Origin: a bacterium
GTDB taxonomy: Bacteria > UBA8248
Length of the DNA: 64,000 nucleotides
Assembly: GCA_963692865.2 (NCBI GenBank)
Contig: OY843592.1
Coordinates: 3,616,001-3,680,000 of the forward strand
Reading direction: 5' to 3'
Below are positions 1-64,000 of this stretch, piece after piece. The notes under the pieces are model-generated. The model was not told where the DNA came from, did not search any database, and worked only from the letters and a program-made list of their open reading frames with translations. Each line of letters starts with the position of its first letter. Positions within the stretch are counted from its first letter, which is position 1. The position numbers were made by a program, and so were the translations under genes.

Positions 1-1
1 G

Positions 2-388
2 AGCTACAAGGAGCTCAGGCGCGACGCTCTCGAAGTCGAGCGTTGGAACATGCTGCACCCGGATTGCGCGCCGAAAACCCCTTACGTGGCGCAATGCCTC
101 GCGCGCGCGCCCGGCGTTTGCGTGGCGGCTTCGGACTACGTGAAGGCCACGCCCGATTCGATTTCCAAATGGGCGCCCAGACCCATGATCTCGCTGGGAA
201 CCGAAGGCTTCGGAAGAAGCGAGTCGAGAGCATCGCTGAGAGATTTCTTTGAAATCGACGCGCGCTATATCGTGCTCGCCACCTTGTACGGCCTGGCGCG
301 GGACAAGAAGATATACCCCGAACTCGTGAACCAGGCGATGAAAGACCTCGATATCGATCCCGAAAAAACCAACCCGATGATTTCCTAA
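2..388 (+). CDS. aceE: Pyruvate dehydrogenase E1 component, C-terminal part (gene starts before the window)
   Basis: Frame is open from base 2 (SYKELRRDALEVERWNMLHP...AASDYVK...LGTEGFGRSESRASLRDFFEID...IDPEKTNP), the typical AceE C-terminus; directly upstream of E2. Confidence 0.93.
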   Translation, partial: SYKELRRDALEVERWNMLHPDCAPKTPYVAQCLARAPGVCVAASDYVKATPDSISKWAPRPMISLGTEGFGRSESRASLRDFFEIDARYIVLATLYGLARDKKIYPELVNQAMKDLDIDPEKTNPMIS

Positions 389-409
389 TTCAAATCCCGA
401 GGGAGTTCC

Positions 410-1819
410 ATGACCATCGAACTCAAACTCCCCGAGCTCGGGGAAAACATCACGTCCGGAAAAGTGATCGCCGTTTTGGTGAACGTGGGAGAAACCATAG
501 CGGTGGATCAGTCGGTCATCGAAGTGGAAACCGACAAGGCGCTCATCGAAGTCCCCTCGTCGGTCGAGGGGAAGATAACGGAAATCCATCTCAAGCCCGG
601 CGACGACGCTGAAGTCGGGGGAACCATTCTCGTCATCGAAGAAAGCGGCGCCGGCGCGGAGCCCGTCCTGGACCAGGAGAACTTCGAGGAAATCTCCTCA
701 GACACCGGCGAGCCAATGGGCCCGGAAGAAACCCAACCCATGCTGATAGGCGGCGAACCCTCCCCGCCCCCGGAGACCGAGGCCGAAGAGCCCGCCGCGC
801 CGGAGTCCGCGCCCGCCGGATATGCGCTGGAATCCGGGGAGACCTCATCCGAAGCGTCTGCGCCGGAGGCTTCCGGAGCGCCCGCGCCAACGAGCGAAAA
901 AGAGCCCGCGCCCGCGGCGCCCTCGGTGCGCAGGATAGCCCGTGAGGCGGGCGTCGACATAAGCGACGTGCCGGGCAGCGGGATTGGAGGCAGAATATCC
1001 GCGCAGGACGTCAGGGAATTCGTGGCGGCCCAAGGGGGCGCCGCCTTACCGGATGCGCCCGCTCCCGCGCTGCTGAGCGCGCCCGTTCAACTGCCCGACC
1101 TCGCCCGCTGGGGAGGGGTCAAGCGCGAGCCGATGTCGGGAATCCGGCGCGCGACGTCCGAGAACCTCGCACGCGCGTGGACGAACATCCCCCACGTGAC
1201 CCAGTGCGAAAAGGCCGATATTTCCGAGCTCGACGCCTTGAGGAGAAAATTCGCTCCAAAGGCGGAGGCCGCCGGCGGCAAACTCACCATCACCGCCATT
1301 CTGATAAAAATCATCGCTTCGTCCCTCAAGGTCTTCCCCCAATTCAACGCGAGCGTCGACGCGGCGGCAAACGAGATCGTCTACAAGAACTACGCGCACG
1401 TGGGCGTCGCCGTGGATACCGAAAACGGTTTGCTCGTTCCGGTGATTCGCGATGCGGACAAGAAGAACATCATCGAGCTGTCGGTGGAACTGGGCGAAAT
1501 TTCGGAACGCGCCCGCTCCCGGAAACTCGCCCCGGACGACATGCAGGGCGGATCCATCACCATCACGAATCTCGGCGGCTTCGGCGGCACGTATTTCACC
1601 CCGATAGTGAACTGGCCGGAAGTCGCCATTCTCGGCGTCTCCCGGGCGCGCATGGAGCCGGTTTGGGTGGAGGCCGAGGAGAAATTCGAACCACGCCTGA
1701 TGCTCCCGCTCATGGTTTCCTACGATCACCGCATCATCGACGGAGCGGACGGCGTGAAGTTCCTGAGGTGGGTGGCCGACGCGCTGGAAGAGCCCATGCT
1801 CATGAGCCTCGAGGGTTGA
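410..1819 (+). CDS. aceF: Dihydrolipoamide acetyltransferase (E2) of pyruvate dehydrogenase
   Basis: Single lipoyl domain (VETDKA), Pro/Ala/Glu-rich linker, E3-binding domain (AAPSVRRIARE...GSGIGGRI), catalytic DHRIIDG. Confidence 0.93.
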   Translation: MTIELKLPELGENITSGKVIAVLVNVGETIAVDQSVIEVETDKALIEVPSSVEGKITEIHLKPGDDAEVGGTILVIEESGAGAEPVLDQENFEEISSDTGEPMGPEETQPMLIGGEPSPPPETEAEEPAAPESAPAGYALESGETSSEASAPEASGAPAPTSEKEPAPAAPSVRRIAREAGVDISDVPGSGIGGRISAQDVREFVAAQGGAALPDAPAPALLSAPVQLPDLARWGGVKREPMSGIRRATSENLARAWTNIPHVTQCEKADISELDALRRKFAPKAEAAGGKLTITAILIKIIASSLKVFPQFNASVDAAANEIVYKNYAHVGVAVDTENGLLVPVIRDADKKNIIELSVELGEISERARSRKLAPDDMQGGSITITNLGGFGGTYFTPIVNWPEVAILGVSRARMEPVWVEAEEKFEPRLMLPLMVSYDHRIIDGADGVKFLRWVADALEEPMLMSLEG

Positions 1820-1983
1820 AAGAACCTTTTGGAGAAGCATACGGCAACCTGATTGGGCATGACGGGGCATTCCGCCCTCGACAACCTTCCGGAGTGACCC
1901 GCTCCGCCATCGTTCAGTGAAACCTCCGGATCATTTCAGGAGGCCCGCGGTTCTCCGGGACTTATCTTCTGGATATCTTTTCG

Positions 1984-2562
1984 ATGACGAATCTCCTGGG
2001 TGATTGGAACTTTTTGCAGTATTGGTGGTGGAAACCCTACGTCAAGCCTCTCATCGGGCTGGGCTGGTTTGCGGGCGTCATTGCGCTGGGAGCAATTATC
2101 TTCTTCGCCGTCATGGGCAGCGCCAGACTCTCCGAGTACAGAAACGCTCTCTTCCCCCCGAAAGAACCGGAGATCCCCGAGGACGAAGCGGCGCTCGTCG
2201 AATTCATGGAGTCTTTCTTCCCCGAAACGTCGGAAGAGGAAATCATCCTGATGGAGCAAATTCTCGACGACGTGATGAAGGAGGACATCCACCCGCAAAT
2301 GGCGCGAGAAATCCAGGATCGGGGGATACCGGTTCGCCTACTGACGCTTCCGCCTCCCGAAATCGTACGCGCGGTGGGATGCTATCCCGTGGCCGTGTGG
2401 ATTCCCCGTCTGAACGCGATAGAGATATACGCATCGGTCGTCAAGAGCGAGTGCCGGCGGGACCCGAGCCGCTACAGAGAGCTGATAGGCGATTTGCTGC
2501 TGCACGAAATAGGCCACGCCCTGGGCCTGGATGAACCGAAAATCAAGGATTTCGGCGTGTAG
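1984..2562 (+). CDS. Membrane-anchored minimal zincin (Zincin_1-like) metallopeptidase family protein
   Basis: N-terminal hydrophobic helix; C-terminal LLHEIGHALGLDE (HExxH) preceded by IEIY strand. Confidence 0.65.
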   Translation: MTNLLGDWNFLQYWWWKPYVKPLIGLGWFAGVIALGAIIFFAVMGSARLSEYRNALFPPKEPEIPEDEAALVEFMESFFPETSEEEIILMEQILDDVMKEDIHPQMAREIQDRGIPVRLLTLPPPEIVRAVGCYPVAVWIPRLNAIEIYASVVKSECRRDPSRYRELIGDLLLHEIGHALGLDEPKIKDFGV

Positions 2563-2567
2563 CGGCT

Positions 2568-4088
2568 TTATTCGTGCGCGCCGCGCCCGTTCAGGTCGGC
2601 GGGGTCGGTCACCTCGACGCTTCCCTTGAGCCCGAACAGGCGCTGCATCTTCTTCCTGAAGGACGGCGTAAAGAGTTTTTCGGCGTAAAACCGGCCCGCC
2701 ACCCTTTTGTTCACCTGCGCGAGCGTGGGATATACGTGCACCGTATCCACCACTTCCTTGACGTGCATCTTCTTGCGGACGGCCAGCGCGAACTCGTGCA
2801 ATATCTCCCCCGCCGCAGGCCCGACCAAATCCGCCCCCACGAGCCTGCCCTTCTCGTCACACACGACCTTGCACACACCCTCCGTCTCCCCGTCCAGCAC
2901 GGCGCGATCCACCCGGCTCATCGGAAAGCGCAAGACCTGAAAGCGATTCGCCCCCAAGGCGGCCTCGGCGTCGGCTTCGCTCAAGCCCACGTGCGCCGCT
3001 TCGGGCGTCGTGTAAATCGTCCACGGCACGGCGTCGTAGTTCGTCTTTTTCTTGAGAAACGGGAACGGAATCCCGAAAGGCGCGCTGAAGAGCATGTTCC
3101 TGAGCGCCACGCCCGCCTCGTATTCCGCCATATGGGTGAAGAGATATTGCCCTCGAATATCACCGGCGGCGAAGATGCGCGGATTCGCGGTTTGGAGATA
3201 TTCATCCGTCTCCACGCCTCGCGGGGAGTATTTGACGCCCGCTTTTTCCAGGTACATTCCGCCCACGTTGGGCGACCGGCCGGTCGCGATGAGAAGTTGA
3301 TCGCAGGTCCATTCTCTCTTGCCCGACAGCGTATCAGCTTCGAGAAAAATCTCCTCGCCGCGTTTCTCGACTTTTTGCGTCTTCACGTTGAAATGGAGTT
3401 TGAGACCGGATTTCGCCAAGGAGTCAGCCAGAATATCGGCCATTTCCTTGTCGAGCCTCGGCAGGAGTTTCGGCGCGCTTTGCAGCACTTCCACCTCGGC
3501 GCCGAGTTGTTGAAACGCCTGTGACAATTCCAGGCCGATGGGTCCCGCGCCCAGCACCACCATGCGCCGGGGCAGTTCCTCCAAATCGAAAACGGTCTCG
3601 TTCGTGAGGTAGGGCACGCCGTCGAGGCCGGCGATGGGCGGCACGAAGGGAGAACTCCCCATGGACAGTAAAAACCGCTTGGCCCGCAGGGTTCTGTCTC
3701 CTATCTGAAACGTATCCGGACCGGTAAAGGCCCCGTCGCCGAAAATCACCTCGATGCCCATGCCCTCGAAGCGCTCGGGCGCGTCGTGCTCGCCGATATG
3801 GGCCTGGGCCGCCTTCATACGCTTCATGACGCGAGAGAAATCGACGCGCACGTCGCCCACATCAATCCCGAACTCGGGCATCAATCGCGCCTGCGCCGCC
3901 AGCCTGGCCGAGCGGATCAAGCCTTTCGAGGGCACGCATCCATAATTGAGGCAATCACCGCCGAGCTTCGTCTTCTCGACGAGCGCGGCTTTGGCGCCCA
4001 GTTGCGCCGCGCCGACGGACGCCACCAGTCCGCCGACGCCTCCCCCGATGGACACCAAATCAAACTCAGACTCTTTTAGCATCTTCAT
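2568..4088 (-). CDS. Class I pyridine nucleotide-disulfide oxidoreductase (mercuric reductase/dihydrolipoamide dehydrogenase-like)
   Basis: GGGVGG FAD motif, GGDCLNYGCVPSK redox disulfide, GAGPIGLE NAD(P) motif, AAGDI, C-terminal HVYPTL. Confidence 0.88.
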   Translation of the reverse strand: MKMLKESEFDLVSIGGGVGGLVASVGAAQLGAKAALVEKTKLGGDCLNYGCVPSKGLIRSARLAAQARLMPEFGIDVGDVRVDFSRVMKRMKAAQAHIGEHDAPERFEGMGIEVIFGDGAFTGPDTFQIGDRTLRAKRFLLSMGSSPFVPPIAGLDGVPYLTNETVFDLEELPRRMVVLGAGPIGLELSQAFQQLGAEVEVLQSAPKLLPRLDKEMADILADSLAKSGLKLHFNVKTQKVEKRGEEIFLEADTLSGKREWTCDQLLIATGRSPNVGGMYLEKAGVKYSPRGVETDEYLQTANPRIFAAGDIRGQYLFTHMAEYEAGVALRNMLFSAPFGIPFPFLKKKTNYDAVPWTIYTTPEAAHVGLSEADAEAALGANRFQVLRFPMSRVDRAVLDGETEGVCKVVCDEKGRLVGADLVGPAAGEILHEFALAVRKKMHVKEVVDTVHVYPTLAQVNKRVAGRFYAEKLFTPSFRKKMQRLFGLKGSVEVTDPADLNGRGAHE

Positions 4089-4142
4089 ATCCTCTCAAGA
4101 CGACGAAAAGCACTTATCCTGTGACAATGCGGTACAACCCGT

Positions 4143-5669
4143 TCAAGACGCTTCCTCAGCCATTGGTTTGAAACCAAACGCGAAAAACAAAATAGCAATG
4201 AGCAGATAACCGGCGGCTATGCCGGGCGCCGCCCCCCACCCGAAGAAGCTCACGACGCCGCCGGGCGTGATCCGCCAGGCGTGGATAATCCCGAACCAGC
4301 TCAATACCGCGCCGGCCAAAGCCCAGCTTCCCGCCTGTTTCGGCTTCTTATCGAGCAGTTTCGCAACGATGGCCGTCAATATGATGGAAGTGAAAAGAAA
4401 ACCCCGCTCCAGGGTGATCATCCCCACTAGATGAAACCCCGCCTTGGCGAACGCGTCCTGCCCTATTTTCCACAAGCTCGCGCCCGCCGCCCGGAGGGAA
4501 GATTCCACCATCAGCAGGCCCCACGCGGCGATGGCGGGTATCAACCCGATGGCCACAGCTGGCCCGTGATTCTTCGGCACGGCCTGAAACGCCTGTGTGA
4601 GCATCATCACCCCTATCCAGAGCATGAGGGCGAAGAGCGCCTCGCCCGGAATGATTTTCGAAAGCGCCGCTATCGAGCCGGTGAAGCAGAGGATCGTCAT
4701 CACCACCCCGTTCAGGGCGCTGTAGCCCGAGCGCGCGCCGACCTTCTTCCAGGCAGGATGTCCGATATATATCGTCGTGGGAAAACAACTACCCAGACAT
4801 GCCGCGAGAAGCGAACCCGCGCCGTTCACCGCCAGAGAACCGCCCGTTTCGAATTCGTCACCCGCAGCTGCCGCACTTTCCAGGCACATCAGACTGCCCA
4901 CAAGCGTCATCAGGCCCATGGGGATGGAAACCGCGAGGTAATCCCAGGCCAGCGGGCCGAAGAGAGCGTCGGCCAAAGGGACGAGGGCGGAGGACGGGAG
5001 CGCAAGGCCAACAGGCGCAGGAACGCCTTCTGGAAATCCCTTGACGAGGGCGGACAAAACCACCCCCGCCGCCACCGCCACGAGGCCGCCCGGCAAACCG
5101 AAGGGAAACCTGAATCCGCCGAAATAATGGAGCAGGATGATTCCCAGAGGCACCATGGAGAGAAGCGGATTTTCCCAGATTCTGAACGCGAAATCCATGG
5201 AAATGAATGTGAGCGCGATGCCCCCCAGTGCCGAGAGCAGAGCGGCCCTTGGCGCAACCCGTCTGATCCACCCGCCCGCCAGCGAGCCTGCTGTTTCGAT
5301 GACCCCGCTCACAAAACAGGCCGCCAGCCCCGCCTTCCAGGCCGCTTCCGCGCTTCCGGTCTTGAGTTTCACGGGGAGCATCACGAAGAAGATGAATGCG
5401 AAAAGCGTCACCGTGTTGAGGCCGTAGGGCATGGCGGTCACATCGTCGCGGCCCTCGCGCGCGGCCAGGCGCCGCGCCTGCCAGGTGTAGAAAAGGTTGC
5501 CGCCCAGAAGGCTCAGGGCCGCGGCGGGCAATACGCGCCCGAAAATGAGAGACTCAGGAAAACCCAGCAGCCCTTTGAGAAAACTCACGATGAGAAGAAG
5601 ATTGATAAGGTTGTCCATCCACAGGCCGAAAAAGCCGTCGACATCACCCTTCACAAACCATCTGGGCAT
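4143..5669 (-). CDS. NCS2/AzgA-like nucleobase permease
   Basis: Polytopic membrane protein with GDVDGFFGL N-terminus, ESAAAAGDEF and PTTIYIGHPAWK motifs; start at 5669 or 5681. Confidence 0.8.
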   Translation of the reverse strand: MPRWFVKGDVDGFFGLWMDNLINLLLIVSFLKGLLGFPESLIFGRVLPAAALSLLGGNLFYTWQARRLAAREGRDDVTAMPYGLNTVTLFAFIFFVMLPVKLKTGSAEAAWKAGLAACFVSGVIETAGSLAGGWIRRVAPRAALLSALGGIALTFISMDFAFRIWENPLLSMVPLGIILLHYFGGFRFPFGLPGGLVAVAAGVVLSALVKGFPEGVPAPVGLALPSSALVPLADALFGPLAWDYLAVSIPMGLMTLVGSLMCLESAAAAGDEFETGGSLAVNGAGSLLAACLGSCFPTTIYIGHPAWKKVGARSGYSALNGVVMTILCFTGSIAALSKIIPGEALFALMLWIGVMMLTQAFQAVPKNHGPAVAIGLIPAIAAWGLLMVESSLRAAGASLWKIGQDAFAKAGFHLVGMITLERGFLFTSIILTAIVAKLLDKKPKQAGSWALAGAVLSWFGIIHAWRITPGGVVSFFGWGAAPGIAAGYLLIAILFFAFGFKPMAEEAS

Positions 5670-5841
5670 CGGAGTCCCCATGTTAAATGTCAATACGTCA
5701 AACCGAGCGCGGCGCAACTCACGGGATAGTAAAACACGCAGGCGTGTTCGCCAAAGCGCGCGAGGCAGTTTTTCTCACCCCTGTCGTTTGATATGATTCG
5801 CTAATCAATTATCACCTTCGTGAACGTCGAGGAGAAAAGCG

Positions 5842-6594
5842 ATGGAAGCTGTCAAAGTCTATACGCGCCACGGCTGATACACCTGCGCCCTTACGAGAGA
5901 GTTTCTCTCGTCCAGCGGCCTCGAAGTCGTCAACCGTGACTGCACGAACGACGCCGAAGCGCAAGCGGAACTGAAAGCACTCGGAATCAAATCCCTGCCC
6001 GTCGCCGTGCGCGGAGAGAACGTGGTAGTGGGCTATGACGTGGACGCGCTCCGCGCTGCCTTCGGCATCGAACAAGAAGGCGCAGGTCCCCTCTCCTCCG
6101 AAAAGATGCTCCACTACTTCGAGATGGTCTTCGACGCCCTGCGCCGCGTGGTTCGCCAGATCCCGCACGAAACGCTCGACTGGGTATCTCCCGGCAGGCC
6201 CCGCACGCTGCGCCAACTCACCTGGCACAGCTTCGAGCGTCCGGACCTCGTGATGCAGGCCCACGCCTCGGGGGAGTACACCGAGGAGATGGTGCGGCGG
6301 TATGAAACGATGGCGAACGACTATGATACGACCGAAGACATCTGCGCCTATGGGGATGAAATCCAAGCCAGACTCACCGATTTCCTGACCGACGGCGGCG
6401 AGGCGCTCGCGAAAAAAGTGTCGAGCTACATGGGGCCGATCACCGTGCATGAACTGATGATCCTCTCCCTGGGACACGCTTTCCAGCATCTGCGGCAAAC
6501 CTACCACTACTTCGGAATGCTGGAGATTACGCCGGAAAATCCACTCCAAGCCGAAGACTACGAGGAAGTGCCCGTGCCCAAGGATCTTTTCTAG
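5842..6594 (+). CDS. Putative selenoprotein: glutaredoxin/NrdH-like domain (U-Y-T-C) fused to DinB/YfiT-like domain, 250 aa
   Basis: RBS GAGGAG then ATG 5842; MEAVKVYTRHG-[TGA 5875-5877]-YTCALTREFLSSSG...LGIKSLPVAVRGENVVVGYD, in frame with the 6007-6594 ORF. The C-terminal domain has LRQLTWH and HAFQHLRQ His motifs. A hairpin follows the TGA. Confidence 0.85.
5893..5911 (+). promoter_or_regulatory. Candidate bacterial SECIS hairpin for UGA at 5875
   Basis: ACGAGAGA-GTT-TCTCTCGT, a perfect 8-bp stem with a G-initiated loop, starting 15 nt after the TGA. Confidence 0.6.
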
Positions 6595-6625
6595 CCCTAA
6601 CTATCAGCTTTAAGGAGACCGCCTG

Positions 6626-7902
6626 ATGCCCTCGAAAGACACGTTTCCCTTCCGCGCAAACCGCGCACGCATGAAGCGCGAGTTCAACGCCAGGCGAAGA
6701 TAGGCAAATACGGGAAAACGGGCCTCGACCGCGTGGCCTTTACGCCGGTCTACAATGAGGCGCGCGACCTCGCCGAGGGCTGGATGAGGGAGGCGGGCCT
6801 CACAACGCTCGTGGACGCCGTGGGAAATCTCTACGGAAGAAAAGAGGGCCGCGTGCGCGGGCTTCCCGCCGTGATGACCGGCTCTCACCTCGATTCCCAA
6901 AGCCCGGGCGGGCGGTTCGACGGACCCGCAGGCGTTCTCACCGCTCTTGAAGCGGTGCGGCGCATCGGCGAGACGGGACTCGCCCACGACCACCCCATCG
7001 AGGTGGTGGCCTTCGTGGGGGAGGAATCCGCCTGCGGGATGACGGTGTTCGGCAGCAGCGTCGCCACGGGCGTCGTGGGCGTGAAGGATTTGAAGAACAC
7101 GGTGCATCCGCCCACAGGAAAATCCCTGTATGAGGCCATCGAGGCGGTGGGTGGAAACCCCGCGCGCACCCGCTCATGCCGGATTAAAAATGGATCGCTC
7201 AAGGCCTTTCTGGAACTTCACATCGAGCAAGGGCCGGTTCTCGAATCGGCCGAGGTGCCCATCGGCATCGTGGACCGGGTGGTGGGATACGCGAGGGGCG
7301 AGGTCCACTTCACGGGCGTTACGGCGCACTCGGGCGGACAGCCCATGCCCTACCGCAAGGACGCCGGCATCGCAGCGGCGGACTTCATGGTCCGCATGGA
7401 AAATTTCGTGAACCGCGCGCCCGAATCCCAGCGCGTGACAATCACATTCGGGGAGATGGAGGCGCACCCGGGGTGGGTGTCCATCGTGCCCGGAGGCGCG
7501 AGGCTTTCTTTCGATCTCAGAAGCAGGAGCCAGGCGGTGATGGAGCGCACTATCGCGCGCATGGAAAAGACGCTCGCCTCCATTGAGAAGGAGCGGGGCG
7601 TAAAGGGCCATCTCTCCGACGTGAAGAAGCTGGCCGTTTGCCCCGCCTCGGGCAACATTCAAAAAGCGCTCCGGCGCGCTTCACGGGAAACGGGCCATGC
7701 CTCTCTCACTCTTTCGAGCGGCGGAGTGCACGACGCCTGCCGGATGGCGGAGATTTGCCCGATGGGCATGGTGTTCATCCCCTCGGTGGGCGGGCTCTCG
7801 CACACGCCCGAGGAATTCACGCACTTCGACGACATGGTGAAGGGCGCGGAAATCCTCGCCTCCGCCATCGCGCATCTCGCCAACGAGAAAGTGAAGGCGT
7901 AA
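6626..7902 (+). CDS. Zn-dependent amidohydrolase, M20 hydantoinase/carbamoylase (allantoate amidohydrolase-like) family; apparent 1-nt frameshift near 6690
   Basis: GSHLDS, GRFDGPAGV, GEES, LELHIEQGPVLE, GVHDA and GLSH motifs. AAGGAG RBS plus ATG 6626 lies one base out of frame with the main ORF. Confidence 0.85.
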
Positions 7903-8157
7903 GACAAAATAGAAACGAGGTTGTCAATCAGAAACGTCCTTTGCTCTTGGGCAAGGCTCACATTTCACATTCACTTTCCAGTGAACGCTTTTCGCCCTGA
8001 AAACCTTTATTTTTATGAAGTTATTGTAAAGCAAGGCGTATTATGATAAATTTCGCTTCCTCAAAATAAGTAGGTGTGAATGTTTTGCCGCAAACTCGTT
8101 TGCGGCGTAGCGTCTCGAAACCGAAACTCTACAGTGGAAATCGAGAGGGAGAAAAAA

Positions 8158-9417
8158 ATGGGCAGGATAATCAGGCACGTGGTTCTCGGGTTTGCGCTGC
8201 TCCTCGCGGTGAGCATCGCCCTCACGCCTTCGGCGCAGGCGGCCAAGGAAGTGAAGATCGGATTCAGCATGGCGCTGACCGGACCGCTCGGCCCCGCAGG
8301 CAAGGCGGCGCTTCTGGCCATGCAGATCTGGCGCGACGACGTGAACGCCAAGGGCGGATTGCTGGGCCGCAAAGTCAAGCTGGTCTATTACGACGATCAG
8401 ACCAAACCCGCCAACGTTCCGGGCATCTACGCCAAGCTTCTCGACGTGGACAAGGTGGACTTCATCGTCTCGGGCTACGGGACAAACCTCATCGTTCCCG
8501 CACTGCCCATCGCGATGGAGCGCGGCATGGTGTTCATGGGCCTCTTCGGCCTCGACGCGAACGCGAAGTTCAAATACAACAACTACTTCCAGATCATGCC
8601 GGCCGGCCCCGACCCGATAGTGGACTGGTCGCGCGGCTTTTTTGAACTCGCCGCGAAGCAGAAGCCCCGGCCCAAGACGATAGCGCTGCTCTCGGCCGAT
8701 GCGGAATTCGCGCGCAACGCCGTGGCCGGCGCGCGCCGGAACGCGAAGAAATACGGCTTCAAGATCGTCTACGACAAGCGCTACCCCTTCCCCGGCACAT
8801 CCGACTTCACGCCGATTCTGCGCGCGGTCAAGGCCACGAACCCCGACCTGTTCTACGTGGGTTCCTATCCGGGCGGTTCGGTCGGCATCGTGAAGGCCGC
8901 ACATGAGATCAAACTGGAACCCAAGCTCTTCGGCGGCGGTATGGTGGGGCTTCAGTACACCGCCATCCAGATGAACCTCGGCAAACTGCTCAACGGCATC
9001 ACGGACTACTGGTTCTGGGCGCCGGAGAAGACCCTGAAGTTTCCCGGCATCGAGGCCTTTCTGGCGAAATACCAGAAAGAAGCGCCCAAGCAGAAACTCG
9101 ACCCGCTGGGCTACTACCTGCCACCGTTCGCCTACGCCTACGTGCAACTACTCGGAAATGCGATCGAGGCCACCAAGAGTTTCGACCAGGCGAAAATCGG
9201 CGCCTACATCCGCAACAACACCCATTCGACCGTGGTCGGAAAGGTGAAGTTCGGCAAGAACGGCGAATGGGCGACTTCCCGGACGTTCCAGGTGCAGCTC
9301 CAGAACATCACCAGCAACAAGATGAGCGAGTTCAGCAAAGCAGGAAAGATGGTGGTGGTGTATCCCGAGGAATTCAAGTCCGGAGAACTGATCTACCCAT
9401 ACGCAAAAGGCAAGTAA
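8158..9417 (+). CDS. Branched-chain amino acid-type ABC transporter substrate-binding protein
   Basis: Signal peptide (AQA cleavage site), KIGFSMALTG, NAKGGLLGRKVKLVYYDDQT; heads a liv-type operon. Confidence 0.92.
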   Translation: MGRIIRHVVLGFALLLAVSIALTPSAQAAKEVKIGFSMALTGPLGPAGKAALLAMQIWRDDVNAKGGLLGRKVKLVYYDDQTKPANVPGIYAKLLDVDKVDFIVSGYGTNLIVPALPIAMERGMVFMGLFGLDANAKFKYNNYFQIMPAGPDPIVDWSRGFFELAAKQKPRPKTIALLSADAEFARNAVAGARRNAKKYGFKIVYDKRYPFPGTSDFTPILRAVKATNPDLFYVGSYPGGSVGIVKAAHEIKLEPKLFGGGMVGLQYTAIQMNLGKLLNGITDYWFWAPEKTLKFPGIEAFLAKYQKEAPKQKLDPLGYYLPPFAYAYVQLLGNAIEATKSFDQAKIGAYIRNNTHSTVVGKVKFGKNGEWATSRTFQVQLQNITSNKMSEFSKAGKMVVVYPEEFKSGELIYPYAKGK

Positions 9418-9437
9418 CGAACCGGACATAAAATTGT

Positions 9438-9461
9438 GACCGGGGGGGAAACCCCCCGGTC
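9438..9461 (+). other. Intercistronic stem-loop after the binding-protein gene
   Basis: GACCGGGGGG-GAAA-CCCCCCGGTC, a perfect stem with a GNRA loop and no U tract; probably stabilises the mRNA. Confidence 0.6.
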
Positions 9462-9490
9462 CGCGTCCGGCTCACGGGAGGAGAGCATCC

Positions 9491-10363
9491 ATGCTCAGCT
9501 TCGAATTCATATTGAACGCGCTCATCGCGGGCATCCTGCTGGGAGGCTTCTACGCCGCGATGAGCGCCGGGCTTTCGCTCTCCTTTGGCCTGCTCGACGT
9601 CGTGAACATCGCACATCCGGCCTTCATCATTTTCGGCTCCTATCTGACCTACTACGTAAACGAACACTTCGGGTTCGACCCGATACTCGCGGGCCTCGTC
9701 TTCGCGGTTCCCGCCTATTTCGTGGGCGTCGCGGTCTACAAAATCTATTACAACAGCTTCGAGAAGACGGGAGCGGAATCCCTGCGCGGACTGGTGTTTT
9801 TCTTCGGACTCTTTTTCCTCATCGAGGTCATCCTCATCATTACCTTCGGGGTGGACTACCGCCTCGTCCGCGCATTCTACATCGGCAAGTCCACCTCTAT
9901 CGGCTCGGTGGGAATCGCCTACCGTCTGTTCGTGCCATTCCTCGTGGGGGGGATACTCGCCGCCGTCCTGTACCTGTTTCTCACAAAAACCTTTTTCGGG
10001 CGCGCCATCATGGGCGTGGCGCAGGACAGCCTCGCCGTCCAGCTCATGGGGGTAGACCCGATTCGCATCAAGACGGTCGCCTTCGGCATCGGCATCGCCA
10101 CCGCCGTGATCGCCGGCTCGCTGCTCATCATCATCGGCCCGGTCGAGCCGACCATCGGGCGCGAATACATCGGCCGCGTGTTCGCGGTCACCGTCCTCGG
10201 CGGGCTGGGCAGCATGACAGGCACGCTCGTGGGCGGACTCATCCTGGGCGTCGCCGAGAGCTTCACCTCTTCGTTCTTCGGCCCCTCGTGGGCGCTGGCC
10301 GTCTCGTTCGGCATTCTGCTTATCTGTCTGGCGGTCCGGCCGTCCGGACTGTTCGGGAGATAA
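9491..10363 (+). CDS. livH: Branched-chain amino acid ABC permease (LivH-like)
   Basis: GLSLSFGLLDVVNIAH, FGRAIMGVAQD, VLGGLGS motifs. Confidence 0.88.
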   Translation: MLSFEFILNALIAGILLGGFYAAMSAGLSLSFGLLDVVNIAHPAFIIFGSYLTYYVNEHFGFDPILAGLVFAVPAYFVGVAVYKIYYNSFEKTGAESLRGLVFFFGLFFLIEVILIITFGVDYRLVRAFYIGKSTSIGSVGIAYRLFVPFLVGGILAAVLYLFLTKTFFGRAIMGVAQDSLAVQLMGVDPIRIKTVAFGIGIATAVIAGSLLIIIGPVEPTIGREYIGRVFAVTVLGGLGSMTGTLVGGLILGVAESFTSSFFGPSWALAVSFGILLICLAVRPSGLFGR

Positions 10364-10367
10364 CTCC

Positions 10368-11327
10368 TTGAGCAAGGAAAGAAAGCTCTTCCTGATCGTG
10401 GCTGCGGTTCTGATCGTCGTATCATTCCTCATTACGACCCAGATGGAGAATCGCTTCTACTACAAGGCGGCATACGTCGTGTTGCAATACGTCGTCTTGG
10501 CCACCGCCTGGAATATCCTGGGCGGCTACACCGGCTACGTGAACTTCGGCACGGCGGGGTTCTTCGCCATGGGCGCCTACACCGCCGTCGCACTCATCAA
10601 GACATGGAAGCCGCCCCTATATTTGCTGCTCATCATGGGCGGCCTCGTCTCGGGCCTTCTGGGACTCGGCATCGGCTACCTCACTTTAAGACTCAAGGGC
10701 GTCTTCTTCTCCATTGCCACGCTGGCACTCGCCGTCGTTCTCCAGATGCTCATTTCGAACTGGAGTTATGTGGGCGGGGGCGCGGGCACGGCCATCCTGA
10801 AGCCCAGGAGCGTACCGCTCTTCTCGAACTACGACGAGTTCCTCTTCTTCGTCATGGCGTCGATCGCGGTGGTCTCCGTGGTCGTCGCCTGGCTCATCGA
10901 AAAATCCTGGATCGGGCGTGGAATGGCCGCCATCCGCGACAACGAGGAGGCGGCCGAGTGCATGGGCGTACCCATCCTCAAGCTCAAGCTGTTCGCCACC
11001 ACGGTGAGCGGCGCGCTGATGGGAATCGCGGGCGCGCCGTTTTCCTATTTCGTCGTCTACATCGAACCCACTTCGGCATTTCACCTGGACTACGCGGTGA
11101 ACAGCCTCGCCATGCCCATGATCGGCGGCACCACCACCTGGCTGGGTCCGCTGGTCGGCGCGGTTCTCGTGGGAACGGCCCAGCAGATAGCCACCGTCAC
11201 CCTCTCGTCCGAGATGAACCTGCTCATCGTGGGCAGCCTGCTCGTGGGGTTCGTGGTGTTCGCGCCCGACGGCCTCGTGGGCCTGTTCGGCAAAATCCGC
11301 GCGCGACTCGCGGGGAGGGAGGCGTGA
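10368..11327 (+). CDS. livM: Branched-chain amino acid ABC permease (LivM-like)
   Basis: WNILGGYTGYVNFG, LRLKGVFFSIATLA, AIRDNEEAAECMGV motifs. Confidence 0.88.
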   Translation: MSKERKLFLIVAAVLIVVSFLITTQMENRFYYKAAYVVLQYVVLATAWNILGGYTGYVNFGTAGFFAMGAYTAVALIKTWKPPLYLLLIMGGLVSGLLGLGIGYLTLRLKGVFFSIATLALAVVLQMLISNWSYVGGGAGTAILKPRSVPLFSNYDEFLFFVMASIAVVSVVVAWLIEKSWIGRGMAAIRDNEEAAECMGVPILKLKLFATTVSGALMGIAGAPFSYFVVYIEPTSAFHLDYAVNSLAMPMIGGTTTWLGPLVGAVLVGTAQQIATVTLSSEMNLLIVGSLLVGFVVFAPDGLVGLFGKIRARLAGREA

Positions 11328-12052
11328 TGAGCGACAACCTCCTCGACGTGCACGGCGTCACGAAGCGCTTCGGCGGATTCAGCGCGCTCACCAGAGTCGA
11401 TTTGCACGTGAAGGAAAACGAGCGCTTCGGCCTCATCGGCCCCAACGGCTCGGGCAAGACGACGATGATCAACTGCATATCGGGCGCTCTCGCGAACGAC
11501 GAGGGCAACATCGTCTTCGCAGGCCACGACATCACCAGGATACCCGCCTACCAGCGAACCCGCCTGGGCATCTCGCGCAGCTTTCAGATTCCCAAGCCGT
11601 TCGTCAGCATGACGGTGCTCGAGAACCTGTGCATCCCGCTCGAATACGCCGCCCACCAGCATTCCCACGGAGCCGATATCCAAGGCGAGGCCATGGAGAT
11701 ACTCGAGATCATGAGCCTCTCGGACAAGGCCGACGTACGCACCGGCGGACTCACCCAGATTGAACTGAGAAAGCTCGAACTCGCGCGCGCCATGGCAGCC
11801 AAGCCGAGGCTTCTCATATCGGACGAAGCCATGGCCGGCCTCTCCAACGCCGAGGTGGACGACATTCTCGAAATCCTCGTGCGCCTGAACGAGGAGGGCC
11901 TCACCGTCATCATGATCGAGCACATCATGCGGGCGGTCATGAGTTTTTCCGAGCGCATCGTCGTCCTCGACGCCGGCGAGAAGATCGCCGAGGGGACACC
12001 CGATGAGGTCGTCAACAACAAGGACGTGGAAAGGGCCTACCTTGGCGCATAG
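11327..12052 (+). CDS. livG: ABC transporter ATP-binding protein (LivG-like)
   Basis: ATG 11327 overlaps the livM stop; GPNGSGKTT, SRSFQ, LISDE, MIEH. Confidence 0.9.
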   Translation: MSDNLLDVHGVTKRFGGFSALTRVDLHVKENERFGLIGPNGSGKTTMINCISGALANDEGNIVFAGHDITRIPAYQRTRLGISRSFQIPKPFVSMTVLENLCIPLEYAAHQHSHGADIQGEAMEILEIMSLSDKADVRTGGLTQIELRKLELARAMAAKPRLLISDEAMAGLSNAEVDDILEILVRLNEEGLTVIMIEHIMRAVMSFSERIVVLDAGEKIAEGTPDEVVNNKDVERAYLGA

Positions 12053-12773
12053 CATCGTCGTCGACAACGTATCCGCAGGCTACGGAGCCGTGCGCGTGCT
12101 TCACGAGGTCTCCATCAAGGTGAACGACGGGGAGACCGTGGTGCTGCTGGGCACGAACGGAAACGGCAAGAGCACGCTCATCAAGTGCATCATGGGCATC
12201 ATCCGGCCCGATGAGGGCGAGATATACCTGGAAGCCGACGGCGAGCGAATCGATCTGGCAGGTAGGAACCCCGAGGAGATCGTGAACCTGGGCGTCGCGC
12301 TCGTGCCCGAGGGAAGGCGCCTGTTCCCGCGCCTGACGGTGGAGGAGAACCTCCTGCTCGGCGCCTACCGCGAAGAAGCCCGCCGCGGCATCGACCGCAA
12401 CCTCGCCTTCGCCTTCGAGGCGTTCCCGGTTCTCGCCGAGCGCAAGAACCAACTCGCGGGCAGCATGAGCGGGGGCGAGCAGCAGATGCTGGCCGTGGCC
12501 CGCGCGCTCATGTCCGCGCCCAAGGTGCTCCTTGTGGACGAGCCCTCCGTCGGCCTGGCGCCCATTCTCGTGAGCCGGGTGATCGCCAAGATCCGGGAAC
12601 TGAAAGAAGAATACAATCTCACCGTCCTCATGGCCGAGCAGAACTTCAACCAGGCGGTCAAGATCGCCGACAGGGGCTACATCATCGTTCACGGGGAGAT
12701 CGCCTTCGCGGGCGAGAACACCGAAGCCCTCGCCGGCCACGAACTCGTGAAGAAATACTACCTCGGCGCGTGA
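12042..12773 (+). CDS. livF: ABC transporter ATP-binding protein (LivF-like)
   Basis: Probable TTG start at 12042; GTNGNGKST, VPEGRRLF, MSGGEQQM, VDEPSVGL. Confidence 0.9.
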   Translation: MAHSIVVDNVSAGYGAVRVLHEVSIKVNDGETVVLLGTNGNGKSTLIKCIMGIIRPDEGEIYLEADGERIDLAGRNPEEIVNLGVALVPEGRRLFPRLTVEENLLLGAYREEARRGIDRNLAFAFEAFPVLAERKNQLAGSMSGGEQQMLAVARALMSAPKVLLVDEPSVGLAPILVSRVIAKIRELKEEYNLTVLMAEQNFNQAVKIADRGYIIVHGEIAFAGENTEALAGHELVKKYYLGA

Positions 12774-12866
12774 GGGGACGAGAAGCGTTTCGCGCACAGG
12801 TCATTCTCTTTTCCGTATCACCACCTCATTCGATAAAATTGTTCCTGCCCCGCTGATACGACGACG

Positions 12867-13298
12867 TCAATACCCCATTTCCCTGGCGGGGACGTCGGAG
12901 GCCACCTGTATGACGATGCCCTCGGTTTCATCGGGGTGCAGGAACAGGATTTCGTATCCTCTTGGCGTGTAGGTGCCAGGACCGAAGCCTTCGAGGAACT
13001 GCACTCCGCCATCGGTGAAATGCTTGCCTGCCGCGCCCGTATCGGGCGTCGAGAGCGCGATGTGCGAGAGGCAGGGCCCTCCGTTTCGCTCGAGCATCTT
13101 TGTATACAGGTTCTCCGGGTCGTAGGGCTGCATGATCTCGATTTCCACGTCGCCCATGCGCAGGAACGTGGCGTGCGCCCAGCCGGTGTCGGCCACCTGC
13201 ACGCGGTTCGGCTCGCAGCCGAGCTTTTCCTGGAACATCTTGGTGGTGCGCTCCATGTCATCCGTGATGAGGCCTACATGATGGATCTTCTTGAACAT
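12867..13298 (-). CDS. VOC family protein (methylmalonyl-CoA epimerase-like)
   Basis: CCAGGGAG RBS then MFKKIHHVGL...EIEIMQP...LSHIAL...LFLHPDETEGIVIQV. Confidence 0.8.
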   Translation of the reverse strand: MFKKIHHVGLITDDMERTTKMFQEKLGCEPNRVQVADTGWAHATFLRMGDVEIEIMQPYDPENLYTKMLERNGGPCLSHIALSTPDTGAAGKHFTDGGVQFLEGFGPGTYTPRGYEILFLHPDETEGIVIQVASDVPAREMGY

Positions 13299-13465
13299 CG
13301 AAATACTCCCTGGATAATGAATGATCGCTAAAGCCGTACCGAAGAAAAACGACCCGGCATAAGAGACACACGCGCCCTGGAATGTCAAAAACTCCCCGGC
13401 GTCATACGCTCCGCGCATGAAACCGCTCGAAACGAAAAAGATGAAACTACCCCCCTTCTCACTTG

Positions 13466-13494
13466 TTGACACATAGATAGCGAGATTCTATGAT
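13466..13494 (+). promoter_or_regulatory. Sigma70-type promoter of the second liv-type operon
   Basis: TTGACA-17 nt-TATGAT about 90 nt upstream of ATG 13581. Confidence 0.7.
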
Positions 13495-13580
13495 CCCCGC
13501 ATCGCAACATATTCAAGGGATATTGGCATCAGCGCGTTTAGCGTCTTCATGTCATCTCATCATCACAAGGAGGAGCATTC

Positions 13581-14867
13581 ATGAGTCGTTTGGACAGAAG
13601 AAAATTCCTGAAAAGCGCAGGCCTCATCGGCGGCATCGTGGCCGCGCAGGCAGCGCCTCCCTTCCTGAGAGAGGGACTCGGCGCCCGGCCGATCAAATGG
13701 GGTTCCATCCATCCGACGACGGGCCCCTACTCCACCGAGGCTTTCGACCAGGTGGAAGGCGTCAAGATCGCCATCGAGGACGTCAACAAGGAAGGCGGCG
13801 TGGACGGACGCGAAATCAAGCTGCTCTTCCGCGACGACCAGTTCAAATGGGACCAGACCACCACGCACGCGCTCGACCTGATCGACAACCACAGGGTCGA
13901 CTTCATCGCGGGCTCCATGGTCGGCCCCGAGGAAATCCGCCTCAACGAGTTCTCCCGCAAGCGCAAGATCATCTATGCGAACTATCCCCAGCACATCCTC
14001 GCCACTCCGCAAAACGCGAATAAGATGTCGCCCCTGTTCTTCACGGCGAACACCACTCCATACCAGCTGGCGGCCAGTTCGCTCACCTATATCGCCGAGA
14101 ACAAGATCGGCAAGAAGATTCACTGCGTGTTCGACGACTACATCTGGCCCAAGATGTTCATCCCTGCCTTCAAAAAGCTGACGAAGGACTTCAACCTCAC
14201 CTGGAACGCGAACAGCTCCGTCTCCTGGGTACCCTTCCCGACCTCGATGGACTATTCCGCGACGTTCCCGAGAATCCTGAAAGAAAAGCCCGACGTCGTA
14301 TACGCGCTCAACTGGGGACAGCGCCAGGTCGCCTTCGTCAAGCAGGCGCGCGAAGCCGGTCTCGCCGATAAGGTGAAGATCGTCCTGGGCGCCACCGAGA
14401 TCACCATGCCCGAAGCCGCCGGCGCCGGTTCCTACCACGGATTTAACGCGGCGATGATGTGGCACCCCTCTCTCGCGAGCAAATATCCGGCCGCCAAGAC
14501 GCTGAACGACAAGTTCCTGGCGCGCCGCAAACGCCCGTGCTCGAGCTACGGAATGCTCGCCCACGACCTCACGCGGCTCATCCTGGACACGGCGAGAGAG
14601 ACCAAGCTCTACAAGCGCCGCGACCACTTCAAGCTCGCGAAGGTGCTCGAGGGCAAGAAGTTCCAGTACAGCAAGGGCGTGTGCCAGATTCGCGCCTGCG
14701 ACCACGTCTGCATCTCTGAAGTGTTCGTGATGCGCGGCAAGTCCAAGGCCGAGATGAAGGATAAATTCGATCACATCGAGGTCATCGGCTCCTCGAGCGG
14801 CGAGGGCAACACCGTCTCCTGCGAGGCGAAGGGCCTGAAAGGACCCGCCAGCGATAGGAAGGCCTAG
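13581..14867 (+). CDS. ABC substrate-binding protein (LivK-like) with Tat signal peptide
   Basis: DRRKFLK twin-arginine motif; NKEGGVDGREIKLLFRDD; IRACDH. Confidence 0.88.
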   Translation: MSRLDRRKFLKSAGLIGGIVAAQAAPPFLREGLGARPIKWGSIHPTTGPYSTEAFDQVEGVKIAIEDVNKEGGVDGREIKLLFRDDQFKWDQTTTHALDLIDNHRVDFIAGSMVGPEEIRLNEFSRKRKIIYANYPQHILATPQNANKMSPLFFTANTTPYQLAASSLTYIAENKIGKKIHCVFDDYIWPKMFIPAFKKLTKDFNLTWNANSSVSWVPFPTSMDYSATFPRILKEKPDVVYALNWGQRQVAFVKQAREAGLADKVKIVLGATEITMPEAAGAGSYHGFNAAMMWHPSLASKYPAAKTLNDKFLARRKRPCSSYGMLAHDLTRLILDTARETKLYKRRDHFKLAKVLEGKKFQYSKGVCQIRACDHVCISEVFVMRGKSKAEMKDKFDHIEVIGSSSGEGNTVSCEAKGLKGPASDRKA

Positions 14868-14901
14868 GGATCGACGCTTCGAAGCGTTTCTGAAACGCCT
14901 G

Positions 14902-14936
14902 CCCGGGCGGCCGGAAATCCGGTCGCCCGGGTTTTT
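14902..14936 (+). terminator. Intrinsic terminator/attenuating hairpin after the binding-protein gene
   Basis: CCCGGGCGGCCGG-AAAT-CCGGTCGCCCGGG followed by TTTTT. Confidence 0.7.
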
Positions 14937-14976
14937 CCTCAAGACGTTTGACAAAGGCCGCGTTTCATCCTAGACA

Positions 14977-15996
14977 TTGCACTCTTGCGACTTCCCCGTT
15001 ATCGAGGAGCGTGTTTTGCCAACCGGCGGCGTTGAGTTTTCAGAGTTCGTCCAGCACCTGTTTCTGGGGCTGGTGCAGGGCTCTTTCTGGGTTCTCCTGG
15101 CCTTAGGCCTCTCGATCATTTTCGGACTCATGGGCATCATCAATTTCGGGCACGGCGCCTTCTACATGCTGGGCGCTTACGTGGGCTTCACGGTTTCGGA
15201 CCTCATCTTCTCGCCCTTTCTCGGACCAAACGTGGGCTTCATCGTGGCCCTCGCCTCCGTGCCTGTGGTCATGTTCGCCCTCGGAATGGTCTTTGAGAGA
15301 TACGTCATCAGCAGAATATACAATACGGAGAACGAGCGATTCTCGGGCGTTCTGATCATGTTCGGTATGTCCATCTTCCTGCCGGACTTCGTGCGTTTTC
15401 TCTGGGGCAGGCCGGGAAAACCCTTCAACATTCCGCCGATGTTCCAGTTCTCGCTCTTCAAGACGGGCACGCTCGACATCACGGCCTACAGGAGCTTCAC
15501 CATCATTACCGCGGCGATTCTCGTCGCCCTTCTCTGGGTGCTCATCTACAAGACGAACCTGGGGATGATGATCCGCGCGGGCACGAACAACAACACGATG
15601 GTGAAGGTACTGGGCATCAACGTGTCGCGCATCTGGCGCCTTACTTTCGGCTTGGGGATCGCACTGGCCGGATTCTCCGGCGTCATGATAGCGCCCCTGT
15701 TCGCGGTGGACGCCACGATGGGCGAACTGATTCTGGTGCAGACCTTCATCGTTGTCGTCGTCGGCGGCATGGGGAGCTTCATCGGCCCCGTTATCGGCGG
15801 GCTGATTCTGGGCCAGCTATGGGCGCTCACGCCCCTGGTGGGCAGAACCCAGTACGTGGTTCAAAACTGGACGGGTACTGTGATCGGCCCCGATTTCTGG
15901 GAAAAAGCGTCCGACATACTGCTCTTCATCGTGATGGCGGTAATACTTCTCTTGAGGCCAAGGGGGTTGTTCGGCCAGGAAGGCGCTTTTGACTAA
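14977..15996 (+). CDS. livH: Branched-chain amino acid ABC permease (LivH-like); start uncertain
   Basis: LGLSIIFGLMGIINFGHGAFYMLG, VVVVGGMGS, LRPRGLFG. Confidence 0.87.
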   Translation: MHSCDFPVIEERVLPTGGVEFSEFVQHLFLGLVQGSFWVLLALGLSIIFGLMGIINFGHGAFYMLGAYVGFTVSDLIFSPFLGPNVGFIVALASVPVVMFALGMVFERYVISRIYNTENERFSGVLIMFGMSIFLPDFVRFLWGRPGKPFNIPPMFQFSLFKTGTLDITAYRSFTIITAAILVALLWVLIYKTNLGMMIRAGTNNNTMVKVLGINVSRIWRLTFGLGIALAGFSGVMIAPLFAVDATMGELILVQTFIVVVVGGMGSFIGPVIGGLILGQLWALTPLVGRTQYVVQNWTGTVIGPDFWEKASDILLFIVMAVILLLRPRGLFGQEGAFD

Positions 15997-16027
15997 ACAT
16001 CCGTTTCGTCTCGGGAGAGATTTTTAA

Positions 16028-17257
16028 GTGGACTCAACTGCTCCAAAAAACCGATTCACGCCCAAGGATTTCTGGGCCTGGCTCGCGGAAGTTTTCGACA
16101 ACTACGGAATACTGATACTCGCCGGTCTTCTGCTGGTGTACCCGTTCTTCTTCAGCGCCCTCAACGACTCGATCATCTGGCTCGAGGACAACGACTGGGA
16201 GGAAACCGCCGAGATAGTCGCGGAGATTCGCGGTTTCGTGCCGAGCACGCCTCTGATGATTCAGATTCTCATCTACACGCTGTTCGGCATCGCCTTCAAC
16301 ATCCTGCTCGGCAACACCGGAATGCTCAGCCTGGGCCACTGCGCGTTCTTCGGCGTGGGCGGCTACACCGTGGGCATCATGCACGCCTGGATCAAGCCCG
16401 GCACATACGCGCCCGACTGGATGGTCAGCGCCTTCAAGGTGCTGCCCCTCGAAATCTCGCTTATCACCTGCATCATCGTCTCCACTTTCGTCGCCTGGCT
16501 CATCGGCACCATTTGCAGCACGAAGCGCGGCGTGTATTTCGCGATGGTCACCCTCTCCATCAGCATGATCTTCTATTACTCCGCGCAGACGTTCGACGAC
16601 CTCACGGGCGGAACGGACGGACTGGGCGGTCTCGAGAACATGCGGCTGGGCTCCATCGGCCTTCGCGTGGGCATCATGGATGCGAACATCACCTATTATT
16701 TCGTCTTCTTCATAGCCGTCGTTTTCATCGCTCTCATATGGCAGGTGTTGCGCTCGCCGTTCGGCCATGTGCTGAGAGCGGTTCGCGAAAACGAGGATCG
16801 CGCGCGCATCTGCGGCTACAACGTGGCGAAAGTGAGGCTCATGGCATTCACGATGAGCGGGGCCATCTCGGGAGTCGCGGGCGCGCTGGCGATCATCTAC
16901 GGCGAGACAGTGCCTATCGAAAACATCCACTTCATCACTTCGGGACAGATCGTCATCATCACCCTCTTCGGAGGTGCGGGCACCTTCCTGGGGCCAGCGG
17001 TGGGTTCGTTCATCTACTGGTATTTGAGGCAGTTGATGAGCGTGGAGTTCGTAAAATACCTGGACATCTTCCAGTATTGGGAAGCGTGGGTAGGCGGCAT
17101 CTTCGTACTGATCGTGCTCTTCGTGCCCTCGGGCATTCTGGGCACCATCCGCAACATGACGCTCGAATACCGCGAGAAGAAACTGTTGACGAAAAAAGCC
17201 GTGGAGAATTTTCTGGCGAAAAAAGCCGAGGCCGAGACGCCCGCGGACACGGAATAA
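16028..17257 (+). CDS. livM: Branched-chain amino acid ABC permease (LivM-like)
   Basis: NILLGNTGMLSLGH, GVYFAMVTL, LTGGTDGL, AVRENEDRA. Confidence 0.87.
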   Translation: MDSTAPKNRFTPKDFWAWLAEVFDNYGILILAGLLLVYPFFFSALNDSIIWLEDNDWEETAEIVAEIRGFVPSTPLMIQILIYTLFGIAFNILLGNTGMLSLGHCAFFGVGGYTVGIMHAWIKPGTYAPDWMVSAFKVLPLEISLITCIIVSTFVAWLIGTICSTKRGVYFAMVTLSISMIFYYSAQTFDDLTGGTDGLGGLENMRLGSIGLRVGIMDANITYYFVFFIAVVFIALIWQVLRSPFGHVLRAVRENEDRARICGYNVAKVRLMAFTMSGAISGVAGALAIIYGETVPIENIHFITSGQIVIITLFGGAGTFLGPAVGSFIYWYLRQLMSVEFVKYLDIFQYWEAWVGGIFVLIVLFVPSGILGTIRNMTLEYREKKLLTKKAVENFLAKKAEAETPADTE

Positions 17258-17269
17258 CGGAAAGATAAA

Positions 17270-18004
17270 ATGCCTATCCTGGAAACCAAAAGCCTGAGCA
17301 AGCACTTCGACGCCCTCGTCGCCGTGGACAGCGTGGACTATGCGGTCGATTCCGGCGAGCTGCGCTCCATCATCGGACCCAACGGCGCGGGTAAAACGAC
17401 TTTCTTCAACATGATTGCGGGCGACCTGCTCCCCACGTCGGGACAGGTCATCTTCGACGGCGAGGACGTATCGGAAGTACCCGCCCATGAGCGCTCCCAT
17501 CTGGGCATCGGCCGCACCTACCAGATCACCAATATCTTCCCGAAACTGAGCGTGCTGGAGAACATCCGCATCGCCGCGCAATCGCGCAAGATGACGTTCA
17601 ACCTCTGGTCGACCGTTCCCAGCCACAAGGAATTGCTTGAAAAGGCGGACCAGATAATCGAGCGCATCAATTTGACGGAAAAGCGCGACGAACTCGCCGG
17701 AACGCTCGCGCATGGCGAGCAGCGCTATCTCGAAATCGGGATCGCGCTCGCCACCGATCCGAAGCTGCTTCTACTGGATGAGCCGACAGCGGGCATGAGC
17801 CCCGAGGAGACGATCCAGACGGGCGAGTTCATCAAGGGCCTGGCCGACCCGCTCACCATCGTGCTCGTGGAGCACGACATGGAGGTGGTACTGGGCATTT
17901 CGGACAAAATCACCGTGCTGCACAACGGCGCCTTTCTCGCCGAGGGCACGGTGGAGGAAGTTCGCGCGAACGCCGAGGTTCAGCGCGTATACCTGAGGGA
18001 ATAA
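17270..18004 (+). CDS. livG: ABC transporter ATP-binding protein (LivG-like)
   Basis: GPNGAGKTT, GRTYQ, LAHGEQR, LLDEPTAG. Confidence 0.9.
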   Translation: MPILETKSLSKHFDALVAVDSVDYAVDSGELRSIIGPNGAGKTTFFNMIAGDLLPTSGQVIFDGEDVSEVPAHERSHLGIGRTYQITNIFPKLSVLENIRIAAQSRKMTFNLWSTVPSHKELLEKADQIIERINLTEKRDELAGTLAHGEQRYLEIGIALATDPKLLLLDEPTAGMSPEETIQTGEFIKGLADPLTIVLVEHDMEVVLGISDKITVLHNGAFLAEGTVEEVRANAEVQRVYLRE

Positions 18005-18708
18005 TGCTCGAAGTCGATTCCATCAACACGTTTTACGGTTTGAGCCACGTGCTTCACGACCTGAGCCTCAAGGTGGGCGAAGGCGAGGCCGTGGCCTTCC
18101 TCGGCAGGAACGGGGCGGGCAAATCCACCACCATGAAGACGGTTATGGGTCTGCTGACGCCCAGCACCGGCAAAATCACCATGGAGGGAGCCGACATCAC
18201 CGAAGCGGAGGCGCACACCGTCTCGCTCGCGGGGATTTCATGGATCCCGGAAGATCGCCAGGTGTTCACCAACCTAACCGTGTATGAAAACCTTAAAATC
18301 AGCCGCATCCCCATTGACGGCGCGAAGGACCTGGACGCGCACCTCGACTGGATTTTCTCCCTCTTCCCGCGTCTCAAGGAACGCATCAACAACAAGGGGA
18401 ACCAGTTGAGCGGCGGCGAGCAGCAGATGCTCACCATGGCGCGGGGACTCGGCACGGAGCCCAAACTCATCATGGTGGACGAGCCCACCGAGGGCCTGAT
18501 GCCCGCCTACGTCGAAACCATCGAAAACGTGCTGGTGGAGATCCAGAAAAAAGGCATCGCCATCCTGCTCGTGGAGCAGAACTTCCGCATGGCGCTCAGC
18601 ATCACCAAGCGCGCCTACCTCATCGAAAAAGGCGTCATCCAGTGGGAAGGCGCTTCCGCCGACCTGCTCGAAGACCAGGAAACCCGCATGCGGTATCTGG
18701 GCGTCTAA
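18004..18708 (+). CDS. livF: ABC transporter ATP-binding protein (LivF-like)
   Basis: GRNGAGKST, LSGGEQQM, VDEPTEGL, LVEQN. Confidence 0.9.
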   Translation: MLEVDSINTFYGLSHVLHDLSLKVGEGEAVAFLGRNGAGKSTTMKTVMGLLTPSTGKITMEGADITEAEAHTVSLAGISWIPEDRQVFTNLTVYENLKISRIPIDGAKDLDAHLDWIFSLFPRLKERINNKGNQLSGGEQQMLTMARGLGTEPKLIMVDEPTEGLMPAYVETIENVLVEIQKKGIAILLVEQNFRMALSITKRAYLIEKGVIQWEGASADLLEDQETRMRYLGV

Positions 18709-18769
18709 GCGATTCACATAGAAACCCCGCAGAATTTCCCGGCTTAACGCAGACCAGGGAGGAGACGAT

Positions 18770-19195
18770 ATGGATCAGCGTCTCAGCATCGTCACCCTGG
18801 GCGTGGACGATCTTGCGCGTTCGCGCGCGTTCTACGAGGCGCTCGGCTGGCGTGTTGCGAGTGAAGAGAACGCCGGTTCCATCGTCTGCTTCAGCCTCAA
18901 CGGAATCGGTTTCGCGCTTTATCCGCGCGACAAACTCATCGAGGATATCGGGCCAGAGGTCGGAAGCGGAGAAGCGACCGGCGCGGTCACCCTGGCCTAC
19001 AACGTCCGCACGCGCGAGGAAGTCGCCAAAGTGCTTGATGAAGCCGAACGCGCAGGCGGCACCATCATCAAGCCGGCGCAGGAACTTTTCTGGGGCGGCC
19101 ATTCGGGGTATTTCCAGGATCCCGACGGGCATTATTGGGAAGTCGCCTGGAACCCCTTCTCACCACTCGATGATAAGGGAAACTTCGCCTGGTAG
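18770..19195 (+). CDS. VOC/glyoxalase family protein
   Basis: LSIVTLGVDDLARSRAFYEALGW...FWGGHSGYFQDPDGHYWEVAWNP. Confidence 0.9.
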   Translation: MDQRLSIVTLGVDDLARSRAFYEALGWRVASEENAGSIVCFSLNGIGFALYPRDKLIEDIGPEVGSGEATGAVTLAYNVRTREEVAKVLDEAERAGGTIIKPAQELFWGGHSGYFQDPDGHYWEVAWNPFSPLDDKGNFAW

Positions 19196-19244
19196 CCGTT
19201 GGTGGGTCACTACTTCCTCGTCAGTCGGTGCAATCGCGCTCTCC

Positions 19245-19435
19245 AGGGCTGTTGCCCCCCTCCGCCTCATCCTGAGTAGCGGCGAAGCCGCGTATCGAAG
19301 GATGTGCTCTCGCCCCGGCGCGAGGCATTCGACTCCCCTCGCCCTTCGATACGCCGCCTTCGGCGGCTACTCAGGGTGAGGAAAGAGGCGTTGGCGGTTT
19401 GTGGGAATCGCAGACGGGGCTTTTTCAACAACCCC
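19245..19435. mobile_element. MITE-like element carrying a long CTCATCCTGAGTAG...TCGAAGG palindromic repeat
   Basis: Ends AGGGCTGTTG and TTTTTCAACAACCCC; near reverse-complement copies at about 57706-57930 and 61136-61330, core also at 27232-27342. Confidence 0.6.
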
Positions 19436-19455
19436 TCCCCAATCGCGATTGACCC

Positions 19456-20796
19456 TCACCGCTCATCGACGAGGCGGCGGGCCTTCACGTCGCGCATCGG
19501 GTCGTGGATGACGCCCGGGGCTACGAACTCGAGAACGGGCCGTATCATCACCGCGCCCCGCACCCGCTCCGGCAGGGAGGCGCGCAGCCGCTCGCGCTCC
19601 GCATCCTCGGCTTCCAGGCGGATGACCATCTCGTCCATCGAATCCGCATCCTCGGCCGCGGACTTGCGGATCCTGACCTGAAACTCACGGATCGCGCGTT
19701 CTTTCGAGAGGAGGTCGAAGACGATATCGGGGTTCATGAGCATCCCGCGCACCTTGAGCAGGTCGCCCGTCCTGCGCGGAAGACGCACGATGCGCTCGCC
19801 CAGCCGCCCGCAGTGCGGGCACGGCTCCCATCTGAGCGCGATGATATCCCCAATAAGATAGCGAAGAAACACCGTGCCCCTGCGGTGTAAGTGCGTGAGG
19901 GCTATCGCCCCCTCCTCTCCTTCCGGCACGGGCGCGCCCGTCTCGGGGTCGACGACTTCAAGCAGGTAGAGTTCGGGCACGACGTTGTGCGGCATCGCAT
20001 CGTTCGCACACTGCACGAGGCCGCCCTGCATTTCCGTCGCCGCGTAGCGCACGCGCACTTGGGGGTCATCCGCCCCGAACCAGCGCAGATGATCCATATA
20101 CTCCTCGCGCAGTGCGCCGCTCACCGCCTCCCCCGTGGTGAGCACCATGCGCGCGCGGTCGAGCTTGACGCCGCGCTCGCGCGCCCTCCTCAGAAAGCGG
20201 CGGGCGAAACTCGGCACTCCCCAGATGATGGTGGCTCCCGATTCGGCCACCACATCGACCGCCTCATCGAGCGAGCGCCGTACGGGGTATTCGGGATGCG
20301 GACTGCCCGTGAGCGCGCTCACCACGGGAAGACCCATGATTTCCGCGGAGCGCACGCAGCAGAGAAACCCGCCCAGCGGCATGGGCGAGAGCGGGTAGAG
20401 ATTGGCGATGACGTCGCCTGCCCCCAGACCCTCCGCCTCGTTGCAGACCCGCGCCTGGAGCATGATGTGGTACTGGTCGTGCGTGGTGTTGAAAAATGGC
20501 GAGGGCCGCCCGCTCGTGGTGCCCGTGGTGTAGGCCACGTTCCACATGGTGCGCTCCTCGAAGGGAAGCTCGGGCAGCCAGGCGGGGTCGAGACTGAAAT
20601 CCTCGGGCGCCGCCATGAAGTCTTCTTTTTTCGTGAGGGGAATCTTCTGGAGGTCGTCCAACTCCTTGACCGCCTCGGGAATCAGGTTCGCCTCGGCGAA
20701 ACGGCGCTTGTAGAAAGGGTGCGCCCGTCCGCACAGGGCGACCATTCTCTGCAGGCGTTTTCTCCTCAACTCAAGCAATGCGTCCTGCTCGTTCAT
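19456..20796 (-). CDS. Phenylacetate-CoA ligase family (adenylate-forming) protein
   Basis: YTTGTTSGRP P-loop, YAATE, LRYLIGD, RTGDLLKVRG. Confidence 0.85.
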   Translation of the reverse strand: MNEQDALLELRRKRLQRMVALCGRAHPFYKRRFAEANLIPEAVKELDDLQKIPLTKKEDFMAAPEDFSLDPAWLPELPFEERTMWNVAYTTGTTSGRPSPFFNTTHDQYHIMLQARVCNEAEGLGAGDVIANLYPLSPMPLGGFLCCVRSAEIMGLPVVSALTGSPHPEYPVRRSLDEAVDVVAESGATIIWGVPSFARRFLRRARERGVKLDRARMVLTTGEAVSGALREEYMDHLRWFGADDPQVRVRYAATEMQGGLVQCANDAMPHNVVPELYLLEVVDPETGAPVPEGEEGAIALTHLHRRGTVFLRYLIGDIIALRWEPCPHCGRLGERIVRLPRRTGDLLKVRGMLMNPDIVFDLLSKERAIREFQVRIRKSAAEDADSMDEMVIRLEAEDAERERLRASLPERVRGAVMIRPVLEFVAPGVIHDPMRDVKARRLVDER

Positions 20797-20818
20797 CAGG
20801 TATCGTTCCTTCTCTCAC

Positions 20819-21220
20819 CTAAAAAATTCCGGCCTTTCGCTGCAGCCAGCGCACGTATTGCACGATAAGGGCCACATCCTCGGGCTTCACGCCCGGCACG
20901 GGCGCCATGTCGCCGAACTTCCAGTGGTGGCTCTTCACCCCACGCGCGACGGCCATGAAGAAAGCGCCGTCCCCGTGGTGGGAGGGTTCGTAAATCTTGT
21001 GCACCAGCGGCGGGCCTATTCGGGTACCCTTGGCTTCCGGTCCGTGGCAGCGCATGCAGTTGCGCGCGAACAGCTTTTTCCCTTGGTTGATTTGCGCCAT
21101 ATCCTCCGTTACGGGGACGCGCGTCTGCCGCCCCGGCGGCTCGGGCCTTTTCGTCAACATCAAGAGGGCGGCGAACCCGACAACCAGGAAAAGCCCCGCC
21201 GCCAACGCCCTGTTCATCAT
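20819..21220 (-). CDS. Membrane-anchored monoheme c-type cytochrome
   Basis: N-terminal TM helix, CMRCH heme motif, GPPLVHKIYEPSHHGD, HHWKFGDM. Confidence 0.88.
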   Translation of the reverse strand: MMNRALAAGLFLVVGFAALLMLTKRPEPPGRQTRVPVTEDMAQINQGKKLFARNCMRCHGPEAKGTRIGPPLVHKIYEPSHHGDGAFFMAVARGVKSHHWKFGDMAPVPGVKPEDVALIVQYVRWLQRKAGIF

Positions 21221-21316
21221 TCAAATCCTTTCCAAGTGCGCAACGTATCGGCAGAGCGTCTCACCGCTTCCGCATCAACCGTGTGGAGGCTTGCGCCTAA
21301 GTCGAGCCGAGACAGC

Positions 21317-22726
21317 TTAAGTGGATTCGCGCGCCGATTTCAAACCCCGAACGCCCGCGAAGCCCTGGAGTTCCCCGCTCCTCGCCCACAGGGAAAACCA
21401 CGCGAGCAGGAGCGCGCCGCTCAGTATCTGGCCGCCGCTCACCGCCCACCAGACGCCGCCCGCGCCCACCGCGAACCAGAAAGAAAGGAGCCAGGCGGCG
21501 GGAATCTGAACGCCCCAGCGGACGACGCCCTCCACCAGCATGGGCGGTTTCGAGCGTGAGACTCCCTGGAACGCGCCCGCTATCACCCGGCGGACGGATT
21601 CCATCAGCAAACCCGCGCAAAGGATTCTGAGCGCCATGACGCCCGTGGCGTTCCCCTCCATGCCGAAAAACGAGACGACCTCCCGCGCCCAGACGAAAAG
21701 CGCGACGCTCACCGCCGTCATCAGTAGGCAGAGGGCGGCGACGGCGAGCCACACCGTGCGCGTGATGCGCTCGGGCTTCTCCGCCCCCAGGTTCTGGCCC
21801 ACCAGCGTGCGCACCGAGGCTTGCAGGCCGAAACTGGGCATCCGTGCGATCATCGTCACGCGGTTGCCGATGCTCCATGCCGCGAGGGCGCTCGCACCAA
21901 AGGGCGAGAGCATCCGCACCATGAGCAGCAGCGCGCTGCGCTCGAGCAGGTTCTGCGCCATGGCGGGCCATGCGAGGCGCGCCACGCGGGCGGTCTCGCC
22001 CCTTCTCGGGCGCAGGTCGGCCCATCTCAACTCGAGCCTCGACTTTCCCTTCACGATGAAGGCCAGCATGGTCAGAAAACCGCCCAGCCTCCCCACGCCG
22101 ATGCCGAAGAAGCTGCCCGCAAGGCCCAGGGCGGGAACCGGGCCCCAGCCGAACATGAGCAGGGGGATGAAAATGAGCGTCAAGACGGTGGAGGTGACCA
22201 CGCCCGCGATGGTGATGCCCGGCTCGCCGGTTCCCCGCAAAATCTGGCCGACGACGAACATGGCCTCCGCGGCGAGCAGCACGGCGAAGCCCGCGCGGAT
22301 GTAGACGACGCCCAAGGCGGCCAGCGCCGGGTCGCGCGTCATCAGGCCCATCAGGAGGGGAGCGAACCAAAGGCCCAGAAACGTGGCGACGAGGCTGAAT
22401 GCGCCGACCAGGAAGATGGTCTGCCCCGCCATGATCGAGGCGCCTTCGGCGTCGTTCGCTCCCACGCGCTGGGCCACGAGCGCCTGCCCTGCGATTCTCA
22501 AGCCGAACGGCGCCGAGCGGATGAACAGCAAGGTGATGAAGCCCAAGGACGCCGCCGCCAGGAACTCGGGGCCCATGCTTCCCAACCAGTAGATCTCGAA
22601 GATGCCGTCCAGATTGCGCAGGATGCGCTCGCCGCAAATCGGCACCGAGAGGCGGGTGATGGCCCAGCCGACCGAGCCTCTCGTGTAATCGTATCCGCGC
22701 GTGCTTTTGGAGGGATTCAGAAGCAC
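21317..22726 (-). CDS. MATE family efflux transporter
   Basis: Only the C-terminal ~470 aa of the 747-aa ORF is plausible: DYTRGSVGWAITRLSVP, ILRGTGE, GQNLGAEK; multiple TM segments. Confidence 0.85.
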   Translation of the reverse strand: MLLNPSKSTRGYDYTRGSVGWAITRLSVPICGERILRNLDGIFEIYWLGSMGPEFLAAASLGFITLLFIRSAPFGLRIAGQALVAQRVGANDAEGASIMAGQTIFLVGAFSLVATFLGLWFAPLLMGLMTRDPALAALGVVYIRAGFAVLLAAEAMFVVGQILRGTGEPGITIAGVVTSTVLTLIFIPLLMFGWGPVPALGLAGSFFGIGVGRLGGFLTMLAFIVKGKSRLELRWADLRPRRGETARVARLAWPAMAQNLLERSALLLMVRMLSPFGASALAAWSIGNRVTMIARMPSFGLQASVRTLVGQNLGAEKPERITRTVWLAVAALCLLMTAVSVALFVWAREVVSFFGMEGNATGVMALRILCAGLLMESVRRVIAGAFQGVSRSKPPMLVEGVVRWGVQIPAAWLLSFWFAVGAGGVWWAVSGGQILSGALLLAWFSLWARSGELQGFAGVRGLKSAREST

Positions 22727-22810
22727 ACCTCGACTTAGGTGGAGATACCGGAAAACAACCCGGCCATGATACGCTAGAGCACCCGATTCGTTAAGGGAGA
22801 AGGAGACCCG

Positions 22811-24079
22811 ATGCCGCACCCCGATTTCGAGCGCTGCGCTCGCCACATTACCGCCGACGCCGTGCTTGAGTTGCTGAGCGGCATGGTGGACATTGCAAGC
22901 CCTACGGGCGGAGAGACCGCAATGGCGCGCTATCTGGTGGAGCGCATGGCGCGCGCGGGGCTGGAGACCCGGCTGCAGGAAGTCGATCCCGGAAGGCCGA
23001 ACGCGGTCGGCGTACGCGAGGGATCGGGCGACGGCGTCAACCTGCTCCTCACGGGCCACATGGACACCTCCTACGACGGGAACGAGGACTACCTGAGCGG
23101 CGAAGGCTTCAAGCCCAGGGCCGTCCACCGGGACGGCTGGTTGTGGGGTCTCGGCGCCAACAACATGAAGAGCGGCCTTGCGGGCGCGCTGGCGGCCGTC
23201 GAGGCCATCTGCAGCGAAAACGTCGTGCTTCGCGGCGACCTCTCCCTCGCGGGCGTGGTGGGCGAGATAGAAAAAGCGCCCGTGGATGAATTCAAGGGTC
23301 AATCCTTCTCGGGCTACGGGACGGGCACGCGGCATCTCATCCTGCACGGTGAGACGGCGGATTGCGCCATCCTCGCCGAGCCGACGGGGCTCAAGGTCTC
23401 GAACGCGAACATGGGCGTCGTGTGGGCGAAGATCACCGCGAGCGGCACGATAAGCCACAGCGTCTTCTCGAATCGACCGGGGGTCGTGAACGCCGTGCGC
23501 GCCATCCACAAGATTCAAAGCGCCGTCGAGGCATGGATTCCCGATTACGAGGCGAGGCACGCCTGCATGGGCGAGCGCCCCAACGTAACGATAGCCGCCG
23601 TCCGGGGCGGGTGGCCCTGGCGGTTATCCCGAAACCCCGCCGAGGCGAGTCTTTATCTGGACATCCGCACCGTGCCGGGGCAAAGCACCGAAGACATCAA
23701 GCGCGAACTGCGCGCCGTACTGGATGGCGTCTCGGACGAAGCCGGGCGGACGTCGCTAACGTTCTACGTGAACGACCCGCCCACCCTGCTCGACCCGGAC
23801 GCGCCCCTCGTCCAGGCCGCGCTCCGGGCGCACGAAGAAGTGACGGGCGAGGCGACTGCGCCCGTCATCAGGCGGCCCGCAGCCGATTCCACGCATTTCA
23901 ACCGCTACGGCATCCCGTGCGTCTGCTACGGTCCCGGCGGGCGCATGCACCCTGAAGCTGAGAAGCAAGGCTTGATGCACGCCGTGGGCGAGCATGTGCT
24001 CGTAAACGACGTGGCGACGGCGGCCAGGGTCTATCTCGCCGCCGCGCTCTCGATCTGCAGCGAGCGCGCTCTTTCATAA
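22811..24079 (+). CDS. M20/ArgE-DapE family metallo-hydrolase
   Basis: AAGGAG RBS; LLTGHMDT, WGLGANNMKSG, ILAEPTGL, CYGPG, GEHV. Confidence 0.85.
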   Translation: MPHPDFERCARHITADAVLELLSGMVDIASPTGGETAMARYLVERMARAGLETRLQEVDPGRPNAVGVREGSGDGVNLLLTGHMDTSYDGNEDYLSGEGFKPRAVHRDGWLWGLGANNMKSGLAGALAAVEAICSENVVLRGDLSLAGVVGEIEKAPVDEFKGQSFSGYGTGTRHLILHGETADCAILAEPTGLKVSNANMGVVWAKITASGTISHSVFSNRPGVVNAVRAIHKIQSAVEAWIPDYEARHACMGERPNVTIAAVRGGWPWRLSRNPAEASLYLDIRTVPGQSTEDIKRELRAVLDGVSDEAGRTSLTFYVNDPPTLLDPDAPLVQAALRAHEEVTGEATAPVIRRPAADSTHFNRYGIPCVCYGPGGRMHPEAEKQGLMHAVGEHVLVNDVATAARVYLAAALSICSERALS

Positions 24080-24164
24080 TGCGCGGCAATGTCAGGAATT
24101 GCAGAGGTTTGAGGAGGTGGACGCTTCCACCTCACGTTCAGAATAGACGGATAAGGAAACCCGT

Positions 24165-25340
24165 ATGGATTTCGAGCTGAGTGAAGAACAGAAAAGCCTG
24201 CAACTCCTCGCCCGAAAGTTCGCGATGGAGGAGATGCTGCCCGTCGTGGCCGAACTCGAAAAGCGGCCAGACGGAGAGGACAAGTTCGCCTACGACCTGG
24301 TGAAGCGAGGCGCCGCGCTCGGCTTCCACTCCCTGGGCGTGCCCGAAGCGCACGGGGGCGACGGGGCGAGCGTCCTCACGCAGTGCGTCGTCGTGGAGGA
24401 GCTCTCCGTCGGCTCGCCGTCGGTCTCAAAAGTGTACAGCCATAACTGGAAGGCGATAGCGGGCCTCATCGCCGTGGCGACGCCCGAACAACTCGCGCGC
24501 GTGATCCCCGCCTATCTCGAAGACCCGCTCTATTGCATCGGCATCGCCATCACGGAGCCGGGCGCGGGCAGCGACAACGCGCTCCCCTTCGATGCGGACC
24601 CGGCTGCAGGCCCCGCGCTGAGCGCGGTGCGCGAAGGGGATTCCTATGTCCTGAACGGCATGAAGCAGTTCATCGCCATGGGCGCGCAGGCGAAATACGT
24701 CACCGCTTTCGCCCGGACGGACAGGAGCGTCCCGTGGACGAAAGGCACGACGGGGTTCATGATCTTCCCGCCGCACGAGGGCTTCGAGGCCGGGAGGCTG
24801 CACGACAAGGTGGGACTCAGGTGCTATCCCCAGCACGACCTCATCTTCCGCGACGTGCGCGTGCCCGTGGAGGACCGTCTGGGCGAGGAGGACAGGTTCC
24901 AGGAGGGCAGAAGGAGCGTCACCAACGTGGGCACCGTGGAGGCGACGGCCACCTCGCTGGGCATCGCGCGGCGCGCCTACGATCTGGCGCTCTCCTACGC
25001 GCGCGAGCGCGTGCAGGGCGGAAAACCCATCATCGAGCACGACCTGATCGGCGCGCTCCTGCTCGAGATGTTCACCCGCCTCGAGGCCGCGAGAACGCTG
25101 CTCTGGCGCGCCGCCTGGGGCATCGATGAGGGAGTTCACGATCAGAAACTCGCGAGGGCGACCAAGGTGCTCGCCGTCGAGACGCTGAACTACATGGCGA
25201 CCAAGGCGGTGGAAGTCTGGGGCGGGATGGGCGTGATGAAGGACGCGCCGGTCGAGAAAGTCTACCGCGATGCGATTCAGCTATACCACATGGGCAACAC
25301 GAACCAGGTGAACGTCCTGAAAGCCCTGCCCCACCTGTGA
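24165..25340 (+). CDS. Acyl-CoA dehydrogenase family protein
   Basis: MDFELSEEQ, AITEPGAGSD, LNGMKQFI, YARERVQGGKPI, WGGMGVM, VEKVYRDA. Confidence 0.92.
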   Translation: MDFELSEEQKSLQLLARKFAMEEMLPVVAELEKRPDGEDKFAYDLVKRGAALGFHSLGVPEAHGGDGASVLTQCVVVEELSVGSPSVSKVYSHNWKAIAGLIAVATPEQLARVIPAYLEDPLYCIGIAITEPGAGSDNALPFDADPAAGPALSAVREGDSYVLNGMKQFIAMGAQAKYVTAFARTDRSVPWTKGTTGFMIFPPHEGFEAGRLHDKVGLRCYPQHDLIFRDVRVPVEDRLGEEDRFQEGRRSVTNVGTVEATATSLGIARRAYDLALSYARERVQGGKPIIEHDLIGALLLEMFTRLEAARTLLWRAAWGIDEGVHDQKLARATKVLAVETLNYMATKAVEVWGGMGVMKDAPVEKVYRDAIQLYHMGNTNQVNVLKALPHL

Positions 25341-25471
25341 GTTTATGCCGACATCGAACCGCCTCTTGTCTTTCGCGCGGTTTTTGCGGATTCTACCTGT
25401 AGGAGAAGTGCTCATTTGATGAGCGCTTCGCGGAAAACCGCCCTATATTGAAATTTGTGGGGGACGCATAC

Positions 25472-25742
25472 AGGGTTGTTGAGAAAGACTCGGGAAACGA
25501 TTTGGGGTTGCCCGCACGCTTTTGATGTTCACTCCCCCCTTGAGGGGGTCGGGCTTCCCTGGGGGAAAGCCCGACAGAGGCCGAGTCCTTTGGATGAAGG
25601 CCGATGTGGTGGGGAGAGGTTTGCTCTGTGGCATGTCCCCCCACCGATTCGGTTTCGGGTTTACACCCTCACCTCATCGACTCCCCCTCAAGGGGGGAGT
25701 GAAATCCCGCACGCTTCTTCTTTAGAGTAATTCAACAACTCC
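25472..25742. mobile_element. Degenerate MITE-like element inserted into a REP-like palindrome
   Basis: Ends AGGGTTGTTGA and TCAACAACTCC; flanks GTGGGGGACGCATAC and ATGCATGCGTCCCAC rejoin into one palindrome; internal CCCCCTTGAGGGGG hairpins. Confidence 0.5.
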
Positions 25743-25895
25743 ATGCATGCGTCCCACGCCACAGAACCGAAATGGCGCTCGTTTGATCTACGCCGCCGGC
25801 ATGGACAGACTCGTAGGGACGCATATATGCGTGGGGCGGTCCCGAAGAGGAACCGCCGCCTACAGGTGAACCAGAAAGCATGAAGGAGGTTCGAC

Positions 25896-26288
25896 ATGAT
25901 AGAAAAAACCGAAGCGCAGTGGCGCGAACAACTCACGCCCGAGCAATACCACGTAACGAGGGAGGCGGGAACCGAGCGCGCCTTCAGTGGGAAATACTGG
26001 GACTGCCACGATGACGGCGTCTATGCGTGCGTGTGCTGCGGGACGGAGCTTTTCGAGGCCGAGACCAAGTTCGACTCGGGCACGGGCTGGCCGAGCTTCT
26101 ACCAGCCGCTCAAGCCCGAGAACGTGGGCGAGAAGGAGGACAACTCCTTCTGGATGCGCCGCGTGGAGGTGGTGTGTTCGAACTGCGACGCGCACCTGGG
26201 CCACGTGTTCCCCGACGGCCCTGCGCCCACCGGCCTGCGGTACTGCATGAACTCGGCATCGCTGGACTTGAAGCCCAAGTCCTCCTAA
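25896..26288 (+). CDS. msrB: Peptide-methionine (R)-S-oxide reductase
   Basis: GTERAFSG, CxxC pairs, [27 protein letters not shown] (Cys form). Confidence 0.96.
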
Positions 26289-26321
26289 AAACAAGACACG
26301 GTCGAGGACGCACACATTAAA

Positions 26322-26358
26322 GGACGCTTCTCACACGAGCGGCGGGAAGCGTCTTTTT
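26322..26358 (+). terminator. Probable intrinsic terminator after msrB
   Basis: GACGCTTC...GAAGCGTC stem followed by TTTTT. Confidence 0.5.
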
Positions 26359-26383
26359 CACGGAATGACGGGAGAATAATTTC

Positions 26384-26827
26384 ATGACGATTCAACGCTT
26401 TCATAACGTATCGCTTACGGTCAAGGACGCGGACGCATCCTCAAAATGGTACGCCGAGAACTTCGGATTCGAGGTGGAATCGGATTCCGAGCGCACGCCG
26501 GATTTCTCGGAGCAGGTGACGGGCGTTCCGGGCGCGCACCTTCGCGTGGTGCACATGGGCGGCCACGGGCTGCACCTCGAACTCATGGAGTACAAGGGCG
26601 CGGCCGGCGATGCGGTGGACACCTCACCCAACAACGCGGGCTGCCTGCAGATCGGCTTCGTGGTGGATGACGCCGAAGCCCTTTATGAAAAGCTCCAGTC
26701 ACAGGGAACCGCCATGTGCTCCCCTGCCCCCGCCACGGTGCCGAGCGGCCCCATCCAGGGCTCCAAGATATTCTTCTGCAAGGACCCCGACGGCGTGGTG
26801 CTGAAGTTTCTTTCTATCAAGAAGTAG
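26384..26827 (+). CDS. VOC family protein
   Basis: HNVSLTVKD...WYAENFGF...LELMEY...FCKDPDG. Confidence 0.85.
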   Translation: MTIQRFHNVSLTVKDADASSKWYAENFGFEVESDSERTPDFSEQVTGVPGAHLRVVHMGGHGLHLELMEYKGAAGDAVDTSPNNAGCLQIGFVVDDAEALYEKLQSQGTAMCSPAPATVPSGPIQGSKIFFCKDPDGVVLKFLSIKK

Positions 26828-26854
26828 GGATTGGTGGATTGCAGGAGGTGCATC

Positions 26855-27472
26855 GTAGGGGCGGACCTAAGTGTCCGCCCTGTTTGCTTACGCTCTTGCC
26901 GTCCCTGCAAGGGCAAATCTATACGGCCGGCTCGCGAGCCGCCCCTACCAATCCCCTTTCCTCAATCGTTGGAAAAATTAACTCCCCCTTTGAGGGGGTT
27001 CACCGTCATTCCGGTGTGCGCCGGAATGACGAACAAACCGCACCACCTCGTGTAGTGACAGCCCCTCCTCGGGGCTGTCCCACAGGTCGCGACCCCGGAC
27101 AGGCGCTAGGGCCTGTCCGCTACGGTCGCCATCCGAGGGGGGATGCATAGGGGTCGCCGTCGGGATTGACCCACCCGCGCGGCATCGGGCCTCGCAAAAT
27201 ACTTGACGCCCTCATCCCGGTGCCCTGAACCCTCATCCTGAGTAGGCGCGTAAGCGCCGTATCGAAGGATGAGAAGGCATCTCTCCGGCGGGCGCGAATT
27301 TCGCCCTTCGATACGCCGCCTCCGGCGACTACTCAGGGTGAGGCGAAGCGGCGGGCTGCGCAGGACGAGGAGGGGGATTGCGCCGCATCGGACTTTTTCA
27401 ACAGTCCCTTGAGGGGGGAGTGATTTTTATTAACGCGACTATTTCTGGATTCCGGCGTGCGCCGGAATGACG
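26855..27472. repeat. Cluster of palindromic intergenic repeats (GTAG-type REP-like, GTCATTCCGG...CCGGAAT type, CCCTTGAGGG type, CTCATCCTGAGTAG type)
   Basis: GTAGGGGCGGACCTAAGTGTCCGCCC 26855; GTCATTCCGGTGTGCGCCGGAATGAC 27005; long palindrome 27232-27342; CTGGATTCCGGCGTGCGCCGGAATGAC 27445. Confidence 0.8.
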
Positions 27473-27526
27473 GCAACCTAAAAACAGCGGGGGCGGATTT
27501 CGAGGCAGGACTCGTTCTTCCGAAAT

Positions 27527-28033
27527 TCAACTCCTTCCATTTCCCCTCCATCCAAACCACAGACTCAACAACAGCAGAACGAACGCCGCGAGGCTCGCAA
27601 GGGTGCGGACGTGGTTCCAGATCGTCCATTCGGAGATATAGGAGACCATCACCCCCGCGTTCTCGGGCCTGATGGGGTCTAAGGCCGCGATTTCTGCGTT
27701 CAGCGGCACGTTGAAGACGCTGGTCACTCCGAAGGCACCGACCAGGTAGATGACGGCGGCGGAAAGCGCTAACCAGCACGCGGGAGCGTCTCTGCGAACC
27801 AGCGCGTGAAGCGCTACGCCGATGCAAAGTATCAATGCGCCGAAAAAACCGAGCGCGAAGACGGCGTTTCTCACGGCCAGATTGATCGCCTGCATGGCGG
27901 CCAGGGCGGCGAGCGGTTCCATCGCAGCAAGGCCGGGCATCACCACGAACGAGAACGCGAAGAAAAACCCGGCCATCACGCCGACCCAGACGGCGCAGGC
28001 CAGACGCAGCCAGGAGCCAAAGGACATCGCCAT
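27527..28033 (-). CDS. DUF1772/anthrone oxygenase family membrane protein
   Basis: AGFFFAFSFVVMPGL, AMQAIN, FNVPLN, WTIWNHVRT. Confidence 0.85.
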   Translation of the reverse strand: MAMSFGSWLRLACAVWVGVMAGFFFAFSFVVMPGLAAMEPLAALAAMQAINLAVRNAVFALGFFGALILCIGVALHALVRRDAPACWLALSAAVIYLVGAFGVTSVFNVPLNAEIAALDPIRPENAGVMVSYISEWTIWNHVRTLASLAAFVLLLLSLWFGWRGNGRS

Positions 28034-28465
28034 TACACATCCCCAAAGGCGGTTTTCGGGCCGCGAGCGCTCATCAGCCGCCCCGCCCATATCCATTTTT
28101 GGCGCATTGCGTAGGGATAAGCAAGAACCGCCTCCGCACCGGGTTGATTCGCATGTGAATGGTCTCCACGTATAAGGGAGTGGTTTGGTAAAACATTCTT
28201 CTCCCCGGTCGGCAAGCCTTCACACTTATCTGCTCAAATCCATGAGGGCGGCTCGCGAGCCGCCCCTACAAAAGCAAAACCGCAAAACTCCTCTCCTCGG
28301 CAGGCATTGACATTGGAATGACGACCATCTCGAACAGGCGACAAGCGACCTTCCACCCCCCCTTGCGGTCGCAACCAGCGTGAGGCCAAAATGTGCTCGC
28401 CTGCTCTCAGGAGCACAACAGGCGGTTCACGAATCACATTTCGAGAGACGAAAAAGGGAGACGCC

Positions 28466-29461
28466 ATGAACAAGCCTTCCATCGCGATAGTGACGACCGG
28501 CGGGACGATCTCGTCCAAATACGACACGCGGGGCGGGGAGAACGTACCCGCGGCGAGCGCGGAGGAGTTGATTGCCTCCGTTCCCGAACTCGCCAGTACG
28601 GCCCAGGCGCGCGTGGTGGAGCACTCGAACGTCACCAGCGACTTGATGGAGACGGCCACGGCATTCGGCCTCCGCGACCGCCTGCGCGGGATTCTGGCGG
28701 ACGAGGAAACGGCGGGGGCGGTGATCACCCACGGGACGGCCACGATGGAGGAGACGGCCTATCTCCTGGATTTGACCCTGGGAAGCGAGAAGCCCGTCGT
28801 GATCACGGGCGCGATGCGGAATTCCGTCGCCCGCGACGCGGACGGCCCGAGGAACATCTTCTACGCCGCGAAGATCGCAGCCTCACCCGAGGCGCGGGGC
28901 CGGGGCGTGATGGTCGCGCTGGACGGGGAGATATTCGCCGCGCGCGACGTCATCAAGGTGCACAGCCAGCGGCCCCACGCCTTCGCGTCCAGAGACGGCG
29001 GGCCCATCGGCGTCGTTTCCGATGCGGGCGTCTTCTTTCACTACCGCCCGGAGCGGCGGCTTCACTTCGAGGTCGACGGCGTGAAGGATAACGTGCAGTT
29101 CCTCACCGTAACCCAGGGGGTGAACGACCTGCTCGTGCGCGCGTGCATCCGCGAGGGGGTGGACGGGGTCGTGGTGGAGGGCGTCGGCGCGGGCAACGTG
29201 AACCTCCCCTTTTACCATGCCCTGTGCGACGCTCTCGAAGCGGGAATCCCCGTGGTGATCGGGGTGCGCATCTTCGCCGGCGCGCCGCACCGCGCCAAGG
29301 CCCACGCAGGCTCGTTCCTGAGCCTCATAGAGCGCGGGGCGATATCCGCGGGCTATCTGAGCGGCATCAAGGCCCGCACCCTGCTCATGGTGGCGCTGGC
29401 GCATACCGAAGACCGGGAGGAGCTGCACGATATCTTCGAGCGCGTCGGCGGACGGGCGTAA
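28466..29461 (+). CDS. Asparaginase/glutaminase family protein
   Basis: VTTGGTISS, THGTATMEETAY, KPVVITGAMR, DGPRN, GVGAGN, KARTLLM. Confidence 0.9.
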   Translation: MNKPSIAIVTTGGTISSKYDTRGGENVPAASAEELIASVPELASTAQARVVEHSNVTSDLMETATAFGLRDRLRGILADEETAGAVITHGTATMEETAYLLDLTLGSEKPVVITGAMRNSVARDADGPRNIFYAAKIAASPEARGRGVMVALDGEIFAARDVIKVHSQRPHAFASRDGGPIGVVSDAGVFFHYRPERRLHFEVDGVKDNVQFLTVTQGVNDLLVRACIREGVDGVVVEGVGAGNVNLPFYHALCDALEAGIPVVIGVRIFAGAPHRAKAHAGSFLSLIERGAISAGYLSGIKARTLLMVALAHTEDREELHDIFERVGGRA

Positions 29462-29490
29462 AAAAATATGGCCGAAAAGGGGCCGCGCGC

Positions 29491-29946
29491 CTAGGAGACG
29501 CTCATCTTGCGCCCGCTCTCGTACCACTCGGGACCGGGCTGTTCAGGGGGGTCGTCGTAGCGTTTGATTTCGAGTTCCACGTTGTCGGGATCGTAGAAAT
29601 AGGTGGCGTAGCCCACGCCGTAGGCGCCGAGGTTCTTCTCCTCGCCGCGGTGAGGCTCCCGGCCGCTCGCGCGCAGCCGCTCGATCACCTTGCCGTATTC
29701 GGCGCCGTCCATGCAAAACGCGAGGTGGTCCATCCCGCCCTTGACCTCAATGTCGTCGGACACGAAATCATCGGCGTGAAACAGCACGAGGATGTCCTCC
29801 CCAACGCGGAAGACGACCTGGTCGATCTCGCCATTGTGGATGAGCCTGCGGCCGACGGGCTTGAAGCCCATCACGTCGCGGTAGAACGCGATGGATTTTT
29901 CGAGATTCGTGACGCGCAGGGCGACGTGTTCGATCATTCGCTTCAT
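29491..29946 (-). CDS. VOC family protein
   Basis: IEHVALRVTNLEKSIAFYRDVMG, DHLAF, YFYDPDNVELE. Confidence 0.87.
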   Translation of the reverse strand: MKRMIEHVALRVTNLEKSIAFYRDVMGFKPVGRRLIHNGEIDQVVFRVGEDILVLFHADDFVSDDIEVKGGMDHLAFCMDGAEYGKVIERLRASGREPHRGEEKNLGAYGVGYATYFYDPDNVELEIKRYDDPPEQPGPEWYESGRKMSVS

Positions 29947-29976
29947 GACGGCCTCCTTTATGCCGGAGGGGAGGGA

Positions 29977-30498
29977 TTAGTCGTCGTAGGCCTTCACCGT
30001 GGGAACCGTGATGGGGGCTTCGGGCTCGGTCCGGCCCTCGGCCACGGCGCGAATCGCCGCGATGATCTGGCGGTATCCCGTGCAGCGGCAGAGGTTCCCG
30101 GTAAGCCAGTGCTGAATCTCGGCTTCCGAGGGGTCGGGATTCTCCTCGAGCAGCTTCTTGGCCGAGACGATCATCCCCGGCGTGCAGTAGCCGCACTGCG
30201 TGGCGCCGTAGGAGGCGAAAGCGGCCTGCAGGGGATGCAGGTCTTCGAGGCCGCCCAGGCCTTCTATGGTCTCGACGTTCGACCCGTCGGCGCGCACCGC
30301 GAGAACGAGGCAGGAACTGATGAGTTCGCCGTCCATGATGATCGAACACGAGCCGCACGCGCCCTGGTCGCAGGCGCGCTTGGTGCCCATCATCCCCAGG
30401 TCTTCGCGGATGAGGTCCACCAGATAGCGGTTCACGGGAACCATGGCTTCGACGGGTTCGCCGTTGAGAACGAAAGATATCATCCTTTTTTCAGACAT
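29977..30498 (-). CDS. (2Fe-2S)-binding subunit, CoxS/CutS family of molybdenum hydroxylases
   Basis: GTKRACDQGACGSC...SC, QCGYCTPG, NLCRCTGY. Confidence 0.93.
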   Translation of the reverse strand: MSEKRMISFVLNGEPVEAMVPVNRYLVDLIREDLGMMGTKRACDQGACGSCSIIMDGELISSCLVLAVRADGSNVETIEGLGGLEDLHPLQAAFASYGATQCGYCTPGMIVSAKKLLEENPDPSEAEIQHWLTGNLCRCTGYRQIIAAIRAVAEGRTEPEAPITVPTVKAYDD

Positions 30499-30583
30499 AT
30501 CGATCCCCCACTCATTGCGGCCATGCGCTGTTTCGATGTGGCCCCACTATACCACGATTCACTCTTACGTGCACAAGAAAGCC

Positions 30584-31597
30584 TCAAACCTTCCTGAGCG
30601 CGGGCATCAACTCGTCCGAGATCATCCGCATGCTGTGGAGCGCCGTGGAAAGCGGCATTCCCGCCCAGTGCGTGCGGATGACGAGGTGGTTCATCCCCAC
30701 CTCCTCCCAGTAGGGGCGGAGCTGCTCGTAGCACTCCTCGGGCGAGCCGAGGACGAAGCGGTCCTTGAGCAAATCGTCGAATTCCTGGTCGAAGCTCTCG
30801 TCCTCGGGCATGGCGTCGTCCTGGCCCCACTTGGCGTAATCCTGGTATTTGCCGAACAGGTAAGGCCCCGCCATCTCGAGGGCGGTCTTCCTGTCATGGC
30901 TGCAGAAGACCTCCTTGATGCAGGGGAATTCCGCCGGGAACGGCTTGCCGCACCTGTCCAGTTCCGCGCGGTAGAGCGCCATCTGCCGCCTGATGGTCGC
31001 CGTGGTCGAATGGGGGTTGATGAACCAGTTGTCGCCGATGCGCGCGGCGCGCTCGATGGCCTTGTCGTTATTGGCCGCCACCCATATCGGCGGGTGGGGC
31101 TTCTGCACGGGGCGGATGTTCATGCGCACGCCGTCGAGCTTGCAGACATCGTCCTCCCAGGTCACCTCCTCCTCCGTCCAGAGGCGCTTCACGAGTTCGA
31201 GGCACGCCTCGAAGCGGCGCACGCGCTGCCCCTTCGGCACGCGGAAGGCGTCGAACTCCGCCTCGCGGTAGCCGAGGCCGATGCCGAACACGAAGTTCCC
31301 CCGGCAGAGGACGTCCATCGTCGCCACCGTCTCGGCGACGTAGACCGGGTTGTGCAGGTTGATGAGCAGGATGCCGAGCCCGAGCGTCATCTCGCCCGCC
31401 TCGGCCTGCAGGCGCGCCAGGAAGGGCACGATCTGGAGCTGCTTGTTGTCGCCCTCGTTCAGGTAGTGCTGCCCGGTGAAGAGCGAGTCCCAGCCCTTGT
31501 CGCGCGCGAGGCGCGCCATGGCATACTGATCGTCCAGGGCGCTGACCATGTCGGTTCCGAGGCGCTGCTGGTTGGTGATGAAGAGTCCCACTTTCAT
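30584..31597 (-). CDS. LLM class flavin-dependent oxidoreductase
   Basis: MKVGLF, GQHY, NPVYVAETVATMD, GIGLGYREAEF, PVQKPHPPIWVA, VLGSPEEC. Confidence 0.9.
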   Translation of the reverse strand: MKVGLFITNQQRLGTDMVSALDDQYAMARLARDKGWDSLFTGQHYLNEGDNKQLQIVPFLARLQAEAGEMTLGLGILLINLHNPVYVAETVATMDVLCRGNFVFGIGLGYREAEFDAFRVPKGQRVRRFEACLELVKRLWTEEEVTWEDDVCKLDGVRMNIRPVQKPHPPIWVAANNDKAIERAARIGDNWFINPHSTTATIRRQMALYRAELDRCGKPFPAEFPCIKEVFCSHDRKTALEMAGPYLFGKYQDYAKWGQDDAMPEDESFDQEFDDLLKDRFVLGSPEECYEQLRPYWEEVGMNHLVIRTHWAGMPLSTALHSMRMISDELMPALRKV

Positions 31598-32208
31598 GTC
31601 GCGTTCCCCATGCTTGAGGCGGATGGTTGGGGGCCACCATACCCCAAGGCGCGCGACGCCGCCATGCTTACGGCGGAGATGCGGCGGGAGGAAATGCGGG
31701 CTGTTGCGGGGAAATGCGGGGGAGCCAAAAAACTTTTTTTACCGCCGTATCTGAGTGCGGGACGCTGAGATTTATATGATAACCCGTTTGATTACAACAA
31801 CTTGCCGGGGACTTGCTTTGCAGAAACTTATCGAAAAACCCCGTGAATTTATCCAATTTTATACAAAATATCATTATCTTCATTATCAGTCGTTTCCCTG
31901 AACCTGCCGGCGCCGCCCCTCCGGCGGTGAAACCCGGGGGAGGAGCGAGAATCAATCCCAACAGAAGAAGCAGGAATTGGCCGACCGACGATGGGAGATT
32001 TCCGAGCCAAGCAGAAAGATTCGCCGCCTTCACTATCGCCATGTCACTGAATCCCATGAAAAACCTCCGCTCCTTTCGGTTCCATTCCGAACCATGCGGG
32101 AAACCGCTTTCCCGCGTCGCGCGCACGATACCGCAGGACGGGGTTTCGGGAGGAATAGGAATTGCGGGGAAATGCGTAGGTGAGGCTGTATGACGACGGG
32201 AAACACTC

Positions 32209-32990
32209 CCCCCTTGAGGGAACTGTTGAAAAATCCTCCTGACAGGGTAAATGCAACCCCCCCTACCCCCCCTTGTCAGGGGGGCAAGAAAGAGCAAAGT
32301 CCCCCGACCCGGCGGGAGCGCATCGCTTTTTTTACCCCCCGACCCGGCGGGGGATATCGCCTTTTTTTACCCCCCTGACAAGGGGGGGTAGGGGGGGTTG
32401 GTTTTCAGGCGGCGCGTGGGTGCGGTGCAGCAGCGGGAATTATATGTCAGACATATATGTCTGACCTACGGGTGAAAGCCCGATTGATGCGGGAGGATTC
32501 CCTCATCGAAAGGCGACCCCCCTACCCCCCCCTTGACGGGGCTGTTGAAAAACCTATCCCTCTCGCATCAACCACGTTTTACCCGTAGGGGCCGCATAGT
32601 ATGCGGCCCCTACGAAACCATCGCGCCTCCCGCAGACCAGACATATATGTCTGACCTGCCAACCTCTGGGAAACGAAACGTAGGGGCGGACCTGTGTGTC
32701 CGCCCGACCCCGGAACAGGGTTTTTCAACAGCCCCTTGACGGAGGGACAAGAAAAAACAAAACCCCACCACCCGGCGGGGTGACATCGCCTTTTTTTACC
32801 CCCCTGACAAGGGGGGGTAGGGGGGTTGGTTCCGACGAGGGCCTTTTCACCAACCCCGATGAATGAGCGTTTGCGACCGAAGAGGGGGAGTTTGCCGGTT
32901 TGCAAGGGCATGAAGCCTTCGTAGGGGCGGCTCGCGAGCCGCCCGCGCTCTTTCGAAATTGTCGTCATTCCGGCGCATGCCGGAATCCAG
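32209..32990. repeat. Dense repeat cluster: composite C/G-rich palindromic element (two copies), GTAG-type REPs and nested MITE
   Basis: CCCCCCTACCCCCCCTTGTCAGGGGGG...CCCCCCTGACAAGGGGGGGTAGGGGGGG at about 32257-32400 and 32517-32826; further copies at 38004-38190 and 41183-41365. Confidence 0.85.
32538..32735. mobile_element. 198-bp MITE with perfect 17-bp terminal inverted repeats and TTGAC target-site duplication
   Basis: GGGGCTGTTGAAAAACC (32538-32554) and GGTTTTTCAACAGCCCC (32719-32735), flanked by TTGAC at 32533-32537 and 32736-32740. Confidence 0.8.
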
Positions 32991-33130
32991 AATCCCGACC
33001 GAAGTAGGATTACGTTTTCAGGATGCTCTTTCCTTTCGGAACGGAATGCGGAATAATCGGCGAAACTACCCGATGAGCCGGTTCCTCCGGGGAGGGTCCG
33101 GCGGCGCGCCCGGAGTGCCAAGACCTGCTC

Positions 33131-35971
33131 ATGTCCACACCTCGAAACCGCGAAGAGGCGATCAATACCCAACTCGCCATTCTGATCTCCGGCCTCGGCG
33201 TAACCGCCGACGGCGAGACCATTCACGTTCACGGGAAGCACCGCCCGGACGTCATCTTTCAACTGCGCGGACTGCGCGTCGTCATCGAGGCCAAATTCGC
33301 GGATCACCCCAACTCCGAATCCGTCGTGCTGGAGGACGCGCGCAAGAGAGTAAGGGCAGGCATCGCCCACATCGCCGCTTCCGTCGTATATCCCGATACG
33401 CTGCGAACCACCCCCACGGCGAAAATCATCGAAGTCCTAGAAGGCTCGCGCCTCAAGTACAAGATAATCGCCGAAACATACGAAACCCCCGACTGGCACG
33501 AGGGCGATCCCGCTTCTTTGATGGACGCCCTGCGGCGCGCTCAGGCGACTCTCGCGGAGGACGACCTCGTCGAGAAGACCGCGAAATCCCTGTCCGAGAA
33601 GCTGGAAGTCATCGCCCACCAGTGGGTAGGGCAGCAAGGCGCGTGCGACAGGCTGTCGCGCATCCTCGGAATCATCCCGCCCAAGGGAGAGGAGCCGGAA
33701 CAGGCGCAGGCGCGCCGCGAAACCGCCGCCAAGGTCTCCGCGTTGGTTCTGGCCAACGCCTTCATTTTCCAGGAGCAGCTCGCAGCCGCCGACGAGCGGG
33801 TCGATCCGCTGCGCAAACTCGAAGGCGAAAAAGACATCCTCACCGAAACCGCGCGGCACTGGAAGTGGATATGGCAAAACATCAACTACGTGCCCATTTT
33901 CCAGATCGGGGAGAGCGTCCTTGACGAACTGCCGGCCAGCCGGCCCACGCTTCGGGCTGTTCGCTCCCTGCTCACCGAAGCCGGAGCGATATGCTCCCAA
34001 CAGGCCGCTTTGCGCCACGACCTCATGGGCCGCATCTACCACTGGCTACTTCATCACGGCAAATATCTTGGCACCTACTACACCTCGGTTTCATCCGCGA
34101 CGTTGCTTTTGAAGCTGACGCTCGCTGCCGATTGGAAACAGGATTTCGGCGACCCCCATGCGCTTGCCGGTTTCAAGGTGGGCGATCTGGCTTGTGGAAC
34201 CGGAACCCTGCTCATGGCTGCCGCGCAGTCCATTTCCGACGTGTACATCCGCGCGCGGGCCGAAACCGGGCGCTCTCTCGACCCGGTCGCGCTTCGCACG
34301 CTGCACGGCGCGCTCATGGAAAACGTCTTGTTCGGGTACGATGTTCTGCCCTCCGCCGTGCACCTGACCGCTTCGACCCTCGCCATGCTGGCTCCCGAGG
34401 TAGCCTTCCGAAACATGAACCTCTACGCCATGCCTTTGGGTTTCGATCATGGCGAGGCGAAACTCGGCAGTCTCGATTTCTTGATAACCAAGCGCGTCAA
34501 TACCCAGATGGCGCTCGACTATACGCACGTCGAAACGGTTCGAACCGGGGCCGCGCGGTCTCAGGTCGCCACCGCCGAAATCCCGGAGCTTCATCTTTGC
34601 GTCATGAACCCGCCGTTCGTTCGCAGCGTGGGCGGAAACCTGCTGTTCGGGTCGCTTCCCGGCGAACGTGGAAAACTTCAGGGCGAACTCAAGAAACGCG
34701 CGAAAAAGATCGACGCGAGTATCACCGCCGGTCTGGGAAGCGTATTCGTCGCCCTTGCGGACCGCTCGCTGGCCGAGGGCGGCAGGCTCGCTTTCGTCTT
34801 GCCCGCCGCGCTCGCTTCTGGGGAAGCATGGGCCGAAACCCGGAAACTCATCGCCGGGCGCTATCATCTGGAAACCGTCGTGGCGAGTCATGACGCGAAC
34901 CGTCCGAATTTCTCTGAAAACACGAGCCTCTCGGAGGTTCTTTTCATCGCCCGCAAACTTGGGGGAGAGGAAAAACCGGGATCAACGAAATACGTCAACC
35001 TCTGGCGCAACCCGCGTTCGATCCATGAGGCGCTCGACCTTGCCAACCGGATCGTCAACGCCTCCGACGCCGTTTCGGTCGAAGGAGAGGGAATGACCTC
35101 GTTCGGTTCTTCCGCCATGAAGTTCGGCGAAATAGTCCATGCCCCGCCCAGAAAAGAAACCGGGAACTGGACGGGCGCGCTCTTCGCCCAGACCGACCTG
35201 TTTCGCATCTTCAGGAAACTACAAAACGGCCAGCTCCATCTGCCGGGCGAAAAAACCACCGCTCTTCCTCTGTGTAGCTTGGATGAACTTGGCGATCTCG
35301 GTCCCGATCGTAAACGGATTCATGAAGGGTTCAAGGTTTCTAAGGACGATTGGTCTCCTTATCCCGGCTTTTGGGGACATCGATCCGATAGCGTGACCAC
35401 GATTGCGCAATCCCCGAATTGCCGTCTGCTGGTATGGACCGATTCTCCGCGAGGTCCCGAATATGGTCCGCATCTCTGGAAACGCGCTGGTTCCATCCTT
35501 CTCGCCGAACGCTTATGGTCAATCACGCACCGCGTACTCGCCGTCGGCTTTGAAAACGAAGTATTGGGGAACACTTGGTGGGCCTTTAAGACAAACGAAT
35601 TGACGCAAGAGCAGAGAAAGGCGATTCTCTTGTGGCTCAACGGCTCCTTGTCCTTGCTGTTCTTCTACGGTCGCCGTGTCGTTACGCGAAGCGCATGGAT
35701 GCAGATGAAACAGCCTGCATGGGCCTCGATGCCCGTTCTCAATGTCCGCTCCTTGAACGAAACCCCGTTGAACGCCTTGGCCGCTGCTTATGAGGAACTC
35801 GGAAAAGAGAAACTCGCGCCGCTGGCGCGACTGGACTCGGACGACGTTCGCATCCGGATTGACGCCGAAATCTCGAATGCGCTGGGGCTGGGGGACATCA
35901 AACCCGTCCGCGAACTCCTCGCGCGCGAACCCGGCTTGAGCGGAGAGGAGATAGGTGGCCAACCCGTCTAG
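33131..35971 (+). CDS. Type IIG-like restriction-modification enzyme (fused PD-(D/E)xK nuclease, N6-adenine methyltransferase and target-recognition region)
   Basis: RPDVIF...VIEAK nuclease motif, GTYYT, GDLACGTGTLL (SAM-binding motif I), VMNPPF (motif IV), GGRLAFVLP, FSENT. Confidence 0.85.
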   Translation: MSTPRNREEAINTQLAILISGLGVTADGETIHVHGKHRPDVIFQLRGLRVVIEAKFADHPNSESVVLEDARKRVRAGIAHIAASVVYPDTLRTTPTAKIIEVLEGSRLKYKIIAETYETPDWHEGDPASLMDALRRAQATLAEDDLVEKTAKSLSEKLEVIAHQWVGQQGACDRLSRILGIIPPKGEEPEQAQARRETAAKVSALVLANAFIFQEQLAAADERVDPLRKLEGEKDILTETARHWKWIWQNINYVPIFQIGESVLDELPASRPTLRAVRSLLTEAGAICSQQAALRHDLMGRIYHWLLHHGKYLGTYYTSVSSATLLLKLTLAADWKQDFGDPHALAGFKVGDLACGTGTLLMAAAQSISDVYIRARAETGRSLDPVALRTLHGALMENVLFGYDVLPSAVHLTASTLAMLAPEVAFRNMNLYAMPLGFDHGEAKLGSLDFLITKRVNTQMALDYTHVETVRTGAARSQVATAEIPELHLCVMNPPFVRSVGGNLLFGSLPGERGKLQGELKKRAKKIDASITAGLGSVFVALADRSLAEGGRLAFVLPAALASGEAWAETRKLIAGRYHLETVVASHDANRPNFSENTSLSEVLFIARKLGGEEKPGSTKYVNLWRNPRSIHEALDLANRIVNASDAVSVEGEGMTSFGSSAMKFGEIVHAPPRKETGNWTGALFAQTDLFRIFRKLQNGQLHLPGEKTTALPLCSLDELGDLGPDRKRIHEGFKVSKDDWSPYPGFWGHRSDSVTTIAQSPNCRLLVWTDSPRGPEYGPHLWKRAGSILLAERLWSITHRVLAVGFENEVLGNTWWAFKTNELTQEQRKAILLWLNGSLSLLFFYGRRVVTRSAWMQMKQPAWASMPVLNVRSLNETPLNALAAAYEELGKEKLAPLARLDSDDVRIRIDAEISNALGLGDIKPVRELLAREPGLSGEEIGGQPV

Positions 35972-36144
35972 TAAGACCGGGCTTGTAATAATACAGCAAT
36001 GAGAATCGTGGGGTGTTAATGAGGATGGCAGGAGTGTCTGCGTGGGGGCCGTCGTCCTTGGCGTTATGGATATGGCAAGGTGAGTTGTTCGGAGTTTGTC
36101 ATGCAGAGGAATAAAGAGTTGAACTTTTGCGAGGATAATCTGGC

Positions 36145-36600
36145 ATGAAAAGTATAGAGGCAATTGTGGCAACAGTGCTCATTGTCATAGCGATAATGAT
36201 AATGATTCTTGTTGGTTATACTTCAACTGAGCGTACCTTGACAGGAATCGAGGTAAGTATACTTCAAATTGTTGCGCTTCTGGCGAGTTTGGGAGGGTCA
36301 TATATTTTTGGCCAAAGAGCTTCAAAAGAGTCGATAAAAGAAAAAATAGGAACGCATGCGCGCTCCGCCTTCAGACGCCTAATTTCTTTATATGCTAGCA
36401 TATCTCGTCTGGCGATAATTATCGAATCAGATGAGCACGGTGATGATGGTTCCAAGTTAAAGGTAATTAAAGCTATTGTGGATGAACAAATTGGAACAGT
36501 AGATGATGCGCTGGAAGATTGGCGGGATCTTGTCCCAGAGTCTGTAGAAGAAATGAAAGAGAAACTGAGAAAATCAAAGCAAAGAGAGGCAATACAATGA
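36145..36600 (+). CDS. Hypothetical membrane protein (two N-terminal TM helices, helical C-terminus), AT-rich
   Basis: 151-aa ORF with clearly lower GC than its neighbours; stop overlaps the next start (ATGA). Confidence 0.65.
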   Translation: MKSIEAIVATVLIVIAIMIMILVGYTSTERTLTGIEVSILQIVALLASLGGSYIFGQRASKESIKEKIGTHARSAFRRLISLYASISRLAIIIESDEHGDDGSKLKVIKAIVDEQIGTVDDALEDWRDLVPESVEEMKEKLRKSKQREAIQ

Positions 36601-37046
36601 CCAATCTAATTCGTGGAAAGGTCGCACGGATTCTCAATGCGCGAGAGATCGCAATAAACGTCGGAAGCGATCACGGGGTATCGACAGGCATGTACTTTGA
36701 CGTAATGGATAAGAATTTTGAGGATATTAAAGATCCGGATACCCGCGAAATTTTAGGATCAATTTCGCGGTCAAAAGTTAGAGTGCGCATAACCAAAGTT
36801 AAGGAGAAACTATCTCTGGCCTCTACATATAAAACAAAGCAGAGAAATGTAGGTGGGTCTGGAATTTCTGCTGCTGCAATTGTAAGGGCATTTGCGTCGC
36901 CCAACTGGGTAACAAAACCGGAAACCCTGAAAAAAGACGAAAAGCCTTGGGAGGATCTAGAAGAAGAAGAAAGTTTCGTGAAAACCGGTGATCCTGTTGT
37001 TCAGGTCATCCCGGTTGAAGAAGAAGAACAAGAAGAGACCGTCTAA
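36597..37046 (+). CDS. Hypothetical beta-rich protein (resembles FlgT C-terminal-like domains), AT-rich
   Basis: GAGAGG RBS, ATG 36597; GKVARILNAREIAINVGSDHGVSTGMYFDV...IKDPDTREILG...VKTGDPV. Confidence 0.65.
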   Translation: MTNLIRGKVARILNAREIAINVGSDHGVSTGMYFDVMDKNFEDIKDPDTREILGSISRSKVRVRITKVKEKLSLASTYKTKQRNVGGSGISAAAIVRAFASPNWVTKPETLKKDEKPWEDLEEEESFVKTGDPVVQVIPVEEEEQEETV

Positions 37047-37151
37047 AAACTAGAACTACCCCCCAAAAGATGCTAGGTTCCAAGCTAGGGCGGACACACG
37101 GGTCCGCCCCTACGACCCCTGCAATCCCTCCCTCCCCGATTGGGATTGACC

Positions 37152-37922
37152 TCACACAAACCTCCTCACCCCCGGAAACGCCTCCTTCCTTCTCAGGTCC
37201 GTCTCGTCGTGTCCGGCGAAGATGAGGTCGGGGGAGTCAGCGAGGTCCTTTACGGCTTCCAGGGCGCGCAGGGCGTCGTCCACGTGGACGTGGATGCCGG
37301 GCGGTATCATGGATTCGAGGCTCCGGTAGAGATAGGCCGCGTCCACGGCCAGCACCGCCCAGCCCCGCGCCGTGCGGAAGCGGACGATCTGGTGGCCCGG
37401 CGTGTGGCCGCCCGTCCAGTGGACATGCACGCCGTCCGCGACCTCCGCCTCCCCGTCCACCAGTTCCAGGCGGCCGGCCTCAAGGAGCTTCTCGGCTTCT
37501 TCCAGGTCGCCCAGGAAATGGTTGATGAAGTGGTATTCCGCCGCGTCGCTCCGCCAGAAATCGAGCTCGCGCCTCTGGAGATAAAAACGCGCGGAGGTGA
37601 ACAGCCTCGGCGAGGCGAAATGATCCCAGTGCAGGTGGCTCACGATCATCGTCTCGACCTGGGACGGCTTCAAGTCGAAATGCCGTAGCAATTCATGCTG
37701 CGGGCGGTAGTCGGCGTAGTCGGGGTTCCGCGCCTTCTGCGCATCCTCGCTGAAGCCGGTGTCGATAACGACCGGCGCGCCCCCGCCTTCGGGCGTCAGC
37801 GCCCAGAAGAAATAGGGCAGCGTGCGCGTCCTCCCCGATTCGCTGAGATACAAAAGCCAGGAGGCGTCGCACGCGCGCGAGCCCTGGCACAGGGCGTAGA
37901 GGTTGTAGGTCGTCTCGCTCAA
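37152..37922 (-). CDS. MBL-fold metallohydrolase, N-acyl homoserine lactonase-like family
   Basis: AAGGAGG RBS before TTG 37922; VIDTG, SHLHWDH, GGHTPGHQ, AVDAA, AGHD. Confidence 0.85.
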   Translation of the reverse strand: MSETTYNLYALCQGSRACDASWLLYLSESGRTRTLPYFFWALTPEGGGAPVVIDTGFSEDAQKARNPDYADYRPQHELLRHFDLKPSQVETMIVSHLHWDHFASPRLFTSARFYLQRRELDFWRSDAAEYHFINHFLGDLEEAEKLLEAGRLELVDGEAEVADGVHVHWTGGHTPGHQIVRFRTARGWAVLAVDAAYLYRSLESMIPPGIHVHVDDALRALEAVKDLADSPDLIFAGHDETDLRRKEAFPGVRRFV

Positions 37923-38003
37923 GGTGGATGCCTCCTTGTCGTCCCGCCCGGAAGGGGGATTGGTGAAAAACCTCACAGGTAGAGCGTGTTAAATTTCACT
38001 CAT

Positions 38004-38190
38004 CCCTTGAGGGGGTTGTTGCCCCCCTGACAGGGTAAAGGCAACCCCCTTGAAAGGGAAACCCCGCAAAGGCAACCCCCCCTACCCCCCCTTAACAGGG
38101 GGGCAAGAAAAAGCAAAGCCTCCTCTATCCGGCAGGGGATGTCGCCTTTTTATACCCCCCTGACAAGGGGGGGTAGGGGGGGGTTGCTTT
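38004..38190. repeat. Composite C/G-rich palindromic repeat
   Basis: Same CCTGACAGGGTAAA...CCCCCCCTACCCCCCCTT...GACAAGGGGGGGTAGGGGGGG architecture as 32209-32408 and 41183-41365. Confidence 0.8.
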
Positions 38191-38382
38191 TCCATTCGAG
38201 AGAAGCGTCTCCTCTGCCCCTGAATATGTGTCATTTATAACAACCCCGAACCGCGGGCGCCCGGCGCATGCCGACCCGGCCCTTCGTTGTCCGATGGATG
38301 AGATTATGCCATTATCACCGAAGCGCAAAACGCAAGGCCCGGTATTCGATTCACGGAAAACCATTCCCGAAGGGCGCTCGTC

Positions 38383-40728
38383 TTGGACAACACCTTCATC
38401 ATCGTGTTCTGCCCGTTCGCAGCCGCCTTCGTCATCCCCTGGTTCGCAGAGCGCTTCCGCAAAAACGCCGCGTGGTTCGCCATGGCCGCGCCCCTCGTGA
38501 GCGCGTGGGCGCTCATCGGCCTCTACGGCGAATGGGCGGCGGGCGGGCGGCAGACCTTCACGCGCGCCGTCGCCTGGGTGCCCGCGGCGAACGTGGAAAT
38601 CTCCTTCATGGTGGACGGGCTGAGCCTCATGTGGGGCTTCCTCGTGGCGGGCATGGGCGCGCTCATCGTGCTGTATTCCCACTGGTATCTCCACGCGCAC
38701 GAGGCGCTGGGCCGCTACTACGGCTTCCTCATCGCGTTCATGGGCTCGATGCTGGGCGTCGTGTTCGCGGACCACCTGATATCGCTGTTCATCTTCTGGG
38801 AACTCACGAGCATTACCTCGTTCTTCCTCATCGGCTTCTGGTCGGACAGGGACGCCTCGAACTACGGCGCGACCAAGGCCATCCTCATCACGGGCAGCGG
38901 CGGTCTCGCCATGCTGGGGGGATTTTTGCTCCTGGGCGACGTGGCGGGCGAATGGCGGCTCTCCCAACTCGTGCTCATGCCGGACATCGCGAGCCGGTTG
39001 TCGCTCGGCGTATTCCTGCTCATCATCCTGGGCGCGGCCACCAAGAGCGCGCAGTGGCCCTTCCACATCTGGCTGCCGAACGCCATGGAAGCGCCCACGC
39101 CCATCAGCGCGTTCCTGCACTCGGCCACCATGGTGAAGGCGGGTATCTATCTCTTGTCGCGCTTCTACCCCATCCTGGGCGCGCACCCCGCCTGGGGCTA
39201 CGTCGTGACGGGCTTCGGCATGACGACGATGATAGCGGGGGGGATGCTCTCCCTGCGCGCCTATGACCTGAAAGCGATTCTGGCCTACGGCACCATCAGC
39301 CAGTTGGGCCTCATCGTCACCTTCCTGGGCTACGGCGGGAAGGGGGCGATCATCGGCGCGACGCTTCACCTCTACAACCACGCGGCGGCCAAGGCGGCGA
39401 TGTTCATGACGGTGGGCATCATCGACCACGAGGCGGGCACGCGCGACGTGCGGCTGCTGGGCAACCTGAAAAAACTCATGCCGAAGACGCACGTGCTGGC
39501 CGTCATCGCCGCGCTCAGCCTCATCGGCATACCGCCCATGGGCGGGTTCATCACCAAGGAGATGCTGTATGAGGTGAGTCTCCACCCCGGCGGCCCTGGA
39601 AACTGGAGCTGGTTCTGGCCGTATCTGACCGTATTCGCAGGGGTTTTCACGGCGCTCTATCACCTGAGGTTCCTGAGCGAGCCCTACTGGCAGGCGGCGG
39701 AAGGCGAAGCGCCCAAGCATCCCCACGACCCCCCTATAGGGATGCTGGCCGCGCCCGCGGTCCTGGTCGTCATGGCGCTCGCGTTCGGTCTCGCGCCGGG
39801 TCTGATAGAGAACGCCATCGTCGCGCCCGCCGCGGAGGCCACCCTGGGCGGCGGGGCGAAAGTGGAACTCCACCTCGCGCTCTGGCACGGGGTGAACCTG
39901 CCCTTGATCATGTCGGTCATCACGATGGCGCTGGGGCTGGCGCTCTACTTCGGCTTCGCGCACGTGAAGACGGTTCTCGACGCCTGCGCCCGCGCCTGGG
40001 GCAAGGCGCCCGCGCCCGACAGGGTATACAACGCATTCGTCGACTGGCTCAGGAACGGCACCTGGGAGATTCTGCTCCTCATCCAGGACGGGAATCTCAG
40101 GCGCTACATGCGCTACATGATGGTGCTGCCCGCCGCCGCCGCCCTCTACCTCGTCTGGCGGATGGACTGGGGGGCGAACGTCTTCCCCACGGGGTTCGCG
40201 GGCGCGTCGTTCCTGCTCGTCGTGATCGCGCTCATGATCATGGGCGCCGCTTTCGCCACCGCGCTGTTCAGGCGGAGAATCCCGGCGATTCTCGCCCTCG
40301 GCACGATGGGCTACGGCATCGCGGGGCTGTATCTGCTCCTGAAAGCCCCCGATCTGGCGCTCACCCAGATCATGGTCGAATCCGCCTCGGTCGTGCTCTT
40401 CCTGCTCGTGTTCTACTACCTGCCCGAACTCAAGCCCGTGCCTGTATCTGCGGCGAAGAAGATGCGCGACTGGGGGATCGCTATCGGTCTCGGCGTGTGC
40501 ACGACGCTCGTCATGGCCGCCGCCATGAACACGCACAAGTTCCGCACCATCGCGGACTACTTCATGCGCACGAGCAAGCCGGTGGCCGGCTTCAAGAACG
40601 TGGTGAACGCCATCATCGTCGATTACCGGGGCTACGACACGCTGGGCGAGATCACCGTGCTGGTCATCGCCGGCATCGCCGTCTACGCCCTCTTGCGGCT
40701 GGTGGGGGAGATGAAATGCGATCACTGA
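38383..40728 (+). CDS. mrpA: Na+/H+ antiporter Mrp subunit A
   Basis: [77 protein letters not shown]. Confidence 0.95.
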
Positions 40729-41156
40729 TCCTGCGGACGATAGCGCCCGCCGTGCTGCACCTGACGCTGCTGTTCTCCATGTTCCTGCTCATCTACGGCC
40801 ACAACCAGCCGGGCGGCGGCTTCATCGCGGGGCTGATGACGTCGGTGGGCGTCGTGCTCCAGTGGGTGGCGGTGGACGCGGAGGAAGGCCGCAGGCGGTT
40901 CAACTGGCCGTATGAGGGGATATTCCTCGCGGGGCTTGCGCTCTCCACCCTCACGGGGGTGTGGGGCTACGTCAAGGGCGCGTATCTCAAGAGCTCGATA
41001 TACCGCTTCGAGGTGCCCTTCATCGGCGACGTGGAACTGTTCACCGCGTTCATCTTCGACGTGGGCGTATACGGCGTGGTGGTGGGCGTCGTGATGTGCA
41101 TCTTCACCAACCTCTGCGAGGAGGAGACGAAGGAGGTGGAGGCGGAGGGGGAATAG
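40716..41156 (+). CDS. mrpB: Na+/H+ antiporter Mrp subunit B
   Basis: MRSLILRT...[13 protein letters not shown]...FDVGVY. Confidence 0.92.
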
Positions 41157-41182
41157 TCTAAGGGGAGATAGAAAAAACACTT

Positions 41183-41365
41183 CCCCCTTGAGGGGGTTGT
41201 TGGAAAAGCCTTCTGACAGGGTAAAGGCAACCCCCCCTACCCCCCCTTGTCAGGGGGGTATAAAAAGGCGACGGCCCCTCGCCGGGTAGACGGGTAGACG
41301 GGTAGAGAGGCTTTGGCTCTTTCTTGCCCCCCTGACAAGGGGGGGTTGGGGGGGTTGGTTTTCAG
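41183..41365. repeat. Composite C/G-rich palindromic repeat inside the mrp operon
   Basis: Copy of the 32209/38004 element between mrpB and mrpC. Confidence 0.8.
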
Positions 41366-41458
41366 GGCAGGAGAATGACGAGCAGGGCGGGTTTTCCATC
41401 GGGCATTCCCCTCGGGATGCCCGACCCCGCAAGAGCGGAGCAACAAGGAGACGTTAAC

Positions 41459-41809
41459 GTGGTCTGGACACTGGCGATAATCATCGGCGCCCTGGTGACG
41501 GCGGCTTCCTACCTCATCATGCAGCGCCGGATCATCCAGGTGGTGCTCGGCATGGCGGTGCTCAGCCACGCCGCGAACCTGATGATCGTCGCCTCGGGCT
41601 GGGTGGGGGACGGAAAGGCGCCCATCGTCCCCAAGACCGGCGGCCCGCTCGACCCGTTCGCCTACGTCGACCCCCTGCCCCAGGCCATGGTGCTGACCGC
41701 CATCGTCATCAGCCTGGCCGTGACGGCGTTCCTGCTCGTGCTCGCGTTCTTCACGTACAAGAAGTTCGGCACCGACGACATCGACGAGATCAGGAGGCTC
41801 AAGGGATGA
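41459..41809 (+). CDS. mrpC: Na+/H+ antiporter Mrp subunit C
   Basis: AAGGAG RBS before GTG 41459; LSHAANL, DPLPQAMVLTAIVI. Confidence 0.92.
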   Translation: MVWTLAIIIGALVTAASYLIMQRRIIQVVLGMAVLSHAANLMIVASGWVGDGKAPIVPKTGGPLDPFAYVDPLPQAMVLTAIVISLAVTAFLLVLAFFTYKKFGTDDIDEIRRLKG

Positions 41810-43281
41810 ACGCCCTCTTCCCGCTCTTCGTCGTCTTGCCGCTGGCGGTGGGCACGTTCCTGTTCCTGGTGCGCAAGAACCGCGCGCTCCAGGAATCGGT
41901 GAGCATGCTGGCGCTTCTGGTGAACCTGATCCTGGCGGGGGTGCTCCTGAGCGCGACGGCGGACGGGACGATCTTCGTCCACCGGATGGGTCTGTGGCCC
42001 TTCCCCTACGCCATCGTCCTGGCGGCGGACAGGCTCGCCGCGACGCTATTGTGCCTCTCCTCCTCCATCGTGGGGGCGTGCGCCGTCTTCGCGAGGAGCT
42101 ATCTCACGGATGCGCAGCGCAAAGAGGCCTTTCACCCCCTGCTGCACTTCCTCCTCATGGGGATGCAGGGGTGCTTCATCACGGGCGACCTGTTCAACCT
42201 CTTCGTCTTCTTCGAGGTCATGCTCATGGCCACCTACGCATTGTTGGGCTTCTACTACAACCTCGACCAGCTCGAGATGGCCTTCAAGTACACCTGCATG
42301 AACCTGATCGCCTCGGCGCTCTTCCTGCTCGGCGTCTCGCTCCTCTACGCGCAGGTGGGCACGGTGAACATGGCCGATCTGGCCGTGAAGATAAAGCTCT
42401 TGGGCCCGACGCCGCTGATGGTGGTGACGGCCCTGGTGTTCGTATTCGTATTCAGCGTCAAGGCGGCGATATTCCCGATGCACCTGTGGCTGCCCTCCGC
42501 GCACTCGATATCGCCCACCCCCATCAGCGCGATCCTCGCGGGCGTGCTCGTCAAGGTGGGCATCTACTCCATCATCCGCTGCGCGACGCTCATCTTCCCG
42601 GCGGCGTTTTTGATACTGCAACCGGGGCTCATCGCCCTGTGCCTCCTGACCATCGCCATGGGCGCGCTCGGCACCCTGCCCCAGACGAGCATCAAGCGCG
42701 TCCTCGCCTACAGCACCATCAACCAGCTGGGCTACATCGCCTTCGGCGTCGCCCTGCTCTCCCAAGCCGGCCTCGCGGCGGCGGTCTTCTACATCGTCGG
42801 CCACGCGTATCTGAAGAGCGCGATGCTGCTCGGCGCGGGTCTCAACCAGAAGCTCACCGGCACGGTCGATCTCGAAGAGATGGGCGGCATGATGGGCAAG
42901 GCGCCCTTCGCGAGCCTGCTGATGCTGGTGGGGTTCCTGTCGCTGGCGGGCTTTCCGCCGTTCACGGGCTTTTTCGCCAAGCTCTTCGTGCTCCAGGCGG
43001 GCTTCGCACAGGGCGCGATACTCGCCACGGGGATCGCCCTGGGATTCGGCATCATATCGCTTTATTATAATTTCACGACGTACCAGCGCTACGCCTGGGG
43101 GACGGGCGGCGGCGAGGTCGGGACGGCGGGCGCAGGGATATACGGCTCGGTCGCCTTCCTCTCGGCCTTCGCGGTCGTCTTCGGGCTGGGCGCCTACTGG
43201 CTCTTCGAGTGGGCGCAGCTCGTGGCCGCCCAGATCACGAACCCCGAACTCTACATCGCCGCCATGCGGGATTTGGGATAG
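41806..43281 (+). CDS. mrpD: Na+/H+ antiporter Mrp subunit D
   Basis: TGDLFNLFVFFEVML, KAAIFPMHLWLP, KRVLAYSTI, GFPPFTGFFAK. Confidence 0.94.
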   Translation: MNALFPLFVVLPLAVGTFLFLVRKNRALQESVSMLALLVNLILAGVLLSATADGTIFVHRMGLWPFPYAIVLAADRLAATLLCLSSSIVGACAVFARSYLTDAQRKEAFHPLLHFLLMGMQGCFITGDLFNLFVFFEVMLMATYALLGFYYNLDQLEMAFKYTCMNLIASALFLLGVSLLYAQVGTVNMADLAVKIKLLGPTPLMVVTALVFVFVFSVKAAIFPMHLWLPSAHSISPTPISAILAGVLVKVGIYSIIRCATLIFPAAFLILQPGLIALCLLTIAMGALGTLPQTSIKRVLAYSTINQLGYIAFGVALLSQAGLAAAVFYIVGHAYLKSAMLLGAGLNQKLTGTVDLEEMGGMMGKAPFASLLMLVGFLSLAGFPPFTGFFAKLFVLQAGFAQGAILATGIALGFGIISLYYNFTTYQRYAWGTGGGEVGTAGAGIYGSVAFLSAFAVVFGLGAYWLFEWAQLVAAQITNPELYIAAMRDLG

Positions 43282-43293
43282 GAGAGACGACCG

Positions 43294-43767
43294 ATGCCGC
43301 TCGCCACGCTCGCGTTCACCATCGCCACCATCTGGATATTCCTGCACGGGAGCGCGACGCCGGGGCATTTCTTCGTAGGCCTCGTCATGGCGCTCTTCAT
43401 CATCCGCTTCCTCAAGAAATCCTACTACCAGGACAGGACGTTCTTCCGCATCGGCAGCTATTTCAGATACTTGCGCAGCTTCACCTGGGAGTTGTTCATC
43501 GCCAACGTCCAGGTGCTGAAAATCGTGCTCGCCCCCCGGCTTTCGATACGCCCGGGCATCATCCCCTACAAGACGGTCTGCAAGACGCCCCTGGGCGTGA
43601 CGATGCTGGCGAATTCCATCACGCTCACGCCCGGCACGTTGAGCATCGACGTGTCGGACGACGACGAGACGATTTTCGTCCACACGCTCGACATCGACCA
43701 CCCCGACGAGGTGGCCGAGAGCATCCGGGAGGGGCTGGAAGAACCCATCGTGGGAGCCGTGGAATGA
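43294..43767 (+). CDS. mrpE: Na+/H+ antiporter Mrp subunit E
   Basis: LANSITLTPGTLSIDV, FVHTLD. Confidence 0.93.
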   Translation: MPLATLAFTIATIWIFLHGSATPGHFFVGLVMALFIIRFLKKSYYQDRTFFRIGSYFRYLRSFTWELFIANVQVLKIVLAPRLSIRPGIIPYKTVCKTPLGVTMLANSITLTPGTLSIDVSDDDETIFVHTLDIDHPDEVAESIREGLEEPIVGAVE

Positions 43768-44033
43768 TAGAGACGGCCGTACAGATAAGCCTGCTCATGC
43801 TGGGCGCATCGGTGCTCCTCGCTTTCATCCGCCTCGCGAAGGGACCCACGACCTCGGACCGCGTGGTGGCGGCGGACACCCTCGCCACGAACGTGCTCGG
43901 CGTCATCGCGCTGTTCGCCGTCCAGACGCACAACAAGCTGTTCATCATCGCCGTGCTCGCCCTGGCCATCCTGAGCTTCGTGGGCACGACGGTCTACGCG
44001 AAGTTCCTGGAGAGGGGGAAGATCATTGAGTGA
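43764..44033 (+). CDS. mrpF: Na+/H+ antiporter Mrp subunit F
   Basis: RLAKGPTTSDRVVAAD...LSFVGT; ATG overlaps the mrpE stop. Confidence 0.92.
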   Translation: MIETAVQISLLMLGASVLLAFIRLAKGPTTSDRVVAADTLATNVLGVIALFAVQTHNKLFIIAVLALAILSFVGTTVYAKFLERGKIIE

Positions 44034-44397
44034 TGCGCTCGCCGCCTTCCTGCTGCTGGGGGGCTCGTTCTTCATGCTGGTCGCGAGCATCGGCCTCGTG
44101 CGCCTGCCCGACGTCTACTGCCGCATGCACGCCGCCACCAAGGCGACGACCTTCGGCATGGGCGGCATCCTCCTGGGTGCGAGCCTCATCTTCCAGAGCG
44201 CCGCCGTCACGACGCAGGCGCTTCTGGCCATTTTCTTCCTGTTCCTGACCGCGCCCGTCGCCGCGCACCTGATATCGAGGGCGGCCTACAAGCGCGGGCC
44301 CGACCTCTGCGCCGAGACGGCGCACGATGCATACGGAAAGTATCTGGAGGGCCAAAAGTCGGAGGAGAAGTCCCCCGACCAGTACGGGGACGCGTAG
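44026..44397 (+). CDS. mrpG: Na+/H+ antiporter Mrp subunit G
   Basis: GLVRLPDVYCRMHAATKATTFG, LTAPVAAHLISRAAY. Confidence 0.93.
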   Translation: MSDALAAFLLLGGSFFMLVASIGLVRLPDVYCRMHAATKATTFGMGGILLGASLIFQSAAVTTQALLAIFFLFLTAPVAAHLISRAAYKRGPDLCAETAHDAYGKYLEGQKSEEKSPDQYGDA

Positions 44398-44447
44398 CAG
44401 ATCATCGCGAATCAGGGTTGTTGAAAAAGCCACCTGACAAAGGGGTT

Positions 44448-44520
44448 TGTAGGGGTCGCATACATGCGACCCGGCCTTTTTTCGCCGCCCAGCCATGGGC
44501 CGCATATATGCGGCCCCTAC
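44448..44520. repeat. GTAG-type REP-like doublet
   Basis: GTAGGGGTCGCATACATGCGACCC...GGGCCGCATATATGCGGCCCCTAC; equivalent doublets at 57978-58049 and 59654-59719. Confidence 0.8.
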
Positions 44521-44671
44521 ACGAGCATTGACATCCCGACCAAGGGGGGATGGTTTCACAATCGTATGTCGATTGAAAAATCCATACCCCGTGATTGCGC
44601 ATTTGTTCCATCACGCCTAAAATCGGGCGCGTTTCTGCCGCCAATACCCATTCATACGGAGAAACGAACTC

Positions 44672-45271
44672 ATGAAACGATTTGCGAAATATGTCGTGAT
44701 GCTGATCGCGGCGGCATGGCTGACGGCGCCCGCCCTCTCGCACGCCGCCGAGTGGAGAATCGACGCCACCCACACGACAGTAAGCTTCAAGGTGCGCCAC
44801 CTGGGCGTCACCTGGGTGCGGGGGGAATTCCAAAAAGTGTCGGGCACGGTCCGCTACGACCGGAAGAACCCCGGCGCCTCGGCTGCGAACATCGTCATCG
44901 ACGCCGACTCGATCAACACGCGCAACGCGCGGCGCGACAACCACCTCCGGAACGACGACTTCCTGCTCGTCGAGAAGCATCCCTCCATCACGTTCAAGTC
45001 GAAATCCGTGAAGAATGCGGGCGCGGAGGGCCTCGACCTCGTCGGGGATCTGACCATCCGCGGCGTCACGCGAGAAGTGGTCCTCAAGGTGGCCGACATC
45101 AGCGGGGAGGTCGAAACGCGGCGGGGGACCTTGAAGATGGGCGCCAGCGCCGCCACGCGGATCAACCGCAAGGATTTCGGGGTGAAGTACAACCGCCTGC
45201 TCGAAGCGGGCGGGCTCGTCGTGGGCGACGAGGTGCGCATCACCATCGACGTGGAGTTGAACAAGCGATAG
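44672..45271 (+). CDS. YceI family lipid/polyisoprenoid-binding protein
   Basis: Signal peptide; WRIDATHT...FKVRHLG...SINTRNARRDNHLR...GDLTIRGVT...INRKDFG. Confidence 0.93.
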   Translation: MKRFAKYVVMLIAAAWLTAPALSHAAEWRIDATHTTVSFKVRHLGVTWVRGEFQKVSGTVRYDRKNPGASAANIVIDADSINTRNARRDNHLRNDDFLLVEKHPSITFKSKSVKNAGAEGLDLVGDLTIRGVTREVVLKVADISGEVETRRGTLKMGASAATRINRKDFGVKYNRLLEAGGLVVGDEVRITIDVELNKR

Positions 45272-45419
45272 CGCGAGGGCGCTCCGCACGGATAGCTTCC
45301 GCCGCTTTTTTTGGCGTTTTGTGGTATACTCGCGCCATCCGAAATAGGTCTCACTTAATAGAATTTCACAGACAACCCCGCACAAGACCCCCTTTGGGGA
45401 AAATGAGGAGGATAATCCT

Positions 45420-46769
45420 ATGACAATCAAGAGAACGACTCTCTGGACCATCGCGTTCGGCTTGGCGCTGGCCGTCCTGGCGGCGCCCCTCGGCGCGGGC
45501 GCGCTCGAGAAGAAGCTCGTCATCGTCACGTCCTACCCGCCGGACACGACGACCACCGTCAAGAAGGCTTTCGAGAAGAAACACCCCGGCGTCAAGGTCG
45601 AGATGCTCAAGAAAAAGACCACCGCCGGCATCAAGTACTTACAAGAAACCGCCTCCAACAACCGCTCCGACATGTTCTGGGCATCCGCGCCCGACGCCTT
45701 CGAGGTGCTGAAGGGCGACAACCTGCTCCAGAAATACAAGGTCAAGATCAAGGGCATTCCCAAGAAGGTGGGCGCTTTCCCGATCAACGACCCCGAGGGC
45801 TACTACAAGGGGTTCGCGGCCTCGGGCTACGGCATCATGTGGAACACCCGCTACCTCAAGGCCAAGAAGCTGCCCGCGCCCGGGACCTGGGCCGATCTGG
45901 CCAAGCCCGTCTACCACGGCCACGTCGGCATGAGCGCGCCCTCGCGCTCGGGCACCACCCACCTCACCGTCGAGACCCTCCTGCAGGGCAAGGGCTGGGA
46001 GAAGGGCTGGGCCGAGTGGAAGGCCATCGCAGGGAACTTCAAGACAGTCACCGAGCGCAGCTTCGGCGTGCCCGACGGCGTGAACTCCGGCCAGTTCGGC
46101 CTGGGCATCGTGATCGACTTCTTCGGCCTCTCGTCGGAGGCTTCGGGCTTCCCCGTAAAGTTCATCTACCCGCCGGTGACGACGCTGGTGCCCGCGAACA
46201 TCGCCATCGTCAAGAACGCGCCGCATCCCAAGGCCGCGGCGGCGTTCATCGAGTTCCTGCTCTCGCCCCCGGGCCAGGAAGTGCTGCTCAACCCGAAAAT
46301 CAGGCGCCTGCCCGTCAACCCGGCGACCTACGCCAAGGCGCCCGCCGACTTCCCGAACCCGTTCAAGGACAAGTCCATCGGCGCGGCGGTCAAGTTCGAC
46401 TTGCAACTTTCGAAGGGCCGCTACAACGTCATCAACTCGCTGTTCGACGTGATGGTCACCTACCGCCTGAGCGATCTGCGCGCGGCGACCAAGGCCATCC
46501 AGACCGCCGAGGCGCAAATGGGCGGCAAGAAGAACGCCGCGGCCAGGAAGCTGATCGACGAGGCGAAGGCGCTCGTCGCCAAGGTGCCCATCACCGCCGC
46601 CCAGGCGAGCAAGAAGGAATTCAACGCGATCTTCAAGAAAAAGCGCAAGAAGGCGACCACGAAGGTGACGGGCCGCCAGGCCGAGATCGAACGTGAATGG
46701 GACGCGCAGGTCAAGGCCAACTACGCCAGGGCGAAGGCGCTGGCCGTGAAGGCGGCGTCCATGCTCTAG
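45420..46769 (+). CDS. ABC transporter substrate-binding protein (Fe3+/AfuA/PgtC-like family)
   Basis: Signal peptide; DMFWASAPDAF, SGYGIMWN, APSRSGTTH, APHPKAAAAFIEFLLS. Confidence 0.85.
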   Translation: MTIKRTTLWTIAFGLALAVLAAPLGAGALEKKLVIVTSYPPDTTTTVKKAFEKKHPGVKVEMLKKKTTAGIKYLQETASNNRSDMFWASAPDAFEVLKGDNLLQKYKVKIKGIPKKVGAFPINDPEGYYKGFAASGYGIMWNTRYLKAKKLPAPGTWADLAKPVYHGHVGMSAPSRSGTTHLTVETLLQGKGWEKGWAEWKAIAGNFKTVTERSFGVPDGVNSGQFGLGIVIDFFGLSSEASGFPVKFIYPPVTTLVPANIAIVKNAPHPKAAAAFIEFLLSPPGQEVLLNPKIRRLPVNPATYAKAPADFPNPFKDKSIGAAVKFDLQLSKGRYNVINSLFDVMVTYRLSDLRAATKAIQTAEAQMGGKKNAAARKLIDEAKALVAKVPITAAQASKKEFNAIFKKKRKKATTKVTGRQAEIEREWDAQVKANYARAKALAVKAASML

Positions 46770-46799
46770 CCTTCGGGCCGGCGCGGAGAAGGGGGAAGA

Positions 46800-48515
46800 A
46801 TGTCTCTGGAAGCGATGGCGCGCGGCCAGTGGGGGCCGGCGGCGGTGGGCCTCATCGTCGGTCTGTTCCTGCTCGCCTTCCTGGTCGTGCCCGTCGTGAA
46901 CGTGATATACGTCGCCTTCCAGGACCCGAACACGGGCGCGCTGACGCTCATCAACTTCGTCGACTTCTTCCGCAACAACCTGTTTCAGGAATCCGCCCTC
47001 AACTCGATCTACGTCGCCTTGATGTCGGTGGTGCTGGCGTCGTGCTTCGCGCTGCCGCTCTCCTATTTCACGACCCGCTTCAATTTCGGCGGCGCCATCC
47101 TCATCCAGACCCTCGGCGTGCTCCCGCTCATCATGCCGCCCTTCGTAGGCGCCGTGGCGATGCTCCTCCTGCTCGGCGAGAACGGATCGGTCAACCTGCT
47201 GCTGGATGAGTGGTTCGGCTTCACCATCCCCTTCATGGAAGGGCTGAACGGCGTCATCCTGGTCGAGAGCATCCACTATTTCCCGTTCATCCTCATGAAT
47301 CTTTCGGCCTCGCTCAACAACATCGACCGGGCAATGGAGGAATCCGCACAGAACCTGGGCGCCAGCGGGGTGCGCCTGTTCCGGCGCATCGTGTTCCCGC
47401 TGGCCATGCCCGGCTACGTCGCGGGCGCGTCCCTCGTGTTCCTCAAGGTGTTCGACGACATCGGCACGCCGCTATTGCTCAACATCAACAACATGCTGGC
47501 GCCCCAGGCGTATCTCCGCATCGCTTCCATCGGCATATCGGACCCGATGGGCTACGTGATCTCGGTCATCCTCGTCATATTCTCCCTGCTGGCGCTCTGG
47601 ATCTCGTTCCTGGCGCTTCGGGGCAAGGACTACGCCACCGTCCAGAAGGGCGGCGGCGGGCTGATGAAGCGCGACCTGCGGCCCTGGGAGAAGGCCGTCT
47701 GCTACGGCGTCGTCATCTTCATCCTGCTTTTGGTGCTCTCGCCGCACTTCGGCCTCGCCATTCTTTCTCTCGGCACGGTCTGGTCGTTCAGCGTGCTGCC
47801 CGACGCCTATACTTACGCGCACTATATGCGGGTGGTCTCGGAATCATCGGAGTTCATCACGAACACGCTGCTATACGCCGGCCTCGCCGCGGGGATCGAC
47901 GTCCTCTTCGGCACGGCCATCGCCTATATCGTCCTGCGCACGAATCTGGCCGCCCGGCAGTGGCTGGACTACGCCGCGATGGGGGCGGTGGCGATTCCCG
48001 GCGTGGTGCTCGGCATCGGCTATCTGCGCACGTTCTACGCGTTCAACGTGCCGATCATCGACAAGCCCCTGGCGTCGTGGTGGGTCATCATCGTCGTCGC
48101 CCTCGCCATCCGGCGCCTGCCCTACGCGCTGCGCGCCTGCGTCGCGGCGTTGCAGCAGCTCAGCGTCATGCTCGAAGAGGCCGCCGAGAACCTGGGAGCG
48201 ACCAAGGGCCGCACCATCCGCCGGATCGTCGTGCCGCTCATGTCGGGCGGCATCGTGGCGGGCTTCGTCACCAGCTTCGCCACCGCGTCGGTCGAGTTGT
48301 CCACGACCATCATGCTGGTGTCGCAGGAATCGGACGCCCCGCTCGCATTCGGCATCTACGAGTTCATGCAGTCAGCGGCGGGACGCGGCCCGGGCGCGGC
48401 GCTGGGCATCATCGCCGTGGTCATCGTCGGGGTCGCGACCTACGTCTCGCACCGCTTCATCCAGCGCAAAGAGACGCGCCAGACGCCGGATATGGCCATC
48501 GCCGCAGGAGTCTGA
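46800..48515 (+). CDS. Iron(III)-type ABC transporter permease (duplicated domains)
   Basis: Two EAA loops (MEESAQNLGA, LEEAAENLGA); PPFVGA. Confidence 0.9.
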   Translation: MSLEAMARGQWGPAAVGLIVGLFLLAFLVVPVVNVIYVAFQDPNTGALTLINFVDFFRNNLFQESALNSIYVALMSVVLASCFALPLSYFTTRFNFGGAILIQTLGVLPLIMPPFVGAVAMLLLLGENGSVNLLLDEWFGFTIPFMEGLNGVILVESIHYFPFILMNLSASLNNIDRAMEESAQNLGASGVRLFRRIVFPLAMPGYVAGASLVFLKVFDDIGTPLLLNINNMLAPQAYLRIASIGISDPMGYVISVILVIFSLLALWISFLALRGKDYATVQKGGGGLMKRDLRPWEKAVCYGVVIFILLLVLSPHFGLAILSLGTVWSFSVLPDAYTYAHYMRVVSESSEFITNTLLYAGLAAGIDVLFGTAIAYIVLRTNLAARQWLDYAAMGAVAIPGVVLGIGYLRTFYAFNVPIIDKPLASWWVIIVVALAIRRLPYALRACVAALQQLSVMLEEAAENLGATKGRTIRRIVVPLMSGGIVAGFVTSFATASVELSTTIMLVSQESDAPLAFGIYEFMQSAAGRGPGAALGIIAVVIVGVATYVSHRFIQRKETRQTPDMAIAAGV

Positions 48516-48517
48516 GA

Positions 48518-49600
48518 ATGACATCATTACACGCCGCAAGCGTCGTCATCGAACGGTTGAGCCTCGCCTACGATGCGACCGACGTGCTCAAGGACGTGAA
48601 CCTGCGCATCGAACCGGGCGAGTTGTTCACCTTCCTGGGACCGTCGGGCTCCGGCAAATCGACCCTGCTGCGCGCGGTCGCCGGCTTCGGCCCCACGCCC
48701 AGGGGGCGCATCCTGATCGGAGAAGACGACGTGACGCGCCTCCCGCCGTGGCGGCGCAACGTCGGCATGGTGTTCCAGTCCTACGCGCTCTGGCCGCACA
48801 TGACGGTGCGCAGAAACGTCGCCTTCGGCCTGGAGGAGCGCAAGACGCCCGCCGCCGAGATACCGAAGCGCGTCGACGCCGCACTCGATATGGTCGGGCT
48901 TCTGGAGTTCGGCGAGCGGCGCCCCTCGCAGCTGTCCGGCGGACAGCAGCAACGGGTCGCGCTGGCCCGCACCATCGTCGTCGAACCCCGCGTGCTCCTG
49001 CTGGATGAGCCGCTCTCGAACCTGGACGCCAACCTGCGCGTGCAGATGCGCCGCGAGATTCTGGACTTACAGCGCGAACTGGAACTCACCACCATCTTCG
49101 TCACCCACGACCAGGAGGAAGCCAACACCATCTCGGATCGCATCGCCGTGCTCGACGGCGGCGTCCTCCAGCAGGTGGGACAGCCCATGGAACTCTACGA
49201 CGAGCCGGTCAACCGCTTCGTCGCCCACTTCCTGGGCACGGCGAACCTCATGGACGGGCGGGTCGAGACGGGGACGGAGGGGGCGCGCTTCGCCACGGCC
49301 GGCGGCATCGTCTTCCCGCTCGCGGGAGAAGCCCTTGCGGCAGGCGAAAACCGGACCGCCGTGTTCCGGCCGCAGGACGTGGCGGTCGCAGCGCCGGGCG
49401 AGACGCTTCCCGGAATCGTCCTGACGGGCCGGGTGCGGCACCGCGAGTTCCTCGGCAACCTCCTGCGCTACAGCGTCGCGGTCGGCGAGGACACCCTGCT
49501 GGTGGACGACACCCACCACCCGGGCCGCCGAGCCTTCGCCGTGGGCGATGAGGTCGCCCTGGGCCTGGGCGGAGAGCAGATACGCATTCTCGAACCTTGA
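48518..49600 (+). CDS. ABC transporter ATP-binding protein (FbpC/PotA-like)
   Basis: GPSGSGKST, FQSYALWPH, LSGGQQQRVA, LLDEPLSNLD; TOBE-like C-terminus. Confidence 0.92.
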   Translation: MTSLHAASVVIERLSLAYDATDVLKDVNLRIEPGELFTFLGPSGSGKSTLLRAVAGFGPTPRGRILIGEDDVTRLPPWRRNVGMVFQSYALWPHMTVRRNVAFGLEERKTPAAEIPKRVDAALDMVGLLEFGERRPSQLSGGQQQRVALARTIVVEPRVLLLDEPLSNLDANLRVQMRREILDLQRELELTTIFVTHDQEEANTISDRIAVLDGGVLQQVGQPMELYDEPVNRFVAHFLGTANLMDGRVETGTEGARFATAGGIVFPLAGEALAAGENRTAVFRPQDVAVAAPGETLPGIVLTGRVRHREFLGNLLRYSVAVGEDTLLVDDTHHPGRRAFAVGDEVALGLGGEQIRILEP

Positions 49601-49759
49601 AAAGCGGCGCACCGCAAATTCCCGTAAATCCGAGAACGCATACCCGGACAATACAATTCAAACCCCCGCGCAGGGGGTTGTTGAAAAAGTCCTGATTTCG
49701 CGGTTTGGCGGGTGCGTAGCGGACAGGCCCTTTGGCCTGTCCGAGGCCGCGACCCGTCC

Positions 49760-50662
49760 CTACGCCAACGCCTCATCCACGAAGCGCATGTCCACGGCCT
49801 CATCATACGAGACGCCCGTGGAGATCAGACCCCCGCTCAGGCACGCGGCCCGGAGCCACTCGAAGCTCTCCCGCGCAAGGTACGGCTCTTCGTTCCACAG
49901 GCCGAGGCTCTTGTAGCGCGCGACCGCCGCCGTCAGAAGATCGAAATCCATATCCCCGAACCAGGGCGCAACGAGCCGGGCGACGGCTTCGGCGTCGTTC
50001 TCCGCGAGCCAGCGTTCGGTCTTACGCATGGCGCGCGTCATGCCGAGGGCGGCTTCGGGCTGCTCCCGCAGGAACGAGTCCGACGCGTAGAACGCCGTGT
50101 AGGTCGTGAGGCCGCGCTCCGCCGCCTGATACCAGGCGTGGCCCGCGCCCTCCCGGATCAATTCCTCCGCGAATGGCTGGAACACCTGAATGACGTCCAC
50201 CTCGCCCGCGCGCAGGGCGTCGGCGTTATCGCCCATCGTCCGGTCCGGGATTCTGTTCAGCGCATCCGGCTCCAGCCCCGCCAGGCGCAGGTCGTGCTGG
50301 AGGCACATCCAGGGGGTGGGCACCTCGCTCACCGTGGCGATTTTGGGGCCCGCCAGATCGCTCATCCGGAAAGCCGGGTTCGGCTCGCGCCCGATGAGAA
50401 AAAACGGGTCGCGGCGAACGACCTCGCAGAACACCTTGAGGCCGCAGTCCGGGTCCCTGTCATAAGCCACCAGGACGCGCATGGGGCCGCCCCAGCTCAC
50501 CTGCGCCTCGCCGGAGGCGAGCAGACTCGCGTTCCGGGCGGGGTCGGGCGAGGTCTCCATGCGAACGTCGGCGCCCTCCTCCTCGTAGGCCCCCAGACCG
50601 GATGCGGCGTAGAACGGCGTGTAGAAAACGGCCCTGAAATTCTCGAGCAGCGTGATGCTCAC
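49760..50662 (-). CDS. NMT1/TauA-like substrate-binding protein without signal peptide
   Basis: ENFRAVFYTPFY, WGGPMR, RDPFFLIGR, EVPTPWMCLQHDLR, VFQPF. Confidence 0.8.
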   Translation of the reverse strand: MSITLLENFRAVFYTPFYAASGLGAYEEEGADVRMETSPDPARNASLLASGEAQVSWGGPMRVLVAYDRDPDCGLKVFCEVVRRDPFFLIGREPNPAFRMSDLAGPKIATVSEVPTPWMCLQHDLRLAGLEPDALNRIPDRTMGDNADALRAGEVDVIQVFQPFAEELIREGAGHAWYQAAERGLTTYTAFYASDSFLREQPEAALGMTRAMRKTERWLAENDAEAVARLVAPWFGDMDFDLLTAAVARYKSLGLWNEEPYLARESFEWLRAACLSGGLISTGVSYDEAVDMRFVDEALA

Positions 50663-50710
50663 ATGAACCTCCTTACAGGTGTGAATAACGAATCTATCTA
50701 ACGACTCTAC

Positions 50711-51934
50711 TCAGAGAATCGGCGTTATGGTCTTCGACATCAACTCGCGCTCGTCTATTTCGAATATCTCCGCCAGCCAGTCGGCGAGAATCTCCTGGCC
50801 GATGGTGGGGTTGTCGTGCTGGCAGTGGTCGGCGCCGGTCTCTTCTTGATCGACGAGCCTGAGCGTCACGTCCACGCCGGCGTCTTTGGCGGCATCATAG
50901 ACCCTGCGCGCCTGGGCCACGCCGAGCACGTCGTAGCCCCCGTGGACGATGAGGTAGGGACACTTCATGCGCCCGATGTGGCCTTCCAGCGTATAGGGGG
51001 CGAGCTTCTCGACGGCTTCCTTGACGCTTTTCGCGCCGAATACCCACTTGATGGAATCGGCCAGGCGGTGCTCCTCGCCCGCGTCGCGCCATGTGTCATG
51101 CAGGCTCCACCCGGCGGTGTGGGAGAGCGCGGCGGCGAGCCTGTGCTCGTAACACGCCGCCCGGGCGGCGAAATGGCCTCCGATGCCTCCGCCGCAGACG
51201 GCGACCCGAGAGGCGTCCACATCCCCCCTGCCCTCCAGATAGTCGATGCAGCGGCCCACGGGAACCTCGTAGTCGTGGCGGCTGGTGACGCCCCCCCGCC
51301 TCAGCGTGCCGCCCTGGCCGGGGCCGTCGATCATCAGGACCGATACGCCGCGCTGCAGGAAACCCCGGCCCGCCATAAACCACATCTCGTCCTTGTAGGC
51401 GTCCAGGCCGCCGAAGCTGATGACGGCGGGTTGTTTCTCCACCCCGAAGGGCGCGGGCGCGAAATAGGCGTCCAGGTGCGCGCCGTTCTCGTAAGGGACG
51501 CGCACCACCTCGCCGGGCGGCGTGAGATGGGCGAGAAACGCCTTCGAGCACGCCTCCACCTTCTCGAAGGTCTCGAGCCTGCGCGGGTCGTCGGACGCGA
51601 GCCAGAACTCGGCGCTCCTGTAGTAATCCGCCGCGCGCAGCCAGCAGTTGCGCGCCGTCTGGATGCGCCCCGCGGCGGCGGCCGCATCCCCTCTCTCGCG
51701 GTTCCGGTCTCCTACCCGCGTCCACTCGGCGTGCCAGCTCTCGTTGTCGCCGGGCGTCATGCGGCTCGCCGCCTGGAAGCACTCGCTCACCGAGCCGCCG
51801 CCTTCCTGCGTCTCGCCCAGGGCGCGCCTGAACTGATAGGACATCCAGGGATGCTCGGGCCAGTGGTGCCAGCCGTAGGGTTCGTAGTGCGGCCCCCGGG
51901 ATTCGTCGATCCGGTCGATCGCTTTTTCTTCCAT
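50711..51934 (-). CDS. Alpha/beta-hydrolase of the FrsA/2,6-dihydroxypseudooxynicotine hydrolase-like group
   Basis: LRAADYYRSAEF, FGGLDAYKDE, IDGPGQG, HGGYD, GADHCQHDN; nucleophile elbow reads GGGIGG. Confidence 0.82.
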   Translation of the reverse strand: MEEKAIDRIDESRGPHYEPYGWHHWPEHPWMSYQFRRALGETQEGGGSVSECFQAASRMTPGDNESWHAEWTRVGDRNRERGDAAAAAGRIQTARNCWLRAADYYRSAEFWLASDDPRRLETFEKVEACSKAFLAHLTPPGEVVRVPYENGAHLDAYFAPAPFGVEKQPAVISFGGLDAYKDEMWFMAGRGFLQRGVSVLMIDGPGQGGTLRRGGVTSRHDYEVPVGRCIDYLEGRGDVDASRVAVCGGGIGGHFAARAACYEHRLAAALSHTAGWSLHDTWRDAGEEHRLADSIKWVFGAKSVKEAVEKLAPYTLEGHIGRMKCPYLIVHGGYDVLGVAQARRVYDAAKDAGVDVTLRLVDQEETGADHCQHDNPTIGQEILADWLAEIFEIDERELMSKTITPIL

Positions 51935-52318
51935 GAGGAACCCTCCCTGTGGTCTGCCGGGAATGGCGGCGCGTCCGCCCGGTCGGCGGATGGAAGAGAC
52001 TGCCCCCGCGCGAGCGGAAGTGAAATCAGATGGTGAACGATATCCGCCTTGTACTCAAGCGAAACGCACCGCCGACCAAGCGGCCCCCGAACCGTCCCGC
52101 CGCCCTATGCGCAAGCGTCGGATCCAGCCACGGGGGCTCTCCTTAACACATTGCCCCTTAGCACAACAGTGTCAGAGTTTTCGTCATCAATTCCCGATCG
52201 TCGATCCATAGAGCGTTAAAAAAAGAGAACCGACCTGCAATGTGATCCGCCCATTGGGGCACTTCCCAGAAATCCCGATGTTCAGTACCCAGAGAGAGCA
52301 ACTGCACCCAGACAAACC

Positions 52319-53671
52319 CTAGTTTTCAGAATCAGTGCCTTCCGTCTGCACGTCTTCCTGTAATGTTTCTATTCTTTCCCGTGATTCTTTCGCTGACTGA
52401 ATTGTGAGATCGAACGACCAGGTCCCATCCTCATCCCTTTGACTCCCCACCAATTTATTTTCCACTAGCTCCGGATAGATGATGCGAACCTTACCCCATT
52501 GCGATTTACAGCTTATGCTTATCTTTCCTCCCGATATTTTCCATGTCCCCGAACAAGTGGAGTTTGTCCAGGCGGAAGCAAGAAAACCCGTCACCTTACC
52601 GGACGAGAAAAAGGTGAACGATTGACGATGTCCACGAGAATTCACGCCACCGAAGATTTTCCCGGAGATCCGCGATTTCATCGATACATCCAGAAGCACA
52701 CGTACATCTTTGCAGAACTTTCCATCCAAACCCCGGCACCATGCGCCTAGGTACTTTTTGTATCCCTTCGGTGTATTCGACGATTTCGCCTGTCTAAACG
52801 CCTCGGTATCCAGCCTCGCACGCTCCGTTTCTTCTAGCATATTGAGGATACTCGTATATTTTCTCAATTTAGCGAGTTCTATCGCTTTTACCCCTTTGGG
52901 TCCCCGAATCGAGAGATCGGCCCCCGCCTCCAACAATAATCCGACGATCTCGAGATGCCTCTCCTGTGTTGCGATGAACAAGGCTGTCGCCCCATTCAGG
53001 GCGCGTATATTAGGATCCGCGCCTGCTTCGAGCAGAATTGGGACCATCACCACATAGCCCCTTTGCGCCGCATGCATGAGTCCCGTCCAACCGCGACCGT
53101 CACGGTCGCGCATATTGACGTTCACCTCTCTCCCACCCAACATCCTACTCAAACCATCGATGTCTCCCCTCGTCACGGCCTCCGATATTTTCGACAGTTT
53201 CTTGGGAATGACACGTTTTGTTCCGAGCCTAGGCGCTCTAACTTGCGCACCCCTTTTTGTTTTTGGCGGGCGAGCCGATTTCCGGGGAACAGCCAAACGC
53301 TTTCTCGGGGACCCCCACTCGCGAGCGCGTTTTTGCGCCAACGCGAGTTGTTCAGATGTCATCTTCTTCCTCAGCGCATCGCGCTCTTTCAGTGCATGGG
53401 TATCACCCCGGCTCGCCGCCAGATTGAACCACATGTGCGCTTCCACGTAATCCTGCACCACCCCCAATCCTTTGCGGAACATTAGACCCAACTGCCGCAT
53501 CGAGAGGCTGTCCCCTTGCGCGGCGGCCCTCCGCCATTGCTCGATCGCCTCCGCATAACGTCCAGCATCCCAGGCAGTCTTTCCCAGCCAGTAATCCGCA
53601 CGGGCATCCGCGACGCAAACCACCGTCAGCGCAACACAAAGAACCATTGGCAATGTTAATTTGCGATACAT
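52319..53671 (-). CDS. Secreted Sel1-like repeat plus ankyrin repeat protein
   Basis: Signal peptide (ARA); Sel1 repeat LGLMFRKGLGVVQDYVEAHMWFNLAASRG; ankyrin repeats GWTGLMHAA, GATALFIA, LLEAGAD; lower GC. Confidence 0.85.
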   Translation of the reverse strand: MYRKLTLPMVLCVALTVVCVADARADYWLGKTAWDAGRYAEAIEQWRRAAAQGDSLSMRQLGLMFRKGLGVVQDYVEAHMWFNLAASRGDTHALKERDALRKKMTSEQLALAQKRAREWGSPRKRLAVPRKSARPPKTKRGAQVRAPRLGTKRVIPKKLSKISEAVTRGDIDGLSRMLGGREVNVNMRDRDGRGWTGLMHAAQRGYVVMVPILLEAGADPNIRALNGATALFIATQERHLEIVGLLLEAGADLSIRGPKGVKAIELAKLRKYTSILNMLEETERARLDTEAFRQAKSSNTPKGYKKYLGAWCRGLDGKFCKDVRVLLDVSMKSRISGKIFGGVNSRGHRQSFTFFSSGKVTGFLASAWTNSTCSGTWKISGGKISISCKSQWGKVRIIYPELVENKLVGSQRDEDGTWSFDLTIQSAKESRERIETLQEDVQTEGTDSEN

Positions 53672-53880
53672 CTGGTTCTCTCCCCTTCTGCGATATCACT
53701 CCAAGTAAGAATGTCATTCAATGTTAGACACAATCATCATTCTTACAACATTTCTATCCTCTTCTTGCTTCATCTCGCCTTCTGGCTGTCTCCGCTCTTT
53801 TGTTGTTTCACGAAAAACCTAGTGCAGGTTTCGTACTCCTTGTCGTTTTTTCGTCTTGTCTTAAGATTGACATCGCTCCC

Positions 53881-55854
53881 CTAGGCGGAGGCGGCGCCTC
53901 CGGCCACCGGGGCGGGCGCGGGTTCTCCCTCCTCGGCGAGGCGCCTTCTCTGCAGGATGAATACCGCGCCCAGCATGATCGCGCCGGCCAGGTGGTTCCA
54001 GTAGCCCGGCCAGAACAACAGCCCCGCCGCCAGGAACAAAAGCCCGCGCATCGGGGTCGAGAAGCGGAAATACATGAACCCGACCATGGCGGCGGCCAGC
54101 GCCTGGAAGCCGAGAAGCCCCGCCGCGAAGGTCTCCAGCGAGAGCCAGGGCTGGCGGATGAGCAGAATCGGCGTGAAGGCGAACATGAGCGGCAGGATGT
54201 ACATGCCCTTCGCCGTGCGGAAAGACGCCCAGGCGGCCTTCGCCGGGTTGGCGTCCGCTATCCCCGCCGCCGTATAGGCGGGGACGCATACAGGGGGCGT
54301 GAAGCAACTGTCCAGGCTGTACCAGAACACGATGAGGTGGGCCGAGAGCAGCGAGAGCTTGAACGGCTCTCCGAGCTCCAAAAGCGCGGGCACGGCCATG
54401 ACGGACAAGACGATGTAGGCCGCGCTCGTCGGCAGGCCCATGCCGAGCACGAACGAGGCGATGCCCACAAGGAGGATGCCGAGAAACAGGCTGTCGTTCG
54501 CCAGATTCGTTACCAGCGAGGAGAACTTGAGGCCCAGGCCCGTCTGGAACAGCGCCCCCATGATGATGCCCACCGCGCCCACCGCCGCGCAGATGGAAAG
54601 CGATTGAATCGCGCCCTTCTCGAGCGCCAGGACGATGTTCCAAAGGCCGCGGCCGATTTCGCTCGCCACTTCCAGGAGGCTCGTGCCCTCCCTCCTGGCT
54701 TTTTCCAGCAAGACGAGCGCGCCCTTGAGCCCCGCCAGGATCACGACGGAGAGAATGCCCGCGAGTCCCGCGTAGGGCACGGGTCTGCCCGTCATGAGAA
54801 TCCCCAGGATCACGATGGGCGGCAGGAGATAGAACCACCCGTCTTTCATGATGGGGCCCAGAGGGGGAATCAATTCTCTGGGCATACCGACCAGGCCCTC
54901 TTTTCTCGCCTCCAGATGCACGGTCGCGTAGACGGAGAAGAAATACAAAACGGCGGGCAGAATCGATACCTTCACGATCTCCCAATACGATATGCCGGTG
55001 AACTCCACGATCAGGAACGCGGACGCCCCCATGATGGGCGGCATGATCTGCCCCCCTGTTGAAGCGGCCGTCTCGATGGCCGCCGCCATTTCCGGCTTGA
55101 AGCCGGTGCGCTTCATCATCGGGATGGTGAACGAACCCGTGGTGACCACGTTCGCGTTCGCGCTGCCCATGATGGTGCCCGTCATCGCGCTGGCGAAAAC
55201 GGCCGCCTTCGCCGGTCCGCCGCGCAGCCTGCCCGCGGCCGCCATGGAGAGTTTCACGTAGAAATCAGCGGCTCCCATGCGGTCGAGAAACGCGCCGAAG
55301 AGGATGAACAAGAAGATGTAGACCGAAAAGACGCTCAAGGGCGCCGTCCAGATGCCATCGTAGGTCATGTACTGATGATCCACGATGTGCATGTAAGTCG
55401 CCCCCTTGTGCGCAAGAAACCCGGGGAACCAGGGGCCGAAATACGAATAGACGATGAAGAAGAGCGATATCAGAGGAAGCGCGAGGTTGATGGTCCTTCG
55501 CGCCGCCTCGAAGGCGAGCACAAGAACCACCGTGCCCAGTATCAAATCCATGGTTTCGAGCGGTTCTACGAAATGCAGGCGATCCAGGTAATAGTCGATA
55601 CGCAGTATCGGGTAGGAGATGGAGGCGACCGCGAGGAGGCAGACGGCGGCCGACACGACGGCGCGCCACCCGCCTCCCGCGGGTTTTCGGTAGATGATGA
55701 ATATCAGGGTCATCCCGAACAGGTAGGAGAGCGCCCTCTGGGAAAGCGGTTCATACCCTCCCGTGTAGGCCACCTGGATGTGAAACCAGGACATGCCGAC
55801 GGCTATCGCCAGGACGAGCCAGTCCAGAGGGGTTCTTTCCTTGATATCGCTCAC
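53881..55854 (-). CDS. TRAP transporter fused permease (4TM/12TM)
   Basis: GGPAKAAV, ANVVTTGSFTIP, ASTGGQIMPPIMGA, LGMGLPTSAAY, TPPVC. Confidence 0.93.
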   Translation of the reverse strand: MSDIKERTPLDWLVLAIAVGMSWFHIQVAYTGGYEPLSQRALSYLFGMTLIFIIYRKPAGGGWRAVVSAAVCLLAVASISYPILRIDYYLDRLHFVEPLETMDLILGTVVLVLAFEAARRTINLALPLISLFFIVYSYFGPWFPGFLAHKGATYMHIVDHQYMTYDGIWTAPLSVFSVYIFLFILFGAFLDRMGAADFYVKLSMAAAGRLRGGPAKAAVFASAMTGTIMGSANANVVTTGSFTIPMMKRTGFKPEMAAAIETAASTGGQIMPPIMGASAFLIVEFTGISYWEIVKVSILPAVLYFFSVYATVHLEARKEGLVGMPRELIPPLGPIMKDGWFYLLPPIVILGILMTGRPVPYAGLAGILSVVILAGLKGALVLLEKARREGTSLLEVASEIGRGLWNIVLALEKGAIQSLSICAAVGAVGIIMGALFQTGLGLKFSSLVTNLANDSLFLGILLVGIASFVLGMGLPTSAAYIVLSVMAVPALLELGEPFKLSLLSAHLIVFWYSLDSCFTPPVCVPAYTAAGIADANPAKAAWASFRTAKGMYILPLMFAFTPILLIRQPWLSLETFAAGLLGFQALAAAMVGFMYFRFSTPMRGLLFLAAGLLFWPGYWNHLAGAIMLGAVFILQRRRLAEEGEPAPAPVAGGAASA

Positions 55855-55878
55855 GCTCTCGCCTCTTTCCCTGTACGG

Positions 55879-56862
55879 TTACATCGAGCCCCCGATCTCC
55901 TTGTAGAAGCGCTTGGCGCCTTCATGCAGCGGCACGCCGAGATGCATGCCCGCCTTCTTGGGGTCCCACCTTTTGTAGATCTTGTGGACGCCCGAGAGGA
56001 ACTTTTTCTCGTCTTTCGCGATTTTGAGAATCGAGTAGACGACGTCGGCGCTCATCTTGGTCGTGGTGAGCATTACGCCGAAGAGCCCCATCGAGTCTTT
56101 GGGCTTGGGGTTGCCCCTGTACATGCCGCCCGGAATCTGGCAGGGCGTGAAGCCGTTACCCGCCAGCATCTTCTTCACGTCATCGGACATGTCGAGGAAC
56201 ACGAGGTCACGGCCCAGGGCCGCCTGGATGCCCGCGCCGTTGGGGTCGCCCGAATTGTGGAAATAGTAATCGATCTGACGCGCTTTTATCGCGCGCGACA
56301 TGCCGTTCACACCCGCAAAGTTGAGCTTGTAGCCGCGCTCCCTGAGTTGCTTGTAGCTTGTCTTGTAGTGTTTGACGATCAGGCTCCCCACGTACTCCGT
56401 GCTGGTTCCCTTCTTGGCCACACCCACCTTCTGCGCCGTTTTCGACTTGATGATGTCGCCCCAGGTCTTGATGCCCCCGTCGTAAAGTTCCTTGGCGGCG
56501 TATTGGTGGTAGCAGGAAGGCCAGAAGCTGGCGATGCCGCGGAGGTTCTTGTACGATTTCTTGAAGGGAGTCCTGCCGGCCATCGCGGCGCCTGCGAAGT
56601 TCGAGAAGGTATAACCGAAATCCGCGCCTCCGCCGCCCACGCGCGCCGGGTTCGCCCGGCCGCCGCCGGGAACCACGCTGAGGATGACCTTTTTCTGCTT
56701 CCGGTTGACGATCTCCGTGAGACCGGCGCCCAGCCTGCCCATCGTGCCGCCCAGGCTGCCGACCGCGACGTCGTGTTTCGCGGGCGCGGCGTAGGCGTCG
56801 CCCACCGTCAGAAACGGCAGGCTCAGGGCCAGAATTGCAAACATCATGACGATTCTCTTCAT
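55879..56862 (-). CDS. TAXI family TRAP solute-binding protein
   Basis: AAGGAG RBS; signal peptide; GSLGGT, GGGRAN, IPGGMY, VPLHEGAKRFYKE. Confidence 0.9.
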   Translation of the reverse strand: MKRIVMMFAILALSLPFLTVGDAYAAPAKHDVAVGSLGGTMGRLGAGLTEIVNRKQKKVILSVVPGGGRANPARVGGGGADFGYTFSNFAGAAMAGRTPFKKSYKNLRGIASFWPSCYHQYAAKELYDGGIKTWGDIIKSKTAQKVGVAKKGTSTEYVGSLIVKHYKTSYKQLRERGYKLNFAGVNGMSRAIKARQIDYYFHNSGDPNGAGIQAALGRDLVFLDMSDDVKKMLAGNGFTPCQIPGGMYRGNPKPKDSMGLFGVMLTTTKMSADVVYSILKIAKDEKKFLSGVHKIYKRWDPKKAGMHLGVPLHEGAKRFYKEIGGSM

Positions 56863-57180
56863 TTTTACTCTCCTTGATGAAGTGAGGTAAGACTGCGGCA
56901 ACGTGAAACCAAAAAACCCCGCTCGCCGAGACGCATTCGAGTGATAACCAACCGCCTCGCCGCGTTCTCAACGAGCGCTCTTTTCTGTATGCTTGGGCGT
57001 GAATCTTACAGACGGAAGCGTTTCGCTGTCAACGAATCTCGGGAGTCCGGCGAGCGTTCTCGCGGCTCTGGAGTGAGGTTACGGGTTCTTCGCCGGAAAA
57101 GCGCTTGCGGTAGCTGTCTTGGGTGGCTGTCTTATTGATTGCGACGGCGATTGGATATCCGGCTCTGAGGAGGTTTTCGC

Positions 57181-57283
57181 TTGCGTGTGCGCCGCTCCGG
57201 TGTTAGCATTGGAATAATATATCCGCTGACAGCGTGCTGTCGGCTCAAGGGCCACTCTTCGGAGCGGCCTTTGCTTTTTTTTA
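57181..57283 (+). promoter_or_regulatory. Candidate promoter and structured leader with terminator upstream of the cupin gene
   Basis: TTGCGT-17 nt-TAGCAT; hairpin CTGACAG-CGTG-CTGTCGG; hairpin AAGGGCCACTC-TTCG-GAGCGGCCTTT followed by a T run just before the RBS. Confidence 0.5.
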
Positions 57284-57301
57284 CCTGAAAGGAGCCGCAA
57301 C

Positions 57302-57652
57302 ATGCCGTTTTACCGTTGGGACGAGATGAAGCGAAAGAACCTGGCGAAGCCGTCCGATTCCGAAGGCAGCATCATCATCGGCGAACACGTAACCCTCAAC
57401 CGCTCGGTGAGCCCGCCGGGCAAGCTGGCCCGCCCGCACACGCACGACTGCGAACAGCTCATCAACGTCGTCGAGGGCGCCGCCTGGTTCCGCGTGGGCG
57501 ATGAGGAGAAAACCGTCACGGCGGGCGACATCATCCACATCCCCGAGGGTACCGAGCACGAGTTCAAGAACGATGGCGATTCCGAGTTCATCTACCTCTC
57601 GTTCAAGAACAAATCGGAGGGCTGGCCCCCGCCGACCGCGACGATGGATTAG
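57302..57652 (+). CDS. Cupin domain protein
   Basis: AAGGAG RBS; PHTHDCEQ...VVEG, GDIIHIPEGTEH. Confidence 0.9.
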   Translation: MPFYRWDEMKRKNLAKPSDSEGSIIIGEHVTLNRSVSPPGKLARPHTHDCEQLINVVEGAAWFRVGDEEKTVTAGDIIHIPEGTEHEFKNDGDSEFIYLSFKNKSEGWPPPTATMD

Positions 57653-57705
57653 TTTCTCGCTTTTAACCCCGCGTGAAGTTCTTCGGGGCCAAACCCGGCC
57701 GGGGA

Positions 57706-58176
57706 GGGGTTGTTGAAAAAACCTCGTCTGCAACCCCCGCAAACCGCCAACGCCTCTTTCCTCACCCTGAGTAGCCGCCGAAGGTCAAACGCGACTGAGA
57801 AGGGAGCGTTTGTATCGAAGGGCTTGCCCGAGTCTGTCGAGGGGAGCGCTCCCCTTTTTGGCCGGCAATCGCTCCCGCATTGGTCGCGATTGACCTTCGA
57901 TACGCGGCTTCGCCGCTACTCAGGATGAGGTGGTATGGCGCCCGGTTGTGCACAGGCAACCCCGTCTGCGGGCAAGTGTAGGGGCCGCATATATGCGGCC
58001 CACGCCGGGCGGCGAAAAAAGGCCGGGTCGCATGTATGCGACCCCTACACCCAACACCCCTTCGTCCCGCAGATCGCCAGAATGACGGTGGTTTTCTCGC
58101 ATTGAGGGATTTTTTTTACAGCCCCTTGAGGGGGAGTGGTTCAACCCCACCTCAAGAGCTTTTTCAACAACCCCCC
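57706..58176. repeat. Repeat cluster (MITE-like ends, long palindrome, GTAG REP doublet)
   Basis: GGGGTTGTTGAAAAA 57706; CTCACCCTGAGTAG...CTACTCAGGATGAG 57760-57930; REP doublet 57978-58049; TTTTTCAACAACCCC 58160. Confidence 0.75.
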
Positions 58177-59297
58177 TTGAGGCCCGCTTCCAACTCCTCG
58201 GGGTCGATGGGCAGCTTCACGGCCTGCTTCCGCTTGGCGGACAGGTCGCACGCCATGCAGAGCATGAGGTTCCGGTGCCCCTCCGCCCCCGTGGCGTGGG
58301 GCATGTCGACGCCCGTGTAGAGGTGCGAGAGCCAGGCGATGGACTCATCGCGCATCGGCCCCCAGAACTGGCCCCTGGACATGTCCCCCGCCGGGTAGCT
58401 TTCGAGCAGGTGCACGTGGCGCTCCTCCCCCCGGTGGGAGGCCAGCGGGTTCTCCGACGCCATGATGAAATCCGCATGGGTGTCGTCGATGGTGAGCGCG
58501 CCCTCGGTCCCCACCACGCTGATGGTGACGCCGTAGGTCGAGGCGGGCCAGATGGTGGGCATCCCCCAGTTGCACTCCATGCTCCAGATGGCGCCGTCCT
58601 CGAAGGTGAAGATGCTGAAGGTGGCGTCTTGTGTGCCGATGCCCGTCATCACGCGCGATATCGAGCGCGATACCACCTCGGCGGGCTTCTTCTCCGGCCC
58701 CATCACGAACAGCATCACGTCGAGCGCATGGGTGCCGGATATCACCATCGGCGTCAGCATCGAGCGGTCCTCGTTTTTCGACAGCCGCGTGATGCCGACC
58801 TGGCGGTTCAGCAGCGCGCGCGTCGTGGCCGAGGTGACCTCGCCCAGAACGCCCGATTGCACGTGCTCGCGCGCCGTGAGCCAGCGCCTCCTGAACCGCT
58901 GGGTGTAGCCCACGAGCAGCTCGGCGTCCGCCGCCTCCGCCGCCTCCACGATTTTCGCCGACTCCGCCACGCTCGTCGCCAGCGGTTTTTCGACCAGAAT
59001 CCGGTGGCCCCGCCCTATCGCCTCCCAAAGCGGCTCCGCGTGCCATTCCTCGTCTGTGGCGATGACGACGGCGTTGACCTCGGGGCGCCGGATGAGTTCG
59101 GCGAAATCGGTCGTGAAGAAATCGGCCCCGAACTCCCCGGCCATCGCCCTGCCCTTCTTCTCGTCGATGTCGCAACAGCCTAGCCACTCCGTTCCCGGGT
59201 ACTCCCTGGCGCAGCGCGCACGAATGCGGCCCACGCGACCGCAGCCGACCACGGCCAGGCCAATCGGATTCCTCTCGCCTCCCGAAACCGCCATCAT
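58164..59297 (-). CDS. Gfo/Idh/MocA family oxidoreductase
   Basis: AVVGCGRVG, LVEKPLA, VGYTQRFRRR, VISGTHALD. Confidence 0.9.
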   Translation of the reverse strand: MMAVSGGERNPIGLAVVGCGRVGRIRARCAREYPGTEWLGCCDIDEKKGRAMAGEFGADFFTTDFAELIRRPEVNAVVIATDEEWHAEPLWEAIGRGHRILVEKPLATSVAESAKIVEAAEAADAELLVGYTQRFRRRWLTAREHVQSGVLGEVTSATTRALLNRQVGITRLSKNEDRSMLTPMVISGTHALDVMLFVMGPEKKPAEVVSRSISRVMTGIGTQDATFSIFTFEDGAIWSMECNWGMPTIWPASTYGVTISVVGTEGALTIDDTHADFIMASENPLASHRGEERHVHLLESYPAGDMSRGQFWGPMRDESIAWLSHLYTGVDMPHATGAEGHRNLMLCMACDLSAKRKQAVKLPIDPEELEAGLKGGC

Positions 59298-59715
59298 CCT
59301 CTCCCGTGAAATCATCGAGACGCATAAGAAAGCGCCGTCGCCTCAAGCGACGCTGTCTGGATTCCCCTTCATAGCAGCTTCGGGGAATGGGCGCATCATT
59401 GGCCGCGTCTTTGCGCAGAGAGATTTTCGAACGATGGGAGGGACTACGCCTTCGCAAGAAACAGGAAATTACGCTGTAGGGACAGGCCCCCGTGCCTGTC
59501 CGGGAAGGGACAACCACAGGGGGTTGTCCCTACGAACAGCAAACCCTTTCGTCCCTACGAAGCTCTCCGAACCGAAGGTTGTCGTCACTCCGGCATCAGA
59601 ACCAACCTAATCGAGAGGGTTTGACGGAATCAAGGATTTCCGAAATGCCCTGTGTAGGGGTCGCATACATGCGACCCGCATGCCACGAACCGGTCGGGCC
59701 GCATGTATGCGGCCC

Positions 59716-60837
59716 CTACAAATCAAAATCCTCAGGCTTGACCGGCAGCGGAACCGCCCGCCCGGTTTTTGCCGAATGGTCCATCGCCAGGCACAGCATG
59801 AGGTTCTCGTGCGCCTCGCGCGCCGTGGTGTGCGGCGTGGGGACGCCCAGGTAAATTCTGTCGAACCACGAGCGCGTCTCCTCGCGCATGGGGCCCCAGA
59901 GCTGTTCGAACACAAGATCGCCCGGCGGGTAGCTGGTCAGGAAACTCACGTTGCGCTCCTGCTTCAGGCGCGCGGATTCGTGCGGCTCCGCCGTGGCGAA
60001 GACGATGTCGCGGTGCGTGTCGTCTATCGTGAGCACGCCCCCCGTGCCCACGATACCCAGTTCGAGCGAATAGACCTCCGCCGGCCAGACGCTCGGCAGC
60101 GCCCAGCTCACGTTCATGCTCCATATCGTCCCGTCCTCGTAGGTGACGATGGCGAAGGTGGAATCCTTCGTGAGGTAGGGCGCCATCGCCTTGTCCACCG
60201 AGCGCGCGTACACCTCGACGGGCCTGCGCCCCTCCAGGAGCCAGGAGCACAGATCGACGCTGTGCGTGCCGGAGATGACCATGGGGGTGAATTTCGTCGG
60301 GAATTCCGTCTTGGTGGAGTTCGCCACCGGGTTCATACGGTTCAGGAAGGCGCGGCCCGTGACGGATGAGACGTCGCCCAACTCGCCCGAGCGAATCTTC
60401 TCCTTCGCCACCAGAAAGCGGCGTCGGAACCGCTGCGTATAGCCCAGGACGGCGTCCGCGCCCGCCTCATCGACCGCGTGCGCGAGCCTCTCGGATACGC
60501 CTGCGTCCACCGCCAGGGGCTTTTCGATCAGCATCCGGTGGCCGCGCTCCACGCCGATGAGGATGGGTTCCAGCCGCTCGTTCGCATACGTGGCCAAAAC
60601 CGCGGCGTTCACCTCGTCTCGCTTCAGGAGTTCGCGGTAGTCGGTCGTGAAAAAATCGGCCTGAACGTCATCGGCGAGCTTTCGGCCCACTTTCTCGTCG
60701 ATGTCGCACAGCCCCAGCCACTCGACAGCCGCGTTTTGCCGCGCGAATTCCGCTCGGATGCGCCCGATCTTCCCGCATCCCACCACCGCGAGGCCTATAG
60801 GCTTTCTCGTCTCGTTCAATATGTTCATGAGTTTCAC
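59716..60837 (-). CDS. Gfo/Idh/MocA family oxidoreductase (paralog of 58164-59297)
   Basis: AVVGCGKIG, LIEKPLA, LGYTQRFRRR, VISGTHSVD. Confidence 0.9.
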   Translation of the reverse strand: MKLMNILNETRKPIGLAVVGCGKIGRIRAEFARQNAAVEWLGLCDIDEKVGRKLADDVQADFFTTDYRELLKRDEVNAAVLATYANERLEPILIGVERGHRMLIEKPLAVDAGVSERLAHAVDEAGADAVLGYTQRFRRRFLVAKEKIRSGELGDVSSVTGRAFLNRMNPVANSTKTEFPTKFTPMVISGTHSVDLCSWLLEGRRPVEVYARSVDKAMAPYLTKDSTFAIVTYEDGTIWSMNVSWALPSVWPAEVYSLELGIVGTGGVLTIDDTHRDIVFATAEPHESARLKQERNVSFLTSYPPGDLVFEQLWGPMREETRSWFDRIYLGVPTPHTTAREAHENLMLCLAMDHSAKTGRAVPLPVKPEDFDL

Positions 60838-60971
60838 CTTGAGCAGAGCGTCAATTCAAAACCGGCGCATCTTCCCACCCGGCCATTAGCGGCGCAAGCC
60901 GGGGTCCGGTTCAAGCCGGGACGTGATAGATAGTGACGCCGATGCCTCCGCCCGGTATCCGGTTTTTGGCC

Positions 60972-61111
60972 GTCATTCCGGCGAATGCCGGAATCCAGAG
61001 CGGATGAGACGGCCACGTTACGGCGTTCCATTCCCCACTCGTCGTCAGGAAACTGGAAGAAAAGCAAGAAAAAGACGAAAACCCTGGATTCCGGCATTCG
61101 CCGGAATGACG
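60972..61111. repeat. Inverted pair of GTCATTCCGGCGAATGCCGGAATCCAG repeats
   Basis: 60972-60998 and its reverse complement at 61084-61110; related copies at 27005, 27445 and 32964. Confidence 0.85.
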
Positions 61112-61135
61112 GCGGTGATCGATTCCGATCGACGA

Positions 61136-61330
61136 GGACCTGTTGAAAAACCCCCGCATGCGACCCCCGCAAACCGCCAACGCCTCTCCCCTCACCCTGA
61201 GTAGCCGCCAAAGGCGGCGTATCGAAGGGCGAGGGAGAGTCGAACGCTCGCGTCGGGGTGAGAGGAAATCCTTCGATACGCGGCTTCGCCGCTACTCAGG
61301 ATGAAGCAGAGAGGACTTTTTCAGCAACCC
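61136..61330. mobile_element. MITE-like element (same family as 19245-19435)
   Basis: Ends CCTGTTGAAAAA and TTTTTCAGCAACCC; internal CTCACCCTGAGTAG...CTACTCAGGATG palindrome; abuts the truncated toxin remnant. Confidence 0.6.
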
Positions 61331-61452
61331 GGTACGAGAGGCCGTAACTCCTGCAGCCGGTTCCGGCGAGCAACCATGATGATGACGGGAAGCGCCGACC
61401 TGGCGAGGTTCTGCTGGTATTCGAGGCCCTGATCGACAGTGAGGAAGGCGTC
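61321..61452 (-). pseudogene. Remnant of DUF5615 PIN-like toxin gene
   Basis: Startless frame DAFLTVDQGLEYQQNLARSALPVIIMVARRNRLQELRPLVP, matching the central part of DUF5615 toxins, directly after DUF433. Confidence 0.7.
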
Positions 61453-61455
61453 GGA

Positions 61456-61638
61456 TTAGCGTTTGAGCGCTTCGAGCGCCTGCTCACGCGACACCGTCGG
61501 GAAGTCTTCCAGAAAATCGTCGAGCCTGTCGCCCGCTTCGAGATGCTCCATCAGGGTGCGCACGGGAACCCTGGCGCCTGCGAATACGGGCGTCCCTCCG
61601 AGGATTTCCGGGTTTCTCTCGATAAGCATATCGGACAT
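61456..61638 (-). CDS. DUF433 family antitoxin (possibly slightly truncated)
   Basis: AAGGAG RBS; NPEILGGTPVFAGARVPV...LDDFLEDFPTVSREQA. Confidence 0.88.
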   Translation of the reverse strand: MSDMLIERNPEILGGTPVFAGARVPVRTLMEHLEAGDRLDDFLEDFPTVSREQALEALKR

Positions 61639-61850
61639 CTCTCACTCCTTGAGCGCGGCGCATCAGAGAGAATCAAATGGCGCTTGCGGATTCTATTGCT
61701 TACCAAACCTCCTCCCGGCACAACTGGCGCCAAAGAACGGCATCGCGGTGCAAGCCGGGGCTTCGAAGCCCGCCGCGGTTCCAAAATTCCGCGTTTCATC
61801 GGAGAATGGGCCGTTCCCCCGAAACCCGTAACCCCGAAAGGAGTGACCCC

Positions 61851-62495
61851 GTGTCCCGCGTACCCATGCTCGAATCAGGCGCCGACGACCCGGTCGTGAA
61901 CCACCTCTTCGACCACGCGAGCGTTCTGTTGAACCGGATCCCCAACGCCTGGCGCGTGATGGCGAACCAGCCCTACATCACGAAATTCATGCTGCCACTC
62001 ACCTCCTCGCTCCTGCGCCAGGGCCTTGGTTCGGCCCTCGACACCAGGACGAAAGAACTCGCCATCATCAACACCAGCCGTCTCAACGACTGCGCCTACT
62101 GACTGGCGCACAACACGCCGGTTGGTCAATCGGTCGGAATCTCGGAAGAAGATATCACCGCCATCGGCAAGGGCGACTACGGCCCCTTCACCGAAAAGGA
62201 GCGCGTCGTCCTGCTCTGGGCGGAGCACGTGACGCTCAACACGGCCAGGGAGCGGGACGACATATTCCAAGAGGTCAAGCGGCATTTCACCGACGCGGAG
62301 ATCGTGGAGCTCACCATGGTGATCACCTATTTCAACATGAGGAACAAGTTCAACGACGCGCTGGCGATTCCCATCGAGGCGCAAGAGGAGATCGACAGGA
62401 ACAAGATACGCCGGAAGAATCCAGATGACCTCAAGGCCTATCTCGAAGCCCTGCTCGCCGACTGGCCGGACGAATACCCCGAGGCGGGAAACTGA
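61851..62495 (+). CDS. Putative selenoprotein: AhpD/carboxymuconolactone decarboxylase family with C-A-Y-U motif, 214 aa
   Basis: AAGGAG RBS, GTG 61851; ...LDTRTKELAIINTSRLNDCAY-[TGA 62100-62102]-LAHNTPVGQSVGISEEDI...FTEKERVVLLWAEHVT...HFTDAEIVELT...FNMRNKFNDAL, in frame with ORF 62229-62495. Confidence 0.88.
62118..62133 (+). promoter_or_regulatory. Candidate bacterial SECIS hairpin for UGA at 62100
   Basis: CCGGTT-GGTC-AATCGG (6 bp including one G-U) with a GGUC loop, starting 15 nt after the TGA. Confidence 0.55.
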
Positions 62496-62575
62496 GCCAA
62501 ACATCGCTTATAGCGATAGAAACCTTTATCTGCTACAAAATGGAGAATTACACGGGCCAGTTCGAAGGACGGACC

Positions 62576-62791
62576 ATGAAACTTCATTATTATCCCGAAA
62601 CCGACAGCCTTTATATTGAGTTCAGAACCGAACCGGGAGCGGAGGCGCGTGAGGTTTCAGACGGGCTCAATGTGGATATCGCCGCCGATGGCGGGGTGGT
62701 CGGCTTCGACATCGACCATGCGTCGCGGCGTATCGACCTCTCTACGCTGGAGACCGAGGCGCTGCCCCTGCGCTCCTTAAAGGCCGTTTGA
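62576..62791 (+). CDS. DUF2283 domain-containing protein
   Basis: MKLHYYPETDSLYIEF...EVSDGLNVDIAADGGVVGFDIDHAS. Confidence 0.85.
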   Translation: MKLHYYPETDSLYIEFRTEPGAEAREVSDGLNVDIAADGGVVGFDIDHASRRIDLSTLETEALPLRSLKAV

Positions 62792-62880
62792 TCCATAACA
62801 CGCAAGTCGTAGACTCCGGAAACATTGATTCATGAAAAAACCCTCCTTGCCAGATGAGTTCCTCTAAGCGGGAAGCTGAT

Positions 62881-64000
62881 ATGGCGAAAACCCTCATCAA
62901 AAACGCAAGCATCGTCTCGATGGACCCCGAGGTCGGGGAGATCGAGGGTGGCGGCGTCCTGATCGAGGACGGGCTGATCGCCGAGGTGGGAGAAAACCTC
63001 TCTGCGCCGGACGCCGAAACCATCGACGCCGGCGGCATGATCCTCCTGCCCGGCCTCATCAACGCCCACATGCACACCTGGCAGACCGCGCTTCGGGGCC
63101 TGGGCGGCGACTGGGGCGGGCGCAGCTATTTCGAGATCGCGCACGAGACGCTCGCCCCGCGCTACCGGCCCGAGGACATATATATCGCGACCCTCGTGGG
63201 CGCGTGGGCGCAGATGGACGCAGGAACCACGACGCTGTTCGACTGGTGCCACAACAACCCCACGCCCGAGCACACCGACGCAGGGATAGACGCCCTGGAG
63301 GAATCCGGCATCCGCGCCCTTTTCGGGCACGGAACGCCCAAGCCGAAGCCCAGGGAGGGCGAGCCGCACTATTCGCAAATCCCGCATCCCGAAGGCGAGA
63401 TCAGGCGGCTGCGGACGGGCCGCCTGGCTTCCGATGAGGCCCGCGTCACCCTGGCGATGGCCATTCTGGGGGCCGACTACTCCCCTCTCGAAGTGGCGCT
63501 CCACGACATGCGCCTGGCGCGCGAATACGGGCTGTTGTCGAGCGCGCACATCTGGGGCGACGCGGGCAGGAAGGTGCAGGGCGGCTACCACACTCTGGCC
63601 AGAGAGGGCGTTCTCGGCCCCGACCACAACCTGGTGCACTGCAACTACGTGGACGATGAGGAGCTTAAAGTCATCATCGACTCGGGCGCATCCATCACGG
63701 CCACCCCATCGGCCGAGATGCAGACGAACCGGGGCGAGGCCGTCTGCGGGCGCGTGAGCGCGCTCGGCGGCAGGCCGTCCATCGGCGTGGACCTCGAAAC
63801 CTACGTAAGCGGGAACATGCTCCACGCGGTGCGGCACGCTTTGCAGGTCCAGCGCATTTTCGACAACCGCCGCCTGGACGAGAACACCTGCCGCGCGCCC
63901 GCTCTCTCCTTCTCGGCGCGCGACGCCCTCGCGTGGGCCACCATCAACAACGCGCACGCGCTGGACATGGCGGACAGAATCGGCTCGGTCACGCCCGGCA
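62881..64000 (+). CDS. Amidohydrolase family protein (SsnA/cytosine deaminase-like), runs off the window end
   Basis: Missing from the ORF track because it has no stop in the window: MAKTLIKNASIVSMD...DAGGMILLPGLINAHMHTWQ...GTTTLFDWCHN...SAHIW...NLVHCN...SIGVD...WATINNA. Confidence 0.9.
   Translation, partial: MAKTLIKNASIVSMDPEVGEIEGGGVLIEDGLIAEVGENLSAPDAETIDAGGMILLPGLINAHMHTWQTALRGLGGDWGGRSYFEIAHETLAPRYRPEDIYIATLVGAWAQMDAGTTTLFDWCHNNPTPEHTDAGIDALEESGIRALFGHGTPKPKPREGEPHYSQIPHPEGEIRRLRTGRLASDEARVTLAMAILGADYSPLEVALHDMRLAREYGLLSSAHIWGDAGRKVQGGYHTLAREGVLGPDHNLVHCNYVDDEELKVIIDSGASITATPSAEMQTNRGEAVCGRVSALGGRPSIGVDLETYVSGNMLHAVRHALQVQRIFDNRRLDENTCRAPALSFSARDALAWATINNAHALDMADRIGSVTPG

What the first reader, a model, noticed from the sequence alone, without database searches (positions are those of the whole stretch)
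5842..6594. Hidden selenoprotein: seleno-glutaredoxin (UxxC) fused to a DinB/YfiT-type domain
Seen: an RBS and ATG at 5842 open a glutaredoxin/NrdH-like N-terminus (VKVYTRHG-TGA-YTC...SLP...VVGYD). The TGA sits exactly where the attacking Cys of CxxC belongs, the frame continues into the 6007-6594 ORF, and a perfect 8-bp hairpin follows. Established: UxxC thioredoxin-fold selenoproteins exist, and DinB/YfiT-superfamily proteins use three His residues (here TWH and HAFQH) and include low-molecular-weight-thiol S-transferases. Inference: one polypeptide couples a Sec redox centre to a metal-dependent thiol-transfer domain, possibly forming and then resolving thiol conjugates. I know of no biochemical characterisation of such a fusion, and standard gene callers would lose the whole redox domain.
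Basis: partly seen in the sequence, partly recalled or inferred. Interest (0 to 1): 0.85.

Follow-up and report, generated by a model that had tools for sequence, protein, structure and literature searches.

The report
Hidden selenoprotein: glutaredoxin fused to DinB
A gene that annotation pipelines cut short at an in-frame TGA encodes a 250-residue selenocysteine protein: a glutaredoxin-like redox domain joined to a DinB/YfiT-type metal domain, found in several bacterial phyla and of untested function.

Summary
ATG 5842 opens a frame that crosses TGA 5875-5877 (codon 12) and runs to TAG 6594. It gives a 250-aa protein with Pfam Glutaredoxin (res 4-56) and DinB_2 (res 93-219) domains.

- **TGA is conserved.** It sits at this position in 35 of 35 full-length homologues from related genomes (100 to 47% identity), in 18 of 18 loci from other phyla, and in 80 of 80 metagenome loci of a sister subfamily.
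- **Cys homologues exist.** Full-length database homologues with the same two domains carry Cys there: 53 of the 55 matched stretches that cover the position.
- **The N-terminus is coding.** Codons 1-55 are under purifying selection (dN/dS 0.02-0.11).
- **A SECIS-type hairpin follows.** An 8-bp stem with a GUU loop lies 23 nt after the UGA. It meets the published bacterial SECIS criteria and shows a G-C to A-U compensatory switch (30 versus 21 sequences, never broken).
- **The Sec machinery is complete.** The genome has selA, selB, selD and tRNA-Sec.
- **The fold agrees.** The AlphaFold model (pLDDT 90) matches cGrx1/NrdH and DinB/YfiT structures, and the three metal-binding His are conserved.

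Function is inferred only: probably a metal- and thiol-dependent transferase or reductase with a built-in selenol redoxin. Databases list only truncated "DinB family protein" entries. No paper searched, including the 2026 table of selenoprotein families, mentions a DinB fusion.

The parts
5831..5834 (+). Ribosome-binding site GGAG, 7 nt before the start codon
   Evidence: GGAG lies within 25 nt upstream of the ATG in 34 of 35 homologous loci (read from the printout; L050 has AGAGAG instead).
5842..6594 (+). Full coding sequence of the 250-aa selenoprotein (ATG 5842, Sec codon 12, stop TAG 6592-6594)
   Evidence: There are 35 full-length matches, each with exactly one in-frame TGA.
5875..5877 (+). 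UGA read as selenocysteine (U12), first position of the UxxC redox motif (U12-Y-T-C15, 5875-5886)
   Evidence: TGA is conserved in 35/35, 18/18 and 80/80 loci. Cys occupies the position in 53 of the 55 database stretches that cover it. It aligns with the first Cys of CPHC in PDB 7c10.
5893..5911 (+). SECIS-type hairpin: 8-bp stem (5893-5900 / 5904-5911) with apical loop GUU (5901-5903), 23 nt after the UGA
   Evidence: (-9.6 kcal/mol for the hairpin alone). Over 51 distinct sequences, 93.6% of cells are paired. Pair col 26-36 is G-C in 30 and A-U in 21 and is never broken. The hairpin meets the bSECIS criteria quoted in PMC13188914.
5842..6069 (+). Glutaredoxin/NrdH-like thioredoxin-fold domain (residues 1-76; Pfam match res 4-56), including the conserved cis-Pro candidate P53
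   Evidence: cGrx1 7c10 gives Z 12.6, rmsd 1.5 A, 75 aligned residues and 37% identity. P53 is kept in 140/142 stretches.
6085..6549 (+). DinB/YfiT-type four-helix-bundle domain (residues 82-236; Pfam DinB_2 res 93-219) with His triad H129 (6226-6228), H212 (6475-6477) and H216 (6487-6489) and conserved R119, R121, R218, Q219
   Evidence: DR0053 6iz2 gives Z 16.3, rmsd 2.2 A, 143 aligned; HHH in 111 of 153 stretches.
6626..7902 (+). Downstream gene, probably co-transcribed: M20 hydantoinase/carbamoylase-family amidase. It starts 31 nt after the stop codon. In this assembly it is frameshifted by a missing C after 6689.
   Evidence: TIGR01879 330.2 bits, cut-off 204; present next to the gene in 30 of 35 related loci; intact in relatives; contigs of three runs carry the extra C.
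4143..5717 (-). Divergently transcribed upstream neighbour: conserved 524-aa protein with no family match
   Evidence: 88-93% identity to same-genus loci, against 64-72% for the overlapping + strand ORF. No Pfam or NCBIfam hit.

Best explanation
Window 5842-6594 encodes one 250-residue selenoprotein. UGA at codon 12 is decoded as selenocysteine by SelB and tRNA-Sec, directed by the hairpin at 5893-5911.

The Sec sits at the nucleophilic first position of a UxxC motif in an N-terminal glutaredoxin/NrdH-like domain. That domain is fused to a DinB/YfiT-type four-helix bundle with the superfamily's three-His metal site.

The most likely working model, which is inferred and not shown:
- The DinB domain uses its metal to bind and activate a thiol, either a low-molecular-weight thiol or a thiol-bearing substrate, for transfer or redox chemistry.
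- The tethered selenol/thiol pair (U12/C15) attacks the resulting mixed disulfide or conjugate and forms an internal selenenylsulfide.
- An external reductase system then recycles that selenenylsulfide.

My odds:
- About 0.95 that this is a genuine, translated-through two-domain gene with a recoded UGA.
- About 0.9 that the residue inserted is Sec.
- About 0.3 for the specific thiol-transfer-plus-resolution mechanism.
For: SHOWN
1. The frame and motif are in the sequence.
2. Both domains score above the Pfam gathering cut-offs.
3. In 61 related genomes there are 35 full-length matches, each with exactly one TGA. Identity runs from 100 down to 47%. They lie in 34 of the 37 genomes of the taxonomic family, the window's own included.
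4. Codons 1-55, upstream of the table-11 ORF start, give dN/dS 0.02-0.11 against 10 orthologues. The paralogue L051 gives 0.41, and two pairs are saturated. Synonymous changes also occur in codons 1-11, before the TGA.
5. Three of the 35 genes end in TGA, so TGA is also an ordinary stop in these genomes.
6. selD, selA, selB and tRNA-Sec are all over their cut-offs in the same genome.
7. The hairpin has a 3-nt GUU loop and an 8-bp stem, lies 23 nt from the UGA, and folds at -9.6 kcal/mol. It meets all four bSECIS criteria quoted in PMC13188914 (passages). It is conserved with a compensatory G-C/A-U switch: 30 versus 21 sequences, none broken, and 0 of 500 shuffles reach the observed covariation score.
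8. In the profile search, 55 of 153 matched stretches cover position 12: 53 Cys, 1 Trp, 1 Ser. These have the same Grx + DinB_2 architecture.
9. Where DNA could be fetched for N-terminally truncated database relatives, the TGA was there. That holds in 18 of 18 loci from records titled Thermodesulfobacteriota, Binatia, Gemmatimonadetes, Sulfotelmatobacter and 'Deltaproteobacteria', and in 80 of 80 metagenome loci. selB is over its cut-off in 5 of 5 of those genomes tested.
10. The AlphaFold2 model has pLDDT 90.3 and pTM 0.85. Residues 1-76 match cGrx1, BC3987 and NrdH (Z 11.7-12.6). Residues 82-236 match DinB/YfiT proteins (Z 16.3 for DR0053, 13.9 YfiT, 12.9 Mtb mycothiol S-transferase, 11.0 BstA).
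11. Residues kept in at least 85% of stretches across the whole family are G11, U/C12, C15, P53, R119, R121, H129, G198, H212, H216, R218 and Q219.

FROM THE LITERATURE
All eight B. subtilis DinB/YfiT proteins are metal-dependent bacillithiol S-transferases. Three His (H67, H160, H164 in BstA) are their only invariant residues (PMC5815605, passages).

INFERRED
The division of labour between the two domains. Weak contextual support comes from a VOC/glyoxalase-family gene directly upstream in 12 of 18 loci from other phyla. In two related loci a pyridine-nucleotide-disulfide oxidoreductase is the next gene upstream.
Against: - There is no direct evidence of selenium incorporation or of the 250-aa product.
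- The hairpin's folding energy is not unusual for its composition (z -1.24).
- The stem overlaps the codons for T-R/K-E-F-L-S. That peptide is also conserved in Cys forms (K19 in 68/72, E20 in 63/72). Part of the nucleotide conservation therefore reflects protein constraint. I had no DNA of Cys forms to show that they lack the hairpin.
- On function, no neighbouring gene is conserved across phyla. The M20 amidase appears only in the window's family (30 of 35 loci). VOC, Amt and GlnA appear only in the other phyla.
- No NCBIfam DinB-type or thiol-transferase model matches, and all Grx-type NCBIfam matches fall below their cut-offs.
A composite active site is therefore not shown.
- DinB-fold proteins also include isomerases and sulfoxide/selenoxide synthases, so transferase chemistry is only one option.
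- The Sec loci were retrieved with motif patterns taken from truncated entries, which biases the sample towards Sec forms.
Confidence: 0.55

Rival explanations
1. Same selenoprotein, different chemistry. The DinB domain would be an oxidoreductase for a small anionic substrate, for example an oxyanion or an oxidised sulfur or selenium compound. The conserved Arg residues next to the metal would hold the substrate. The UxxC domain would be its dedicated electron donor, as glutaredoxin is for the R773-type ArsC (that comparison is recalled, not tested).
For: R119, R121 and R218 are conserved in 85% or more of family members, beside the His triad. The N-domain gives weak ArsC/Spx-family NCBIfam matches (E 0.007-0.06). 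A UxxC/CxxC dithiol-type motif points to two-electron reduction rather than simple conjugation.
Against: No arsenic, selenium or sulfur-oxyanion genes lie next to it in any of the contexts examined. The ArsC-type matches are far below their cut-offs. No DinB-fold oxyanion reductase appeared among the structural matches.
Confidence: 0.15
2. Same selenoprotein, but not an enzyme of small-molecule chemistry. Sec12/Cys15 would supply a fourth and fifth ligand to the His-bound metal, making the protein a metal or redox sensor, buffer or chaperone.
For: Selenolate and thiolate are strong ligands for soft metals. The model's pTM of 0.85 suggests a fixed arrangement of the two domains. The nearest pyridine-nucleotide-disulfide oxidoreductase in the window scores best after a generic FAD-oxidoreductase model against MerA (357.8 bits, below its 454.45 cut-off).
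Against: The protein has no DNA-binding or signalling domain. No metal transporters or mer genes lie adjacent. The conserved cis-Pro and the Grx-like motif are typical of catalytic redoxins.
Confidence: 0.1
3. The UGA is recoded but mostly not as Sec. Near-cognate read-through or Cys insertion would give a Cys or Trp protein.
For: One public gene call translates the TGA as Trp (P0014). That reflects the caller's choice of genetic code and is not biological evidence.
Against: The Sec machinery is complete, a SECIS-type hairpin sits at the canonical distance, and Cys homologues occupy exactly this site. TGA also ends 3 of the 35 homologous genes.
Confidence: 0.03
4. The TGA is a real stop. Only the DinB ORF (6007-6594) would be made, and the upstream glutaredoxin-like stretch would be a decayed remnant.
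For: Standard gene calling gives this result.
Against: Codons 1-55 give dN/dS 0.02-0.11. The ATG and ribosome-binding site are conserved. The TGA is conserved with UxxC in 35/35 and 18/18 loci and is present in 80/80 metagenome loci (79 of them UxxC). Full-length Cys homologues exist. A remnant would accumulate frameshifts and stops, and none is seen.
Confidence: 0.02

Closest known systems
Selenoprotein glutaredoxin (Grx, PF00462, UxxC), e.g. Clostridium oremlandii Grx; solved Cys relative cGrx1 (PDB 7c10)
   Same: Thioredoxin fold, with U at the first position of U/CxxC near the N-terminus. Identity to cGrx1 is 37-39% over about 75 residues. The 2026 review table lists this as a known Sec family (PMC13188914).
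   Different: Known seleno-Grx proteins are described as small single-domain redoxins. This one carries a 170-residue DinB-type domain on the same chain. Neither the review's main text nor its table mentions DinB, PF12867 or PF05163. It scores below the NCBIfam cut-offs for YruB, NrdH, mycoredoxin and Grx3.
DinB/YfiT (S-transferase-like, STL) superfamily: BstA/YfiT bacillithiol transferases, M. tuberculosis mycothiol S-transferase, DR0053
   Same: Four-helix-bundle fold (Z 16.3 DR0053, 13.9 YfiT, 12.9 MST, 11.0 BstA). His triad with the H...HxxxH pattern. Pfam DinB_2 is above its cut-off.
   Different: Sequence identity is only 9-18%, and no NCBIfam model of this superfamily matches. No characterised member read here has a fused redoxin or a Sec. 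PMC5815605 contains neither 'glutaredoxin' nor 'thioredoxin'. Activity is untested.
Two-domain DinB enzymes EgtB / OvsA / SenA (ergothioneine, ovoselenol and selenoneine synthases)
   Same: A DinB-type metal domain works together with a second domain on one chain in sulfur or selenium chemistry. The DinB domains align at Z 11.1-13.0.
   Different: In those enzymes the partner is a C-terminal domain of about 250 residues (chains of 392-449 aa), not an N-terminal redoxin. They are not selenoproteins. Nothing here shows C-S or C-Se bond formation.
Cys-type glutathione transferases (DHAR, CLIC and related; SspA/MglA share the fold)
   Same: The order of parts is the same: an N-terminal thioredoxin-fold domain carrying the catalytic Cys/Sec, followed by an all-helical domain. 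Whole-length structural alignments score Z 8.3-11.2.
   Different: The rmsd is 5-6.6 A for the longer alignments, and the Z values lie within the range the tool warns is common for helical proteins. There are no Pfam GST_N or GST_C matches. The helical domain is a DinB bundle with a metal site, which GSTs lack. This is an analogy of architecture, not membership.
UXX-star / Uxx_star glutaredoxin-like selenoproteins (NCBIfam NF041212, NF041114, NF041211, NF047338)
   Same: Glutaredoxin-like fold with Sec in the active-site motif. There are weak matches (E 1.5e-9 to 0.0085).
   Different: All scores are below the cut-offs (37.9 against 66 for NF041212). In this protein translation continues for 238 residues after the U, and the motif is a classical UxxC.

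Membership tests
Bacterial selenoprotein (SelB-dependent UGA recoding) | In-frame UGA at a conserved site, with coding conservation on both sides | tested here: met
   There are 35 of 35 full-length homologues with one TGA at codon 12. dN/dS is 0.02-0.11 over codons 1-55, with synonymous changes before the TGA.
Bacterial selenoprotein (SelB-dependent UGA recoding) | Cys-containing homologues with Cys aligned to the UGA | tested here: met
   Of the 55 database stretches that cover the position, 53 have Cys, with the same two domains.
Bacterial selenoprotein (SelB-dependent UGA recoding) | [quoted passage not shown] | tested here: met
   Loop GUU, 8 bp, 23 nt spacing, -9.6 kcal/mol. Conserved with a G-C/A-U compensatory pair in 51 distinct sequences.
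Bacterial selenoprotein (SelB-dependent UGA recoding) | selA, selB, selC and selD in the same genome | tested here: met
   All four are over their curated cut-offs.
Bacterial selenoprotein (SelB-dependent UGA recoding) | Selenium physically incorporated at the UGA position | not testable with these tools
   This needs 75Se labelling or mass spectrometry.
Glutaredoxin / NrdH-like redoxin (PF00462) | Profile match above the curated cut-off | tested here: met
   PF00462 scores 34.3 bits against a cut-off of 22.9.
Glutaredoxin / NrdH-like redoxin (PF00462) | Thioredoxin fold with the active-site C/UxxC at the start of helix 1 and a conserved cis-Pro | tested here: met
   The model matches cGrx1, BC3987 and NrdH at Z 11.7-12.6 and rmsd 1.4-2.5 A. 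U12 aligns with the first Cys of CPHC. P53 is kept in 140/142 stretches.
NrdH (TIGR02194) / YruB (TIGR02196) equivalogs | Score over the NCBIfam cut-off | tested here: not met
   38.5 against 85.75, and 46.3 against 88.55.
Glutaredoxin / NrdH-like redoxin (PF00462) | Reductant specificity (glutathione or thioredoxin reductase) | not testable with these tools
   This needs a biochemical assay.
DinB/YfiT (STL) superfamily | Profile match above the curated cut-off | tested here: met
   PF12867 scores 29.3 bits against a cut-off of 24.8.
DinB/YfiT (STL) superfamily | Four-helix-bundle DinB fold | tested here: met
   6iz2 gives Z 16.3, rmsd 2.2 A and 143 of 144 residues aligned. Eleven further DinB-type entries score Z 12.9 or higher. 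Foldseek E is 5.6e-5.
DinB/YfiT (STL) superfamily | Three conserved metal-binding His (H67, H160, H164 in BstA; PMC5815605) | tested here: met
   H129, H212 and H216 are invariant in 12 of 12 aligned Sec forms. HHH appears in 111 of 153 representative stretches, and most of the rest are fragments. A residue-by-residue superposition on the BstA ligands was not made.
DinB/YfiT (STL) superfamily | Metal-dependent thiol S-transferase activity | not testable with these tools
   This needs purified protein.
Canonical glutathione S-transferase | GST_N / GST_C profile matches and GST fold | tested here: inconclusive
   No GST family appears in Pfam at E <= 1. Whole-length structural alignments give Z 8.3-11.2 with rmsd up to 6.6 A, which lies within the tool's stated background for helical proteins.

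The most novel reading that the evidence does not exclude
The Sec of the redoxin domain and the three-His metal of the DinB domain form one composite active site. That would make a GST-like catalyst assembled from unrelated parts, with a selenolate as the nucleophile next to a metal-activated thiol. It could carry out chemistry not known for either parent family: deconjugation or reduction of thiol adducts, or C-S/C-Se bond handling related to the EgtB/SenA/OvsA branch of the DinB fold. It would also be among the more widespread unannotated selenoenzymes of soil and marine bacteria.
Probability: 0.2. Interest if true: 0.8.

Novelty: new variant of a known kind. Interest (0 to 1): 0.62.

Why it matters
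1. **Annotation.** The family is systematically mis-annotated. Of 45 close database entries, 44 are cut at the N-terminus. Of 153 matched stretches from the 150 best representatives, 98 start after the Sec site. Every truncated group for which DNA was fetched hides a TGA: 18/18 and 80/80 loci. This is therefore a large family, not a curiosity of one genome.
2. **DinB superfamily.** Most DinB/YfiT proteins have no known physiological substrate. A member with a covalently attached selenol/thiol redoxin implies that its catalytic cycle passes through a disulfide or selenenylsulfide state. That is a concrete, testable clue to the chemistry.
3. **Sec versus Cys.** Closely matched Sec (GUSSC) and Cys (GCSSC) forms of the same subfamily offer a natural system for asking what Sec buys over Cys.
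4. **Selenium demand.** The protein adds to the selenium requirement of marine nitrite-oxidiser relatives. The closest database homologues are named Nitrospinota and Nitrospinaceae.

Tried and rejected
**Energy-only test of the hairpin.** It was not significant. I relied on conservation and covariation instead.

**Shared neighbours as a route to function.** This failed. The M20 amidase follows the gene in 30 of 35 loci of the window's family, but in the other phyla the neighbours are LytB, a VOC/glyoxalase protein, Amt and GlnA.

**The M20 amidase as a clue.** Its best NCBIfam matches are allantoate amidohydrolase and ErtE, both below their cut-offs. I draw no link to ergothioneine.

**The upstream flavoprotein (2568-4088, minus strand).** It has a normal CxxxxC site and no TGA extension. 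Its role as reductant is speculation.

**RNA evidence.** No RNA holder was listed, so nothing can be said about expression.

**Run X5.** It is a relative with 126 differences. Its state at 5875 is not shown in the truncated table.

**A solved structure spanning both domains.** Only GST-like chains span both, at background-level Z. Absence of a DinB + Grx structure from these lists does not show that none exists.

**Literature.**
- Searches of 'selenoprotein + DinB + glutaredoxin', 'selenocysteine + DinB' and a six-term set with YfiT, DinB-like and others found nothing relevant.
- 'Nitrospina + selenocysteine' led to BSepDB (PMC13326102). Passages only were read. It has 0 occurrences of DinB or glutaredoxin in the main text, and its family list is in a supplement I could not open.
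- The review PMC13188914 (passages only) lists Grx and Grx-like Sec families, with 0 occurrences of DinB, PF12867 or PF05163.
- These genes may be filed under 'Grx' in BSepDB or in supplements. I could not check.

**Tree.** The 29 DNA-verified Sec rows form one side of a branch (SH-aLRT 100) against 37 Cys rows.
- I used 12 of the 35 related loci, 17 of the 18 other-phylum loci (L079 is cut by its contig end) and 37 of the 53 Cys representatives.
- The 80 GUSSC metagenome loci were not included.
- I therefore do not claim a single origin of Sec.
Full report
**What is in the sequence.** A GGAG ribosome-binding site (5831-5834) lies 7 nt before ATG 5842. The frame reads MEAVKVYTRHG-TGA-YTC and stays open to TAG 6592-6594, which gives 250 codons. 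Under table 11 only the GTG-started ORF 6007-6594 (195 aa) is listed. A perfect 8-bp hairpin (5893-5900 with 5904-5911, loop GUU) follows the TGA. The read-through protein matches Pfam Glutaredoxin (res 4-56, 34.3 bits, cut-off 22.9) and DinB_2 (res 93-219, 29.3 bits, cut-off 24.8). NCBIfam gives only sub-cut-off glutaredoxin-like matches (YruB, NrdH, Uxx_star and others) and no model that covers the whole protein.

**Is the TGA read through? The machinery.** The window's genome has all four Sec components over their curated cut-offs:
- selD at 334.6 bits, itself with one in-frame TGA;
- selA at 567.2 bits;
- selB at 391.7 bits, next to selA;
- tRNA-Sec at 76.7 bits against a gathering score of 47.

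**Is the TGA read through? Relatives.** A six-frame search of 61 related genomes found 35 matches that cover residues 1-250 (one covers 3-250). Each has exactly one TGA. They lie in 34 of the 37 genomes of the same taxonomic family, including all 23 of the genus. Outside that family there were no full-length matches in 24 genomes, and one fragment cut by a contig end.

After extracting the genes:
- all 35 start with ATG and read G-U-x-x-C at codons 11-15;
- 34 of 35 have GGAG within 25 nt upstream (read from the printout);
- 64 of 255 alignment columns are invariant.

Codons 1-55, all upstream of the conventional ORF start, give dN/dS of 0.02-0.11 against 10 orthologues. A divergent paralogue gives 0.41, and two pairs are saturated at synonymous sites. 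Synonymous changes also occur in codons 1-11, before the TGA. Three of the 35 genes end in TGA, so these organisms also use TGA as a stop.

**Is the TGA read through? Assembly error.** Contigs of three sequencing runs agree with the window over 5700-6587, including the TGA. All three come from one study and may be the source of the assembly.

**The SECIS element.** A 2026 review gives four criteria for a bacterial SECIS: an apical loop of 3-9 nt, a stem of 4-16 bp, a G within the first two loop positions (usually followed by G or U), 16-37 nt between the UGA and the loop, and MFE of -7.5 kcal/mol or lower (PMC13188914, passages). The hairpin here has a 3-nt GUU loop and an 8-bp stem, lies 23 nt from the UGA, and folds at -9.6 kcal/mol on its own.

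Its energy is not unusual for the local composition (z -1.24), so conservation carries the argument. The hairpin sits at the same offset in 18 of 18 loci from other phyla. In 53 sequences (51 distinct):
- 93.6% of pair cells are standard pairs;
- the middle pair is G-C in 30 sequences and A-U in 21, and is never broken;
- 0 of 500 shuffles reach the observed covariation score;
- every slid register pairs worse, at 33-69%.

One caveat applies. The stem overlaps the codons for T-R/K-E-F-L-S, a peptide that is also conserved in the Cys forms. The switch involves an Arg/Lys change plus a synonymous Leu codon change. I had no DNA of Cys forms to use as a control.

**Cys homologues and breadth.** A profile of 12 diverse read-through sequences was searched against 1.84 billion representative proteins. 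It found 1691 proteins at E <= 0.001, 300 at E <= 1e-10 and 28 at E <= 1e-30.

Among the 150 best (153 matched stretches), 55 stretches cover profile position 12. They carry 53 Cys, 1 Trp and 1 Ser. The other 98 stretches begin downstream of it. The Cys forms, with a typical motif QPGCSSCL, have the same Glutaredoxin + DinB_2 architecture and likewise no dedicated NCBIfam model.

Many truncated entries start at the Met that follows the motif (MKEFLS...). I fetched DNA for two such groups.
- **Group 1, species-representative genomes.** There were 22 loci. Their records are titled Syntrophobacteraceae, Thermodesulfobacteriota, Candidatus Binatia, Gemmatimonadetes, Candidatus Sulfotelmatobacter, 'Deltaproteobacteria' and 'Proteobacteria'. 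Of these, 18 include the N-terminal region, and all 18 read RPG-U-F-T/S-C upstream of the called start. selB is over its cut-off in 5 of 5 of those genomes tested.
- **Group 2, metagenome contigs, subfamily with the ERTxWHxxQH motif.** All 80 have TGA at the site. A regex found 78. By eye, L130 reads GUSSG, and L152 is cut by its contig end but shows USSC. Seventy-nine of the 80 read UxxC.

One of the 18 loci and one of the 5 genomes belong to a genome flagged as unpublished. The counts without it are 17/17 and 4/4.

In a quick maximum-likelihood tree, 29 DNA-verified Sec rows form one side of a branch (SH-aLRT 100) against 37 Cys rows. The rows were a subset, and the GUSSC clade was not included. 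I make no claim about the number of Sec/Cys switches.

**Database state.** Of 45 close database proteins, 44 cover 93% or less of the query. Their lengths are 154-233 aa. Where a source names them, the names are 'DinB family protein' or 'hypothetical protein', from Nitrospinota, Nitrospinaceae and Tectomicrobia records. The single 250-aa entry has W at position 12.

**Structure.** AlphaFold2 on the 12-sequence alignment gives pLDDT 90.3 and pTM 0.85.
- Residues 1-76 match Clostridium cGrx1 (7c10, Z 12.6, rmsd 1.5 A, 37% identity), BC3987 and NrdH.
- Residues 82-236 match DinB/YfiT proteins: DR0053 Z 16.3 (rmsd 2.2 A over 143 residues), YfiT 13.9, maleylpyruvate isomerase 13.0, M. tuberculosis mycothiol S-transferase 12.9, BstA 11.0. 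The DinB domains of OvsA, EgtB and SenA give Z 11.1-13.0.
- By sequence, U12 aligns with the first Cys of CPHC in 7c10.
- Only GST-like chains (MglA/SspA, GSTs, DHAR, CLIC) align over both domains. They give Z 8.3-11.2 with rmsd up to 6.6 A, which the tool rates as background for helical proteins.

Positions kept in at least 85% of family stretches are G11, U/C12, C15, K19, E20, L44, G48, P53, R119, R121, H129, G198, H212, H216, R218, Q219, G242 and P246. The His triad has the H...HxxxH pattern reported for BstA (H67, H160, H164). That paper also shows that all eight B. subtilis DinB/YfiT proteins have metal-dependent bacillithiol transferase activity (PMC5815605, passages).

**Context.** The real upstream neighbour is the minus-strand gene 4143-5717. 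It is 88-93% identical to the same-genus loci, against 64-72% for the overlapping plus-strand ORF, and it has no family match. Further upstream, also on the minus strand, lies a pyridine-nucleotide-disulfide oxidoreductase (2568-4088). Its CxxxxC site is intact. In two related loci it is the gene directly upstream of the selenoprotein gene.

Downstream, 31 nt after the stop and with its own ribosome-binding site, starts an M20 hydantoinase/carbamoylase-family amidase (TIGR01879 330 bits, cut-off 204). It follows the gene in 30 of 35 related loci. Branched-chain-type ABC transport genes come next.

In the other phyla the neighbours differ: LytB, then a VOC/glyoxalase-family gene directly upstream (12 of 18 loci), then the selenoprotein gene, then Amt (8 of 18) and GlnA. 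No partner is conserved across phyla.

**How it most likely works.** Shown: the gene is a recoded, conserved, two-domain gene. Its conserved residues are the redox motif, the redoxin cis-Pro candidate, the metal triad and a few Arg/Gln next to it.

Inferred:
- The DinB domain binds a metal and uses it to activate a thiol, as its characterised relatives do.
- The tethered U12/C15 pair attacks the resulting mixed disulfide or conjugate and forms a selenenylsulfide.
- An external reductase recycles that selenenylsulfide.

A dithiol-type UxxC/CxxC motif on the same chain argues that the catalytic cycle includes a two-electron redox step, which a plain S-transferase does not need. I give this mechanism about 0.3. 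The alternatives are an oxyanion or disulfide-type reductase built around the conserved Arg residues (0.15) and a metal or redox sensor or chaperone (0.1).

**Comparison with what is known, and novelty.** Sec-containing glutaredoxin (UxxC, PF00462) is an established selenoprotein family, and several Grx-like Sec families are catalogued (PMC13188914). DinB/YfiT thiol transferases are established too. What I could not find anywhere is the combination:
- three full-text searches gave nothing relevant;
- the 2026 review has 0 occurrences of DinB, PF12867 or PF05163;
- the BSepDB paper has 0 occurrences of DinB in its main text;
- NCBIfam has no model for it.

The limits of that check:
- supplementary family tables were closed;
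- two relevant papers are not held;
- cluster names could not be looked up;

The genes may already sit under 'Grx' in a selenoprotein database without the fusion being remarked. I therefore rate it a new variant of a known kind.

**Verdict.** The feature is a real, widespread and systematically truncated selenoprotein family. Its biochemical function is open. Interest 0.62.

Noticed in passing
window 6626-7902 (indel after 6689): The M20 hydantoinase/carbamoylase-family amidase downstream is frameshifted in this assembly: a run of three C in relatives is two C here. Relatives have an intact gene starting MPSKDTFPFRANRARM.... Contigs of three runs carry an extra C behind 6689. This is most likely an assembly error, not a pseudogene.
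   Followed up: yes
window 4143-5717 (-): A 524-aa protein is conserved in the window's taxonomic family (68-93% identity over 25 loci) and has no Pfam or NCBIfam match. It is transcribed divergently from the selenoprotein gene. The overlapping + strand ORF 4431-5729 is less conserved (38-72%) and is probably spurious.
   Followed up: partly
window 2568-4088 (-): A pyridine-nucleotide-disulfide oxidoreductase with a CLNYGC active site. Its best NCBIfam match is a generic FAD-containing oxidoreductase, and the MerA, Lpd and glutathione-reductase models all fall below their cut-offs. In loci L035 and L037 it is the gene directly upstream of the selenoprotein gene. It is a candidate reductase for the redoxin domain, but this is untested.
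   Followed up: partly
G000:C1:758988-759218 (outside the window) and similar places in relatives: A second, short glutaredoxin-like reading frame with two in-frame TGAs recurs in the own genome and in many relatives. It may be a UXX-star-type selenoprotein.
   Followed up: no
G000:C1:65915-66877 (outside the window): The genome's selD itself contains one in-frame TGA, so it is a Sec-containing selenophosphate synthetase.
   Followed up: no
G000:C1:1207504-1207596 and G000:C4:29719-29811: Two tRNA-Sec matches have identical scores (76.7 bits) on different contigs. This could be a true duplicate or redundant assembly. Contamination is estimated at 6.69%.
   Followed up: no
L051 (G023:C20:672-1436): One related genome carries a second, divergent copy of the selenoprotein gene (47% identity, 255 aa, still G-U-F-S-C). 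It has Val in place of the otherwise conserved Cys34 and a higher dN/dS of 0.41.
   Followed up: partly
L062-L079, directly upstream of the selenoprotein gene: In 12 of 18 loci from other phyla, a 129-aa VOC/glyoxalase-family gene lies directly upstream on the same strand, preceded by lytB/ispH. An ammonium transporter and glutamine synthetase follow downstream.
   Followed up: partly
L130 (metagenome locus): One of the 80 metagenome copies reads G-U-S-S-G. It has lost the resolving Cys of the UxxC motif while keeping the TGA.
   Followed up: no
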